Positions 1-64,000 of a stretch of 64,000 nt of DNA are shown in pieces (positions within the stretch are counted from its first letter, which is position 1; every line of letters starts with the position of its first letter). Source of the stretch: Octopus bimaculoides. Taxonomy: Eukaryota. The translations under genes were made by a program, and so were the position numbers. The notes beneath the pieces were generated by a model. The model saw nothing but the letters and a program-made list of their open reading frames with translations, ran no database searches and had not been told where the DNA came from. Location of the stretch: contig NC_068984.1 in assembly GCF_001194135.2 (NCBI RefSeq), positions 25,234,142 through 25,298,141 on the forward strand. Direction: 5' to 3'.

Positions 1-923
1 GAATAGCAAAATTCAACACGTGTGTATGGAAAAAAAATAACACTGACTTAAATGTTGGTAAAAGAGAACTCACTATGAAAAAGGGATTTTTTTCAGTAGG
101 TCAGGAACAGAAACGTAGCAGAATTTCCTAAACAAAACCTAAAGTTAATAATGAAGAAAAAAATATCTATAATGAAGTCTTGGGAGAGAAAATATATTGA
201 ACGAAATGGGAGGGAAAAGAGATCACAATAAAGAAGTAATCTGCTCATTAAGATTACTGACCCAAGAAATCTGAAAATTTATTTCCAAAAACAATTTAAT
301 TAGTTCTAAGATCCAAGATACAAAAGCATATTACATTTCAAAAAGAAGTGGCATGATAACATGCTTGCCTATATCGATTCTTAATTAAGTTCATTTGGTG
401 ACTGTTCTTGTTTCTACGAAAGTAATGGGTGATAAAATTATAGCATAATTCCTTTCTTCATTGAACTTTCTACAAGAAATATTATATCTAAATTGCTAAA
501 GACATATGTAAATACAACTAAAGAAATATTAAATTTAAAGTTTATAATTATGTGTGTGCATATACACACACATTCACACACATAATTATAAACTCTAAAT
601 ACACATATAAGAAAATTTGTATAGCTAATATAAAGTTAGCATACTGGTACAGTAATACAGTGTCTGAAAGACTGCATTATTGTTGCTGTTCTTTCTTTCA
701 ATAACAATGATGACAAACAATATCTGAATATATGAAAGCTAGCAAACAGAAATCTGATATCAAATTATGATAATGCATTTTTTGAATATGCGCAAAGGAA
801 TGATTGACAACAATAAAATACATTAAAAAAAAATAAAATATGAAAATGTAAGCAAAAATCATTTTCAGAAGGCAAGCAAGAAAATAAAATTATGTAGAGA
901 AATTTCTAAACTGGACAACATAC

Positions 924-1031
924 CAAACTTTGGACCAACAGGATATGAACGTTTTTCATCATTAGCATTTATTGTAACGCCACTGGAGTTAGCAACGTTG
1001 AGCGCAGGAGAAGTGTCTCTCCGACGAGTTG
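924..1031 (-). CDS. RAPGEF2: PDZ-GEF exon 23: (P)TRRRDTSPALNVANSSGVTINANDEKRSYPVGPKF (not in ORF track)
   Basis: Acceptor ctatttcag, donor GTATGT; 108 nt, phase 1-1, open frame, CpG-containing island in AT-rich surroundings; weaker homology than the domain exons. Confidence 0.8.
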
Positions 1032-3331
1032 CTGAAATAGATAATAAAAATACTGCTTATATTCACAGAAATAACTAGTACGAATTTTATAATTTTCTAG
1101 AATTTGGAAGAAGAGTTAAAACTGTAACTAAATGAGAAAATATGTAAGTCATATTTTAAAATTATTTCAAAAATTTGAATAATTGAATTAGGAATAAAAA
1201 GGGAAGAAGAAATCTAGATGTACACATAAACTAAGTAATGAAGTCAAATTCATTATGTGCTAGTATTTAAGAAGTATTACTAATACGAAACACTTTTGCA
1301 CAATATGATGGATCAAATTATTTTGAATCTTCTTTTCTAATAAAGAAACCTTAAAACTTTTCAATTATATGTAATTATTCAATTTAGAAAATGTTCCCTA
1401 AACAGAAAAGGGTTTGATGACAGCAAATAATTTTTTTTTTAAATTTATTTGCTACAATCAAACTGTTTTTTGTTATTTATGGAACATTTTCTAAAACTCA
1501 AAGTTAATCATTTTTATTAAGTTTCTTGTGTAACTAGATACCTCAAAGCTGGAACTTATAAGGGTGACCCATCCATCAATGAATTTACTAATTTTTCAAT
1601 TTTACAATAGGAAATATCTGTCCTAAATGTAAGTGACAACACTACAAAGATTTACACCTAGCTAGACTGAGGTAATAAATGGAAGAAAAAAAATGGAGGG
1701 AAAAAAAGGTGAGTGACTGCAGTAAAAGCTAATTCGAAAATAAACAAGTACATATGTATGCATGTGTATAGACACAAGCATATATCATGTTATTTATTAA
1801 AAATAAATATTTCATTCATCCTTAGTGAAAGAAAGACATTTCTCTATAACCATGTAACTGATAGCCTGCTTGTTAATACTTGAATCAACATAATCGTTCC
1901 CAAAATGTTATTTACCATCCATTCACATATTTCATTTCATTTTAGTAAAGACTCCAAAAATTTAGTTGAGACCCTGGCAAAATTAGAAGCACCTCCATAT
2001 ATCATTAGTTATAAAATTTTTTTGATTTACCTCGAACCAACATTTTGTCTATTTAGCATAGTTAAATAGTTGACCAAATCTAAATGTAAACATACACAAT
2101 GAAAGGAAGGAGAGAGAAAGAGGAAGAAGTGGCTTTCATCATGAATATTTAATATGTCATGATGTCACATCATTCTGAAATAGATTGAAAGCATAGTTCA
2201 GAGGATCAAATTAAGTTCACAAAAATGCTTATCTTTCATAACATGTATATTTTGTTTACCCACCTTAGGATGGTTCAAATAGAATGGAAAGTGACAGAGC
2301 AAGTATTTTATAGCAGCACACCATTCTTAAACTATTACCATGAAATATAGGCAGAGAAATCCAACAATTTAAAACACTTAGAATTAAAATTATTAGAAAT
2401 CATGATGAAAAATCTCAAGATAATAGATCTCATTTATTTTTAATATGATAGTATTTGATGGCAGAAAGAAAACCGCTCATGAATAAAGTGAATCACAAAT
2501 TGTTTATTCAATCTATCTCTGTCTCTCTCCCTCTTTTCTTTCCTTGTAGGTAAGTGGTGAATGAGAATTTCAGTAATGATATACAAACTTATTTTATATT
2601 GCAATTTGTGAAAAGCAGCATCATTGGTTCCAAGTTTCTAAACGGTCTATTACTGGTTCACTGTAATTCTGATGGTGCAAGTGCCTAGAGAGCTTTGTTA
2701 ACTTAGTGGAGCATATTTGAAGAACACTGGTCATCACCAATGTTTGCCAACATATAACAAAAGCTATTAACAAAAACACACACACATACATACATATATA
2801 TATATGACAGGCTTTCACACAGTTTCTGTCTACTAAATTTCATTCTTAAGGTATTGGTCAATCAGAAGCTACAGTAATGGACATTAGTCCAAAGTGCCAT
2901 GCAATGAGATCAGACTTGGGACCATGTGATTGCAAAGCTAAATTCTTCACTACACAACCATGCCTAAGCCTACAAGGTAATGATTATATGTCTGACAGCT
3001 CAATCAAACCCTTCATATCAGTTTAATTGATAAAGTAAAAATTATTGGAAACTGCATTTCCTTTTGGAATAAGAATTTTAATATATGGCGAATTTTACAA
3101 AATAAATCCTCTCAGAAGCATATTTGACTAACAGAAATTCAAACATCTTGGTTTGAAGTGCTACTGTGCATGCAAAGTTACATATAGGCTTTGAAGCATG
3201 CAGTGTGAGAGATGAGACTTGGTGAATCAGAGCTATTGTTTGCACCAATGATCCATGAGAAAGTACCACATTTCTATGGCTACAGCTTATGTGCAACACA
3301 TCTACAGAATCATTAAAAACTATGTACTCAC

Positions 3332-3352
3332 CTGTGTCAGCAACTGCACAAG
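3332..3352 (-). CDS. RAPGEF2: Candidate microexon between exons 22 and 23 (21 nt; alternative acceptors give 12, 30 or 33 nt)
   Basis: Consensus donor CAG/GTGAGT at 3331; four upstream AGs all give multiples of 3 and an open phase 1-1 frame; two TGCATG motifs downstream. Confidence 0.5.
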
Positions 3353-3616
3353 CTGGCAGTGCTTCTTCCATATAAAAGGGGAAACACTAATATGGATCAG
3401 TCCGGGGTGACCCTTTGAGGAATAGGTCAAAATTAATCAAGAGCAGACATATTTATTTTTAATCTTTCCCTGAAGACCAGCAGACTGAAATATGCTGATT
3501 GCAGTAGATTAGACAAGTGCTAAAACACCCTGACACGACCCACAGTAATGAGTATGGTACAAAGGGTAAGCAGGAAAAAAGAGTTGGAAACAAGGAGTTT
3601 GACAAGAGTCACTTAC

Positions 3617-3716
3617 GAGGAGGTTCACACTGAAGGGACAACTCCTGCAATTTGTCTTCATCAGTTATCACTGGCATTTTATTCAAGTACGACTTAACAC
3701 GTTTGATCATCTGAGC
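3617..3716 (-). CDS. RAPGEF2: PDZ-GEF exon 22: AQMIKRVKSYLNKMPVITDEDKLQELSLQCEPP (not in ORF track)
   Basis: Translated by hand; acceptor ttttccag, donor GTAAGT; 100 nt, phase 0-1; resembles AQMARKVKQYL...SLQCEP. Confidence 0.95.
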
Positions 3717-3899
3717 CTGGAAAATAAGAAAAAGAGAAAATAATCATTTCTTCATCGTCATCAAAAATACATTAAATGTAGAGTACAATAGTTAAAGAAC
3801 TGAAAATTTTGACTCATGGCAAGTTTCTAAAAGGATTGCAGTTCTAATTAAAAGGGATTTAGAAAAATTTGCCACAAACAATGGTCAAAAAAGATTTAA

Positions 3900-4086
3900 T
3901 CCTTCTGGCACCAATTTAACTGAAATCACCCCTAGTTCTATGGAACAAACTAGGTTTTAATGTGATCTAAATTACAACTACTCATCAAAATTTCATGTTA
4001 TGTTGCAAACACTAGCTTAAAAACAAATTCTTTGCTTTCAAAATTAAAGACAGTGCATTTCAACAGAATTATGCTAATAAAAGGGG
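3900..4086. mobile_element. Decayed TTAA-flanked MITE close to the exon 21 donor
   Basis: TTAA at 3896-3899 and 4087-4090; right end CTAATAAAAGGGG; left end mutated. Confidence 0.45.
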
Positions 4087-4118
4087 TTAACAAGTTCAAC
4101 AGGAAGAAAAAGACTTAC

Positions 4119-4250
4119 CTCCTCATACATCTTTTTAGCATTCGGCACTGCTGATCCTCTTCTGTTTTTAGTTCTTTTAAGTGTTGCAACACCTGAGATA
4201 GTTGAACTGCCATAGACAGTGTGTGCATTCAGACACATATTGCTTACATC
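4119..4250 (-). CDS. RAPGEF2: PDZ-GEF exon 21: DVSNMCLNAH...RRGSAVPNAKKMYEE
   Basis: Acceptor ttatccag, donor GTAAGT; 132 nt, phase 0-0. Confidence 0.94.
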
Positions 4251-5247
4251 CTGGATAATAATAACACCAAATAATAATTGATAAATTGATAACATTAAAA
4301 ATTCATTTAAATACCAGAGACATGTCAATATCATTAACATATTTGCAATATCATATATTTTGTCAAATAGAATTTAACAGACCTGTAGCATATGGCTTTG
4401 CTGTATGGACTGTAACAGACTTTATAGGCTGTAACACCAGTATTCTGTTTAAAGAACATCACATATCACATGGATAAACCTAAGATCAAACAACTGTATA
4501 CTACAAAAAGAGAAGATGGTAGGAGAGCACTGGGCATCAGAGAACATTTTGTGTCCAGATATTAAAGTTAAGTTTTATTTACAACTGTGTGTGACAGTGG
4601 TGGTGTATTGTGTTTGAAATTGAGATTTTATCATGTCAGTCAAATAGTAAGGACCATATTATGTGCATGGCAGGCAAAAAATGTATGCATCATCCACTAT
4701 GCAATTGATACAACTGAAATGATATATAGAGGTCAATAGGCTCCTTATAAAAATAGATATAAGAACATTCCGGTAAATACTTGTACCATGATTTCTAACA
4801 AAGCATGTATTAAGTTTGAAAATAAACATATGTAACTGTCAAAATGTACAAAAAAAGATAGGAAAGCATTGATGTGCCCTTCATGTAAGTGGTTTGTGGC
4901 ATGGGCACAGGTTACAGGTGTTGAGGGGGCGGGGGGAATATAGCCAATTAAATCAACCCTGGTACTTGATCTTGATTAGTGTAATTTTATTAATTCTTCA
5001 AGTACAAAAGGTACAGCTGAACCTTGTAAAAATTGTGCTCAAAATAAAATAATACTGTAAGGTATCAAGCTCAAAGCTTTACCAATTTTTTTTTAATAAT
5101 AAAAACTATAATAAAAATGAGAAAGAGGCAATGATAATCATCTGTTATGTGACTTAATGTATTCCAAGATTAGAAATCAAAAATGACTAGCTGTTTTGAG
5201 AAAAACCAGGACCAAAAAATAACTTTTTGCAAAGATTTCAGACTTAC

Positions 5248-5394
5248 ATATCGTGCAGAACACATGTCACATATATGGCGGATTTCTTTAGCAATCATAC
5301 GCAATTTCTCAAAATTGATTAAGCCATCTACCATAGAATCATTGCCAAAGTGAATAAATGTCAGATCTTTCTTGATAACGGGGAAGAAAGGCAA
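5248..5394 (-). CDS. RAPGEF2: PDZ-GEF exon 20: [49 protein letters not shown]
   Basis: Acceptor tctttcag, donor GTAAGT; 147 nt, phase 0-0. Confidence 0.96.
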
Positions 5395-5445
5395 CTGAAA
5401 GAGAAGAATAAAGAATATAAGTAACTACAAACATATATATATCCT

Positions 5446-5485
<40 letters not shown>

Positions 5486-5727
5486 TAGAAATAAGGATAA
5501 ACAAGTTTATATTGTAATTCCTATGTGCATTTCACCATTATGGTTGTTTGGAACCTTGCAATAGATGTTCCAAGTACATTTAGATGCTCAGCCACAATGG
5601 ATTCATCAGGGAACACTTTGTTGCATTAAGTTACATTTATATGCATATAAGTGAAATCATAGTCATGGCTGATGTTGGTGTCACGTAACTGACACCCATG
5701 CTAGTGGCACATAAAGAGCATTGGGCA

Positions 5728-5968
5728 TTGGGCCTCACAGAGGCAAAGTGGTTGAGTTCCTTTCAAGTGTTGGATCTTACGGAGGCAAAGTGGCCTAGTT
5801 CCTTTCGAGTGTTGGGCTTCACAGAGGCAAAGTAGCCGAGTTCCTTTCAAGTGTTGGGCCTCACGGAGGCAAAACGGCTGAGTTCCTTTCCAGTGTTGGG
5901 CTTCACAGAGACAAAGTGGCTAAGTTCCTTTCGAGCGTTGGGCCTCACAGAGATATACTGGCTGAGTT
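5728..5968 (+). repeat. 42-bp tandem array (about 5.7 units) within an RTE fragment
   Basis: Units start at 5728, 5770, 5812, 5854, 5896 and 5938; consensus TTGGGCCTCACAGAGGCAAAGTGGCTGAGTTCCTTTCAAGTG. Confidence 0.92.
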
Positions 5969-6276
5969 ACAAAAGCACATATCAAATTAAAGAATTTGCT
6001 TTGGCACAAAATTCTAGCCTCAACTAATTACTATAGTTTCTCAGTTTGTAAAAGACCACACAAACACACACATATATATCATCTTTATATAGCCTTTCTA
6101 TGCTTGATTGGGAGCTTTTGAGGCAGTCTTTTATGGTTAAATGTGCTTACAAATGTTAGTGCTTTTAGTTGCAGTTTGCAACATGCAAGAACTGCATGAT
6201 GAAATAAACATTAAGAAAATAGAAAGCATAAAAATAAAATCAATATTGGGACTTCAATATTCAACAATTTACTCAC

Positions 6277-6360
6277 CATTGGGGGTTGTGTATTTTCAGG
6301 ACTAATCAAGGTTCTGTACTTGGCCATATTACGTGAAGGATTCATTAACTCTTGAAGATC
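6277..6360 (-). CDS. RAPGEF2: PDZ-GEF exon 19: [28 protein letters not shown] (not in ORF track)
   Basis: Translated by hand; acceptor cattgcag, donor GTGAGT; 84 nt; PSRNMAKYR motif. Confidence 0.96.
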
Positions 6361-6399
6361 CTGCAATGTTTAAACATCAGATTTATTTAACTTTATTCA

Positions 6400-6760
6400 C
6401 TCATCTATGTTGGTTGTGGCAGTATTTGCAGCCATCTAATTAGCTACTTGACCAGAGAATGAAATCGTGAATAAGGCAACTCCTTATCAATGTTCAGTCA
6501 GAATACTTGGCAGTTAGTGGTTGAGATGAAAACTTGAGCAGGAAGGATTCCAATAAAAATGCATGTATGAAGAGGAAGGATTGGTAAAAGAGTTTAGATG
6601 AAGAATAGAGTACAGTAAGAGCAATTGGAGATATTGGTGCAACAACTGTGTTTAGATGAAGGTGGGGTAGCAAGGAAAGTGGGAGTATACAGACTGTCGG
6701 TAGATTAGTGGTTCTGGAGTAATGGTGCTAAACCAGTGTCCATAGGACTCTTGTGGGACT
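6400..6760 (-). mobile_element. Degenerate 3' end of a non-LTR retrotransposon ORF
   Basis: Composite frames LAPLL...PLIYRQS...FFI...LPAQVFISTTNCQVF*LNIDK resemble a LINE C-terminal WNSLP...VF...FKxxIN motif; heavily decayed. Confidence 0.4.
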
Positions 6761-7087
6761 GTACAAGATTTTGTTGTTAAAAAATTATGCACAATAAACT
6801 GGTTATACTTCTACAAACACAAAATATTTTAAGGGTCCTAGCAGACTTATGCTTATCCAGCTCCCTAGTCTATGACACTCAGTCTCTCACCAGTAATACA
6901 GTCACATTAGATACAAAGCAATTTTAAAAGGATTTTATATTTTTTTATTTAAAAAAAAAAATCATGTCTTATACACTGGCAAATATGGTAATTTAGTTTC
7001 TAAAAAGAAAAAAAGAACTGAAATCTAATATAACCATATTGATTTTGCAAGAAAATTATCTTGGGTTAAATATCTCCACTTTCTTAC

Positions 7088-7215
7088 CTGAAACATCTTC
7101 TGATATTTATTGGGTAGTTTATCCCATGTGTTCCTAAGTCTTGATACTGCACCATGTCCAAGACCCCCAATGATGGCATACATAGAATTGAAGTTTTTAC
7201 AATCTTTGCAATGTT
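7088..7215 (-). CDS. RAPGEF2: PDZ-GEF exon 18: (K)HCKDCKNFNSMYAIIGGLGHGAVSRLRNTWDKLPNKYQKMFQ
   Basis: Acceptor ttttccag, donor GTAAGA; 128 nt, phase 1-0. Confidence 0.96.
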
Positions 7216-7744
7216 CTGGAAAAGAGAAAAATGTAATTAACAGAGACAAACTAGAAATATAGATTGAATTTCTAAAATAATTAGAAATGGTAATTACTTG
7301 CAAAAAAATAGGACATTTAATTTAGCAAATAATCAATGAGTCTATAATAGTTAGATGACACTAAGATTTTAAAATATTAGATGCAATCATCCAGCAGTCT
7401 GTCTTGTGAATGTAATTACAGATTTGAAAATTGTGTAATTCTGAAAATGTGTACATTGTCAGATCTGTTTACATAGGATTCAATGTACATTTATGAAAGT
7501 GAAACTATAAGTTTGAAAATAACTGTAAATGTATATCTGCTTATATGAATGTGTGTATGTGTGTGTGCATGTTTTACTGTTTGAATGATAAGGTGTAATA
7601 CAAATAAATAGAAATTTTAATCTCTTGTTACTGGTTATGATTGTCATAACCACTACCACCACAAATTGTGATGCTGACATTACAATCTTCAGCTGAAATA
7701 TGATTAAGCATTTGTAAATAAGATAAAGACACAGACAAACAGCT

Positions 7745-7790
<46 letters not shown>

Positions 7791-8106
7791 AGAAAATGAA
7801 AAAGAATGAAGAGAGAGAAGAAATAATTCTAATTTTGGCACAAGGCCAGCAATTTTGAGAGGAGGGATGGGAACAAATCGATTACATCAACTCCCAGTAT
7901 TTGACTGGTATTTTATAGGCTCTGAAAAGATGAAAGAGCCAAGTTGAACTTGGTGCGATTTGAATTCAGTGGATAAAGAACCAGGAGAAATGCTACGATG
8001 TATTTTGTCTGATGTGTTAACGATTCTACCAGCATCAATAACAAAAGAGAGACAAGAAGAGAGCAATATAAATTTTCTGCATTCATGATAAATTTAGAAA
8101 ACTTAC

Positions 8107-8206
8107 TCGCTATTTTGATGAAATGCTTTAATATTTTCATTCGTTTAACAGGATTGGTTTCACTGCAGACTTCCGATACCACCCAAAACATTTCCCGGTT
8201 TGCAAG
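8107..8206 (-). CDS. RAPGEF2: PDZ-GEF exon 17: [36 protein letters not shown]25 domain
   Basis: Acceptor ttcttcag, donor GTAAGT; 100 nt, phase 0-1. Confidence 0.96.
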
Positions 8207-8344
8207 CTGAAGAAAAGCGAAACAAAATATTAGCTATGTTTTTTCGCTTTATTTTTGAACTCAGAATGTAAAGTAGACATTAAACAATGATGAAGTTAAT
8301 GCATCTTCAATACTTTAAAATGAAATATCATGTAAGACACTTAC

Positions 8345-8579
8345 TTCTTCAAATCTTCTAATGTTATGACAGCCAAATTTAGAATTTATTTTAAAGATAT
8401 CATCAATGTATTCTGTTGGTTCAATCTCACGGAACACTTCAAAGTCAGACAGGGTCAATTGAGAAGCAAGTTCCATGGTATTTAGCTGTAACAGGCTAAT
8501 CTGAGATTCTTTGATTAATTCGCCCATCATTTCTTCAGGTACCAAAGTACCTGTACTTATGTTGTCTTTCAAGTAATAT
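8345..8579 (-). CDS. RAPGEF2: PDZ-GEF exon 16: (R)YYLKDN...[30 protein letters not shown] end and CDC25 start
   Basis: Acceptor ttttctag, donor GTAAGT; 235 nt, phase 2-0. Confidence 0.96.
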
Positions 8580-8805
8580 CTAGAAAACAAAAGAATGACA
8601 AAATGGAAATCATCAGTAGAAGTACTATTGATTAGTTGACATGGCTAGCACCTTGCACATGGTATTGTTTTGAAGAACCTACAAGATTCAACTGTAATTT
8701 AGAAGGTAAAGAGATAGTACAAGATGGTTATTTACCACAAATATGACACAAGCAGATGAAAAGATGAAGACTACAGTAACATGATGGTGCTAAATAATAA
8801 TTGTT

Positions 8806-9700
8806 TCAATACAAGCATAAGACCAAAAATTTGGTAGTGGGAGTTAGTCAATACCACTGAACCCAGTACTTTAAGTGGTATTTTATATTATCAACTTCCA
8901 AAAGGATGAAAGGCAAAGTTGACCCCAATGGAATTCGAACTCGCAATGTAGAGAGCTGGAACAAATACTGCAAAACATCTCTTTTCCAATGTTTTAATGA
9001 TTCCAGCAATCCACTACCCTAATATTAATAATAATAATAATATTGGTTTCAAACTTCGACACAGGACCAGCAGTTTTTGAGGGGAGGGGGAAGTTGATTA
9101 TATCAACCACAGTAGTTGACTGGTACTTATTTTATTGACCCTAAAATTATCAAAGGCAAAGTTGACCTTGGTGAAATTTGAACTCAGAAAGTAAAGCCAG
9201 AAGAAATGTTGCTAAGCATTTTGTCCAGCCTGTTAATGATTCTACTAGCTAACCACCTCAATAACAATAATAATGGCTTCAAATTTTTGCCACAAGGGCA
9301 GCCATTTTGGGGGAGGGGATGAGTCAATTACATCAACCCCAGTGTTCAACTCGTACTTATTTTATCAACCCTGAAAGGATGAAAGGCAAAGTCAACCTCA
9401 GCGGAATTTGAACTCAAAACATAGCAATGGGCGAAATACCACTAAGCATTTTGCCCAGCATGCTAAAGATCCTTCCAGCTCTCCGCCTTAATGATAATCC
9501 TTTCTTCTATATGCACAAGGCCTGGAATTTGGAAGGGAGGGGATCAGCTGATTACATCAATCCCAGTACTCAACTGGTACTTATTTTTTCGACCCCCGAA
9601 ACAGCCTCAGCAGAATTTGAACTCAGAACATAGCAATGGGCGAAATATTGCTGAGCTTTCTATCCAGCAATGCTAACAATTCTGTCAGCTCACCACCACC
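8806..9700 (-). mobile_element. Four head-to-tail copies of tRNA-derived SINE family B separated by short AAT spacers
   Basis: Repeated GGATGAAAGGCAAAGT(T/C)(G/A)ACC and GAATTTGAACTC (B box on minus strand); copies start near 8806, 9045, 9274 and 9505. Confidence 0.85.
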
Positions 9701-9719
9701 ACCAACTTTTTTTTTCTTC

Positions 9720-9754
<35 letters not shown>

Positions 9755-9861
9755 TGTTTAACAACATATATAGTAAGGTAAATTATTGTTCTATTTCCTT
9801 AAGTTACAGATACACTAAAATGCTAACTAAGAAAATATTACAGGCGTTTAAAATTATTTAC

Positions 9862-9969
9862 CTGCTGTTAAGTCCAAGTTTTTCATGGAGATTTTGTAAT
9901 TGTTCTGGTAACCTCTTCTGTTTAGTTAACCCTTCAGGAGTTACTGTTACTTCACACAAGCAATAATTT
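9862..9969 (-). CDS. RAPGEF2: PDZ-GEF exon 15: (R)NYCLCEVTVTPEGLTKQKRLPEQLQNLHEKLGLNS, RA domain (not in ORF track)
   Basis: Translated by hand; acceptor ttatacag, donor GTAAAT; 108 nt, phase 2-2; resembles [22 protein letters not shown]. Confidence 0.95.
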
Positions 9970-10473
9970 CTGTATAAAACAAAGGAGAACATATTTATAT
10001 TTGAATTCACAATTTATGATGTGTCCATAATAAACTGTTCAACAATTCAAACAGTTTTTAATCAAAGAGGGGAAAATATGCATATAATAAATCACTTATA
10101 ATTGGTCTTGATTATATCATATATATATCCATTTAGTGTTAAAAGTTACCAAAAAAAACGTACATATACCATTGAGATTAATGATATATTTTATCTGTTG
10201 CTACTCTGTGTTTTACTTGTGGGTACAGAAGATCTTCAAACAAGTTATGATTGAGTCATAACTTGCCTGACAATCCTGTGTACCTCCCTATTTTATCCAC
10301 ACACACTTGGCAAGTCCTTCTTTAGAACTACATACCTCTGGAGTTTACTCCCTATCCATAGGTTAGTCTAAATATTAATATAATTCAATTTAATTACTAC
10401 TTAGATGAACAAGGTTCATGTAAGTAGTAATTAAATTGAATTATATTAATATTTTTTACACCAAAGACTTTAA

Positions 10474-10507
<34 letters not shown>

Positions 10508-10590
10508 TGTTACTATTGAAGTTACCAAAACCAAACAAACTTGTTTTACTTTAGTTAGTTGGAAAAAAGAAAAAGAAAACAAAAACTCAC

Positions 10591-10655
10591 CGACTTGGGT
10601 CAGTAATCCCAAACTCTTGCAATGCCAGCATCACAACAGTTCTTGAATCAGTTTC
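10591..10655 (-). CDS. RAPGEF2: PDZ-GEF exon 14: ETDSRTVVMLALQEFGITDPS, RA domain (not in ORF track)
   Basis: Translated by hand; acceptor atctacag, donor GTGAGT; 65 nt, phase 0-2. Confidence 0.93.
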
Positions 10656-10774
10656 CTGTAGATCGTTAAATAAATGAATTTAATTAATCATTTTTTTTTT
10701 ATAATTGAAATTAATAAAAAGGTCATTTTTAAATAAAAAAATTATTCTAAATATGAATCAAGAGTGAAACTTAC

Positions 10775-11009
10775 CCGGTAAACTGTAAGATATTTGAAGG
10801 ATTGATCCGAGCGATAGATTTTAAGGACATGGTCCGGAAAGTCTGTCTTTGGATCATCTGTTAAACCAGAAACTGATAAATCAGGGTTGCTGATAGACAG
10901 ATGGCTAGACATTCCAGCAGTTGATGATGACGTAGAAGATGACGTGGAAGACTTGCGAGAAGGTTTTGTATATAAGCTTTCATCTGAATGGTTCATACTG
11001 TTATCACTG
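10775..11009 (-). CDS. RAPGEF2: PDZ-GEF exon 13: (S)SDNSMNHSDESL...SISNPDL...DFPDHVLKIYRSDQSFKYLTVYR, RA domain start
   Basis: Tandem acceptor tttCAGCAG, donor GTAAGT; 235 nt (232 with the distal AG), phase 2-0. Confidence 0.93.
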
Positions 11010-11159
11010 CTGAAAGAAAAGCAATGAGATCAAAATCAGTCATCAACTGAATATCAATTTCCAAATTTGTATATATGAGCTGTGTATTTCATTCACTTTA
11101 AAATAACTGAAAGACTTTGAAGTCAGGGAAGAGAAATGAGTGAAATATAAAACGTTTAA

Positions 11160-11335
11160 CCCTTTAGCATTCATTACTCTGTCAAATGTAATGCCTTTTA
11201 TTCACATTGTTTTGAATTAAACATGCATCATTTCATAGCTTCAAGATTCCAATGAAGTGGTTGTTCAATTTAAGAACAACAAACATGAAACAAAGAATAT
11301 TTTGGCCACATATGGCTGGTTTAAATGTTAAAGGG
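11160..11335. mobile_element. piggyBac-type MITE, internally deleted copy
   Basis: TTAA on both sides; CCCTTTAGCATT...AATGTTAAAGGG. Confidence 0.8.
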
Positions 11336-11554
11336 TTAATTTGTAATATTTATTTAAATGGATGGGTGCCAAACATGTTTTTCAATAAGAGTAAACCATG
11401 TACAGGCAGATATGCTTGTAGTAACATAATACAAATAAATGTATAAGGGTCAGGGATTGTTGACAGTGAGGTATACGTTATTGGGAAGCTGTTATCAAAA
11501 TTAGACTGAATACTATGAATTCTTGAACTTCGGAGATAAAGAGATACAAAAAAG

Positions 11555-11960
11555 AGAGATCGTTGCCAGTGCCCCTGGACTGGCTCTTGTCCGGGTGGCA
11601 CATGGGATGCACCATTTTGAGCATGGTCGTTGCCAGTACCGCCTGACTGGCCTTCATAGGATTTTCGAGCGAGATCGTTGCCAGTGCCCCTGGACTGGCT
11701 CTTGTGCGGGTGGCACATAAAAGACACCATTTTGAGCGTGGCCGTTGCCAGTACTGCCTGACTGGCCCTCGTGCAGGTGACACGTAAAAGCACCCACTAC
11801 ACTCTCTGAGTGGTTGGCGTTAGGAAGGGCATCCAGCTGTAGAAACTCTGCCAAATTAGATTGGAGCCTGGTGTTGCCATCCGGTTTCACCAGTCCTCAG
11901 TCAGATCGTCCAACCCATGCTAGCATGGAAAGCGGACATTAAACGAACGATAAACAATGA
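11555..11960 (+). mobile_element. RTE-type 3'-end element with an internal ~114-bp tandem duplication
   Basis: Ends ...GGAAGGGCATCCAGCTGTAGAAAC...CATGCTAGCATGGAAAGCGGACATTAAACGA; shares its 3' terminus with the 51601-52990 LINE. Confidence 0.8.
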
Positions 11961-12571
11961 TACTGTGGAGATACTGTATTGTAGATCTATTCAACCCCAT
12001 GCCAGAAAGAAAGAGGATTTTAAAATTTAACTGCACACAATTTAAAATCACAATTTGTTGACACATTTCAACAATTTTCTTTATACGGAGGTGAAATAAT
12101 TAAGTTACCTATATATAATTAAATGGTGAATAATTCTTTAAATTTTCAGCTTTTTTTAAAAATATTTTATAAGAAAATAAATTATCTTACTTATTCTCAA
12201 TTATCTCGTAACAATTTCTAATTAAAGTGGTGCAGCCGAGGTATACACTATTCTTTATTAATCGAAACAAGTTTGTAGAGCAGTTTTACCCTGTATATTG
12301 TATATATGTTTTATCCTGTATATATGCTAGACTTCTAATAGAGATGTCCTAAAACTTATTAATATCGCTACACCTGAGGAATTTGGAGCTTAGTTAATTC
12401 CATCTTCTCTGTATACATTTTTTCATCATGTGGTTTGTAGTGAACTGGTTTTTCAGTCACATTTCACCTTTCATACCAAATGATTTTACTTCAAAGACAA
12501 AGATGTGCATACATATAAGATGAGGATTCTTAAAGATAATATTTCTCACAAAGATAAAGTGCTACACAAAC

Positions 12572-12815
12572 CTGTTCAGCTTTGGGATGAAATTCATTTT
12601 CATCAAAGCCTTCCGGATCTTCGGCTTATAAGTCATTGTCATAAAACCTCTTTCTTTCTTGTCATTTTTCTTCTCTTTTACAGAAGAAATGGCTGGAGCC
12701 AAAGATGCTTCTAAATCAGGTGCTGAAAGCCTCTGTTTGTGATCTGTATACAATTTAATTGGTTCATCTTTCATGCCACTGGATCGTTTCTTTTCAGTTA
12801 GAAGTTCTCTAAATT
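12572..12815 (-). CDS. RAPGEF2: PDZ-GEF exon 12: (E)FRELLTEKKR...KIRKALMKMNFIPKLN, PDZ-RA linker
   Basis: Acceptor cgtttcag, donor AG/GTTTGT; 244 nt, phase 1-2. Confidence 0.9.
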
Positions 12816-14225
12816 CTGAAACGTAAACAAACATATATAATTTGGATGAACGGAACAGAACTGCATGTCACATCATCCTCATTCACTCTGACTCTCTCAA
12901 CCTCCACTTGGCCAAAGTATAAGGGATTGCATTGGATTATTCTCATCTCTCTATCAGACTCTCACATCCTTAGGACATGTATAAGAGATTGCATCACACT
13001 TTCTATACCCATTACACTAACTTTGCGCTTTCTGTACTGCCAGTGATAGCTCATTCGCCTCCAGGCCATTTCTTTTGCCATGCATCAGTCATCACCTACC
13101 CTTATCTTCGTCCACCTCTGCTTTTATCAATCACTCTCATCATCCTTCTCAATTCCTTCCTAAATAATCCTGCCTATTCCATTATACTCGTGCTCCTTTC
13201 ACCCACCCATTCGGGTCTATCTGCTGCCATCACTCTCTTTCCTATTCCTCTCCTCAGTCACTGTGCAAATGTATTTGCTTGGGATACAAAGTAATTTCTA
13301 CACCTACACTCTTGCAATTTCTGTCCATTTTACTGTTATTGCTCTCCCTCTGTCCTTTTCTCCTTCCTGGTTTACAGGTCTTAAATATACTTAGTCCCTC
13401 TATATTTTCTGAATAAAAGGGCCCTAACTTCTGTAAAGTGCCATAAAATAAAACGCAACATCCTCTCTAGAGTGATTGGTGAGCTATTCAACTTCTAGTG
13501 CTAGTGTCCCCCAAAATGCACCCAGTACACAGGGTAGAGTGTTTGGCAAATGAGTAGAGATAACTTAGGGTTGTGAGGTCACTTTATGCCTGTTTTGCTG
13601 AGAACTTATCAACCGTTTTAGTGTTGATTCTATGAGAATGGACACAATATATACTGTACAATGGGCTAATACGAAATTATTCAAGCTGTGATGACTCATC
13701 CAACACATGCTAGCATGGAAAGTGGATGTAAAATGATGATCATGTAAAGCATTATACAAATGTTCGTCCATATTTAGTTAACCAAAAATAAAACAACTCC
13801 TCTTCTCATCGTTTCAAATACAAATAAACACAATCATCCAGCAATTAGCCAGGCAGTTCAATTTGTTATTCTTTAGCAGGTTGTAAAGGAACAAAGACAA
13901 GGAGTCCACATCTTACATCAGCCATCACAACAAAACTAAATCTCTCCATTAACATTTTTCTACTTTGCAAAGCAAACATAAAACAACATTTCTCCCATCA
14001 CATTGTTACAGGATATATTGTGATAATAGTCAGGAAAATTAACATTTAAACCAAGATATTTACAATAGTAATGATGATAATATATGTAAACAAATTGTCA
14101 ATTTTTTGCTATTTTCTTCATGATAGAAAACATTTTACGAATTATTGAAGAAAAGAACATACTGTTAGGGAAAATATGATCTTAACACAAGATATACCCT
14201 AAGTAAAATGCAAAATATATTTTAA

Positions 14226-14446
14226 CCCTTTAGCATTCAGATTACTCTGTCACATATAATGCTCATTTAATAAGATTATTTTGAATTAATCATGAATTAT
14301 CTCATAGCTTTGAGATTTTGATGGTGTGATGGTCTATTTTTAGGATGACATTGTAAGGTAGACGTGAAAGGCTTGATCAGGCCAGTTTCAACAATAAAAC
14401 AGGTTGATTATTTTGGCCAGATATGGCTGATTTAAATGCTAAAGGG
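14226..14446. mobile_element. piggyBac-type MITE (TTAA TSD, CCCTTTAGCATT termini)
   Basis: TTAA/CCCTTTAGCATT...AATGCTAAAGGG/TTAA. Confidence 0.85.
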
Positions 14447-14595
14447 TTAAACTACACTAAAAACAAATGGCACATGAATAAAGAGGAGATAGGTTGTTGT
14501 TTAAGATTTAATATAGTAGAAATAATTTTAATATTTAGTGATATTAACTATGCAGCCAAAATAATGATAGAAATGGAAACTAAAACAAGGCTTAC

Positions 14596-14704
14596 CCAAA
14601 AGATTTGACTTTACAGTGATAGATAAATGAGTGGCCCCTTTTAATATTTCAAGTGCTTTACTGTGAGGTACATTAATAAAGTTGACACCATTTACTTCTA
14701 AAAT
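14596..14704 (-). CDS. RAPGEF2: PDZ-GEF exon 11: [39 protein letters not shown] domain C-part
   Basis: Acceptor cgtttcag, donor GTAAGC; 109 nt, phase 0-1. Confidence 0.96.
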
Positions 14705-15119
14705 CTGAAACGAAAAGTAAACAAACAAAACAGTATTACCAAGTTGTAAATCCTCATCATCAGAAATATTTCATTTATAACCAAAATATTTCATTCAGAG
14801 AGAATTTGAAAGATGGAAACTGTGTAGAATCCCAGTGTACGTGTGTGTGTGTAAGCATGTAAATGTCTCTGTGTCTGTTCGTGTCCCCACCACCACCACT
14901 TAACAGCCGGTATTGGTTTAATTATGTCACTGTAACTTAATGCTTTGACAAGAAAGCCCTGCAGAAGAAGCATCAGACTTAAAAAATAATACTGAGATCA
15001 GTTTGGTCAATGAAAAACCTTTCCAGGCAGTGTCCCAACTTGACCACGGTAACAAATAAAAGATAAAGGGCATCAAATTTAAAAAGTAAGGGGTACATAG
15101 ACAAATAATACTATCATAC

Positions 15120-15323
15120 CTGGTCCCCTCTTTTCAGACCAGCATCGTAGGCTTTTGATCCTTTCTCAACCTGTGTTACAAAGATTCCAGCACCTCTTTC
15201 TAGTCCACCAATAATGAGAAAATTTAAAATCTCTTCTCTAGTTGCTCGCGTTAGAGTTACTGTTCTTGGGTGTGCTTTGCTGGAACATGCCAACTCCAAA
15301 AGATGCAGTTGACTATTCATTTT
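15120..15323 (-). CDS. RAPGEF2: PDZ-GEF exon 10: KMNSQLHLLELACSSKAH...GLKRGDQ, PDZ domain N-part
   Basis: Acceptor cctttcag, donor GTATGA; 204 nt, phase 0-0. Confidence 0.96.
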
Positions 15324-15381
15324 CTGAAAGGTATAAAAGTAAAGATATTACACAATCATCAAAAATTATCAAAAGTGCTTA

Positions 15382-15603
15382 ACCCTTTCGTTACTGTATT
15401 TATTTTGAGATGCTCTGTGTTTCTTTCAATTATTTTAAATATAACAAAGAATTTAGTAAAATAATTTGATTATCATTAAGCTAGTGTTAGGAACATAAAT
15501 TGCAACTAAGGCTTAGTGGTATATTTTAATGCAAAACTTATGAAATCAAGACATTTGTACTATGAAGCCAGAGCCAGTTTTGGCCGGGTTGGTAACGAAA
15601 GGG
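15382..15603. mobile_element. piggyBac-type MITE, second subfamily
   Basis: TTAA/CCCTTTCGTTAC...GTAACGAAAGGG/TTAA, perfect 12-bp TIR. Confidence 0.85.
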
Positions 15604-16380
15604 TTAAGGCAAATTTAATTTCAATTAAGGTAATCCTTTTGGCTTATATTTTTATAATCCTTCTAGGTACTGAATAGATACCTATTCAAAGTTACCAATC
15701 AATTATCTTCAATCATAGCTCTATTGCACCAGCAAAGATCTGGATCAAACACAGAACAATATCAGGTTATATTGTGAAAAACCAGACCTGAATGAGCAAG
15801 TATATCTATAATCAAAAGCGTTCCTCTTATGACCATTCTGTCTTATTTATCCTTCAAACATCGTAACTATGCTATTTTGTGTGTTCTTTCTTTCTGAAGA
15901 CCAAGTTGAGGGAGATTTGATTGCTATTTTTAGAAAATGCATAATGGCTTGCTTGTTGGCCTGAGCTACAGCTGTGTGGTCAAAACATTTGTTTCTAGTA
16001 GATGTACAAGGCTGGAAATTTGGAAGAGAGAGTTGGATTCATGCACTTGGATGGATGCAAGGCAAAACTGATCTTGGTGAGATTTGAACTCAAAATATAA
16101 AGAATCAGAAAATTGTTGCAAGGCATTTTATCCAATGTTCTAACAATTCTGCCAATCTTCTCCAGTACATGACAGTAATATTCATAATGATTACTCTGTA
16201 TAGATTTTCTAAACTCTCTTAAAAATAAATTGACGTAAAGAGGATATCAATCAAGATATGTAAGTGAATTGAATTTTACCATTTTTGAAGGATGTTTAAA
16301 TATCGATAAAACTTTTAGTGCTATTGAGATTAATTGAAGAAATACACTTTCTTTTGTTTATGAAAGTGAATGAAATTTAC

Positions 16381-16488
16381 CTCTTGGACCAATAAATTTT
16401 CAAATTGCTCCAAAAATTCACACATAACTGCATCCATTTCAAAATCATTGAAATGATTGTTCACCCACAATAACACCACTCTGGCAAC
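16381..16488 (-). CDS. RAPGEF2: PDZ-GEF exon 9: [39 protein letters not shown] domain
   Basis: Acceptor ttttccag, donor GTAAAT; 108 nt, phase 0-0. Confidence 0.96.
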
Positions 16489-16659
16489 CTGGAAAAGTGA
16501 AGAGACAAGATGGGTTATTAATGAAATACAATGAGTAATGTTTCTTAAATATATTTTTAACAAAATCATAATTTATTTAGTAAAATTCAGAACAATCTTT
16601 GAAGTATGTTTTAGTAACAAGCATTATACATTATTATGGTTAATGTTGTAAAAGTATGA

Positions 16660-16920
16660 GATCACGTGATCACATCATGTGACCAACCAGGCTATCAGAT
16701 GTTGCTACACATCGCTAAACAATGCACTTTTGCATTGTTTCAGCCTGCAAATGATGCCACCCCACTGGCTAAGTGAGTGGGCCCACCTTTCCTCCTGATC
16801 GAAAGACGGATTGGAGCAATGTGAAATGAAGTATTTTGCTCAAGAACACAACGTGCCACCCAGTCAGGGAATCGAACCCACGATCTAGTGAATGTGAGTG
16901 CAACAGCCTAACCACTATGT
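16660..16920 (-). mobile_element. Decayed tRNA-head SINE
   Basis: Plus strand GGGAATCGAACCC (B box complement) and TTGCTCAAGAACACAAC. Confidence 0.5.
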
Positions 16921-17168
16921 ATATGTTAAAAAGACTGAATAAAAACAAGTATTAATATTAGCTAACTCTGAAGGCAGTGAGCTGGCAGAATTGTTACTGT
17001 GCCAGGAAATTTTCGATTTGACCTGACAATATTTTGTAGAAAACTCAAACAAACCGTTTTAAAAACACTAGTATACAGTATTTGGTTATTGTTCATTTGA
17101 GTGTTTTAACTTATAAGGATTAAAACATAGAGACACAGTAGATTTAAAATATATAAACAAGAAATAAC

Positions 17169-17351
17169 CTTCATCTTGAGATTGGATTTTCCAAGTTCAT
17201 TATTGTTGAACCAAGACAATAACTTATTGGCCAGAAATGTTGGACTACTGAGGAATGTACGATATGTTAAAAGGAAGTCTTCAACGTAGGTAGGGTCGAC
17301 TGAAGAATTTTCCTCCTCGATTAAATGTTGCATCAGACGTTCAGAAGTCCC
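17169..17351 (-). CDS. RAPGEF2: PDZ-GEF exon 8: [13 protein letters not shown]...[16 protein letters not shown]...NLKMK, REM domain
   Basis: Acceptor tacttcag; weak donor AAG/GTTATT placed by phase and homology; 183 nt. Confidence 0.92.
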
Positions 17352-19959
17352 CTGAAGTAGAAAATAAAACAACAAGATTAGAGTTTAAACAGGTTACTTT
17401 TTTAAAATTGAATACAAAGAATAAAGGAAGCTAGTTACAGATGTTAAAACAAAAAAAGTGTTTTATTTTTTTTTAACATTTGTATATGTAATGCAATGGC
17501 CAATTGAATGGCACTGAACTATTGGCCCATGTTGGTCAGAGCTGTTGATCAGAACTCCAGATTCTAAGTACTTGATAGCAGTGTGACCCCTATTCTTCCT
17601 ACTTGAGGCTACCAAGCTAAAAATTTACAGCAGTCTGCTAAAAGAGTTAATTTGTGACAAGCAATCAGGAAAACTGAGTGCATAATTAATCCTTATCTGA
17701 ATATCTTTCGTATCTTTAATCTTTGAACAATCATAATCATCGGGAAGAGGAGAGAAATTTAAGCCAGCAGTACGTGACTGATTAAAATGAAATGATAATA
17801 AAGAGATAGGCTTCAGTTATTGATATCATCATCATCCTTAATGTCATTAAATTCTGAATGGAGATAAACTAAAACTATTATTTCAATGTAGATTTTTTTG
17901 AGCACAAACAAACAGTCATTAGTTTATTTCATTTAACATCTCTTTTCCCATGCTAGCAAGCTTAAAGAGACGTGAAGATGGGGGAGGGGGCTTAGGCAGG
18001 ATTTTTATAGACATATGTTCTTGTCACCAACCCTTACCTGTTTTTTTCAAGTAAAGCTCCTTTTTTTTCTTTTTTATTCTAGAGGAATTCTAAAGTACAG
18101 AGACAGCAGACAATGTGTTGGCAAGAAATATCAACAAATGTCACAGGTTGAAACTCAGCCACTAACCAGGATTCCACCATTTGTAACTGTAGCTCAATGT
18201 AGTTTATAAATGTCCACACAAACATATGCATGCATGCACATTCCTATCATATTGCAACTTCTCACACAACCACCCTTTCATAACAATAAATCTGTTCTGC
18301 CCTGCATACTTTAACATCTCACCACACCTCGAACATTCTTTTGCTCTGTGAATTACGAAGCAACCTCACTAGTGCTGGTGGTACCTAACACACCCAGTAA
18401 AATAGTTGGCGAATCAAGCAGATACAATGCAGGGCTTGAGAGGACTCTTTAAAATTGCTGAGGACATGACAACCTCTCTAGTGCTAGTGCTACAAAAAAT
18501 TGCACCCCAAATGCTTTATAAGGTGGCTGGTGACAGGAAGGGCATCCAGCCATAGAAACTAAGCCACAACTGAGATACTGGAGGAAGATATGGTTCTCTG
18601 ATCTGTGAGAGCCTGTTGAACTGCACAATCCATGCCGGCATGGGAAATGAATGTAAGATGATGATGATGATATGGAGTGTTTCTTTGAAACAAATGAAAC
18701 AAATACCCCCAAGGAAAAATTTCAAGGTACACAAGTAGAGAATAAAGCACCAGCAGTTGAACAACTACTATAACTAAAAAGATGGGTTAAGTTTAACACC
18801 TAGTACAGTCAAATAATCGTTAGAGAACTCTTTCTTTAACACTTTTATGCTAGATTATAGGCTAAAATAGATTATTATTCAATTATTAAATATTACACAC
18901 ACACAACCAATTCTATGTTCTAAAATTATATCAGAACAGTCAGCAAAGCTAAATCTTTACCAACAAGCTATAATTATCACTAAATCAATTCTCTATTCGC
19001 CCTTTTATTTTTTGCTTGGATTCAACTGATTGGAGGTCATGATGACCTCTCTTATATTCATTATTTTGTCTTGATTTTAGTAGGGGTTTTTTTTTCTTCT
19101 TTTTATATTTGTATTTATAAATCTTAACTTTTTAGATCTGTACTTCTAATATTGCAAGATTAGAAAACATAGTGAAAAAAAAAAAAAAGTTAAAATAAAA
19201 ATATTTATAGATCGATAATAAAAATACAATACTTAAAATTTAGTTTCTGAATTTTTGGAACTTACAAAAGATGGTGGAGGTTAAACAAGAAACTAAATTC
19301 ACATTTCTAATTCAATGAATCCTTATCGTTTTTTCTTTAAAGTAGTTTGAAGAAGATTAAGAGATTAACATTAGGAACATGCTTTTTATCTTAAAATTTA
19401 TTTCAATTTTATGGCATTTCCAAATAATATTCTTCTATCCCAGATATCTTTTTCCAACACAAATACAGTTCTTGTTATGTAACAGTAATCCATGTTCAGA
19501 AGCCAGTAATAAAAACAAAAAGCTAAAGTAGTATGCCCTTACATAATAATATAACAGTCAAACATACCCAACATAAGGAATAATATGAGCAGGATGAGGA
19601 AATTAGATCCAACAACCTCATATACAAATTTATCTGACAAGCCTATATATACACATAGACTTGTCAGATAAATTAGTGTGTCTGTTTATATAAATGTGTG
19701 TGTGAGTGCATGCACGCACAAACAAACAACACCAGATTGACTCAGTAAATGCAATTAGCTTTAAAATTGCACTTATCAAAACATTGTATTTAACTTTCTC
19801 GTGTGGAAAATGATAGATGGCAGCTATCACTGAATTCCTTATCACAGAAGCAGCACAAAATTACAGTAACTACAAAGTTTGTTTTATCATTTAACATGCA
19901 CTACTAATAGAACAATATAAACCATCCATTGTCCATAACAGACAGAAAGACGGGGGGGG

Positions 19960-20227
19960 NNNNNNNNNNNNNNNNNNNNNNNNNNNNNNNNNNNNNNNNN
20001 NNNNNNNNNNNNNNNNNNNNNNNNNNNNNNNNNNNNNNNNNNNNNNNNNNNNNNNNNNNNNNNNNNNNNNNNNNNNNNNNNNNNNNNNNNNNNNNNNNNN
20101 NNNNNNNNNNNNNNNNNNNNNNNNNNNNNNNNNNNNNNNNNNNNNNNNNNNNNNNNNNNNNNNNNNNNNNNNNNNNNNNNNNNNNNNNNNNNNNNNNNNN
20201 NNNNNNNNNNNNNNNNNNNNNNNNNNN
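19960..20227. other. Assembly gap (268 N) flanked by a G run and (TA)n
   Basis: Run of N in the sequence. Confidence 1.
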
Positions 20228-20268
<41 letters not shown>

Positions 20269-20545
20269 CACACACACACACACCAGATATTCATTAAGAA
20301 GATTTTTCTCTATGCAAATCTGCTAATGCCACATCTCATAGTGACAACTATGTTGTAAAATAAGTTAATGGAAATGCAAAGGTAGTTGTACAATTTTGAA
20401 TTCACACAGATATATCCTCAAAGCAATAACTCGAGTTGGAAATCACAGTTAATTCAGGTGACAACAATAAGATGAAGTATTAATGAAGTATTAATGGAAG
20501 ATTAACTGATTACAGAAATAACTGAATGAAATAAGTTATTCTTAC

Positions 20546-20650
20546 GCGGATAACAATATGTCCCTTTCTGTTTAAACCATCTAATACACGGTGTTCAGTA
20601 ACCATGACAACCTGGCCTTGTTCCTCATGCTTTCTTGTGTTTTCTTCACC
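20546..20650 (-). CDS. RAPGEF2: PDZ-GEF exon 7: GEENTRKHEEQGQVVMVTEHRVLDGLNRKGHIVIR (not in ORF track)
   Basis: Translated by hand; acceptor ttataccag, donor GTAAGA; 105 nt, phase 0-0; resembles [36 protein letters not shown]. Confidence 0.95.
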
Positions 20651-20805
20651 CTGGTATAAAAATGAAAGTCTACCTTAGTGATGATGATGATGATGATGAT
20701 ACAGTGAAAAGAACTTTTTTTTTAATGTAATAAATCAGAGACAAATGTTGTTGATATATAAGCAACAAAAGAAAGAAAAGATTTTGTCAACTTGATAGAA
20801 CATAC

Positions 20806-20923
20806 CTCATGTAAGATATTATAATATTTATCTTGTGCAATGCAGACAAATTGGCAGTCATCAACTTTGGTTACCATGACACCATTATTCAATTGTACAT
20901 CCAGAGAAGGAGAAACACCAAAA
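20806..20923 (-). CDS. RAPGEF2: PDZ-GEF exon 6: (S)[39 protein letters not shown]
   Basis: Acceptor ttttctag, donor GTATGT; 118 nt, phase 2-0. Lacks the phosphate-binding Arg of true cAMP sensors, as is established for PDZ-GEFs. Confidence 0.96.
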
Positions 20924-21271
20924 CTAGAAAAAGAGAGAGAGAGAGAAAATTGATTTATATAAATAAAACAAAATTCTGACAATAAGTGAAACTTAAACAG
21001 AAATCGATTTTTTTTTTCTCCTATCCATTTACCATAACTAGCATGAGTGGAATAATAGTTGGAACAACTGTTTTACACAGTTGGATGCAATTCCTGTTAT
21101 ACCAATTCAACCATGAAATAGGTGTGAAACTCGTTTTGTCATTCAAACACACAGAAGCAAACAGAGTTGCGTTCCTTGGCTAGATTAAGGTTTAGGTAAA
21201 AACAGGTAAAAACGTAACATAGGTACAAGGCCTTATGTACATAGGTAAGGCAAATGTAAGTAAAAACGTTA

Positions 21272-21540
21272 AGGCACATGGCCTTATGGTTATAGTATTA
21301 AATTCGCAATTATAAGGCCGTAGGTTCAATTCTCAGACCAAGCAGCATATGGTACCCTCAAACAAGGCACTTTATTTCATGTTACATCCGATCTACTCTC
21401 AGGTAAAAATATAAAGGCACATGAACTTACAGTCAGGTTAGTGTCAAACTCACAAACATAAGGTTGTAGGTTCAATTCCCTGACCAAAAATCACATTGTA
21501 CCCTTAAACAAGGTATTTTATTTCAATATGCAACAATATA
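21272..21540 (+). mobile_element. Two tandem decayed tRNA-head SINE fragments
   Basis: Each starts GGCACATG and contains GTAGGTTCAATTC followed by GTACCCT...AACAAGG. Confidence 0.55.
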
Positions 21541-22525
21541 CTCAATTGAAAATAAGAAGCAATAGCAGCTGCAAGTTCAACTTGTAGCAGAGTGGCACAT
21601 CATCCAAGTGAGTTCTGTATTCTCAGTCGCTTATAAGCTTCTAACACTGGGAGAAGTTAAATGTTGATGATGAAGATGATGCTCATTTGTCCTAACATTT
21701 ATTTTTCCATACTAGCGTAGGCTGGACACAGACTTAGTTGAAGCAAGATTTTACAGCCAGTTCTTGTCACCAGCCCCTACTGAAAGTGCAGAGTAATCGG
21801 TCAAAATGTCAACAAGAAATGTCAATACTATCACTGTTTTGTTCAACAGGATATGGAATATCTAAGCATACACTTACATTTGAATACATATTATCAATGC
21901 CTCCTTTTTATGCCCATTTTTCCATACTAGCGTGGATTAGACAAATATATCCTCAAAGCAATTTTTTATAGCTTGATGCTCTTTTCATTAATCCTTACTG
22001 GTTTTTCAAGTGAGGTAACTTTTATTTCACAGGTTTCCAAAGGCACTAAACGAGCAGACAATTTGTTGATATGATATGCAACAACACTACCCCTTGAGCT
22101 GAACAATTTGCAGAGAAGTATGAAAGTAAACATGTGCACGTGAAATAAGCTTCTTTCAGACTGTCTATGAAATATGTGCATTTCATAGATTTGAACCTAA
22201 CATTATAGCCAAGCATACTAACTTCAATGAACATAACGATTGAATATATAAAATTTTTTTAAATTTGGATTCTGTACTACATTTTTATACATTGAATTTG
22301 TTTTAAAGGCAAGACAAGACAGTAATCTTAGCAATATTATGATTGTTAGTCTGTTTTTGTTTAAAGACATGTCAGATGTCAACAATTTGTTATGGAGCTA
22401 AAAGGGATGTCTGATTAAATAGAATGAAAAATGCCAAGAAAAGGTTTAGAAAAAGAGAGGTAAGTTTTAGGTAAAAAAAAAAAAAAAAAAAAAGACTACT
22501 TATTTAAATATGATTTTTCACATAC

Positions 22526-22716
22526 CTGTTTCCCATTGTTAAAATCTTTTTGTTCCCATCTAAGTATGTAATTTCTACTTCTCCATTGAGAATCACAGAC
22601 CAAGAGTCGAGCATTTCTCCATCTTTCATTACTTGAGTGCCAGCCTCCTTTACTTGTGCATAAACCATGACTGCACACAGAGCCCGCCGTGTGGCCAGTG
22701 TCATGTTTGCAAAAGC
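22526..22716 (-). CDS. RAPGEF2: PDZ-GEF exon 5: [18 protein letters not shown]...LTMGN, cNMP-binding-like domain
   Basis: Acceptor tttacag, donor GTATGT; 191 nt, phase 0-2; [14 protein letters not shown] motif. Confidence 0.96.
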
Positions 22717-24628
22717 CTGTAAAACAAAAAGGAATGGTAATATAGATATATGTAGCTACAACAATAGCCAAATATATACGATAACATCAAGAAAAACAAT
22801 GAGCAATTAATTAAAATTCAACCTCCTGAAGTTTTAACTCTTATAACATGGCTACATCATTATTGCTAGTAGAATAGAAAAACATTAGTTTACATAACGA
22901 TGGGTGTATGTAATTTCCTTTGGTTTGACACTAGACATTTCAATCAGAGCAAAATAAACAACCGACTGTAGATGGGGTATGTTTCTGAAGTGGTTGAAGG
23001 TGGAGAAGTTGATTACATTGACCTTATTGCCCAACTAATACTTATTTTATTAACCCCAAGAGGATGAAAGCCAAAGTCAATCTCAGCGAAATTTGAACTC
23101 AGAACATAAAGGTAGACAAAATATCACTTATCATTTTGTCCAGTGTGCTAATGATCCTACCAGCTCAGCACCTTATTATAGAGTAATATTAGTAACACTG
23201 ATGTAATTCTTAAGTGTTAGATGCTTTCCTTGGCTTTTAATATTCGTTAAATAATGTGGTTAGTATCAACAAAAACTACAAAAATTGAACAGACAGTGTA
23301 GAAAAAAGAAAAAAAAAGATTAAAATTTCCATCTCTAATTTCTATTTTAGTAACAATGGAAACAGAATTTTAAATGCCAGAATCTCCAGTGCCAAAATGT
23401 AAGTTAAATACCAGTTAACTCTCTTTCAACTTTTCATAGTGCATCTCACTTAAAGATTATTATTCATGGTATGAGACAAAATTAATAAATAACAAAGGTA
23501 AAATTAAACATCCTTATTAAATATGCACAGAAATGAAACATCAACAAGTGGTAGCACATTTTAATGACCACAGGAGATAATAAATTTGACAGAACAAAGA
23601 GATAATTTGCCATTATCGTTAAACACCCACAAAACCAATAATTTAGCATCACTTTTCCATGCTAGCATGGGTCAGAGTGTATGGAGGCAGATTTTTTACA
23701 TCCAATGGTCATTCCTGTTGCCAACACTCACTTGTTTCAAAGCAAGGTAATATTTCACCATGCCCAAACATGGTCTCACAGAATATTGGTTTCAAATTTT
23801 GGCACAAAGCCAGCAATTTCAGAGGAGGAGTAAATCAGCTGCATTGGCCCCAATGCTCAATTGGTACTTATTTTATTGATCCCAAAAGGATGAAAAGTGA
23901 AGTCAACCTTGGTAGAATTTGAGCTCAGAACGTATAGATGGAAAAAAAAAAAAAAGGCACTAAGCATTTTGCCTGGCCAGCTAACAATTCTGCCACCTCA
24001 AAGAATATTGGAAATGAATGACACTACTTCACAATCATTTATTTACAACTGTCACATGATGTCATGAAAAGGAGAGTCAAACACAGAGTTTACATCTACC
24101 GAATCCATTCACAAGACTTTGGTCAGCCTTAGGCCATTATAAAAGACACTTGCCCAAGGTGACATGCAGTGGGACTGAACCCAGGACCATGTGGTAGGCA
24201 AGCAAACTTCTTACCACACAGCCATGCTTTACAAAATCTTAACTCAAAAATATAAATTTTCAAAACTACCAAATTAAATACTCTCCTACTCTACTAAACA
24301 TAATTTCCACCTCTTTTACTCGATTTGGCCATTGGACTGTGGCCATGCTGGAGCACCACCTTATAGGGGTTAATTGATCAAATTGCACTCAGTACTTATT
24401 TTGAGCCTGCTACTATTTTTACTGCTCTCTTTTACGAAACTGCCCAGTTAAGGATCATAGATAAATTGACTCTAGTTGTCAAATGGTGAGGGGGCAAAAA
24501 TATACACACATATACCCACATGTAAATACACACAGACATATATATAGACACACACAAGCTTCTATACAGTTTCCATTTACCGAATTCCCTCAATACATTG
24601 ATAAACTTGGAGATATATTATAAGATAA

Positions 24629-24907
24629 TACAGTTCTATATTTAAGAGATGAGGAATTATTTACATTATTTACATTTGTCGGATATTTGTCCTCATCTTG
24701 TTTGTTGTTAACACAACGTTTCGGCTGATATGCCCTCCAGCCTTCGTCAGGTGTCTTGGGGAAATTTCGAACCTAGGTTCTCATTCCTAACGATGTTACT
24801 ATTATTATATTATTATTATTACTATTATTAATCAGGTCGCTGCCGTGAATCAAACTCAGAACCTTGGGGTTAGTAGCCCGCGCTCTTAACCACTACGCCA
24901 TATGCCC
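24629..24907 (-). mobile_element. tRNA-headed short retroelement with (AAT)n linker and Penelope-like 3' part carrying a hammerhead motif
   Basis: Minus strand: GGGCATATGGCGTAGTGGTTAAGAGCGCGGGCTACTAACCCC...GAGTTTGATTC (A/B boxes, 24833-24907), AAT repeats, then CTGACGA-stem-GAAAC. Confidence 0.7.
24710..24755 (-). ncRNA. Minimal type I hammerhead ribozyme motif (minus-strand copy, same strand as host pre-mRNA)
   Basis: Mirror of 25058-25103 with one stem II loop change. Confidence 0.55.
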
Positions 24908-25057
24908 GTGGTTAATAGCGCGGGCTACTAACCCCAAGGTTCTGAGTTTGATTCACGGCAGCGACCTGATTAATAATAGTAATAATAATAATAATAATAA
25001 TATAATAATAATAGTAACATCGTTAGGAATGAGAACCCAGGTTCGAAATTTCCCCAA

Positions 25058-25103
25058 GACACCTGACGAAGGCTGGAGGGTATATCAGCCGAAACGTTGT
25101 GTT
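25058..25103 (+). ncRNA. Minimal type I hammerhead ribozyme motif (plus-strand copy)
   Basis: Stem I GACAC/GTGTT, core CTGACGA+A, stem II GGCTG/CAGCC with 10-nt loop, GAAA-CG-TT; AACGTT is self-complementary. Confidence 0.55.
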
Positions 25104-26479
25104 AACAACAAACAAGATGAGGACAAATATCCGACAAATGTAAATAATGTAAATAATATAGTATAAGATGTTTGTCCAATATGCTATTTGTCCAATATAG
25201 TACAAATTGTTTGTCCAATATGGGACTGAACTCTAAACCACAAGGTTGTGAAGTGAGCTTCTTAACCACACAGCCATGCCTATGTAGAATGTTGGATTAG
25301 AGTTAAGCACTTTGTCTCAAATAAGACAAGTTATATTGATGGAATCTTCTCAATTTCTTTCTAATATGTTGTAAGTGAACCAAAAAGTATTTACTTTCTT
25401 GAAGAAAATTGGCACCATTTCATAAAATATGCTAATTACTAACAAGAATTTTTCTTCTTGATTGTTAAAAAGCCCCAGAGAGTAGTGGTTACAAAGCAAA
25501 GAACCTGTAATAATTTGTTTAAATGGATTTGAATTTTTGAGAAATAGTTAATCAGGAACAGGCGTTTATAGAAAACGTGTAATCTATGAGTTGGGTGGAT
25601 GCCAATCTAAGGTCAAAGTGATCAAGTCGAATCATTGATTTCCAAACAGATTTACTACAACTACCAATTATCAGAGGAAAATACACAAAGAAAAAAAAAA
25701 TTTTTTTCAATGTGTTTTATGTAATTTTGGCAACTGTTTCACACAATCTTACAAAGAGTTCTTGAAAATGAAAGTGCAGTTTTTCTACAACGCGACTGTA
25801 AATGTTAAAATAGAAAGAGAATGTGTGTTCAATATATAACACTGAAGATTAATATCATCTGAATATATTTTTTAAATAAATCAACCCACTGCCTTTATCT
25901 TTGGCAATAATCAACAATTTAAAAGTATATCTTACCCCGATGCTGAATACTGCAGTAAATCAAGCAAGCGCTAATTATGCAGAATTCAGTAATTCATAAA
26001 ACTACGAGAGAGAGAGAGAGAGAAAGTGTGTGTGTGCACACGCACACACAAACATGCACATTACACTTTTTATCTTTTACTTGTTTCAATCATTGGATTA
26101 TGGCAATGCAGGGGCACACCCTTGAAAAGTTTAGACAAACAAATCAACCCCCAGAACTTTTTTAAAACAAAAATCTGTTGCCCATTCTCTCAGTCACTTT
26201 TGCTGAACAGCTAAGTTATGGGGGTGTAAAAATGAAAAAAAAAAACACCAACTGTCAAGCAATGGTGGAGGGATGCATACACACAAACACACAACAAGCT
26301 TCCACACAGTTTCCATATGCTTACAAGGCATTGGTTGTGCCCAGGGCTATAGGAGAAAACATTTAAATGCCATGCAGTGGGACTGAACATGGAATCACAT
26401 GGTTGCAAAACAAGCTTCTTAATCACACAGACATGCCAGTGCCTATATACCCTAGTTATTTTACACCCATTTTTCCATG

Positions 26480-27740
26480 CATAAGTGGGTTAGACCAACA
26501 TTCCTAGCAAAGAGCCCACTACTTGTAATCCTTTGTCATATCTTTTATGAAGTTAATTATCCCACAATCAGCTTTTGCCACTCTGTCCTATGCCCTCAGG
26601 CCACATTGTTTGGAATACTTGACACCTTTTTCACCCAATCAACACGCTTCACATGCATCACATGTTTATACTAACACATTACAGTTGATTCCCCTTACAT
26701 CCAGTTTTCCTCTTAGTTAACCTGTGATCCCTCATTCATGCATGCTTACATAACACACCTAGCACAACAGCTCACCTTAGCAAATCCTCTGTACTCAATA
26801 TTTATGTTTTGCTATCATGCAATACCATACTTCATACAAAAGTATCTTTCACGTAAAGAGTAAAGTTCTACATCGTCATTAGAATTAGTAACTCCCTGAA
26901 CAGTTTTCACCCTGTATTTACTCTGGCTACTACACTTTCACAACATTTACTTCTGATTAGGTTGCCTTTTAATGAGCTTAATGAGCAGTTTCAAAAATTT
27001 CATAGATGAGTATATCCTCATACATCTACAACATATAAAGTATTTCTTCTCTGTCAGCTTCCTATAATCCTACCATAACTTTTATGCACTCACAGTTTAC
27101 ATAGGATTCACAGTATAGGATGCCTACATATACCTTTTCTGCATATCAAACATCACTTTAGTTCCTACCAACAATCAGTTTAATTCTTCTTTCATAGCTG
27201 AGAGCCATAATAAATAGGAACGGGGCTGAGAACTGAACCTTAATGAATGCCAACCTGTATGTTAAATTGCTCACAGATTTCATTGCTAACTCATCTTGCT
27301 GATAGTAACTGTGTACCTGCATGACTGTTGTAAGACATTCATCTACATCCAATTTTTTCAGCAACTACCAGACTACAAAGCATGCTACTCTGTCAAGGGT
27401 CTTCAGGTCTACAAGTGCTAGTTATAGGGGTCTTCATTTAACTAAGGGCTTGTCCTGCAGTTGTCTTGCTAAAAAGAAGGGATTATTGGCTCCCTAACTT
27501 GGTACATATCTAAGTTGTATCTCATCTAATTCACTCCTGCCATGTTTAAAGTTAGTTGATCAATTCGATGCTTCTGATCTATCTATTTTGTGCTTCCTTC
27601 TGCAGAATCTTTTTGGCTCTTGTAGCAGTTGACAATGCAGCTGCTCTGCCAATCATTAGGGAAAGTACTTTTCTACATTACCCGACTGACTATGCAGATA
27701 ACTCATACTTTGCCAAATATTTTTACTATCTCTGACTATC
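26480..27740 (-). mobile_element. Old RTE-type LINE RT remnant
   Basis: Around 27160-27430: L*LALVDLKTLDRV...LLKKLDVDECL...FIKVQFSAPFLFIM, corresponding to AFVDxEKAFDRV and VHQGSVLSPLLF; outer limits approximate. Confidence 0.6.
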
Positions 27741-28201
27741 CTTGATAGATCTGCTGCTTTTACACACCCACACACTCACACACACAGTCAAGAAATGCAG
27801 AATGGCTGTGCTGCTGAAATAATCTAAGAGTTCAATAAACTTGTAGATCTGGAAATTTGCATATAAATTATTTGAATAAATATTTGAATTATCTTCTCAA
27901 TGGTGAAATGAAATAGTCAGGTTAACAAAAACATGCAGTGAAACTATTCTTGCCGGAGGGCAACAACATCTTGACAACATAATAACAAGGATATTAATCA
28001 TATTGCAATCATTAATTCAACATTTTAGCTTCACAGCTGCTAAAAGCACAATGAAAATTCTTTTCTTATTTTACTTTATGCTTTTATAATTTACAAAGCA
28101 TAAATAATTTAAATCATTTGCTTCAAATTTCTATCTTGCCTTATTCATTAAAGATCTTTATTTTGGTATATTATTAAAAGAAGAAAAAAAGAAATATTTA
28201 C

Positions 28202-28306
28202 AGAAAAGTGTCTCATAAAATCCAAAAGTGTTTCAATATCATCTTCAGTCCTCTTGTCTGGATCTTTCTTCAGACTCTCGTACACAATATCTCGTGTTGT
28301 ATAGAG
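28202..28306 (-). CDS. RAPGEF2: PDZ-GEF exon 4: LYTTRDIVYESLKKDPDKRTEDDIETLLDFMRHFS
   Basis: Acceptor ctgttccag, donor GTAAAT; 105 nt, phase 0-0; resembles [27 protein letters not shown]. Confidence 0.94.
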
Positions 28307-28583
28307 CTGGAACAGAATACAAGAAAGTATATAAAAGACCATTTAACAATTGTAAAATAACAAAATCAAGAAATTAACAACAGATGGTTTGAAAAAAATC
28401 TCAAAGGAACCAAATCCTACAAGGAAATAAGTTGAAAATTAGAGGAAAAAAATGGGGAGGGAGAAATGAATATGAAAATTATAGAATGACTCAAGTTTAC
28501 ATTCTGGTCTATGTTCTCTCTACATAGAGAAATCTATAGAAATGAAATATTATCAAGATAATGACCCTCAGTATATCATTTAA

Positions 28584-28799
28584 CCTTTTAGCATTCAGAT
28601 TATTTAGTCAAATGTAGTAGTTATTGACATTGTTTTGAATTAATCATGTATTACCTTGTAGCTGTGAGATGTCAACAATGTAATTATATATTTTAAGAAT
28701 GACATTGTAGGATAAGTGTAAGAGGCCAAATCTGGCTAGCTGGAACATAAAACATGTAGATTATTTGGGTTGGATATGGCCAGTTTGAATCCTAAAGGG
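28584..28799. mobile_element. piggyBac-type MITE, diverged copy
   Basis: TTAA/CCTTTTAGCATT...CCTAAAGGG/CTAA. Confidence 0.7.
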
Positions 28800-30540
28800 C
28801 TAACATGACCAACTGTTATCACTGCTGGGCTAATAAGCTGTTCCTACCTTAGTACCTAATTTAAATTAAGGGACTTTTTCTGTTTTGGAGGAAGAGCAGA
28901 GCCCATGACATTTCACAGGATTCAATAATATGAAGAGTAAAGGGAGGAACCATGACTTGCAATTCTAAGTCTAGAGAACTAGTTCAAATACTTGCAACAG
29001 AGTCAACTCCGCTAAAGGTACCCAAGAGCAATGTGTTGGTGTTAAAGCAGACACCAATGAAGTCTACTAACTAAATAACAACATGGTGAACCTGACAGAC
29101 CTGCATGGTGTCTATCAACCCAGATACACTTACAATGAATGATTGGATGAACCTGAGGCTACAGTAGAAGGTCCTTGCCAAAGGCACTACATAGTGAAAT
29201 TGAAATTGAAACCATGGGATTGTTAAGCAAATTTCTTAAATGCATGGTCATTCTTTTCATGCAGGTAAAGTTCAAAGTTTTGTCCAAAGAGCTCAAAAAT
29301 TCATATAATTGAACTGCATGTATACTGCAAGTTCTTTGACTAAACCCTAATCAGCTACTGGACCTTTTTTTTTTTTTATCCCTATCAGAAATGCAGATAA
29401 AACACAATCAATAATGTAATACTTACAAGTTTCAAATTAGTACATAACAGTAATTAAATATTGATTATTATAGTTATCATAATTAGGAAATGCATTAGGT
29501 AGTAAACACCTAGTTACTTGACTATCAGTTCATATACAGCCATGAGGATATCTGAACTCTTAATGTAAGAGTGGGGCAAAATATATCAATAAGTTATTAC
29601 AATTAGGTCAGTAAATAATTCTAGTAATCTAAAAAGAACCAACTGATCATGCAATCATGTACAACTCTTTATAACATGGAATTTCCTAAATTATTAATGA
29701 AAAACTAGTCAAATAAAAGCATAATATTTTATTAGAAATATTTTTTTGAATCATATGGAATTCATGAAAAGAATCTAGGAAAAAGGAATTTCTAACATGA
29801 ACAACTGTATACATACTAGCTAGTGGGTCTAAGAATTCATATTAAAAACAAAAAAGTTTTCAGTAAAACTAATCTCATCACAAAATTACGTGAAGGTATT
29901 TGTATAAGTAGACTGAAAATTACTGGAAAATAGGAACTTTTTGAATGCATGATATAAAATTCTGATATAACTCTAAGGCATGTAATGAAAGGTATAGAAA
30001 TATTTTATTTGAACCTGATCAAAGTGAATGGGAGTGTATGCATGTGTGTGTTTATGCACATGTGATGTATGCTTTCTATTGGAGCTGTTAATGTAGTTGA
30101 CTGCTTTCTACTTTAACTCTTTCCAATCCAACACACCTGAGACTATCTCTTAAAGTTTTCAAGTTTAAATACAAATCTTGTTTGAAATCTGTATTCTTGC
30201 TTGAAAGAATAATATTTGATTTTAATAAGTAAATTACTCTATTTCGAATACCAGCTTAATATACCTATAAATAACTTTATTATTTTTCTAAATCACTTGT
30301 TAGAAATAAATTGGTTTAGTGAACAAAGATTTCACTTTAAACATTACTAAGAACCCTGACTTCTATTTTTATTTAGTTAAGTTTCTCTATCAAACACTAA
30401 AGCCTTTTTATTTTTACATTTAGAATATGAATCCAGAAGCATTGAGAGAGATATAATTAAATCATTTATTAGTGTGTTGCAAAGCAAATGCAACTATACA
30501 GAAGAGCTTGTAATATACTAAGTTAAAACTCTCTTGCATA

Positions 30541-30548
30541 GAAAAAAA
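30541..30548 (-). terminator. Possible Pol III terminator (TTTTTTT) directly after the tRNA-like sequence
   Basis: Plus strand gaaaaaaa abuts the 3' end of the tRNA-like unit. Confidence 0.35.
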
Positions 30549-30623
30549 GGCTACCAGCAGGATTTGAACCATACATTTTCAGTGACCATGTCAGACATGC
30601 TAACCAACTGCACTAAAGTAACC
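30549..30623 (-). pseudogene. Degenerate tRNA-like sequence with downstream T7 run
   Basis: D stem GTGC/GCAT, A box TAGTGCAGTTGG, B box GGTTCAAATCC, pairable acceptor stem; anticodon and T stems are damaged, so isotype cannot be assigned. Confidence 0.55.
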
Positions 30624-32103
30624 TTTGGGCTCTCTTCCATCAAATTGGAAGCTTAAATCTTGAGTTTTGTTTATTTCTGTGTTCTAGCTTTCATGAAATT
30701 TGTTAGTTTCTTCTACAGATATACACTTTAAAAGAATTATTTACATATGTATATCTGCATCCAGGTGTTAAATTTGATAAATTCCTTTCTGATTTGTTTC
30801 CCCTTGGAGCAAATCAAATGGCCTTTTAATTAATATGACAGTATCTTAAGCATTTTAGCCAGCAAACTTCAACTTATTTCAGTCCATTAGTGTAACTTTC
30901 TATCAAGGCTACAAGGCAAACAAAGCCTCATTATATATAATTAAAGTTATGCTATACAAATGACACAGAATATCAAATAGCAAACTGTAGTGCAAAACAT
31001 ATAACAAGCTGCATCTGACATTTGCTTATTAAAATAAGCGGAGATCTTAAAACTTGATTTTGTCATGTTTCCTTCCACCTCGGTTAAAGAGAGAATTGTA
31101 ACCCCCATCTCAAAATCTTAGTTCTTTGCAGCTGGCATGACACTATTTTGATTGCAACTAATTGTCAAGTGTCAAATGAATGACATGCATAACAAAGAAC
31201 AAACTGTTAGATTCAGTTCTATAGAACAGACAGTTTGTTTAATGCAGCTTGTTGCAGTGATTTTTCTGCAAAGATTAGCAAGCCATGTGGTAACAAGCTT
31301 CATCACATAACTAGGTTTAGATCTTCTTGTAATTATTTTTCAACCTTCCAGATTTAATAAAGTACCAGTAACCTACAAATGCTTATTTCTTACTTTCAAA
31401 ATTAGCTACACCACTAGGTGGAGTGGAAGGAAATAACCTATTTCATGTGACAATTTTTTCATGTTTCTTTATTATATCACTAAAGGATATACAGAAATGG
31501 GGTTATGATTAGAGAATGTTAACATGTTCTGGGCTGTATAATATGATCCAATATTGAAATTCAAAGGAAAATTGCTGTATAAATGTCTGATCAAAAAATA
31601 TGAATAATCATTTGCCTAACAATGGTGAAAATAAAATAATTGATATGTTTTGGCTGAGAATGTGGGCTTCTTAAAGAAGCAAACTTTTCAACAGTGATAT
31701 ACCTGAAGAGTAGTTGATGAGGAAATACTGAAAAAGCCATTTTGCAAATTGAAGAGCAGAAAGTGAGAGAAAGAGAGAGACAGACAATCAGACAGATGAA
31801 AGGAATGTATCATGTTCATGGATATTTTAACTTGAGAAGTTAAAAATAATTATACTACTTTTGAAAACTAGTTGTCTTTCAGCAAGGCATGAAAGTCCAT
31901 ATCCCTAATTTTTCCTTACCTTTTAGGGAGAAGGGGTGAGAGAGAAGGAGAGAGATATAAAACTGATACTGAATCACAATTCAAATTGTTAACTTGATTA
32001 AGCAACCTGATGGTTTACAGAACTGGATTTGAATCATTTCACATGAACTCTATATTAAAAATTCACCAACAATACGCAGGTTTCATATTACAATATTTAT
32101 TAA

Positions 32104-32320
32104 CCCTTTAGCATCTAGATTATTCTGTCACATGTAATGCTTATTTATCCACATTGTTTTGAATTAATCATGCATTATTTTGTGGCTTCAAGATCTCAGT
32201 GATGTGATTGTTTATTTTTACAATGACACTGTAGGGTAGGTGTGAGATGTTGGATCTGACCAGTTTGAACATAAAAGCAGAATATTTTGGCCAGATATAG
32301 CTAGTTTAAATGCTAAAGGG
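32104..32320. mobile_element. piggyBac-type MITE, same family
   Basis: TTAA on both sides; CCCTTTAGCAT...ATGCTAAAGGG. Confidence 0.85.
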
Positions 32321-34171
32321 TTAAAAGGAGAAATGACTATTACCGGTATTCACCAGGAAATAATATCAACCTAAAACATTTTTTAAAATTCTAAACACAA
32401 AATAAGTTTGTATGGTATCATAACTTTTGTATGTTTGAAATATCATGAAGTATTTATGAGTTTCCTTCATTAGCTACTCCTATTAATCAATTGGGAAATC
32501 AACCTCAGAAGAATAAAAATTACAATATTAACTAAGGTTGGGTTTGAAATAGAACTACAGGTTCCGAGCATATAGTGAACATCATATCAATTCTGACCTC
32601 TTAAACCGCAGCCAACAACAGGATATATTAATGATTTTAAGTGGAACATGACACTTATGACAAAAACTTTAGTGTACACCCTAAAATATGTGTTTGTGAT
32701 GCATGTTTTACAATTTAGTCATGACATATAAAAATACATAAAAAGATCTATATTAGGTTGGGTAAAATCTTTGTCATGAATACAACTAATAGAAAGTGGA
32801 AACTATGAGTGATAAAATGAAATTTAATCTGAAAAGGAAAGAGAGAAATATCCATAAAAGTCAAATTAGAATTGAAGACACTGACCATTTTCATGTCAGC
32901 AGAACTTATTAAAGAATAAGTAAATGCTTCATTTCTTAATTAATTAATTAATTAAATATCAAGAACGTTTAAGTGTATAAAATTAACTGACAGAAAAAGT
33001 ACTTCCCAAATTTAAAACATTTTCAAATAAACATTAATCTTTTTCTTTTTATTCTGTTGAGTTACTGACATATTTTATTTTAGTAATATTATATGTACAT
33101 ACATTTGATAGTATATCTTTCCTACTCTAGGCACAAGGTCTGAAATTTTTGAGGAGGGGATGACCAGTCGATTAGATCAACCCCAGTACGACCCTGAAAG
33201 GATGAATGGTGAAGTTGTCGACCTTGGCGGAATTTGAACTCAGAATGTAAAGACAGGCGAAATACCACTAAGCATGTCACCCGGCGTGCTAACATTTCTG
33301 CCAGCTCGCTGCCTTTGATAGTATATCTGTGCCTCTTTGTCTCTCCACTGAATTGATATGTTTAAATATTAAACATAAGTGCACATGAAATGTAATTTGA
33401 AATACCTGCATAAAATTATGTAAATGTTTAGAACAGAAATGAGTGTCTTCTTTTTTTTTTAATGTTGACTACATATGATTATGAAATCATTGTGATTGGT
33501 GTAGTGACATAGACCTAGTGGCAGTAAAACTATTGTAACAGTTAGGAATCACAATATCCAACCAGCTTCACATTACAAATGACGAGAAAGTATTCAAGAT
33601 GCCATCAATAGAACAAACTTTGCAATAAGTCAGTTTAGCTTATGTGTTGTAGGACATGCTAGGGAGAAAGTGCAAGAAAGGGTTGAACGAGGGAAAAGGA
33701 GTGAGAGAAAGGGAAAAACAATGGAATAACAAAATCAGATATGAGAAAATAATAATTAAAAAAAACAAGAAGAAATCAAGACAAAGTGCCAAAGAAAGGA
33801 AAGTGAAAGAGGGAGAGAAAGAAAGATAAAAGAAAAATAATATGAGACAAAGGTAGGGAATAGAGAGAAGGATACCAAAAAGAGAGAATGTATAGAAAGG
33901 TAATGTAAAATGCCTAATGCTGATATAATATAACTAGAACAGAGTGTTTTGCCAAGGGACATGAGAACTAACTACAACCAGAGAACACCATTATGATCAG
34001 GAGAACCAGAGGAATAATACACAGTGTACTATAACAAAACACAAACTATTATATAGATAAAGAGGAACAAATTAATAATTATTTTCAATTGTTTACTTCT
34101 TTTTATTGCCTATATGTAAGGCTTTTACTAACAGGTACAATTTTCATTAAGACTTAGTAAATATATATATA

Positions 34172-34347
34172 GTATTCTAGATCCACTTCAGCTGATTTGA
34201 TTTTACAAATTGGTTTTACACACAAATTAGGGGATAACCTAAAATGGCACTCATCAGAAGAGCTGGTATGGAAAGTATTTTTCATCTTGGCACTATCTCA
34301 ATTGCAAAACTGATCGGTAAAAATCACCTGAAATGGATCTATAATAC
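34172..34347. mobile_element. Small element with 27-bp terminal inverted repeats in TA-rich flanks (Tc1/mariner-type MITE-like)
   Basis: GTATTCTAGATCCACTTCAGCTGATTT (34172-34198) versus reverse complement of 34321-34347: 24/27 match. Confidence 0.6.
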
Positions 34348-34437
34348 TGTATAGTATAAATATTAATATACTCACTCCATTGAGAAATATATTAGTGCCT
34401 GTTTTTTATGACATGGATTCTTACATATACATATATA

Positions 34438-34491
<54 letters not shown>

Positions 34492-34650
34492 TCACAGACA
34501 AGAAACACAATAGCATAAATGTAATAAGTGTTACTGAGATTGAAAACTGGGGGGAGGGGGTCATTTTTGTTTTGTTACAGTGCAGAAGAAGCAGAAAGAT
34601 ATATTGCATTTTTATTGTGTAAAAGACAAAACACAAAAACTAAACCTCAC

Positions 34651-34671
34651 CTCCTGGAAAAGATCAAATCG
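34651..34671 (-). CDS. RAPGEF2: Candidate 21-nt microexon RFDLFQE between exons 3 and 4
   Basis: ttttttttccccttcag/CGATTTGATCTTTTCCAGGAG/gtgagg; phase 0-0, matches both neighbours, no stop. Confidence 0.65.
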
Positions 34672-35532
34672 CTGAAGGGGAAAAAAAAGAATATAGAATG
34701 CATAACAGGTTCTTTGATCAAGATAGAGAGAATAAGAGACAAACAAAGAATAAAAGAAAATCACCATTTAAAACAGGCATAGGCACCCTTTTTTTTTTTG
34801 AGACGTAGTCTGCATGAGACATGGCTCATCATCAGACAGGCCACACTACTAAAAATATTTGAAGTAATTTTTCTTTAAGTGTGCTGTTCAGAAAGTCCTG
34901 CAAGCTACAGGATACCCATGACTGATTTAAAAGAACAAATATGTAGTTTGGAAGCAACAAATAAAAATGTCACAAAGAAAAGTTGTCATTTATAATAAAT
35001 TCCAGATTCCAGCAATACAAATCATTATCAACATCATTATCACCTCCATCATCCTTCTCCTCCTCCTTCAACATCTGCTTTCCATGCTGGCAAGGGCTGA
35101 ACTGATATCAGATTTTTAAATTTACAATTTGCAACGAATAGAAAAAAACCAAGTTGAAAACACAATTACTTTTATAATACTGGAATTTAAAAATAAAAAA
35201 ATCCGATATTATATTTGTCATTATTTTTGAGAAGCTCCAAAATAACTGAGAGTTGATAAAATTATCAAGAATCATAATTAGATTTCTTTTCTTGTTCAAA
35301 ATTCCAGAAACAAAGAGATATTACTTGATTCTCAACTACCTTGAATGCATTAATTGCCAAATAGTTCATTAGATATATTTCCATCATAAATCATCATAAG
35401 AGTAACTGGCAATAGAAAGTAATTATTTTCTAGTGTGTTATCTGAGAAACTAATTAACTCTCAAGTTCACTTTCACATCTGTAACTCTTCATAGCCAAAT
35501 AAAATTTATAGTTAAACTCAATAATATATATA

Positions 35533-36717
35533 GTGCAAGGGATATATGAGGACACTTAATTATTTGTATAATACTCTCTTCAAACCAATTTAAAGGTTTT
35601 TATTTATTTCAAATTCCCCCATGGGAGATAAAATGCTAACACAAGAAATGAAAACACACGCAGTCATTGATGCCATATATGCAGAACACAGTGATTCAGA
35701 AATTGCCAACTTTCTAGGTGTTGCAAGATCTTTATACACAAAAGTTGGATGGAATTGGAAGCGTCTTGACTGTATCAAAGAGAAAAAACATTCTAAACAT
35801 TCAAACACTATAAGAACATCACAATTCATCCAACATATCTAAAACATAATTGATGATGATCCTGGAAAATCAATGAGGGTCATTGCCAAAGAACTTCAGG
35901 TGTCAGAGTGGACTACCATAGCTGTGATGCATGAGGACATTCAATAAAAATCATAAGTACTGAGAAGTCAATTCATGTCTGCAAGGGCACAGGGAAACCA
36001 TTTCATCCTTGCCAAGTGGTTACTTAGCAAGGTTAAGAACTCTCATAAACATGGTTCTTCTCTGACCGGAAAAACTTTGGCCCAGTCTAACAGGAGAAAT
36101 GGCATATGATAATGTGCAAATCTTTCTGATGTCCTATAGTTACATATACTGTTTCAAACAACTGTGATGGTGTTAGGAGTGGCAAGAAATGAAGGTCATG
36201 TCATATCATCTCACATCATTCTATGAGGTCTTAGAATTAATGCTGCTGGATACAGTAGTTAAATTCTGCATGGATGAAGTACACAGTAGAAGGCTCAGCA
36301 TCTTTTCACAAAGTCCACATAACCCAAGAATGGATATCAGGCAATTTTTATGCTCATTTAGCACCAAACTTGTGCCCTCCAAACTCACCAAATTTAAATT
36401 CAATGGGCTGCTATGTTTAGAGAATAATAGAAAAGAAGACTAATCAACATCCCCACAATACCATAACTTCACTGAAGGCTACTACTATCCAGGTGATGCT
36501 CAAAATGAATAAGGACTATTTAGTGCAGGGATGTCAATGATTCCAGTCTTGCATTAAAATAGTAAGAGAAACTGGCAGCAGATTCATAGAATAATCTTAT
36601 AACAAAGCTTTTTGACATATGCACAAATTTTTATTGAAATTTGAAATACAATTGATTTTTGCTAGATTAAAGTGGTTTTATTAAATTACCAAATATGTCC
36701 TCAAATACCTCTCACAC
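35533..36717 (+). mobile_element. Decayed Tc1/mariner-superfamily transposon, DD37D (maT)-like
   Basis: Broken transposase from 35621: HTH-like EHSDSEIANFLGVARS, DPGKSMRVIAKELQVSE, SDRKNF, TVMVLGVARNEGHVM; many stops and frameshifts; degraded TIRs 35533-35554 and 36696-36717 (17/22 match). Confidence 0.8.
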
Positions 36718-38574
36718 TCTCTCTCTCTCTCTCTGTCTCGGGGGGATGAAGCACCAAACTAGTAATACTTGCACACCAACAACATTGGACAATACACAAA
36801 ACTAACACTTTCACACCAAAAACATTGTGCAATGAGATACCAAACTAACAATTCACACTAACAACATTCTGTCATATTTCACAAGGTAACACAATACATA
36901 CATGGCTTTTATTATTTTTAGTGTTACCACAGCTAATCTAACAGTTACGCCATAACCCTACTCTATAATTTGTTGCTTTGAATGAAGACAATTAAATGCA
37001 AAAGACTATGCTGTGAAGAAAACAAAGATGTAACAATGCTGAAGAGCTACAAAGGAAAAAGTAAATTAAATGTTACCTTACACCTATTAATTCTAATTAA
37101 GTTGACAGTGAAAGACAACAACGTAACCAGTTAATTACATTGAACATTTTGAGTATTATTTAAAGTAAATAAAGAGACTGATAACGATGATGACAAACAC
37201 AGCCAATGCAATAGTGACAACAAGATGCTTATGCAATCAACGAAATATTTAAGAAAACGACTAAATATTACGTTTTCTTTGCAATAAAGTAAATACATTT
37301 GGTGAAGTAAATTACAATAAAATTCTGAAGATACGAAAAAAATAATTTAGTTTCTAATTATTTAAGTCAACAAAAATGCAAAATTACTAGCATATGATTT
37401 TTTTCCCCTTAATTTATTTCTCCCATACACTTCACTCCTATGTCATTTATATTATGACTGATGTAGTTTGGTATGAAGAAATAAAATTAATTATAAACAT
37501 ATGGTACAGGTAAGAATATAACTGCTTTAAAAATCAAGTCTATTATTTTAAGTAGTTTGGTTACAAATTCAGCAACTTCAGAACAGACAACAATTAAGTA
37601 AACATAATTTTGTGGGTTAGGGAATAAATGTGTATATGTACTTGAATGTATGTGCGTGCATGAATGGTAAGTGCATATGTGATTGTGGTTAAGAAGTTCA
37701 TCTTCCAATTACATGGTCTTGGGTTCAGTCATACCACATGACACTTTGGGTAAGTGTCTTCTACTAACTATAGCCCAAGCTAATCAAAAGCCTTATGACT
37801 AGATTTGATTAACAAAAAAGAAGCCTCTTTCTTTCTTTCTTTCTTGCTCTCTCTCTCTCACGCATGCACTTGCCTCCATGTCTTGACATTACATAAGTTG
37901 TAAACGAGTGTCACTGTCATACAAGCAGTGTTATTTGTTTCCTATTTTCCATGAAAATATCTAGTCATGGAGAAATATTACCTTGCTTGGAAACAGGAAG
38001 GGTATATGGGCATAGAAAATTTAGCTGAATAACTTCCATGTGGCCCATGCATGAAAATGTAGAGGTTAAAAAATGATGATGTGGGCAAAAACAAACGAAA
38101 TTTATGTGTATGTTTACAGTGTATTGTCAAATTAATTTATTTGTGCAAGCAGTATGTGTTTGCATGTATGTGAAGTATTTTTAAGTGCCTGAATAGTGTG
38201 TCTGTGTTCAAAAGCAACAAAGAGACGACTATACACACAGATAGGATTATGAATGACTAGATGACTATATATATAATAACAATCTAAGGCCCCCAAATTA
38301 GTATTAGTACCAAATTTGTGTAAAATTTTACAACAATGTACTTAATTCTACTTTGTAAAGTAGACCTAACAGAGAACAAATTCCAAAACAGTGTGACATA
38401 ATACAATAGCTACAAACATATTATGCTTGGAAGCTGACCAGTGATATCCTATGCTTAACAAAATCAAGTAGTAGAGAATTTTGCATTCCACTAACTTGAA
38501 TACACAGACACATGCTGAAAACAAAAATTAACAGAGAACTCTTCATCAAAGAGACTTCCGACTGATCAGAAATC

Positions 38575-38576
<2 letters not shown>

Positions 38577-38632
<56 letters not shown>
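38577..38632. repeat. (TA)n microsatellite; other simple repeats: (TA)n at about 5452-5484, 20228-20264, 34433-34480, 57737-57763; (GA)n 7748-7783; (TC)n 39894-39971; (TG)n 50118-50156; (CA)n 10486-10504, 49861-49890, 59129-59158; (AAT)n 9721-9755
   Basis: Directly visible. Confidence 0.95.
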
Positions 38633-38641
<9 letters not shown>

Positions 38642-38939
38642 TTATGCCTAATTTTATACATGGTTCTTGGACAACAACCAGTCTGAATTAACTCATTTTT
38701 AGCAATCATACACACAATACACTAAATCTAATAGCTCAGAGGAACTGAAAATCAACTAATTAATTAATTAATCTTTCTATATAATTTTTAATTACATTTC
38801 AGAGGATGTTTTATTCCATTAGATCTTAGTTGACTTTTCTTCTTCAGTAAAATCTTTCCACCTTTTGAAACAGAGAATAACAGCAAACAACTACAATATG
38901 GTAATGAATATAATTTCAATAGAAAAGAAAATGTCTTAC

Positions 38940-39167
38940 CTCTGAAGATTCTCCATAACCTTCTTCTTCATCAGAATCTACCATGCTTTCTGTCAGGCCG
39001 CTGTACTCGAGGTCAACATTTTCCTGCCCATCTATCGAGGATTGCATTACATCTGACCCAGAGTATGCACTTGACGTGTCACTTGCCCGAGAATTCCGCT
39101 TCAACCAACTTTCCCTCAAACACTGGTCAGCCAGCCGAGTGAGATGGTTGGAATATTCTGGAGCCAT
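38940..39167 (-). CDS. RAPGEF2: PDZ-GEF exon 3: MAPEYSNH...SRASDTSSAYSGSD...VDSDEEEGYGESSE (76 aa)
   Basis: Acceptor aatttcag, donor GTAAGA; 228 nt, phase 0-0; Ser-rich then acidic VDSDEEE motif as in RAPGEF2/6. Confidence 0.92.
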
Positions 39168-39699
39168 CTGAAATTAAGATATTTAGTTATATTAGAAAAA
39201 TAGAAAACACAGTAACATTTATCAGTAAATAACACTACCCCGTACACATACATACACTTTGACCAATCTAAGTGAAGCTCTGAGTAGAATATTAATATGG
39301 AAATTTAAAAGTGTAAGAGGAAGAGAGGGAAAAATGATTCAGAGATGAAAGATAACAAGGAAATATTTAAATTATCGAATGACTTAACTGGTAAGAAAAT
39401 ATTCCTGTCCAAAGCTTCCCCAATACTAAAACAAATTCATCTGAAATCTCTGGTTAGTCTTCAAGTAAATCAGGTTTTTATCAACAATAAAAAAAATATT
39501 CCTGACTACAGCTCAAGTTATTTAAAAATAAAACTTTATTAAATCTGCCAACAAATAATACACCAATTACCATTTAAAATTTATTAAAATGATGAATCTA
39601 CAAAGATGAGAGAAAGCTAAAAATAATAGAGATGAATACCTGGAGAAAGTATTGACTTTTCTATCAAATACAATTTGAAGACCCGTCTACCACAGCAGA

Positions 39700-39892
39700 A
39701 TTAATACCAGTGCTGATGCCATGTTAAAAACAACCAGTACACTCAGTGGAGTGGTTGGCATTAGGAAGGGCATCCAGCCGTAGAAAGCATGCCACAACAG
39801 ACAGTGGAGTCTAGTGTGCCCCTGGCCTTGCCAGATCCAACCAAACTGTTCAACCCATGCCAGGAGAGAAAATGGACATTAAATGATGATGA

Positions 39893-39895
<3 letters not shown>
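39700..39895 (+). mobile_element. Short RTE 3'-end fragment; similar fragments at about 13480-13745, 18470-18670, 40420-40670, 41420-41595 (+) and 17930-18060, 21680-21790, 23640-23790 (-)
   Basis: Shared GGAAGGGCATCCAGCC and CCATGCCAG...GGACATTAAATGATGATG terminus. Confidence 0.65.
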
Positions 39896-39929
<34 letters not shown>

Positions 39930-42624
39930 CTCTCTCTCTCACTCTCTCTCTTTCTTTCTCTCTCTCTCTCTCACACACACACAAAATCATCATCATCATT
40001 TTAATGTCCACTCTTACATGCTTTCAAAGGTAAGACAGAATTTTGTTGTGGTGGATTTTCTACAGAAGCCCTTCGTGTTACCAACCTTCATTTGTTTCCA
40101 AATGAGGTAATATTTGCCCCCGCCCTCCCGATCAGACATGTTTTCATGGAAGATTGGAAACAAAAATGATACCACTTGCATAATGGTGACACTCACTTAT
40201 AACAATTGTATGATATCAAGGCAAGAAGATAGTAACACACACATATATGATGGAATTTTTTTCAATTTCCATCTACTAAATTCATTCATAAAGTTTTGGT
40301 TGGCTCAGGGCAATATAATAGAAAATACTTGCCCAAGGCAAGTGGGACTGAGTCTGAAACCATATGGTTGGGAAGCAAATTCCTTAATGCACAGTGGTAA
40401 GTGTAAAGGGTTAGCAAACAAAGGACGTGACACACTCTCTAATGCTGGTGTCACAATAAATCACATCCACCACAGTCTGTAAAATGGTTAGTATTAGGAA
40501 AAGTTCCAGACATAGAAATCATGCCAAATATAGATAGGACAAGTAAGACAGGGTTCTCCAACCCATCTAAGAGAGTAGTAACTCTAAATAAAAACTAGTG
40601 TGAACTGTGGTGACATTTCTCCAACCCACGTCTGGTATAGCAAGCAGAAGAAAAAGATGGTGATGATGGTACTGGACATGGATCAGAAAATAAATTCAAT
40701 ACTAATTAACAATACATGTGCATTGTTATTATATTATAGAACTAAATAGAAAAATAATAATTTGTCAGTTGCCTTCATTTAAAAAAAATCAACACTCTTA
40801 AAATGTTGGTTTGTTACATTGCTCATGGTAAAATGCCTCAAGTTAATCACTGGTTTAACCAGGTTTCAATTTAGCACAAGACTTTTGTGTTTGGCCTTGG
40901 TTATTTTAGATTACAGCAGAAAATAGCAATAACTACTGACAGATTTAACCAATTTTATAATAACACAGGTCAGTGTCCTTTTCTCATTAGATGTTTACTG
41001 ATTAAGACATATTTAACATCACACTTTAGTCATAAGAATCTAAATATTATTACAAAATAATCAAACTTGAATACAAGGATTAAACTTAGAAAACAAGTTG
41101 CCCGGAACTTATTTGAAGCAGTCACTGGATTAATGTTACTTTAAACTTCTTTTCTTTAGACTACATTGGAAAACCAAGACATGAGAGACTGTTGATTGGG
41201 GACATCTAAAAATAATAATTTGAGATGCAATTAACATTTTTTTTAACAGAACACCATCATGAGCTAATTGACCTGCTAGAAATTGCAGGCCCAATTTCCC
41301 TAAAAACCATGCCTTACAAAGTACATAATTTTACACAACCCTAAAAAGACAAAATGATATAGCTAGACAGACTTAGACTATTGGCTTGCAAGATAAGGGC
41401 TTCAATGCTACAAAATATTTGATATCTAATGGTACATAAAAGTAGGGTAATATGCATATGGCTGTAGACAGTTGCATACAGAAATGCTGATCGTGCCAGA
41501 ACAAACAATGGAGCCTGGTGAGGCCCTTGGCCTTACCAGCTCTGGTTAAACTACGCAACTCATGCCAACATGAAAAACAGACTTATGATGATGATAGGGT
41601 AGTTTCAGATTCAGCCTCACTGCACAACAATAGTCACAAGCTAATCAATGCCTTGTGAGTGAATTTAGATGGAAATTGTGTTGAAGCCCATCATACATGT
41701 ATGTGTGTAATGTGTATCATTGTCACACCACTGCTTGACAACCATTTTTGGTTTGTTTACATCCCTGTATCTTAGCCGTTCAGCAAAAGAGACTGATAGA
41801 GTAAGTACAAATTTTATAAGTAAGTAGTGGGGTCCATTTTTACAACTAAACTCATCAAGATGATGCCCCAGCATAGCATAGTTCAAGTAAAAGATAAAAG
41901 ATAATGATAAAGAAGTTTTTACACAGTTTTTCGAGCAAACAAGAGACAACATAAGAAAAATGGATGAAAAGAAAAAAAATTTGTTGACATAAAAATAGAG
42001 AGAAACCAGCAACATTGTCTGTGTGAAATGTGCATGTAAAGCTTTAATATATAAGTCAATAATATTGTGTGAATATAGTAAGATGGCACAAAAATGTAAA
42101 ACCATGATACACTGGGGGTTAATGGGAAATTTTAATTCAAAACTGGGCCATTGCCAGACAGCAGTTATTACTGAGAAGTGATTGTTTTAATATCTTTGGG
42201 GATTTCTAAGTATAAACTGATAAAGTAATGGAGTCATGGAAACCAGTTATTAATTATAATATTGTCGAAAGTGTGCAAAATTAAAAGTTTACTATATACT
42301 TAGTCATAATCATCATTATACTATATTCTACTAGAACTTTGCAATGAGATTCTTCCACTGTAATACAGAGGAAGTGTTGTGCTATAATGATGAAAAGGAT
42401 GCTATGAGTGGCACCCTGGCTCCTCCTAATAACAAATTCTAAGAATGAGAGAGAGGTGAGAGAAGAATCAATTAGGGTACTTAGACTGGTACTTCATTTT
42501 ATCAACCCTAGGAAAATGAAAGGCAAAGTTGGCTTTGATAAGATTTGAACACAGAATATAAAGAGTTGGAACAAATAGCAGAGGACATTTATTCAATGCC
42601 AAAGACCTTCCTCACTATACTATG

Positions 42625-43024
42625 TGGTTTTGTTTGTTTGTTGTTGGCACTCCGTCGCTTACGACGTCGAGGGTTCCAGTTGATCCGATCAACGGAACAG
42701 CCTACTCGTGAAATTAACGTGCAAGTGGCTGAGCACTCCACAGACACGTGTACCCTTAACGTACTTCTCGGGGGATATTCAGCATGACACAGTGTGACAA
42801 GGCTGACCCTTTGAATTACAGGCACAACAGAAACAGGAAGTAAAAGTGAGAGAAAGTTGTGGTGAAAGAGTACAGCGGGGTTCGCCACCATCCCCTGCTG
42901 GAGCCTCGTGGAGCTTTAAGTGTTTTCGCTCAATAAACACTCACAACGCCCGGTCTGGGAATCGAAACCATGATCTTATGACCGCGAGTCTGCTGCCCAA
43001 ACCACTGGGCCATTGCGCATCCAC
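42625..43024 (-). mobile_element. CpG-rich tRNA-derived SINE (third family), apparently young
   Basis: Minus-strand head TGGCCCAGTGG...GGTTTCGATTCC; many intact CpGs; decayed partial copy at about 49960-50065. Confidence 0.7.
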
Positions 43025-46000
43025 ACTATGTGGTAGAGTCAAAAGAAAAGAAACAAAAAAATTCTTTTTAACTAAATGGACTTGACCAAGGATCTAAGAA
43101 AACTCTGGAAAATGCAAGCATAAGTTATCCATACTGTCATAAAAACAGCAAGGTAAACACCAAAATAGTTGATCGAGACACCCAGGAACTTTGGAAATTA
43201 AGACAGAAATAACAGTTTTGAAAACACATCATTATCTCTATTCTGCAAGAATTCTTCACTTGGTCATTGAGACTATTGGTATGATTTATAGGTCATGACG
43301 TTAGTGTTGATGATGATGGTGATTGTCATGATGATACATACATTCAGTGCTAGTTTCATAGTTGAACACAAGAAAGGATAGTAAAGTGAATACTTTTTGA
43401 GAGTTCAATAGAATTCCTAAGTTGTTTTTCTCTCCAAGAAAAATAGATTAATGCAAAATATTTCATGTGAAAAATAAGTAGGAGCAGCAGGTAAACTGAC
43501 AAATACAGCTTGATGTTCTAACTGAATCTGAGATAGATTGAACTAGTTCTGTAGAGAATAGGTGATTGTAATCAATTTCAAAGAGCCTAGACTCCAATAA
43601 CCGTTTTAACACCTACATTATTGAGATTGATTTCTTAAGTACTTTAATTTCATCTAATTATCTATTCTTGTCAACAAGTTTGACCTCTTTTTGTGAAACA
43701 AAGCATCGTAAACCCAAACTAGCAGCATTAGTTTGATATTAGTGTTTGCAGAACTCATTGCTAAACAAAATACAAAGGCATTAGCTTTGTTCAATTTAAT
43801 ATATAATATGAAACAAAAATGTTTTTAGAATATATTCCTTGTTTAAAAAAACAACATAATTATCAAAATTTAGCATCATAATCCTCAATTCTAAACGAAA
43901 GCAGATGAAAATGATGATGAGGAGAGATAGAGTATCTACTCAGAAATTAGGTGAAGTGAGTTCAAAATGTCATCATTAATTCAACGCTTAATGATTTAGC
44001 CACTTGAAAGAGAGTAGTGAGAAAAGTATTTTACTCATCTAATGTCTGTAAAGAGACACTAGATTGTACATCAAATCTGAAGAATATACATCATCATCAT
44101 CATCAAACAAACTGAAGAACTTTGTCTACTTTGGTATAGTTTCTATAGCTGGATGCCCTTCCTAATGCCAACCCCTTTACGAAGGATGTTTGTATGTGTT
44201 AGAATAGCTTGTTATTTGAAACTTCTTTACAGAGGAGTTGAAGTGTTACAGGATAAGTTCTTTAAATTATGCTAAAATCAATCTAAATATCAAAACAGTA
44301 ACTTCATATTGTCTAAAGAGGAAAAAATACTAATTGAAGGAAGATGTGTAATATGATATTTTTGCAAAAGTAAGGAGTGGTGTGTTTACACAAAAAGTTA
44401 GATCAATATTATACCAAAAGGAAGGGTATAATATATATTTATATGTACATACTACACTTCTTTTTTTCTTCATCTCCATGATACATGAAAACTATAGTTT
44501 ACCTATTTCCTTTAATCCTAACTGTGAGGCCACATCCAGGATACTATGACCAGAAGTTATACCTATTGACCAAGTTGATATGTAAATCTCTTTTACAATG
44601 TTGCATTTTTCTCTGGTCAGATGCACTTCTTGACACCAAAAGTTTTTTTTTTTCAAGTAAAGCACTTCATTTTTCATATATCAAACCACCAAGCTGTGTG
44701 AGGTTATTGTATATGGGCAACATAAACACTGCTGCCAAAGGAATGTGTAAGCAAAGACATACAGACAGTTTCCATCTGCAAATTTCACTCACAAAGCATT
44801 CATTAACCTGAAACTAAAGTAAAAGACACATGCCCAAGGTGATACGCAATAAGACTAAACTCAAAACTATGATTGTGAAATAAACTTCTTAACCACACAG
44901 CTATACCAGTGCTTTCTCCAATAGTGATAATATATTGAATGCTCATTATACATCATGTGTATGCTCACATCAGATCTTATTCATCAAGGCCTAGTTGTTA
45001 CTTAATTCACAACACATCACATTGATTAAGAAGTAAAACAGAAATAAATTGTACTTAGCTCTTGTCAATACACTTACAAGAATATACACTTCTTAAATAT
45101 TTGTTTCAATAACTGCTATAAAAAGAAATAACACAAAGGCATTCCTACCATGACCATCCACTCAATAAAGTTCTTAATAAATATGCATTATGTATCATTT
45201 AATAGTTGTAAAAATTATTTAATATTTTCAATTTATATAAAAAATATTTTATTTTATTAAATAATCTGAACATTATATTAAATTACATGCATTACACATT
45301 TCTATTATGGCAAAAAAAGTTTTAAAAAATTTTAAATATGTTCTTGTAACAATATGTATAGATAAACTATGTACATGACCATCAGGTGCCCTTTTATAGC
45401 CGATAAGGTGCACCTTTATATAACCAAAACTGGTAATGTTCAAAAGTCATTTTTGAATTTGCTCTTTGCTTTGTTAAAAATGTATCAACTTTTCCAATGT
45501 ATTTTATGTAGCAATTATAAATCTGACTAAACATTCCTTTTTCCAAACATTAAAGAAAAGCCAGTGTATATTATAGCTGAGATAATTTTCTCAAGGATTT
45601 CATTGCCCCATAATTAAGAGAGCACGTCATACAAAGTGCACATCAAATAAAGAATAACATGAAGATTGTTGCAAATAATGAATAGAACAACATGATTACT
45701 AATAATCATAATATAAATTAATTGTATACAACAGAAAATAATTCTAAGTTAAGATAGAATCACTTCTTTTCACATATTACCATTTATCTACTTAGGTACA
45801 ATTTCTATTTCAAAATTCATTCTAAGTATAATTACTGAAAGAACATGGATGGCTGAGTCAACATTAGAATGAAATGAGCAACTGCTAGTGATTTGTATCC
45901 TATCATTGGCACTGTATTGTTTTGTCCATAACCAAGACACTTAATTCTCAATGGCTAATTCTCTCTGTAAGCAGTAACTTCATTGTAAACTTAATGAGTA

Positions 46001-47312
46001 ATTGATTAGCTTGCAGATGTGAGCTTAATTGCTCTTGTAAAAAAAAGAAAAAAGAAAAAAAAGAGTTGCTTGTGATAGCTTGGCATTCTATCCAGAAGTG
46101 TTGGAAGCAATTAAGCTCTACTCAGAGCACAAAATAAGAGGGTCCACATTTGTGTTGCACCCACCACCTCAACACACGACTATTACCACCACTACCACCA
46201 CACCAGGCCACTTCTATACTCCTTGCTTTATACAAGCATTGAAATTGCTCAATTTTATCAGCTTGTGTCTTTAATACACATTGCATATAGTCAATTGCAA
46301 AATAATGTAAAAACCCCTCTGTTTCATCATCAGAGCTGATCACTGTAGGAATGTAAACACTAATCAAGGTGATAAATTCATGGTTTGCAATATTAATATA
46401 TGAATTATAAATTTAATCAATGGCTGCAATCAAATGACTGAAACCAGTAAAACAACAATAGAATTATTCATACTACACAGTGATCAAGATAAATAAATAA
46501 ATAAAATCTTCAAAGATACAGTCACAATATGGTTCAGACAATGGACCAGTGGTCAGCTCAATCTTAAGCACAGAACTTGCCATGTATGTAAGATTAAAAG
46601 AATCCGCTTCCCTCAGCCTGTTCTGACATTTATCAAGACTGACTTAGGTAAAGTTGACAAGGGTATATATCATTCACACAGCTCATGTCCTGACTATTTA
46701 TATTAAATACTAGATCAGCTTGGCTAAGAAATGCTAGTATGAAAAACATCAATGTTCAAACAAAGCAATAGATAAATAATGGCCAAATTTCAAACATTCT
46801 AACAACTGAAATATTACATAAGAATTGAATTAATGCATTTAGATGTTGACTGGTTATAATTAATCAAAATATTTTTATTGGAAATTTTAATGAAAAGGTC
46901 AGCAATTTATGTTGAAAACTAAAGCTAATTCAGAAATGTCAATGCTCTTAAAGTATGAAACAAAGTTACAGACAAAGTATCAAGTGTACTGGTATTAGTC
47001 AATAACAGTTTAGAAACTGATTCTCTGCTTCTAAACTTTTACCTTCAAATTTGTGATTGGTTAGACAGGTTTACAAAGTTTAACATTAATAAACATTTTC
47101 TGAGTTGGCATTGAATAATTAGAATAAATTATTTCTAAATATTGTAGAGAAGAATGAGATAGTATATTTTAATTACATATTTTAAAGTAAATAAAGCTAT
47201 TTTGATTAAAAAAAAAAAAATGTGAAATTCCCAAAGTAGAATTCAAGTTCATGATACACACTACAAATACCGTTTATTTGATATTCAGCATGTACATGAA
47301 ATATGTACTCAC

Positions 47313-47556
47313 TTGGTCAGTGCTAGAGTCGGAATGCATTCGATTAAACTTCATATTGGGGTCAACTCCAGCCACAGAATGCTCTGGAGGTACATTCATA
47401 ATGGCACCTCCACCGTGCCGCTGTTGTTGTTGTTGGTGGTGGTGATGGTGGGGATGATGTTGTTGGTGGTGTTGCTGCTGCTGCTGTTGTGGAAGTTGGT
47501 GTTGTTGCTGCTGCTGTTGTTGTTGTTGTTGTTGTTGTTGCTGCTGTTGTTGGTGC

Positions 47557-47588
<32 letters not shown>

Positions 47589-47642
47589 CTGTTGTTGTTG
47601 TTGGGATCCACCTTTCAGAAGGTGAACATCAGGATAACCAAT
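47313..47642 (-). CDS. RAPGEF2: PDZ-GEF exon 2: IGYPDVHLLKGGS-polyQ/H-...MHSDSSTDQ (110 aa)
   Basis: Acceptor tttttttcag, donor GTGAGT; 330 nt, phase 0-0; open through the CAA/CAG tract. Confidence 0.85.
47421..47603 (-). repeat. Coding CAA/CAG/CAY tract: 61 codons, 46 Gln and 12 His, longest pure run Q17
   Basis: Counted codon by codon inside exon 2. Confidence 0.95.
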
Positions 47643-49495
47643 CTGAAAAAAAAAAAAAACTTCAAAAATCATTTTTCTGCTAATAAAGGTTAAATTCAGA
47701 AATAGAGAACAGGGACTGAACAAAATATTTTACTGATAATTTTATTAAATTCATTAAAAAAGATTTCAATAAATATTCAAATTATTCTTAAATCATAAGT
47801 ACTCAATGTAATGAATATTCATATTGTTGCTCTTAGCTCTTCTCTTAGATCTTCCAGTACTGTCAGCACAATGGACAACAAGCCTCGTTCAAACATCCCA
47901 ATTGCCCACTTTCCTCTTAGCTACTGGAGCTACATGTAATTCTCTAACTCCCTTGTCCCTAAAATTGCAGACCTTGTACCAATTTAAAACAATTATTTGG
48001 TGTGAGCAATAAGTAAGATCGATTATGGTTAAATTTCATTACAATTCACAATTATACCCACTAAGAAATCAAGATAAACCACATTAAGTTCTTTTCCAAT
48101 TTGCACCTCTGAAAATTCCTGAATAAAGCAAATGTATGAATCAAGTAAATATGTCGAAGTATTTACACTACAATATAGGAGTTGGAATATAATTAACAGT
48201 AAAGCCAAAGTGTTAATTGCTAAAGAATAACATTTCTATATTTATTTTGCACACATACTTCTCCAGAGAGATAGATTAAATCTAATATACCTATGGAAGG
48301 TTTATTTTGTTTCATTCTGAACATTTGTTATAAGCATGAATCTTAACTCTGATGAAATAAAGCTAAATTCTTAAATTCTCACAGCAGATGTCAGTTGAAG
48401 AAGAGTTCTAGGCTGTGTTGATTCAGTAAAATATCTTTGGCTGTACTTCTGGTTCACTGGTGATATGAGAATACAATAAATTCCTTGCATCTCTCATATG
48501 AATTGAGCTTGCTTATTCTATCTTTAATAAACTGATTATATGTAGGGGTTTACAACATAATTCAGGTAAAAATCTATCCTGACTACCAACATGATTAAGA
48601 AAGAAAGTTACTAACAGTAAAAGGATGAATCAGCTGAAATAGAAATTATCTTAGCTAATTAGGTTCTGTACATATTTAAAAAAAATTAGTTTCTCCAAGT
48701 TAACATTTTGAGCTAAAAGTGGATAAAAATTGCTTAATGATCTAATAGAGTTGATATGCATTCCAATTACAAGTGAAAATTATTGTTAATGCAGTATCTA
48801 ATATTATCTTATATTTTTTTAACTGGGTAATCAATACTAAGTCGGGAGTTCTAATCTTACTAAATACAGCTGTTATAAAATTTTACATTGGAAGCATTTT
48901 TTTTTTTTAATTACACTTTTTAGCAATATTGGCTTAAACATTTCTACCAATCAATGATGCAAAAAGTATTGCACAGGGAATACATTCATAAAATATTTCC
49001 ATAAAGTACTCATGTAAGGCAGATAATTAAAACTATGCTCATATGGATAATGTGGATAGAAACCAAGAAATAAAATAATCAAAAAGCATTAAGATTAAAT
49101 TGCGTATGTGAGAACTTAACTAAGGTTGTATCAGTACAAAGTAACTTCAGATATTAAGTTTAAATCAACATCAGTTTGGCAAATGTTTAGTGAAACACAC
49201 ACAAGCTAAAAAAATTACTTTCCCAGAAATTACATGCATTAAATCAGGCATAGAAGAAAATTTGAAGCGATTTAAAAAAAAAAGGAAAGGAAATATGTAG
49301 TACATTATGTAAATGAAATAGAAAATAAATTGTGAAAAAAATACCATCATCTTCTTTAAATAACATCTTTTTTTACAGTTAATTGTTCAGAATGATGACA
49401 AATGCAAAAATTAACATTTGGACACTCAATAGCACTATTATGCAAGAGACTAATATAATGTATAAACCTGCTATATTAAACTTCTTACCACACAA

Positions 49496-49859
49496 GTATG
49501 GCTGTGTGGTAAGAAATTTGCTTCCTAACCACATGGTTCCAGGTTCAGTCCCACTGTGTGGCACCTTGAGCAAGTGTCATCTATTATAGTCTCGGGTTCA
49601 CCAAAGACTTGTGAGTGGGATTGGTAGATGGAAACTGAAAGAAGCCTGTCATGTGTGTGTTTGTGTATTTCCCACCACTGTTTGACAACCAGTGCTGATG
49701 CATTTATGGCCATGTAACTTAGCAATTCAGCAAAAGTGATCAATGGAATAAGTATCATGCTTACAAACAAAACAATACAAAAAAGTACTAGGATCGATTT
49801 ATTCAATCAAAATTCTTTAAGGCAGTGCCCCAGCATGACCACAGTATAATGAGAGAAAT

Positions 49860-49860
<1 letters not shown>
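49496..49860 (+). mobile_element. tRNA-derived SINE family A, near-complete copy
   Basis: Head TGGCTGTGTGGTAAG...GGTTCAGTCCC, body GGCACCTTGAGCAAGTGTC, central (TG)n; other plus copies or parts at about 14830-15050, 37680-37800, 41620-41900. Confidence 0.85.
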
Positions 49861-49893
<33 letters not shown>

Positions 49894-50115
49894 GAAAGTA
49901 ATTTCCATCAGTCTCAACAATTAGTCTTCAAGTTGTTCAAACAACTGAACACCGTGTTAATTGTACTGTTGTGTAAGTAGCTGAGTATTCCACAGACACT
50001 TCTCTCCTTAAAGTAATCAGTGTCAATGTATGAAGAGTTTGGCCTTTGAATTACAGGCACAGTCTTTGCAAAAGAGGTTGTCACACTTGCCCATCTATTC
50101 ATTTACAAGGCGTAG

Positions 50116-50163
<48 letters not shown>

Positions 50164-51600
50164 AGAAAGAGATAGAGAGAAAAGGGATTATAATCCAAGC
50201 TTTGTCTTTGTGAAGCACATCTGCCCATTCCAGTAATCAAATGTATGTAGATAGATGTTTTATTTTGTCTTGGGAATTATGGGTAGGAGACACCATACAT
50301 GTTTTCTACATGTCTATAGTTTGTAGTTCTCATCCTGTAATGGAACGGCATGGAATTAAAAATATACCTTTTTTTTCACCTATTACTTACTATGGCAATC
50401 TGATTGAAACTTTACACACACACACACACACACACACTAGTTGATCAATTCAACACTTCAAGACTTAAAAGAGGCTTCAAGTGAGAATGATGCCAACAAT
50501 GATATCAAGATTTGAGGCACAATCACAAACACTATTGCCACCAGAACAAGCCTATGAGGGAATCTTTATATAATCATTTAACCTGCTGAAAATAGCAACT
50601 AAATCTCTCTCTCTCAAATCATATATTGGACACTATGAACTTGGGTTCCTAGTATTTGAAAGGAAAAAAAGAATGGTTATGGCTGGGATGTCTTTGATAA
50701 ATAACCGGCCCAATTAGGGATGAATTGGTGAGGGTAGAGAATAAATAACAACAACAACAACAGTAACAGAAATCGCAAAGGAAAATATGAAAATCACCAA
50801 GAAGAAGTACATCATTGCTGCCATAACAACAATCAAGCTATCACTATCATTAATACAATGTAAAAATGACAATAAGACAAATTATAGAACTTCAATACTT
50901 ATTGGAAATAACTGTTCAACAAATGACCTGCCACCATGTCCAGCACAAACTTCATTATATGAAATGAGGAGGTTATTCCTAGCAAGTGCTTAAGGGATAC
51001 AAGAAAGGTTTAACCTACAGTCTGGCACTTCTATAAAATATCAATGAAAAAATATAGAGTACCTGAACATCAGATGCCAATACACACCCTCAAGGACATG
51101 GTACAGTGATTTGTTCCTAAGAAAATAACTGATCAATGAGTAACATTTTAAAATCTGAGAAAGACATTACTGCACTAACTGACCTGGTTACAGGAGACAC
51201 AAGACTACTCACATCAACACACAAGGTTATAACAAAATGAATCCAGAATGACCATCCCATACATCCTTTCTATAACAGAACAGTTTTTTACAGATGAGTA
51301 ATAAGAGTAAAATTGCTACAGATGCAAAAATACACAATTCAAAGTATTTTTAAAATTTCCATATAGATCATTGGAAATATCAGACCCCTAGCTCTGTTGC
51401 CACACAAGTACATATAAAACAATTCACAAAATGATATGTACAAATTATTGTACAGTTTCCCGAGATGCCTCAAATCATAGCATAAACCTTAAGGGGTGTC
51501 ACTTAAAAAGATAGAAATTAACCAAACTAGATCAACAAACTAATTTATTCCTTTTAAAAGACTTCATTGTTCTTAACTTCCAATGATCAGATATCAAGAT

Positions 51601-52990
51601 TCATCATCATTTAACGTCTGTTGTCCATGCTGGCATGGGTTGGACAATTTGATTGGGCTGGCATGCTGGATGGCTGCACCAGACTCAGTCTGATTTGGTA
51701 TAGTTTTCTACAGGTGGATGCCCTTCCTAACGCCAAACACTCCGAGAGTGTAATAGGTGTTTTTACGCACCACCAGCACAGGTGCCATTTGTGTGACACA
51801 GAGATGCATTTACATGCCACGACTCTGATTTTGCTCAGCTTGATGGATCTTCTTCTCAAGCACAACATAATGCCAAAGGTCTTGGTCATTGTCTCCATGA
51901 GGTCCAACGCTCGAAAGGAGCTCAGCCACCTTGCCTCTATGAGGCCTAACACTCAAGAAGAACTCAGCCACTTTGCCTCCATGAGACCCAATGTTCAAAA
52001 GATGTTCTTTACATGCCACCAGCAGGGTGCACTTGGCTTGAAGAGTCTTCTCAAGCACAGCGTATTGTCAAAGTACTCAGTCACTAGTCATTGCCTTTGT
52101 GAGGCTCAAAGTTTGAAGATCATGCTTCACCACTTGTACCATGACTTCCTGGGTCTATCTCCACCACAGGTTCCCTCCACCGTTCTTTCTTTACACAGCT
52201 GTCCTTGTCCATACATATCACATGACCATACCAACACAGTCATCTCTCTTGCACACCACATCCGATTCCTCTTATGCCTAACTTTTCTCTCAAGATACAT
52301 ACACTCTGTTGAACATGCACACTGACATCGCACATCCAGCGAAGCATACTAGTTTCATTTCTTTCAAGCTTATGCATGTTCTCAGCTATCATAGCCCATT
52401 TTTCACAGCCATGCAGCATAGCTGTTTGCACACAGGCATCATACACTCTGTCTTTCATCCTGAGAGAGAGGTCTTTTGTTGCCAGTAGGGGTAGGAGCTC
52501 TCTGAACTTGCCCAGCCTAATCTTATTCTCACAGCTATGTTCTCGGAGTATCCACCTCCACTACTAACTTGGTCACCTAGATAACAAAAGTTATCTACTA
52601 CTTCTACCTTGCTCCTTTGGCAGTTGATAGAGTCTATTTTCTGCGCATTTTCAGCATTTGTTGTACCTGTGCACCTTCCACATACAAAAGTTAGTTTCAT
52701 TGTTAACCTTCCGATTCTGTTGCTGCACCTTTTATGTGTCCAATGCTTACACTGGGTGCATCTTATGGGGTTTCTACCTACATATTTTCTACAGATGAGC
52801 AGGACCATCTACCTGAAGGGATTTGTGATTTGTCTGCCTTCCTACTTACTATGACTTTGATTTTTGCTAGGTTAACTCTAAGGCCCTTTGAGTTTAAACC
52901 TTGCTTCCACACCTGGGGTTTCTTCTCTAGTTCAGTAATATCAACATCACAACTACCAAGGAGAAATTTCACCTGATCTCACTAACATGC
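51601..52990 (-). mobile_element. 5'-truncated RTE-clade LINE: RT C-terminus, Cys/His-rich insert, C-terminal region, 3' UTR and (ATG)n tail
   Basis: Frameshifted pieces WKQGLNSKGLRVNLAK, CTQCKHWTHKRCS, FCYLGDQVSSGGG, YDACVQTAMLHGCEKW, VEGTCGGDRPRKSW; CAT repeats at the plus-strand left end. Confidence 0.9.
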
Positions 52991-53756
52991 TGTGTCCAAA
53001 CAGATAGTTAAACGTTATGTTTCTACTTTCAAATAATATAGAATGCATCTACAGTTTGAAATTATTCCAATAGTTTATTTAACTGTAATACAATAGACTG
53101 AACAATATATATTCCACAAGATTTTGTAGTTCAGTATCTGACAGAAAGCAACCCCAAGTCTGCTGAAACTAAATTTCTACAAGGATTACCAGATATTAAT
53201 TCAGTGGGGATTAAAAGGGAAAAAAATGGAAATTAAATCAAAAGTTTCTCTATGAGAAGCATAATATGAAACGGAAGTCATTTACGTCAACAATGCAAGC
53301 TACATGCATTAAATATATTCTTGAAAGTAAGAACAAATGATCCCAAAAATATCTCCAAGGATAAAAATTCCCATCAGATAAAGAAAAAGTATGTCTCAAA
53401 TCAATAAAACTGACAATCTAATAACAGAAAAATCCAATGTCAGTCAAACATTGAAAATAAAATGGAGTGCTTCTATGAAAATGAAAAAAAGCAATAAAGG
53501 ACACCAGGGTTACATGAAAACAAAAATTCATGTTAAGGTTCTTGACAGACTGACAAAAGAAATAGCTTCAGGGAATTCCAAAAAAGACATTAAGGGAAAA
53601 GGTGCATTTATTACAGGATCCTCACAAAGTAAGTTAATACTACATGAATATTTCAGTGTTCCCTGTAACTCACTGTACACATTCAAAATAGCTAAGCTGG
53701 TTCTTGAAACGGCAACTTTTCATAAAGCAACAAGTAGCCACCAATTACGCTGATAT

Positions 53757-54110
53757 TATCATCATCATCATCATCATCATCATCGTTTAACGTCCGCCTT
53801 CCATGCTAGCATGGGTTGGTCGATTTGACTAAGGACTGGCAAACCAGATGGCTACACCAGGCTCCAATCTGATTTGGCAGAGTTTCTACAGCTGGATGCC
53901 CTTCCTAACGCCAACCACTCCGAGAGTGTAGTGGGTGCTTTTATGTGCCACCGGCACGAAGGCCAGTCAGGCGGTACTGGCAACGGCCACACTCAAAATG
54001 GTATATTTTACAAGCCACCCGCACAGGAGCCAGTCCAGCGGCACTGGCAACGATCTCGCGCGAATGTTTTTTTCACGTGCCACCGGCACAAGTGCCAGTA
54101 AGGCGAAGCT
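53757..54110 (-). mobile_element. RTE-type 3'-end element, inverted relative to 11555-11960, with (CAT)n tail
   Basis: Close reverse complement of 11670-11950. Confidence 0.85.
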
Positions 54111-54169
54111 GTAATATTTATTACAGATAAAATGAGGGTGAGCACAGTAACAGTCACTGATAGTTTATC

Positions 54170-54521
54170 TTTTACCTCTTACTAGTTTCAGTCATTAGAC
54201 TGCAGCCATGCTGGGGCACCACCTTGAAGAATTTAGTTGAACAAATCAACCACAGTACTAATTTTTTAAAACCTGGTACTTACTTTTTCAGTTTTCTTTG
54301 CTGAATTGCTAAGTTACAGGAGACATAAACACACCAACAACAGTTGTCTAGTGGTGGTTGGGGACAAACACACACAATGAGCTGCTTTCAATTTCCATCT
54401 GCCAAATTTACTCACAAGGCTTTGATTGGCCCAATGCTATAGTAGAAAACACTTGCCCAAAGTGCCATACAGAGGGACTGAACCCGTGTGGTTGGGAAGC
54501 AAGCCTTTTACCACAGCCAGG
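54170..54521 (-). mobile_element. SINE family A, minus copy
   Basis: Reverse complement of 49496-49860; other minus copies at about 2815-2960, 24085-24230, 26055-26435, 40320-40390, 44760-44905, 56640-56785, 62500-62670. Confidence 0.8.
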
Positions 54522-54577
54522 TCTGCTCCTATAGTTTCCTGACTATAAGTGCAAACATCCTGTTAGTAAGTGGTACT

Positions 54578-54712
54578 CAGCATGGTTTCCATCCAGATAG
54601 ACCCTCATTCACAGATTTGCTGCAATTCTTCAGCTTGCTATTAAAACAGTAGCAGAAGCTATCAACAGAGGTATTGTATATCTGGAATTTGCAAAGGATT
54701 TTGATAAATTGC
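54578..54712 (+). mobile_element. CR1/L2-like RT fragment
   Basis: QHGFHPDRPSFTDLLQFF then, after a frameshift, IVYLEFAKDFDK; corresponds to QHGF...YLDFAKAFDK. Confidence 0.6.
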
Positions 54713-55689
54713 TCGTGGAATTAAATGCTGCATACTAAGTAACTTCAATAAAGTCAGAAAATTAGAATTTTAAATGACAGAAGTCAAACTGTTTCAGACA
54801 ATAGTACACATCAGAAGGGAAAACAAAAAATTCAGAAAATTATATTCTTGACAATTGTAACAGAACAACCAGGGGTACCAAAACATCAAAGGAAAACAAG
54901 CCTAAAGATGTAAAGAAATCTACAGAAGGATTGATTTTATAATGATATGGCAACTGATAAAAACACTTTATACTATTAGTTTCAAATTTGGCACAAGACC
55001 AACAATTTGGGAGGAAGAGGTAAGTTGATTACATCAACCCCAGTGCTTATTTTATTGACCCCAAAAGGATGAAAGGTATAGTCAACTTCAGCAGAATTTG
55101 AACACAGGCCATAAAGACTGACAAAAAGCCACTAAGCACATTGTCCAGAGTGCTAACAATTTTGCCAGCTCACCACCTTAAAACACTTTAAAATATCGGA
55201 AAGTTTTAAGCATTTTTCTACTGGTTGTCTTAACACATTGTATCCTGAACACACTAAATCAAGATCACAGTCTCAGAGTCAGAATATGCACAAGCCCAGT
55301 GTAATCAAGCACATTACAAAACAGCCCATGATGATTGCAAAGTTAAAAGTTTTAAAACTCAAGGATGCAGTAAATTATATCTGGAAAATCTGGTCTAGCA
55401 CAAAACTTTGGTTTGAAAGGTGCATGAATCCCAGAAATGGATTACGCTTACTGCATAGTAACAAAAGCTTCACATTTTCCTTCATGGATTCAGATCACAT
55501 ACTGCATTAGTTTAAGGTTTGATATTATCTTCAAAACAAAGGATCTGTATGGTGTGATGAAATCACTGAAACTTGAACAGTCTACTGTATATGGTCTGCA
55601 CCTATGTCACAGCAGGGTATGCAAATAAGAGTATTGTTAATCAAATGTTCCCATTTCCACAACATAAAGGCTACATAGATAATCTTTTC

Positions 55690-55898
55690 TACTCTAGGCA
55701 CAAGGCACAAAATGGGGGGGGAGGGGGGCCAGTCAATCAGATCGACCCGGTATGCAACTGGTACTTAATTTATCGACTCCAAAAGGATGAAAGGCAAAAC
55801 TGACCTCAGCAGAATTTGAACTCAGAATATAAAGACAGATGAAATACCGCTTAGCATTTCACCCAGCATGCTAACGTTTCTGCCAGCTCGCTGCCTTT
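55690..55898 (-). mobile_element. SINE family B, well-preserved copy; others at about 7829-8035, 16003-16160, 22925-23175, 23787-24000, 33123-33315, 42440-42610, 54980-55178
   Basis: Minus-strand head AGGCAGCGAGCTGGCAGAAACGTTAGC and B box GAGTTCAAATTC; core GCCTTTCATCCTTT. Confidence 0.85.
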
Positions 55899-58800
55899 AA
55901 GCTACATAGATATTGGCAGGAACAGTAAAAGAGAATAATAGACCGGTTTTAAATTGTGTATCTCAAGTTTTCTATATGTATTTGTCTTTTGCATGCACTT
56001 GGAATGTCAAGCATAATATTGCTTTTGCACCATTTTCAAAATGAACTTTGTCTATTATTCTCATACTTGAATCATGATTTTTGATTCACATCTTGAGAGT
56101 ATTCATAAGTATATATTCACATACCCATAAAGAAACTTGACAGTGACTTAGAAATGTTGCCAAATGATGCTTTGCCAGACTACCTGATAAAACCAATAGT
56201 CAGAGAAAGTTCAGTCACTGTCAGCCTTTTCTTTGTAAAAATATATTCCATGTGATGATGATGATGAGCACTTAAATGTATTCATTAAACTTTCAATTAA
56301 CAATTGTTTTTCTATACGTATACATAAACACAAATTATACATATATTTGTCTTTGGGGGGGGGGGGGATTAATGTTCAGTTTTCCCTGCTAGCAGGAGTT
56401 TGGATGGAGATTTAATTGAGACAGGATTTTTGCGGCTGGGTGCTCTTCCTGTCACAGACCCTTACTTGTTTTCCAGGTAAGGAATTTCTTTATTCTGAAA
56501 GTTTTTGAAAGTGCAGAGTAGCTAATCAAAGTACCAAAAAGAAATGTATCCACAAAAAAATCAGCCTTGCTTTGCTCAAGCAGTGATAAGCACAATATAA
56601 ACATTCATGCACATCTGCACACATGCACATATCTACAACAAACTTCCTGCAGTTCCCTTCTACCAATTTTCTTTACGCAGCATTGGTTAGCTGGGGTCAA
56701 TAGTAGCAAACTTTTAACCCAAGGTGTTGTGCAATCGGGCTGAATCTGAAACCACACTGGTGCAGAGTAAACTTATCATAGCCATGCTCCCCTCCACACA
56801 CACAATTACAAGTAGCAAATCACTTAGGCAATTTCAACAGTACTATTTATCCAATTGAAAATCAACAACTAATTCAAAAATTATAAATGTATGTACGCTT
56901 TCAACACTCTGACCTTCTTACAGATATTACAAAACAATTGATAGAATGAGTGATGGTGTTGAAAAGGTTTAAAACACCTTTGAAGAGTAATTCTACATAT
57001 GAAAATGCTATTAATATCAAGAATGGTTAACTATCAATCAAGATAATTAAGTCAGAAACAAGTAGTATAAGGATATAATTTGAAGAAAAGTGGGGTGTGT
57101 TCAATTTGTGTAATAATAAATTATTAAAAATATGTTTTATTAATTGAACATTTACTTTAAATCTCAAGAGGATGATACCTGTAGCCAGGGGAATTTAATA
57201 TGACCTAAGCAAAATATGAAAATCACACACAAATTATGAAAAATAAAAGATTATTGAAGCAATGATGCATAAAGGATAAAGACACTGGTTAGAAGTAAAA
57301 TTTCATTATTATTAAATGATGAAAGAAAGGGAGGTAAGAAAATAAATAAAAATGAATATTAAGTATGAAAACAGGATATGAAGGGTGGAAAATGTTGATT
57401 AAAAACTATATGGAGATCATCATTATTATCATTATTCATCTGTTTTTCATACTGGCATGCATAGGCTAGCTGGACAGGATCCAACAACTCAGAAGGCTAC
57501 ATAAACTTTTAAACAATTATACACTTGCCAATAACCTGATGAGTCAACGAGAGGACTTCTCTGTAGTTGTTTAACCTACTGGAAATCACAGTCAAATCTA
57601 TTTTAAATCACACTCTATCATATTTAAGAAAGAAAGAATATTTTAGATAATGTAGTCCTAGATGGAAATGGCTGGAATGCCTTTGATCACAGATAGATTT
57701 GTTTGATGCTTGATCAATACTGATACAGTTCAAGAATATATATATATATATATATATATATATGGGATTCGCAGTTTAGGCTTGTTATAGTAGTAGTTGT
57801 AGTAGTAACAACAACAAATATCTAAATGTTAAGAATTAAAGCAAAACAATTGTTTGATAATAATATTAACCCACCCACCCCAATTCAGTGTGAAAGTAAC
57901 TGAGAAACAGTAAAAAAAAAAGACTACAAGAATTAACAAAAGAATTTTGCTCAACACTGCTGTACAGTAATTTCAAATTCTTTTGATCAACCTCTTAAAG
58001 ACAAAAATTTTTTTAATTTTCAAGACAAAAATGTGGCTTCAACTTTAGACAAACGTTTTAGAAGCTGAGATTTTAATTTTCTGAAAATCATGAAGTTTGT
58101 TTATACTTTAAATAGTTCTATCACAGAGTAACTTCATGCTAAAAACAAGGCTATTAATGGGAATGTATACATTTTCTGTATCAAATATTTGATTACTATC
58201 TAAGAAAACATTTCAGAAAAGCTACTAAGAGGAAGTGAAATGATGTATATACTTCAGTCACCCAACTGTTTTTCCTTAGCAAGAAAGGGGAGTGGTGAAA
58301 GAAAACTGCACACAAGTAATACTAGACATATTTACAGTTATAAATGTTAATTACCAATATTGATTAATAACAAATTTATAAAACTTTTCATGTACGTGTG
58401 CGCGTATGTATGCGTGTGTGTGTTTGTTGCTATAAAATTTGATAAAAACTGGGTCATGAAATTCTAACATAATTAACTTATGGCTATTAATACTGAACAG
58501 ATTTAAGTGTAAACACATTACTTACCAGTCATTGTTCAAAATTCATCTCTCTAGAACTACTTCCAATCTATTATCCTTGCTGCTCCAAATAGGTCACAAA
58601 AACAGTGGTCAAAATATTTCCATTGTTATTGTAATTATCAGTGAAATACCCAGAAACTGCACATTGCTTCAGTTAAGCTGAAGCTAACAGCTAAAATGTT
58701 ATAGCCAAAGCAGTTAAAATTTTCTATTGCAATTTTAAACATTTTCCCATTTCAAATAGAAAGCTAGAATTGATAAAATCCAGATAAACTGTTAAATACT

Positions 58801-59001
58801 GAAACACACAAATGTTTATAATTTTTTTCTTTTAAATATAAGTAACATTAAGTTTATCTCTTCATACAAGTAGCTTTTGTGGTCCAGTACAAGCTTTGAC
58901 CATCCTAGAACCGCTTGACCAAACACACATCATGAAGAGCCTGTTAACATCCAACGTAAAAGTAGGTTTTCTCTGTCAAGACACTTCATGTTTCTTCCGT
59001 T

Positions 59002-59025
59002 TGACTCATTATTGGTGCAGCCAAT
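59002..59025. promoter_or_regulatory. Motif cluster: AP-1-type TGACTCA and two oppositely oriented CCAAT boxes
   Basis: TGACTCA 59002-59008, ATTGG 59011-59015, CCAAT 59021-59025; motif presence only, no functional evidence. Confidence 0.3.
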
Positions 59026-59126
59026 AGACAATATTCCCTAAACAAGAGTCATTTCCTTGATTTAAAAAACTGAACTCTCATGGAAATGCCTACTTCAAAT
59101 AAGCAGAAGGGCAGACAAAAAAATAG

Positions 59127-59164
<38 letters not shown>

Positions 59165-59239
59165 CAAACATTTGCGTAGAGAGTGAAATGAGAGGAAGAG
59201 AGAGACTGAGAAAAGAGAAGAGACAGTGAATGAGAGAGA

Positions 59240-59480
59240 GAAAGCGAGCATGAGTGAGAGGGTGCATGAGAGTGAGTGAGTGAGAGTGCATGAAAGACAG
59301 AGAATGCATGAGTGAGAATGCTTGAGTGGGAGAGAATGCATGAGTGTGAGAGAGAATGCATGAGTGTGAGAAAGTGTGCATGAGTGTGAGAGAGTGTGCA
59401 TGAGTGAGAGAGTGTGCATGAGTGAGAGAGTGTGCATGAGTGTGAGAGTGCATGAGTGAAAGAGTGCATGAGTGAGAGAA
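59240..59480. repeat. Degenerate 16-20-bp minisatellite (GAGAGTGTGCATGAGT-like), 11 TGCATG cores
   Basis: TGCATG starts at 59263, 59287, 59305, 59337, 59357, 59377, 59397, 59415, 59433, 59449 and 59465. Confidence 0.9.
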
Positions 59481-60987
59481 CTACAGAGAAAAGAGGAGAG
59501 AAAGTGAGCAAGGCAAAAGTGAATGAGAAGAGAAACAGTGAAGGACAGAGGAGGAGGGAGAGAGAAAGAAGAAAGGAAAGAAGAGAAGTGAAGATGTAGT
59601 CATCATGTCTGAAAGAACACTTAGAAATAAGCGAAACACAATGAACCTTATTACCAGAATAATTTATATTACTATGGTTACAAAAGAGGCATTTTGTGAG
59701 TTAATATCTCATACTTCAGATTTTCATCCTCTTGTATATTGGATCTCAACAATTCATCAAAAAATAACGTTTTGAAACGCATGTGCAGACACACAATTTA
59801 ATGCACTTTGACACATACATAGAGAAGCTAAAGCGAAGGCCTCCAAAAAAACTACTTGACGAATTTGTGGTTAAAAATAATATACAAATCACATGCTACT
59901 AACTGAAAAAAGGAAGGGTGTATTGGATAATGTAGTCTTAGATCTCATTAAAATCACAGGATGTTCATGAGCGAATTGCATCTGATCACAGATTAGTTCA
60001 ATCAGGATTGACTTGGGTTAAACAACAACATATAAGGATCAGATTTAAATTGTTATACCTGTGCACATTAAAGACTTTTTTATATGGGAAGGACATATAA
60101 TGTTCAAAACATTTGTGTAACATGGGCATAATATATTAAAGGCACATTTTAGAAAAATCTGGAAGATGAGTGCAGTAATAAAATTTTTACTTTTTTTTTT
60201 ATGAACCCACTTACAGATCATTCAGTTAAATGAAGAATTTTCCAGGAGAGATAGACACACTAAATTTTTACAGAATGCTCTAGTAGATATGGGAATACTG
60301 CATACAGATTTACCTGAGGACATTGGTACACTGAATACAGACTTCTGGAATTCCAAAATACAGTATATAATCATGCTTAGAAACACTTTAGAAATAGTCC
60401 ATTGAGACACACTGACACATTGCGATTGGCCATACTGGGAATCAGGAAAACAAAATGCAGAGATGGGTATACTAACCAGAGACTTAATATATAGTTATCA
60501 AAACACTTTGGGAGGCTTGCACCACACTACAAAACAGAGAGTAGTTGAAACAAATATCCTTGAATTCAGAACTTTCTGAAAGATGTGAACTTTTATTAAT
60601 TAATATTTTATTTGAATGCTATTGTTCTGGCAATTTGTGTTTCATTCATAGATTTGTTGAAGTAGTTGTTACAGCTGAAAGATTTTCTCGTCACCAAACT
60701 TGAAGGACATGTATTCAAAGAAACCTGCAGCAAGACTTATCAGAAATCTCTAAGCTTGAGACTATCCTAACAGGTTTTCAAATGAATAGCCAGATTGCAA
60801 GACTTCATGCACCATATTAAGTTAATTGGTAAATCAATCAAAAAGTAGTGAAATATAAGATTTGAATGATTCAACTGCAGACCCTAAAATAGTTACTTTA
60901 AACTATCAAATCCAGTTTCATTGAAAGATATTGTGACTACACACAAACACACACATTTACAATACATAACAACCAATAAATACTGAC

Positions 60988-61063
60988 CACAATCATTTCC
61001 GATGGCTCCAAAGTAAGGCACTCGCTGGTCCGCCGTGTACATCCTGGAGGACGTTTGCCAAAA
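60988..61063 (-). CDS. RAPGEF2: PDZ-GEF exon 1 in window: (S)FGKRPPGCTRRTSECLTLEPSEMIV, end of N-terminal cNMP-like region
   Basis: Acceptor ttttcag, donor GTCAGT; phase 2 to 0; resembles RAPGEF6 SFGKQ...CLVLEPSEMIV. Confidence 0.9.
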
Positions 61064-62108
61064 CTGAAAAAGAAAAGAGAAACTGAAATGAAAATCTCAT
61101 AAAATTTGCTTACGACAGACAAATGCTGTAATTTCTTGTAAAAGTTCATTGATTTTCTGACAACAAAGTAAATAAACTGATTAGATTAGTCAACAAGGTC
61201 AATAAAACAGATAATCATCATAAAGAAAACTAGAAAAAGTGGCATGGTAATTCATCAGAACCAGGCAATGAGAAGGAATTCTTTCAAAATATCAAATATC
61301 TTTTGAGGAAAACTGTGTGTGTTTGAATACGCATGAATATAACATATATATTTGTATTTATTATTGTAGGTTTGTGTGTATAGCCATAACAATAGAAGTG
61401 GAAATACAAACAAAATGTTTATGTAATCTTATGTGTATATAACAATGCTTATTTAGGTGTTTTTTCAAAGTTATTTATCTAATATATCACCATCATTTTA
61501 TATTCCCTATCCCTATGTATAATGGAAAGGACAGGTTTCACAGCATCTTGTTGCTATCATTTGTCATTCAGCACACACAACATCAGAGGAAACCACCAGT
61601 GCTGCATACTTTTTTTTCCTATAAGTTCTCATCACCAATCACTTTACAACATGGACTTCTTATTCAAAGTTACTGACATCCTGGACAGGCTGCCTGCGAT
61701 GCAGCCCACTAAAATCTATGTTTCCTGTGTCAAGTTCACCTTCTGCTTAACATACTCACCCCAATCCCATATAGACACCCTTCCTACAAGTAATCACTTT
61801 CTAATATGGACTGAGAATATTTTAAAATGCAATCAACACTAGAGTTGTCTGCAGCAAGGATAAAGTCTTCCCTAACCTATTCTTCATAATATCTAATGGT
61901 ATTTTGTTTCCAGAGTTCAATACAATATCCAAATAATCTCCAAAGCATCAGCACATATGCATATACAGAGGTAGGGGAGAGATAAAAGCTGGCAGACACA
62001 GAAGAATAAGGGGGACAACAGTAAATTGCTAAAAAAGTAAACAAAGAATCGAAATTTCCTTCAAACAAACTGAACAAACAGAAATCCAATTTCTGCCTTC
62101 AAATTTAA

Positions 62109-62315
62109 CCCATTAACATTTAAACCAGCCATATCTGCTCCAAATATTCTGCCAGTTTTAAGTTGAAAAAAGCCCAATCTGGACTTTCACACATACCCCA
62201 CAATGTCATTCTAAATACAAACAATCACACTGAAATGTTGGAGCTACAGGATAATGCACGATTAATTCAAACCAATAAGCATTATATTCGACAGAGTAAT
62301 CTGAATGATAAAGGG
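62109..62315. mobile_element. piggyBac-type MITE in opposite orientation
   Basis: TTAA/CCCATTAACATT...AATGATAAAGGG/TTAA; interior is the reverse complement of 14226-14446. Confidence 0.75.
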
Positions 62316-63227
62316 TTAATCAACTGAAAAATCTGCATAACCTGAAACACTCCCAAATAAATCTTCAGTGTGTTTGAATTTTGAGAATTAGATGTGAAGA
62401 CAATGCAGCAGACTGTTTTTTGCCAGTTACAGGGATGAAAATAAACCAATACTGGCTGTCAAGCAGTGGTGGTAATGATGGTGGTCATGGTGGGACAAAC
62501 ACAAATATACATACACACACAACAGGCTTCGAAACAGTTTCCATTTAGCAAGTTCCCTCACATGGTGTTGGTCAGCTTGGGGGTATAGAAGAAAACACTT
62601 GGCCATAGGTTGTGCAGTGGAACTGAACTCAAAACCACATGGTTGCAAAGTAATCTTCTAAACCACATCCATGCCTGTAAGCCAGGTCTGTTCAGTGCTG
62701 GTATTTTTCTTTCTAACAACAATTAAGTGGAAGTGATACCAGTGAAAGTAAGCTAAACAAGGTGTTCTGTACAGGATCAGAACACAAATGGCTGCAGCAA
62801 GTCTTGGACATGTGACTATGAAGTCAATAGTCCAGCACTTCAAGCTACTAGTTCCTGTGCCTGTTTGAGTGCAATCTGAACTGTTGAAAGTTGATATTTA
62901 CAGAAAAAACATGAACAGGATGTGGATTTCGCTAATCAGAAAACTGATTCTGATACAGATAGACAGATGGAGAAACGAAGGGGGGGTGGGAAGCTAAGGA
63001 CAGAATCAATACTTATTAAATGTAGTAGGGGAACATTATTTACTAATTTGAGCAAGACTTTATAAACTTGCAAAAACACTGCAGTTGTACCATGAAATAT
63101 TAACTCTACCTCTCCCAATAACACTTCTGCATGTACATGTGTGTAATAAAAATAACAAATAGACTATTTTTGAGGCCAACATGCAAAACGTCTTCTTAAC
63201 AAAGAATTGTGATCCCATTGTCACAGT

Positions 63228-64000
63228 GCTGGCTTTAACAGACATGTTGGATAGCACTACTTTGGCTAATTTGATGTATATGAAGGCTATGGATAAGGTA
63301 CAAAGAATGAACAAGGATGAAAGCTCTTTCAGTTCTGCGATGAAAGTGAGCTAACAAATTGCAACAATAACTTCAGGAAGCCAGCCATCAATCTGATTAC
63401 CTACTAATCCGGCAAATACACAGCCAAATAGACTTCATACTCACCAGGAAGTAAGACAACTAACTGGTTGTGAGTATTAGATTTTTCTCTACAGAAGAGT
63501 GTACCACAGACTAACGACCAATGATCTCAGGATAAGTGCTACACAGGCTCGGAGATAATTTGGAGAACGAAGGTATGGAAGATGAAGGATCTCTTGACCA
63601 GAGTAGGTTCAGAGAAGTACTTGATGACACATTATAAAAAGGAGAAGGAGGAAATATATTTACAACATAGAAGACAAATGAGATTTTTCTTTTTTTTTTT
63701 TTTTACAAGACTCTGCTGCAAACTACAAAAGAGATCTGTGTTTAGCACAGAGATGAAAGACTATCATGGTGGTGGCGGAATGGAATGATACAGTAAATAC
63801 AGTCATAAAAGCTTTGAGACAGACCAGAAAAAGTGGAAGTAAGGAAGAATAGTAGGTGGCTAGATTAGAAGATATACATCACCTATACTAAACAAATGGA
63901 GAAACTTGCTAAGACATATAACTTCTCTTTCTGCATTGTGAAGATCAAAGTAATGCCAGTGCAAGTCAAGAAGTTAGGGAAAACTATGTGCAGAGAGATA
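63228..64000 (+). mobile_element. Decayed RTE-type LINE, apurinic-like endonuclease region
   Basis: Hand translation AGFNRHVG...GTKNEQG*KLFQFCDESELTNCNNNFRKPAINLITY*SG...SQIDFILTRK...EECTTD follows the APE motifs GDFNxHVG and IDYIL; several stops. Confidence 0.8.

What the first reader, a model, noticed from the sequence alone, without database searches (positions are those of the whole stretch)
34651..34671. 21-nt frame-preserving microexon candidate (RFDLFQE) in the middle of a 10.6-kb intron
Seen: strong pyrimidine tract ttttttttccccttcag, 21 nt without stop, donor GAG/GTGAGG; phase 0-0 matches exons 3 and 4, giving ...GESSE-RFDLFQE-LYTTRD...; a TGC lies about 30 nt upstream of the AG. Established: neural microexons are usually 3-27 nt, frame-preserving, UGC-associated (SRRM/eMIC programme) and enriched in GTPase regulators. 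Inference: a regulated peptide insert just before the cNMP-like regulatory region, likely to be missed by automated annotation.
Basis: partly seen in the sequence, partly recalled or inferred. Interest (0 to 1): 0.7.

Follow-up and report, generated by a model that had tools for sequence, protein, structure and literature searches.

The report
Candidate 21-nt microexon in RAPGEF2-like gene
A 21-base in-frame mini-exon with unusually strong splice signals lies in a long intron of a RAPGEF2/6 (PDZ-GEF) signalling gene; it is probably a real, lineage-specific spliced exon, but no RNA or close-relative data could be reached, so its use and any brain-specific regulation are unproven.

Summary
The described sequence is present on the minus strand as written: ttttttttccccttcag|CGATTTGATCTTTTCCAGGAG|gtgagg (34671..34651, RFDLFQE). 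It lies 4,268 nt into a 10,633-nt phase-0 intron of a RAPGEF2/6 (PDZ-GEF) orthologue.

It is more than chance. With a simple splice-site matrix, its acceptor ranks 3rd of 3,422 AGs and its donor 3rd of 3,834 GTs on that strand. Both donor and acceptor beat nearly all confirmed exons of the gene. It is the only acceptor/donor pair scoring at least 6/6 within 3-60 nt on either strand. None appeared in 300 simulated introns at its own thresholds. The region is unique sequence, not a repeat.

I found no supporting homology:
- Orthologous transcripts from other phyla join the two flanking exons directly.
- Five orthologous introns show no counterpart.
- The closest relative found (L003, exon 4 83% identical) shows none in the 8.1 kb available.

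No RNA data for this species were reachable.

The eMIC/SRRM reading is not supported by the sequence. The 3' splice site is very strong rather than weak. The UGC at -31 is expected by chance (P about 0.38). There is no CUAAY branch point.

Verdict: probably a real, lineage-restricted cassette microexon (about 0.6). Its tissue regulation is unknown. It would be a new member of a known kind, of moderate interest.

The parts
38940..39167 (-). It encodes MAPEYSNHL...SRASDTSSAYSGSD...VDSDEEEGYGESSE. Donor GAG|gtaaga.
   Evidence: Translation. Homologous exon-3 ORF fragments from many invertebrates. Splice scores.
34672..34771 (-). 3' splice-site region of the candidate. It is 72% pyrimidine over 100 nt, with a UCUC/CUCU cluster at -68..-57 and yUnAy branch-point candidates at -50 and -65. 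The nearest upstream AG is at -41, a UGC lies at -31, and the tract ends ttcttttttttccccttcag.
   Evidence: the pyrimidine content is in the top 0.5% of all AG-preceding 100-mers on this strand and above all 11 confirmed exons; acceptor score 10.9, rank 3 of 3,422.
34651..34671 (-). Candidate microexon, 21 nt, CGATTTGATCTTTTCCAGGAG = RFDLFQE, phase 0-0.
   Evidence: It is the only in-frame open cassette candidate in the intron. No repeat copy exists in the window.
34645..34650 (-). 5' splice site gtgagg, preceded by GAG. Seven contiguous consensus positions (-2 to +5).
   Evidence: donor score 8.6, rank 3 of 3,834, above all 11 confirmed donors of the gene.
34611..34644 (-). U/GU-rich stretch just downstream of the donor (tttagtttttgtgttttgtcttttacacaataaa). 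It may act as an intronic enhancer.
   Evidence: 56% T, in the top 3% of all stretches following a GT on this strand. Its function is inferred only.
28202..28306 (-). It encodes LYTTRDIVYESLKKDPDKRTEDDIETLLDFMRHFS, the lead-in to the cNMP-like domain.
   Evidence: It aligns to RAPGEF6 cNBD structure 2D93 and to Epac2 from 'SLKKDP' onward. A homologue lies in L003 at 8118-8222.

Best explanation
This is most likely a genuine but lineage-restricted 21-nt cassette exon of a RAPGEF2/6 (PDZ-GEF) orthologue.

RNA level. A long pyrimidine-rich 3' splice region (about 100 nt, branch point probably near -47) and a near-consensus 5' splice site 21 nt downstream give the tiny exon the strong signals it needs, because an exon this short cannot rely on internal enhancers. 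Because the skipped form matches the arrangement in every other animal examined, the exon is probably alternative rather than constitutive. Regulation more plausibly involves proteins that bind the extended CU-rich upstream tract and the U-rich downstream stretch. This resembles the PTB-repressed, enhancer-activated arrangement of the c-src N1 exon (compared from my own knowledge) more than the classical SRRM/eMIC signature.

Protein level. Inclusion inserts RFDLFQE, which carries three bulky hydrophobic residues. It goes into the acidic, probably disordered linker, four residues before the near-invariant RDxV..L.K.P motif that leads into the cNMP-like regulatory domain. The insert could add a short docking motif or change how the linker packs on that domain.

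Shown here: the sequence, the phase, the statistical exceptionality, the unique sequence, the position in the protein, and the absence of a counterpart from the orthologues examined. Inferred: actual splicing, alternative use, the regulators and the protein effect.
For: - The acceptor and donor each rank 3rd of about 3,400-3,800 candidate sites on the strand. They are the only pair scoring at least 6/6 within 3-60 nt on either strand.
- They are stronger than 10 of 11 confirmed acceptors and all 11 confirmed donors of the same gene.
- 0 of 300 simulated introns contain such a pair.
- It is the only in-frame, stop-free cassette candidate in the intron.
- Five orthologous introns and the L003 partial intron (about 21 kb examined in total) yield no frame-preserving pair even at thresholds 3/3. 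Such pairs are therefore rare in real introns.
- The region has no repeat copy within this 64-kb window, matches no Rfam family or tRNA and has no unusual RNA structure (z = +1.1).
- The upstream 100 nt is 72% pyrimidine (top 0.5%) and the downstream stretch is U-rich (top 3%).
- The intron position and phase are conserved across phyla, so an insert here keeps the reading frame.
- Zebrafish rapgef2 carries several microexons, including a 24-nt one whose deletion changes behaviour (PMC13281805 and PMC12626420).
- A 2026 preprint reports that neural exons of outgroup species, which include octopus, are rarely conserved in another species (median 3% per species). Most instead arise in gene families that evolved neural exons in other species too (10.64898/2026.09.05.749416).
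Against: - No transcript or junction evidence could be obtained.
- No protein or ORF in the 5.8-billion-sequence database contains RFDLFQE at this junction.
- The skipped form aligns without a gap to invertebrate orthologues.
- No counterpart was found in the 8.1 kb upstream of exon 4 in the closest relative, L003. That stretch carries retroelement remnants and the contig ends there, so this is weak evidence.
- No counterpart was found in the orthologous introns of loci L001, L002 and L004-L007.
- Exons this short are hard for the spliceosome to define, so strong sites alone do not guarantee inclusion.
- The weight matrix used generic metazoan frequencies recalled from memory, not a model trained on this species.
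Confidence: 0.6

Rival explanations
1. It is an unused pseudo-exon. The AG and GT signals look excellent, but the spliceosome never, or only negligibly, includes the 21 nt, for example because such a short exon cannot be defined without a dedicated activator. The sequence would have no function.
For: No conservation was found in any relative reached. No protein with the insert was found. The ancestral protein architecture needs no insert. The same intron also holds an orphan acceptor (32828, score 11.0) and an orphan donor (31920, score 7.9), so strong isolated sites do occur without a known exon.
Against: Two top-0.1% sites occurring 21 nt apart, in frame and open, is expected about 0.002-0.008 times per strand of the window from empirical site counts. 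It occurred 0 times in 300 simulations. The extended pyrimidine tract and U-rich downstream flank are extra exon-like features that chance does not predict.
Confidence: 0.27
2. It is a neural, SRRM3/4 (eMIC)-dependent microexon. This is a specific sub-case of the best explanation: inclusion would be switched on in neurons by eMIC-domain protein binding to UGC near the 3' splice site.
For: The length of 21 nt is within the 3-27 nt range. It preserves the frame, and the host gene is a GTPase regulator. There is a long pyrimidine tract with a UCUC cluster, and one UGC upstream at -31. Vertebrate rapgef2 carries microexons studied in srrm3 mutants.
Against: eMIC targets in flies and mammals have extremely weak 3' splice sites, UGC close to the 3' splice site and strong CUAAY branch points (PMC8797185). 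Here the 3' splice site is among the strongest in the window. The UGC is about 30 nt away and at chance level (P about 0.38). No CUAAY is present. In the zebrafish data the 24-nt rapgef2 microexon itself changed by only about -4 PSI in the table rows retrieved.
Confidence: 0.18
3. It is a constitutive microexon that is always included in this lineage, so the true protein always contains RFDLFQE.
For: Both splice sites are stronger than those of the flanking constitutive exons. Strong sites favour constitutive use. With the insert, the linker length is closer to that of vertebrate RAPGEF2/6.
Against: The form without the insert matches the length and pattern of all invertebrate orthologues. A counterpart is absent in the closest relative's available sequence and in five other orthologous introns.
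Confidence: 0.08
4. It is a stepping-stone for removing the long intron (a recursive-splicing exon) and does not persist in the mature mRNA.
For: It has a strong 3' splice site followed closely by a strong 5' splice site in the middle of a 10.6-kb intron.
Against: Recursive splicing needs a 5' splice site to be rebuilt at the junction of the upstream exon with the recursive site. Joining ...TCAGAG to CGATTT gives GAG|CGATTT, which is not a 5' splice site.
Confidence: 0.03

Closest known systems
Developmentally regulated microexons of vertebrate rapgef2, for example the zebrafish 24-nt exon DreEX0060838 (PMC12626420, PMC13281805)
   Same: The gene family is the same (RAPGEF2/PDZ-GEF). The exon is tiny and frame-preserving, 24 versus 21 nt. 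The gene is reported to contain several microexons, and deleting one alters larval activity.
   Different: I could not determine the position of the zebrafish exon in the protein. No vertebrate RAPGEF2/6 sequence retrieved shows a variable insert at the exon 3/exon 4 junction. No sequence similarity to RFDLFQE was seen. If the candidate is real, the relation would be recurrent evolution in the same gene, not homology.
SRRM3/4 (eMIC)-dependent neural microexon programme of bilaterians (PMC8797185)
   Same: The length class is the same, the frame is preserved, the host is a signalling gene, and there is a long CU-rich upstream tract.
   Different: The 3' splice site is very strong instead of very weak. 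The UGC is not close to the 3' splice site and is at chance level. There is no CUAAY branch point. Neural specificity is untested.
c-src N1 exon (18 nt), the classical PTB-repressed neuron-specific mini-exon. This comparison rests on my own knowledge and was not tested here.
   Same: It is a very short exon flanked by CU-rich/UCUU elements upstream and pyrimidine- or U-rich elements downstream.
   Different: No downstream (U)GCAUG Fox element is present. Regulation by PTB-type proteins in this species is only an inference.

Membership tests
Cassette microexon (3-27 nt, coding) | Length 3-27 nt bounded by canonical AG and GT | tested here: met
   The exon is 21 nt, bounded by cag| and |gtgagg.
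Cassette microexon (3-27 nt, coding) | Preserves the reading frame of the flanking exons and contains no stop codon | tested here: met
   The flanking exons end and start in phase 0. The insert reads RFDLFQE.
Cassette microexon (3-27 nt, coding) | Actually included in mature mRNA (junction reads) | not testable with these tools
   No transcript data for this species were available. No database protein carries the insert.
Cassette microexon (3-27 nt, coding) | Conservation of the exon and its flanking intron in related species | tested here: inconclusive
   No counterpart was found in L003 (closest relative, 8.1 kb available, carrying retroelement remnants) or in loci L001, L002 and L004-L007. 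No genome of a close relative could be reached.
SRRM3/4 eMIC-dependent neural microexon | Very weak 3' splice site | tested here: not met
   The acceptor score is 10.9, rank 3 of 3,422. The criterion comes from PMC8797185.
SRRM3/4 eMIC-dependent neural microexon | UGC motif close to the 3' splice site | tested here: inconclusive
   There is a single UGC at -31. The chance probability is about 0.38.
SRRM3/4 eMIC-dependent neural microexon | Long polypyrimidine tract with UCUC motifs and a long AG-exclusion zone | tested here: inconclusive
   The tract part is met: the upstream 100 nt is 72% pyrimidine, with a UCUC/CUCU cluster at -68..-57. The AG-exclusion zone is only moderate, with the nearest upstream AG at -41.
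SRRM3/4 eMIC-dependent neural microexon | Strong branch-point sequence (CUAAY) | tested here: not met
   There is no CTAAY within 150 nt upstream. Only yUnAy matches occur, at -50 and -65.
SRRM3/4 eMIC-dependent neural microexon | Neural-specific, regulator-dependent inclusion | not testable with these tools
   This needs tissue RNA-seq or perturbation of the regulator.
RAPGEF2/6 (PDZ-GEF) host gene | Domain order: cNMP-like, RasGEF_N, PDZ, then RA and RasGEF | tested here: met
   Pfam finds cNMP_binding (21.7 bits, below the 27.5 cut-off, hence 'cNMP-like'), RasGEF_N and PDZ. tblastn maps the downstream RA/CDC25 exons. The best database hits are named RAPGEF2/6. Structure 2D93 matches at 8e-42.
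Recursive-splicing exon | A 5' splice site is rebuilt when the upstream exon is joined to the site | tested here: not met
   The junction would read GAG|CGATTT.

The most novel reading that the evidence does not exclude
A cephalopod- or octopod-specific, brain-regulated microexon arose independently in the same gene (RAPGEF2/PDZ-GEF) whose vertebrate orthologue carries behaviourally relevant neural microexons. It would insert a hydrophobic mini-motif just ahead of the cNMP-like regulatory domain. That would be a case of recurrent evolution of neural microexon regulation in a Rap-signalling hub, in two lineages with complex brains.
Probability: 0.22. Interest if true: 0.55.

Novelty: new member of a known kind. 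Interest (0 to 1): 0.35.

Why it matters
If the exon is used, the RAPGEF2/6 orthologue of this animal has an isoform that gene predictors can easily miss. That isoform changes the linker in front of the regulatory cNMP-like domain of a Rap1 activator involved in neuronal signalling.

It would also be a concrete example of microexon regulation evolving repeatedly in the same gene in distant lineages. It can be tested with one RT-PCR or a junction count in existing RNA-seq.

If the exon is not used, it is a clear example of a near-perfect decoy exon. That would be of interest only for splice-site modelling.

Tried and rejected
1. Protein database search with exon 3 + insert + exon 4. It returned only exon-3 or exon-4 ORF fragments from other animals, at most 78% identical, and none carried the insert.
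2. A 388-aa multi-exon query. It returned many RAPGEF2/6 fragments and transcripts, at most 63% identical (64% for P0103 in the later alignment). No close relative appeared, and there was no insert at the junction in any of the sequences retrieved that cover it. The database appears to hold no full-length (about 1,500 aa) RAPGEF2 proteins.
3. Exact-sequence look-ups of three window ORFs, including two that overlap the microexon. None is on record.
4. Orthologous loci L001, L002, L004/L005, L006 and L007, with introns of about 170 nt to 5.7 kb. None holds a frame-preserving microexon-like pair.
5. L003, the closest relative found. There was no blastn, tblastn, pattern or matrix hit upstream of exon 4. 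Much of that sequence looks retroelement-derived.
6. Metagenome scan with a degenerate pattern for the microexon and its splice sites. It gave 0 hits.
7. Structure prediction of the insert-containing fragment.
8. Rfam and tRNA scans found nothing.
9. An RNA fold of +/-100 nt showed no special structure.
10. Supplements of the zebrafish papers. They did not give the position of the rapgef2 microexon in the protein.
11. The recursive-splicing reading was rejected on the junction sequence.
12. The repeat or transposon-exonisation reading was rejected because the region has no other copy in the window.
13. I did not use the third large protein search or the representative-library search. After results 1-3, the chance of an informative result was too low to justify the cost.

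Full report
**Observation.** On the minus strand the window reads ...tattcttttttttccccttcag|CGATTTGATCTTTTCCAGGAG|gtgaggtttag... at 34671..34651.
- The 21 nt translate to RFDLFQE without a stop.
- The upstream exon (39167-38940, 228 nt) ends ...EEGYGESSE followed by gtaaga.
- The downstream exon (28306-28202, 105 nt) starts LYTTRDIVYESLKKDP... after ttccag.
- The intron is 10,633 nt. The candidate lies 4,268 nt from its 5' end and 6,344 nt from its 3' end.
- A TGC lies at -31..-29.

All coordinates and sequence statements of the finding are correct.

**Host gene.** tblastn with human RAPGEF2 and RAPGEF6 sequences, recalled from memory and used only as probes, maps about 16 exons on the minus strand from about 61.0 kb to about 3.6 kb.
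- A spliced 457-aa fragment matches Pfam RasGEF_N and PDZ. It also matches cNMP_binding weakly, at 21.7 bits against a cut-off of 27.5, hence 'cNMP-like'.
- Database hits are named RAPGEF2/6.
- The RAPGEF6 cNMP-domain structure 2D93 matches at 8e-42. Epac2 aligns from 'SLKKDP' onward.
- The insert would therefore lie in the linker between a conserved Ser/acidic stretch (SRASDTSSAYSGSD...VDSDEEE) and the near-invariant RDxV..L.K.P lead-in of the cNMP-like domain, four residues before that motif.

I could not verify which animal the window comes from. Apart from one exon-4 fragment (see L003 under Homology), the best protein identities, to vertebrates, a hemichordate and a gastropod, reach only about 64%.

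**Is it more than chance?** I scored every AG and GT with a simple weight matrix. The frequencies are generic metazoan values recalled from memory, so the scores are approximate.
- The candidate acceptor scores 10.9, rank 3 of 3,422 on the minus strand. The donor scores 8.6, rank 3 of 3,834.
- The matrix is informative. Confirmed exons of the gene (3716, 16488, 20923 and 22716 for acceptors; 7088 for donors) are among the top 12.
- The candidate beats 10 of 11 confirmed acceptors and all 11 confirmed donors.
- It is the only pair scoring at least 6/6 within 3-60 nt on either strand of the window.
- From the empirical counts, three sites of each kind at or above its scores per 64 kb, about 0.008 such pairs are expected per strand. 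The figure is about 0.002 once frame and openness are required.
- In 300 second-order-Markov introns none reached its thresholds, and 0.03 per intron reached 6/6.
- It is also the only in-frame, open cassette candidate of 3-400 nt in the intron at thresholds 4/4.
- Five orthologous introns and one partial intron (L003), about 21 kb in total, contain no frame-preserving pair even at 3/3.

The signal is therefore real and not a chance pattern.

**Surroundings.**
- The 620 nt around the candidate have no other copy in the window apart from a (TA)n microsatellite about 170 nt downstream. SINE-like repeats occur elsewhere in the intron.
- No Rfam family or tRNA is present.
- There is no ORF of 90 aa or more in the intron.
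- The local RNA is not unusually structured (z = +1.1).
- Upstream, 72% of the last 100 nt are pyrimidines. That is in the top 0.5% of all AG contexts and above every confirmed exon.
- There is a UCUC/CUCU cluster at -68..-57. yUnAy branch-point candidates lie at -50 and -65, and the nearest upstream AG is at -41.
- Downstream, +7..+40 is 56% U (top 3%).
- There is no GCAUG and no YCAY cluster.

**Homology.**
- A search with exon 3 + insert + exon 4 found 47 short ORF fragments of this exon pair from other animals. None was a close relative and none had the insert.
- A 388-aa query found many RAPGEF2/6 transcripts and fragments. The ones that cover the junction join the acidic stretch directly to (S/T)L.VRD.
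- The form of the window protein without the insert has the same linker length as invertebrate orthologues. The vertebrate linker is a few residues longer.
- In genomic loci L001, L002, L004/L005, L006 and L007 the same phase-0 intron is 0.17-5.7 kb long and contains no counterpart.
- One fragment, P0038 on contig L003, has an exon 4 that is 80% identical in protein and 83% in DNA. It shares the unusual IVYESL and DFMRHFS residues, so it is the closest relative available and possibly another cephalopod.
- The 8.1 kb upstream of exon 4 in L003 has no blastn, tblastn, pattern or matrix match to the microexon. That stretch carries retroelement remnants and the contig ends there, so the absence is weak evidence.
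- Exact look-ups of window ORFs and a metagenome pattern scan found nothing.

If the exon is real, it is lineage-restricted. I could not obtain a genome of a close relative or any RNA data.

**Mechanism.** The best-supported reading is a genuine cassette exon. Its very short length is compensated by an extended pyrimidine tract with a distant branch point and by a near-consensus donor.
- The form without the exon reproduces the arrangement seen in all other animals, so the exon is probably alternative.
- The eMIC/SRRM signature described for flies and mammals comprises a very weak 3' splice site, UGC close to it, a strong CUAAY branch point and a long UCUC-rich tract (PMC8797185).
- Only the last of these features is shared. 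The 3' splice site is among the strongest in the window, the UGC is about 30 nt away with a chance probability of about 0.38, and no CUAAY is present.
- The CU-rich upstream tract and U-rich downstream flank fit repression or activation by pyrimidine- and U-binding proteins, as in the c-src N1 exon. That comparison is from my own knowledge and is an inference.
- At the protein level the insert adds Phe, Leu and Phe to an acidic linker next to the regulatory domain. A docking-motif or linker-packing effect is plausible but untested.

**Rivals.**
- An unused decoy exon remains the main alternative (about 0.27). Microexons are hard to define, no conservation was seen, and the intron also holds an orphan strong acceptor (32828) and an orphan strong donor (31920).
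- Constitutive use is less likely (about 0.08), given the architecture of the orthologues.
- Recursive splicing is excluded by the junction sequence GAG|CGATTT.

**Comparison with known cases.**
- Zebrafish rapgef2 'contains several microexons'. Deleting a 24-nt one increases daytime activity (PMC13281805 and PMC12626420). I could not establish where that exon lies in the protein, and no vertebrate sequence retrieved varies at this junction.
- A 2026 preprint that includes Octopus bimaculoides reports that a median of only 3% of neural tissue-specific exons per outgroup species are conserved in another species. Most of the rest lie in gene families that evolved neural exons in other species as well.
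- An independent origin in this gene would fit that pattern.

**Verdict.**
- If real, this is a new member of a known kind.
- Probability that it is truly spliced: about 0.6-0.7.
- Interest: moderate (0.35).

Noticed in passing
window 57879-57899 (minus strand): A second, weaker 21-nt AG...GT pair: tttttttttactgtttctcag|TTACTTTCACACTGAATTGGG|gtgggtgg. Both site scores are at least 5. It lies in the large upstream intron of the same gene, and frame 0 contains a TGA.
   Followed up: partly
window 38940-39167 (minus strand): The exon before the candidate begins with ATG directly after a weak acceptor (score -4.8; actaaatatcttaatttcag|ATGGCT). It could also serve as an alternative translation start, or as a short isoform lacking the N-terminal cNMP domain encoded near 61.0 kb.
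   Followed up: no
window 32092-32325, 28580-28803, 14214-14451, 62104-62323, 11156-11271: A SINE-like repeat family of about 230 nt (70-82% identity between copies) is scattered through the introns. A second family lies at 33115-33316, 55682-55898 and 9291-9496.
   Followed up: partly
window 32828 and 31920 (minus strand): There is an orphan very strong acceptor (tatttctctctttccttttcag|ATTAAA, score 11.0) and an orphan strong donor (CTAAAAG|gtaagg, score 7.9) in the same intron. Neither has an in-frame open partner.
   Followed up: partly
window 34651-34653 (minus strand): An internal AG inside the microexon (ttttccag|GAG|gtgagg) could in principle give a 3-nt exon adding one Glu. Its acceptor score is only 2.65.
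   Followed up: partly
window 19960-20227: An assembly gap of 268 N, immediately followed by a (TA)n microsatellite. It lies inside an intron of the gene.
   Followed up: no
L003 762-1346 and 4391-4903: The orthologous intron of the closest relative carries retroelement remnants: an RNase H-like ORF (sub-threshold Pfam match, 22.2 bits against a 25.8 cut-off) and an ORF that looks gag-like by eye (CCHC zinc-knuckle pattern, no Pfam match). The gene coordinates reported for this reversed locus did not translate as stated.
   Followed up: partly
proteins P0052, P0060, P0064, P0080, P0098: Several arthropod-like transcript-derived ORFs start with a Met inside the intron just upstream of the exon-4 homologue (M..FQSL.VRD). 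This suggests retained-intron or alternative-start transcripts at this same junction in other animals.
   Followed up: no
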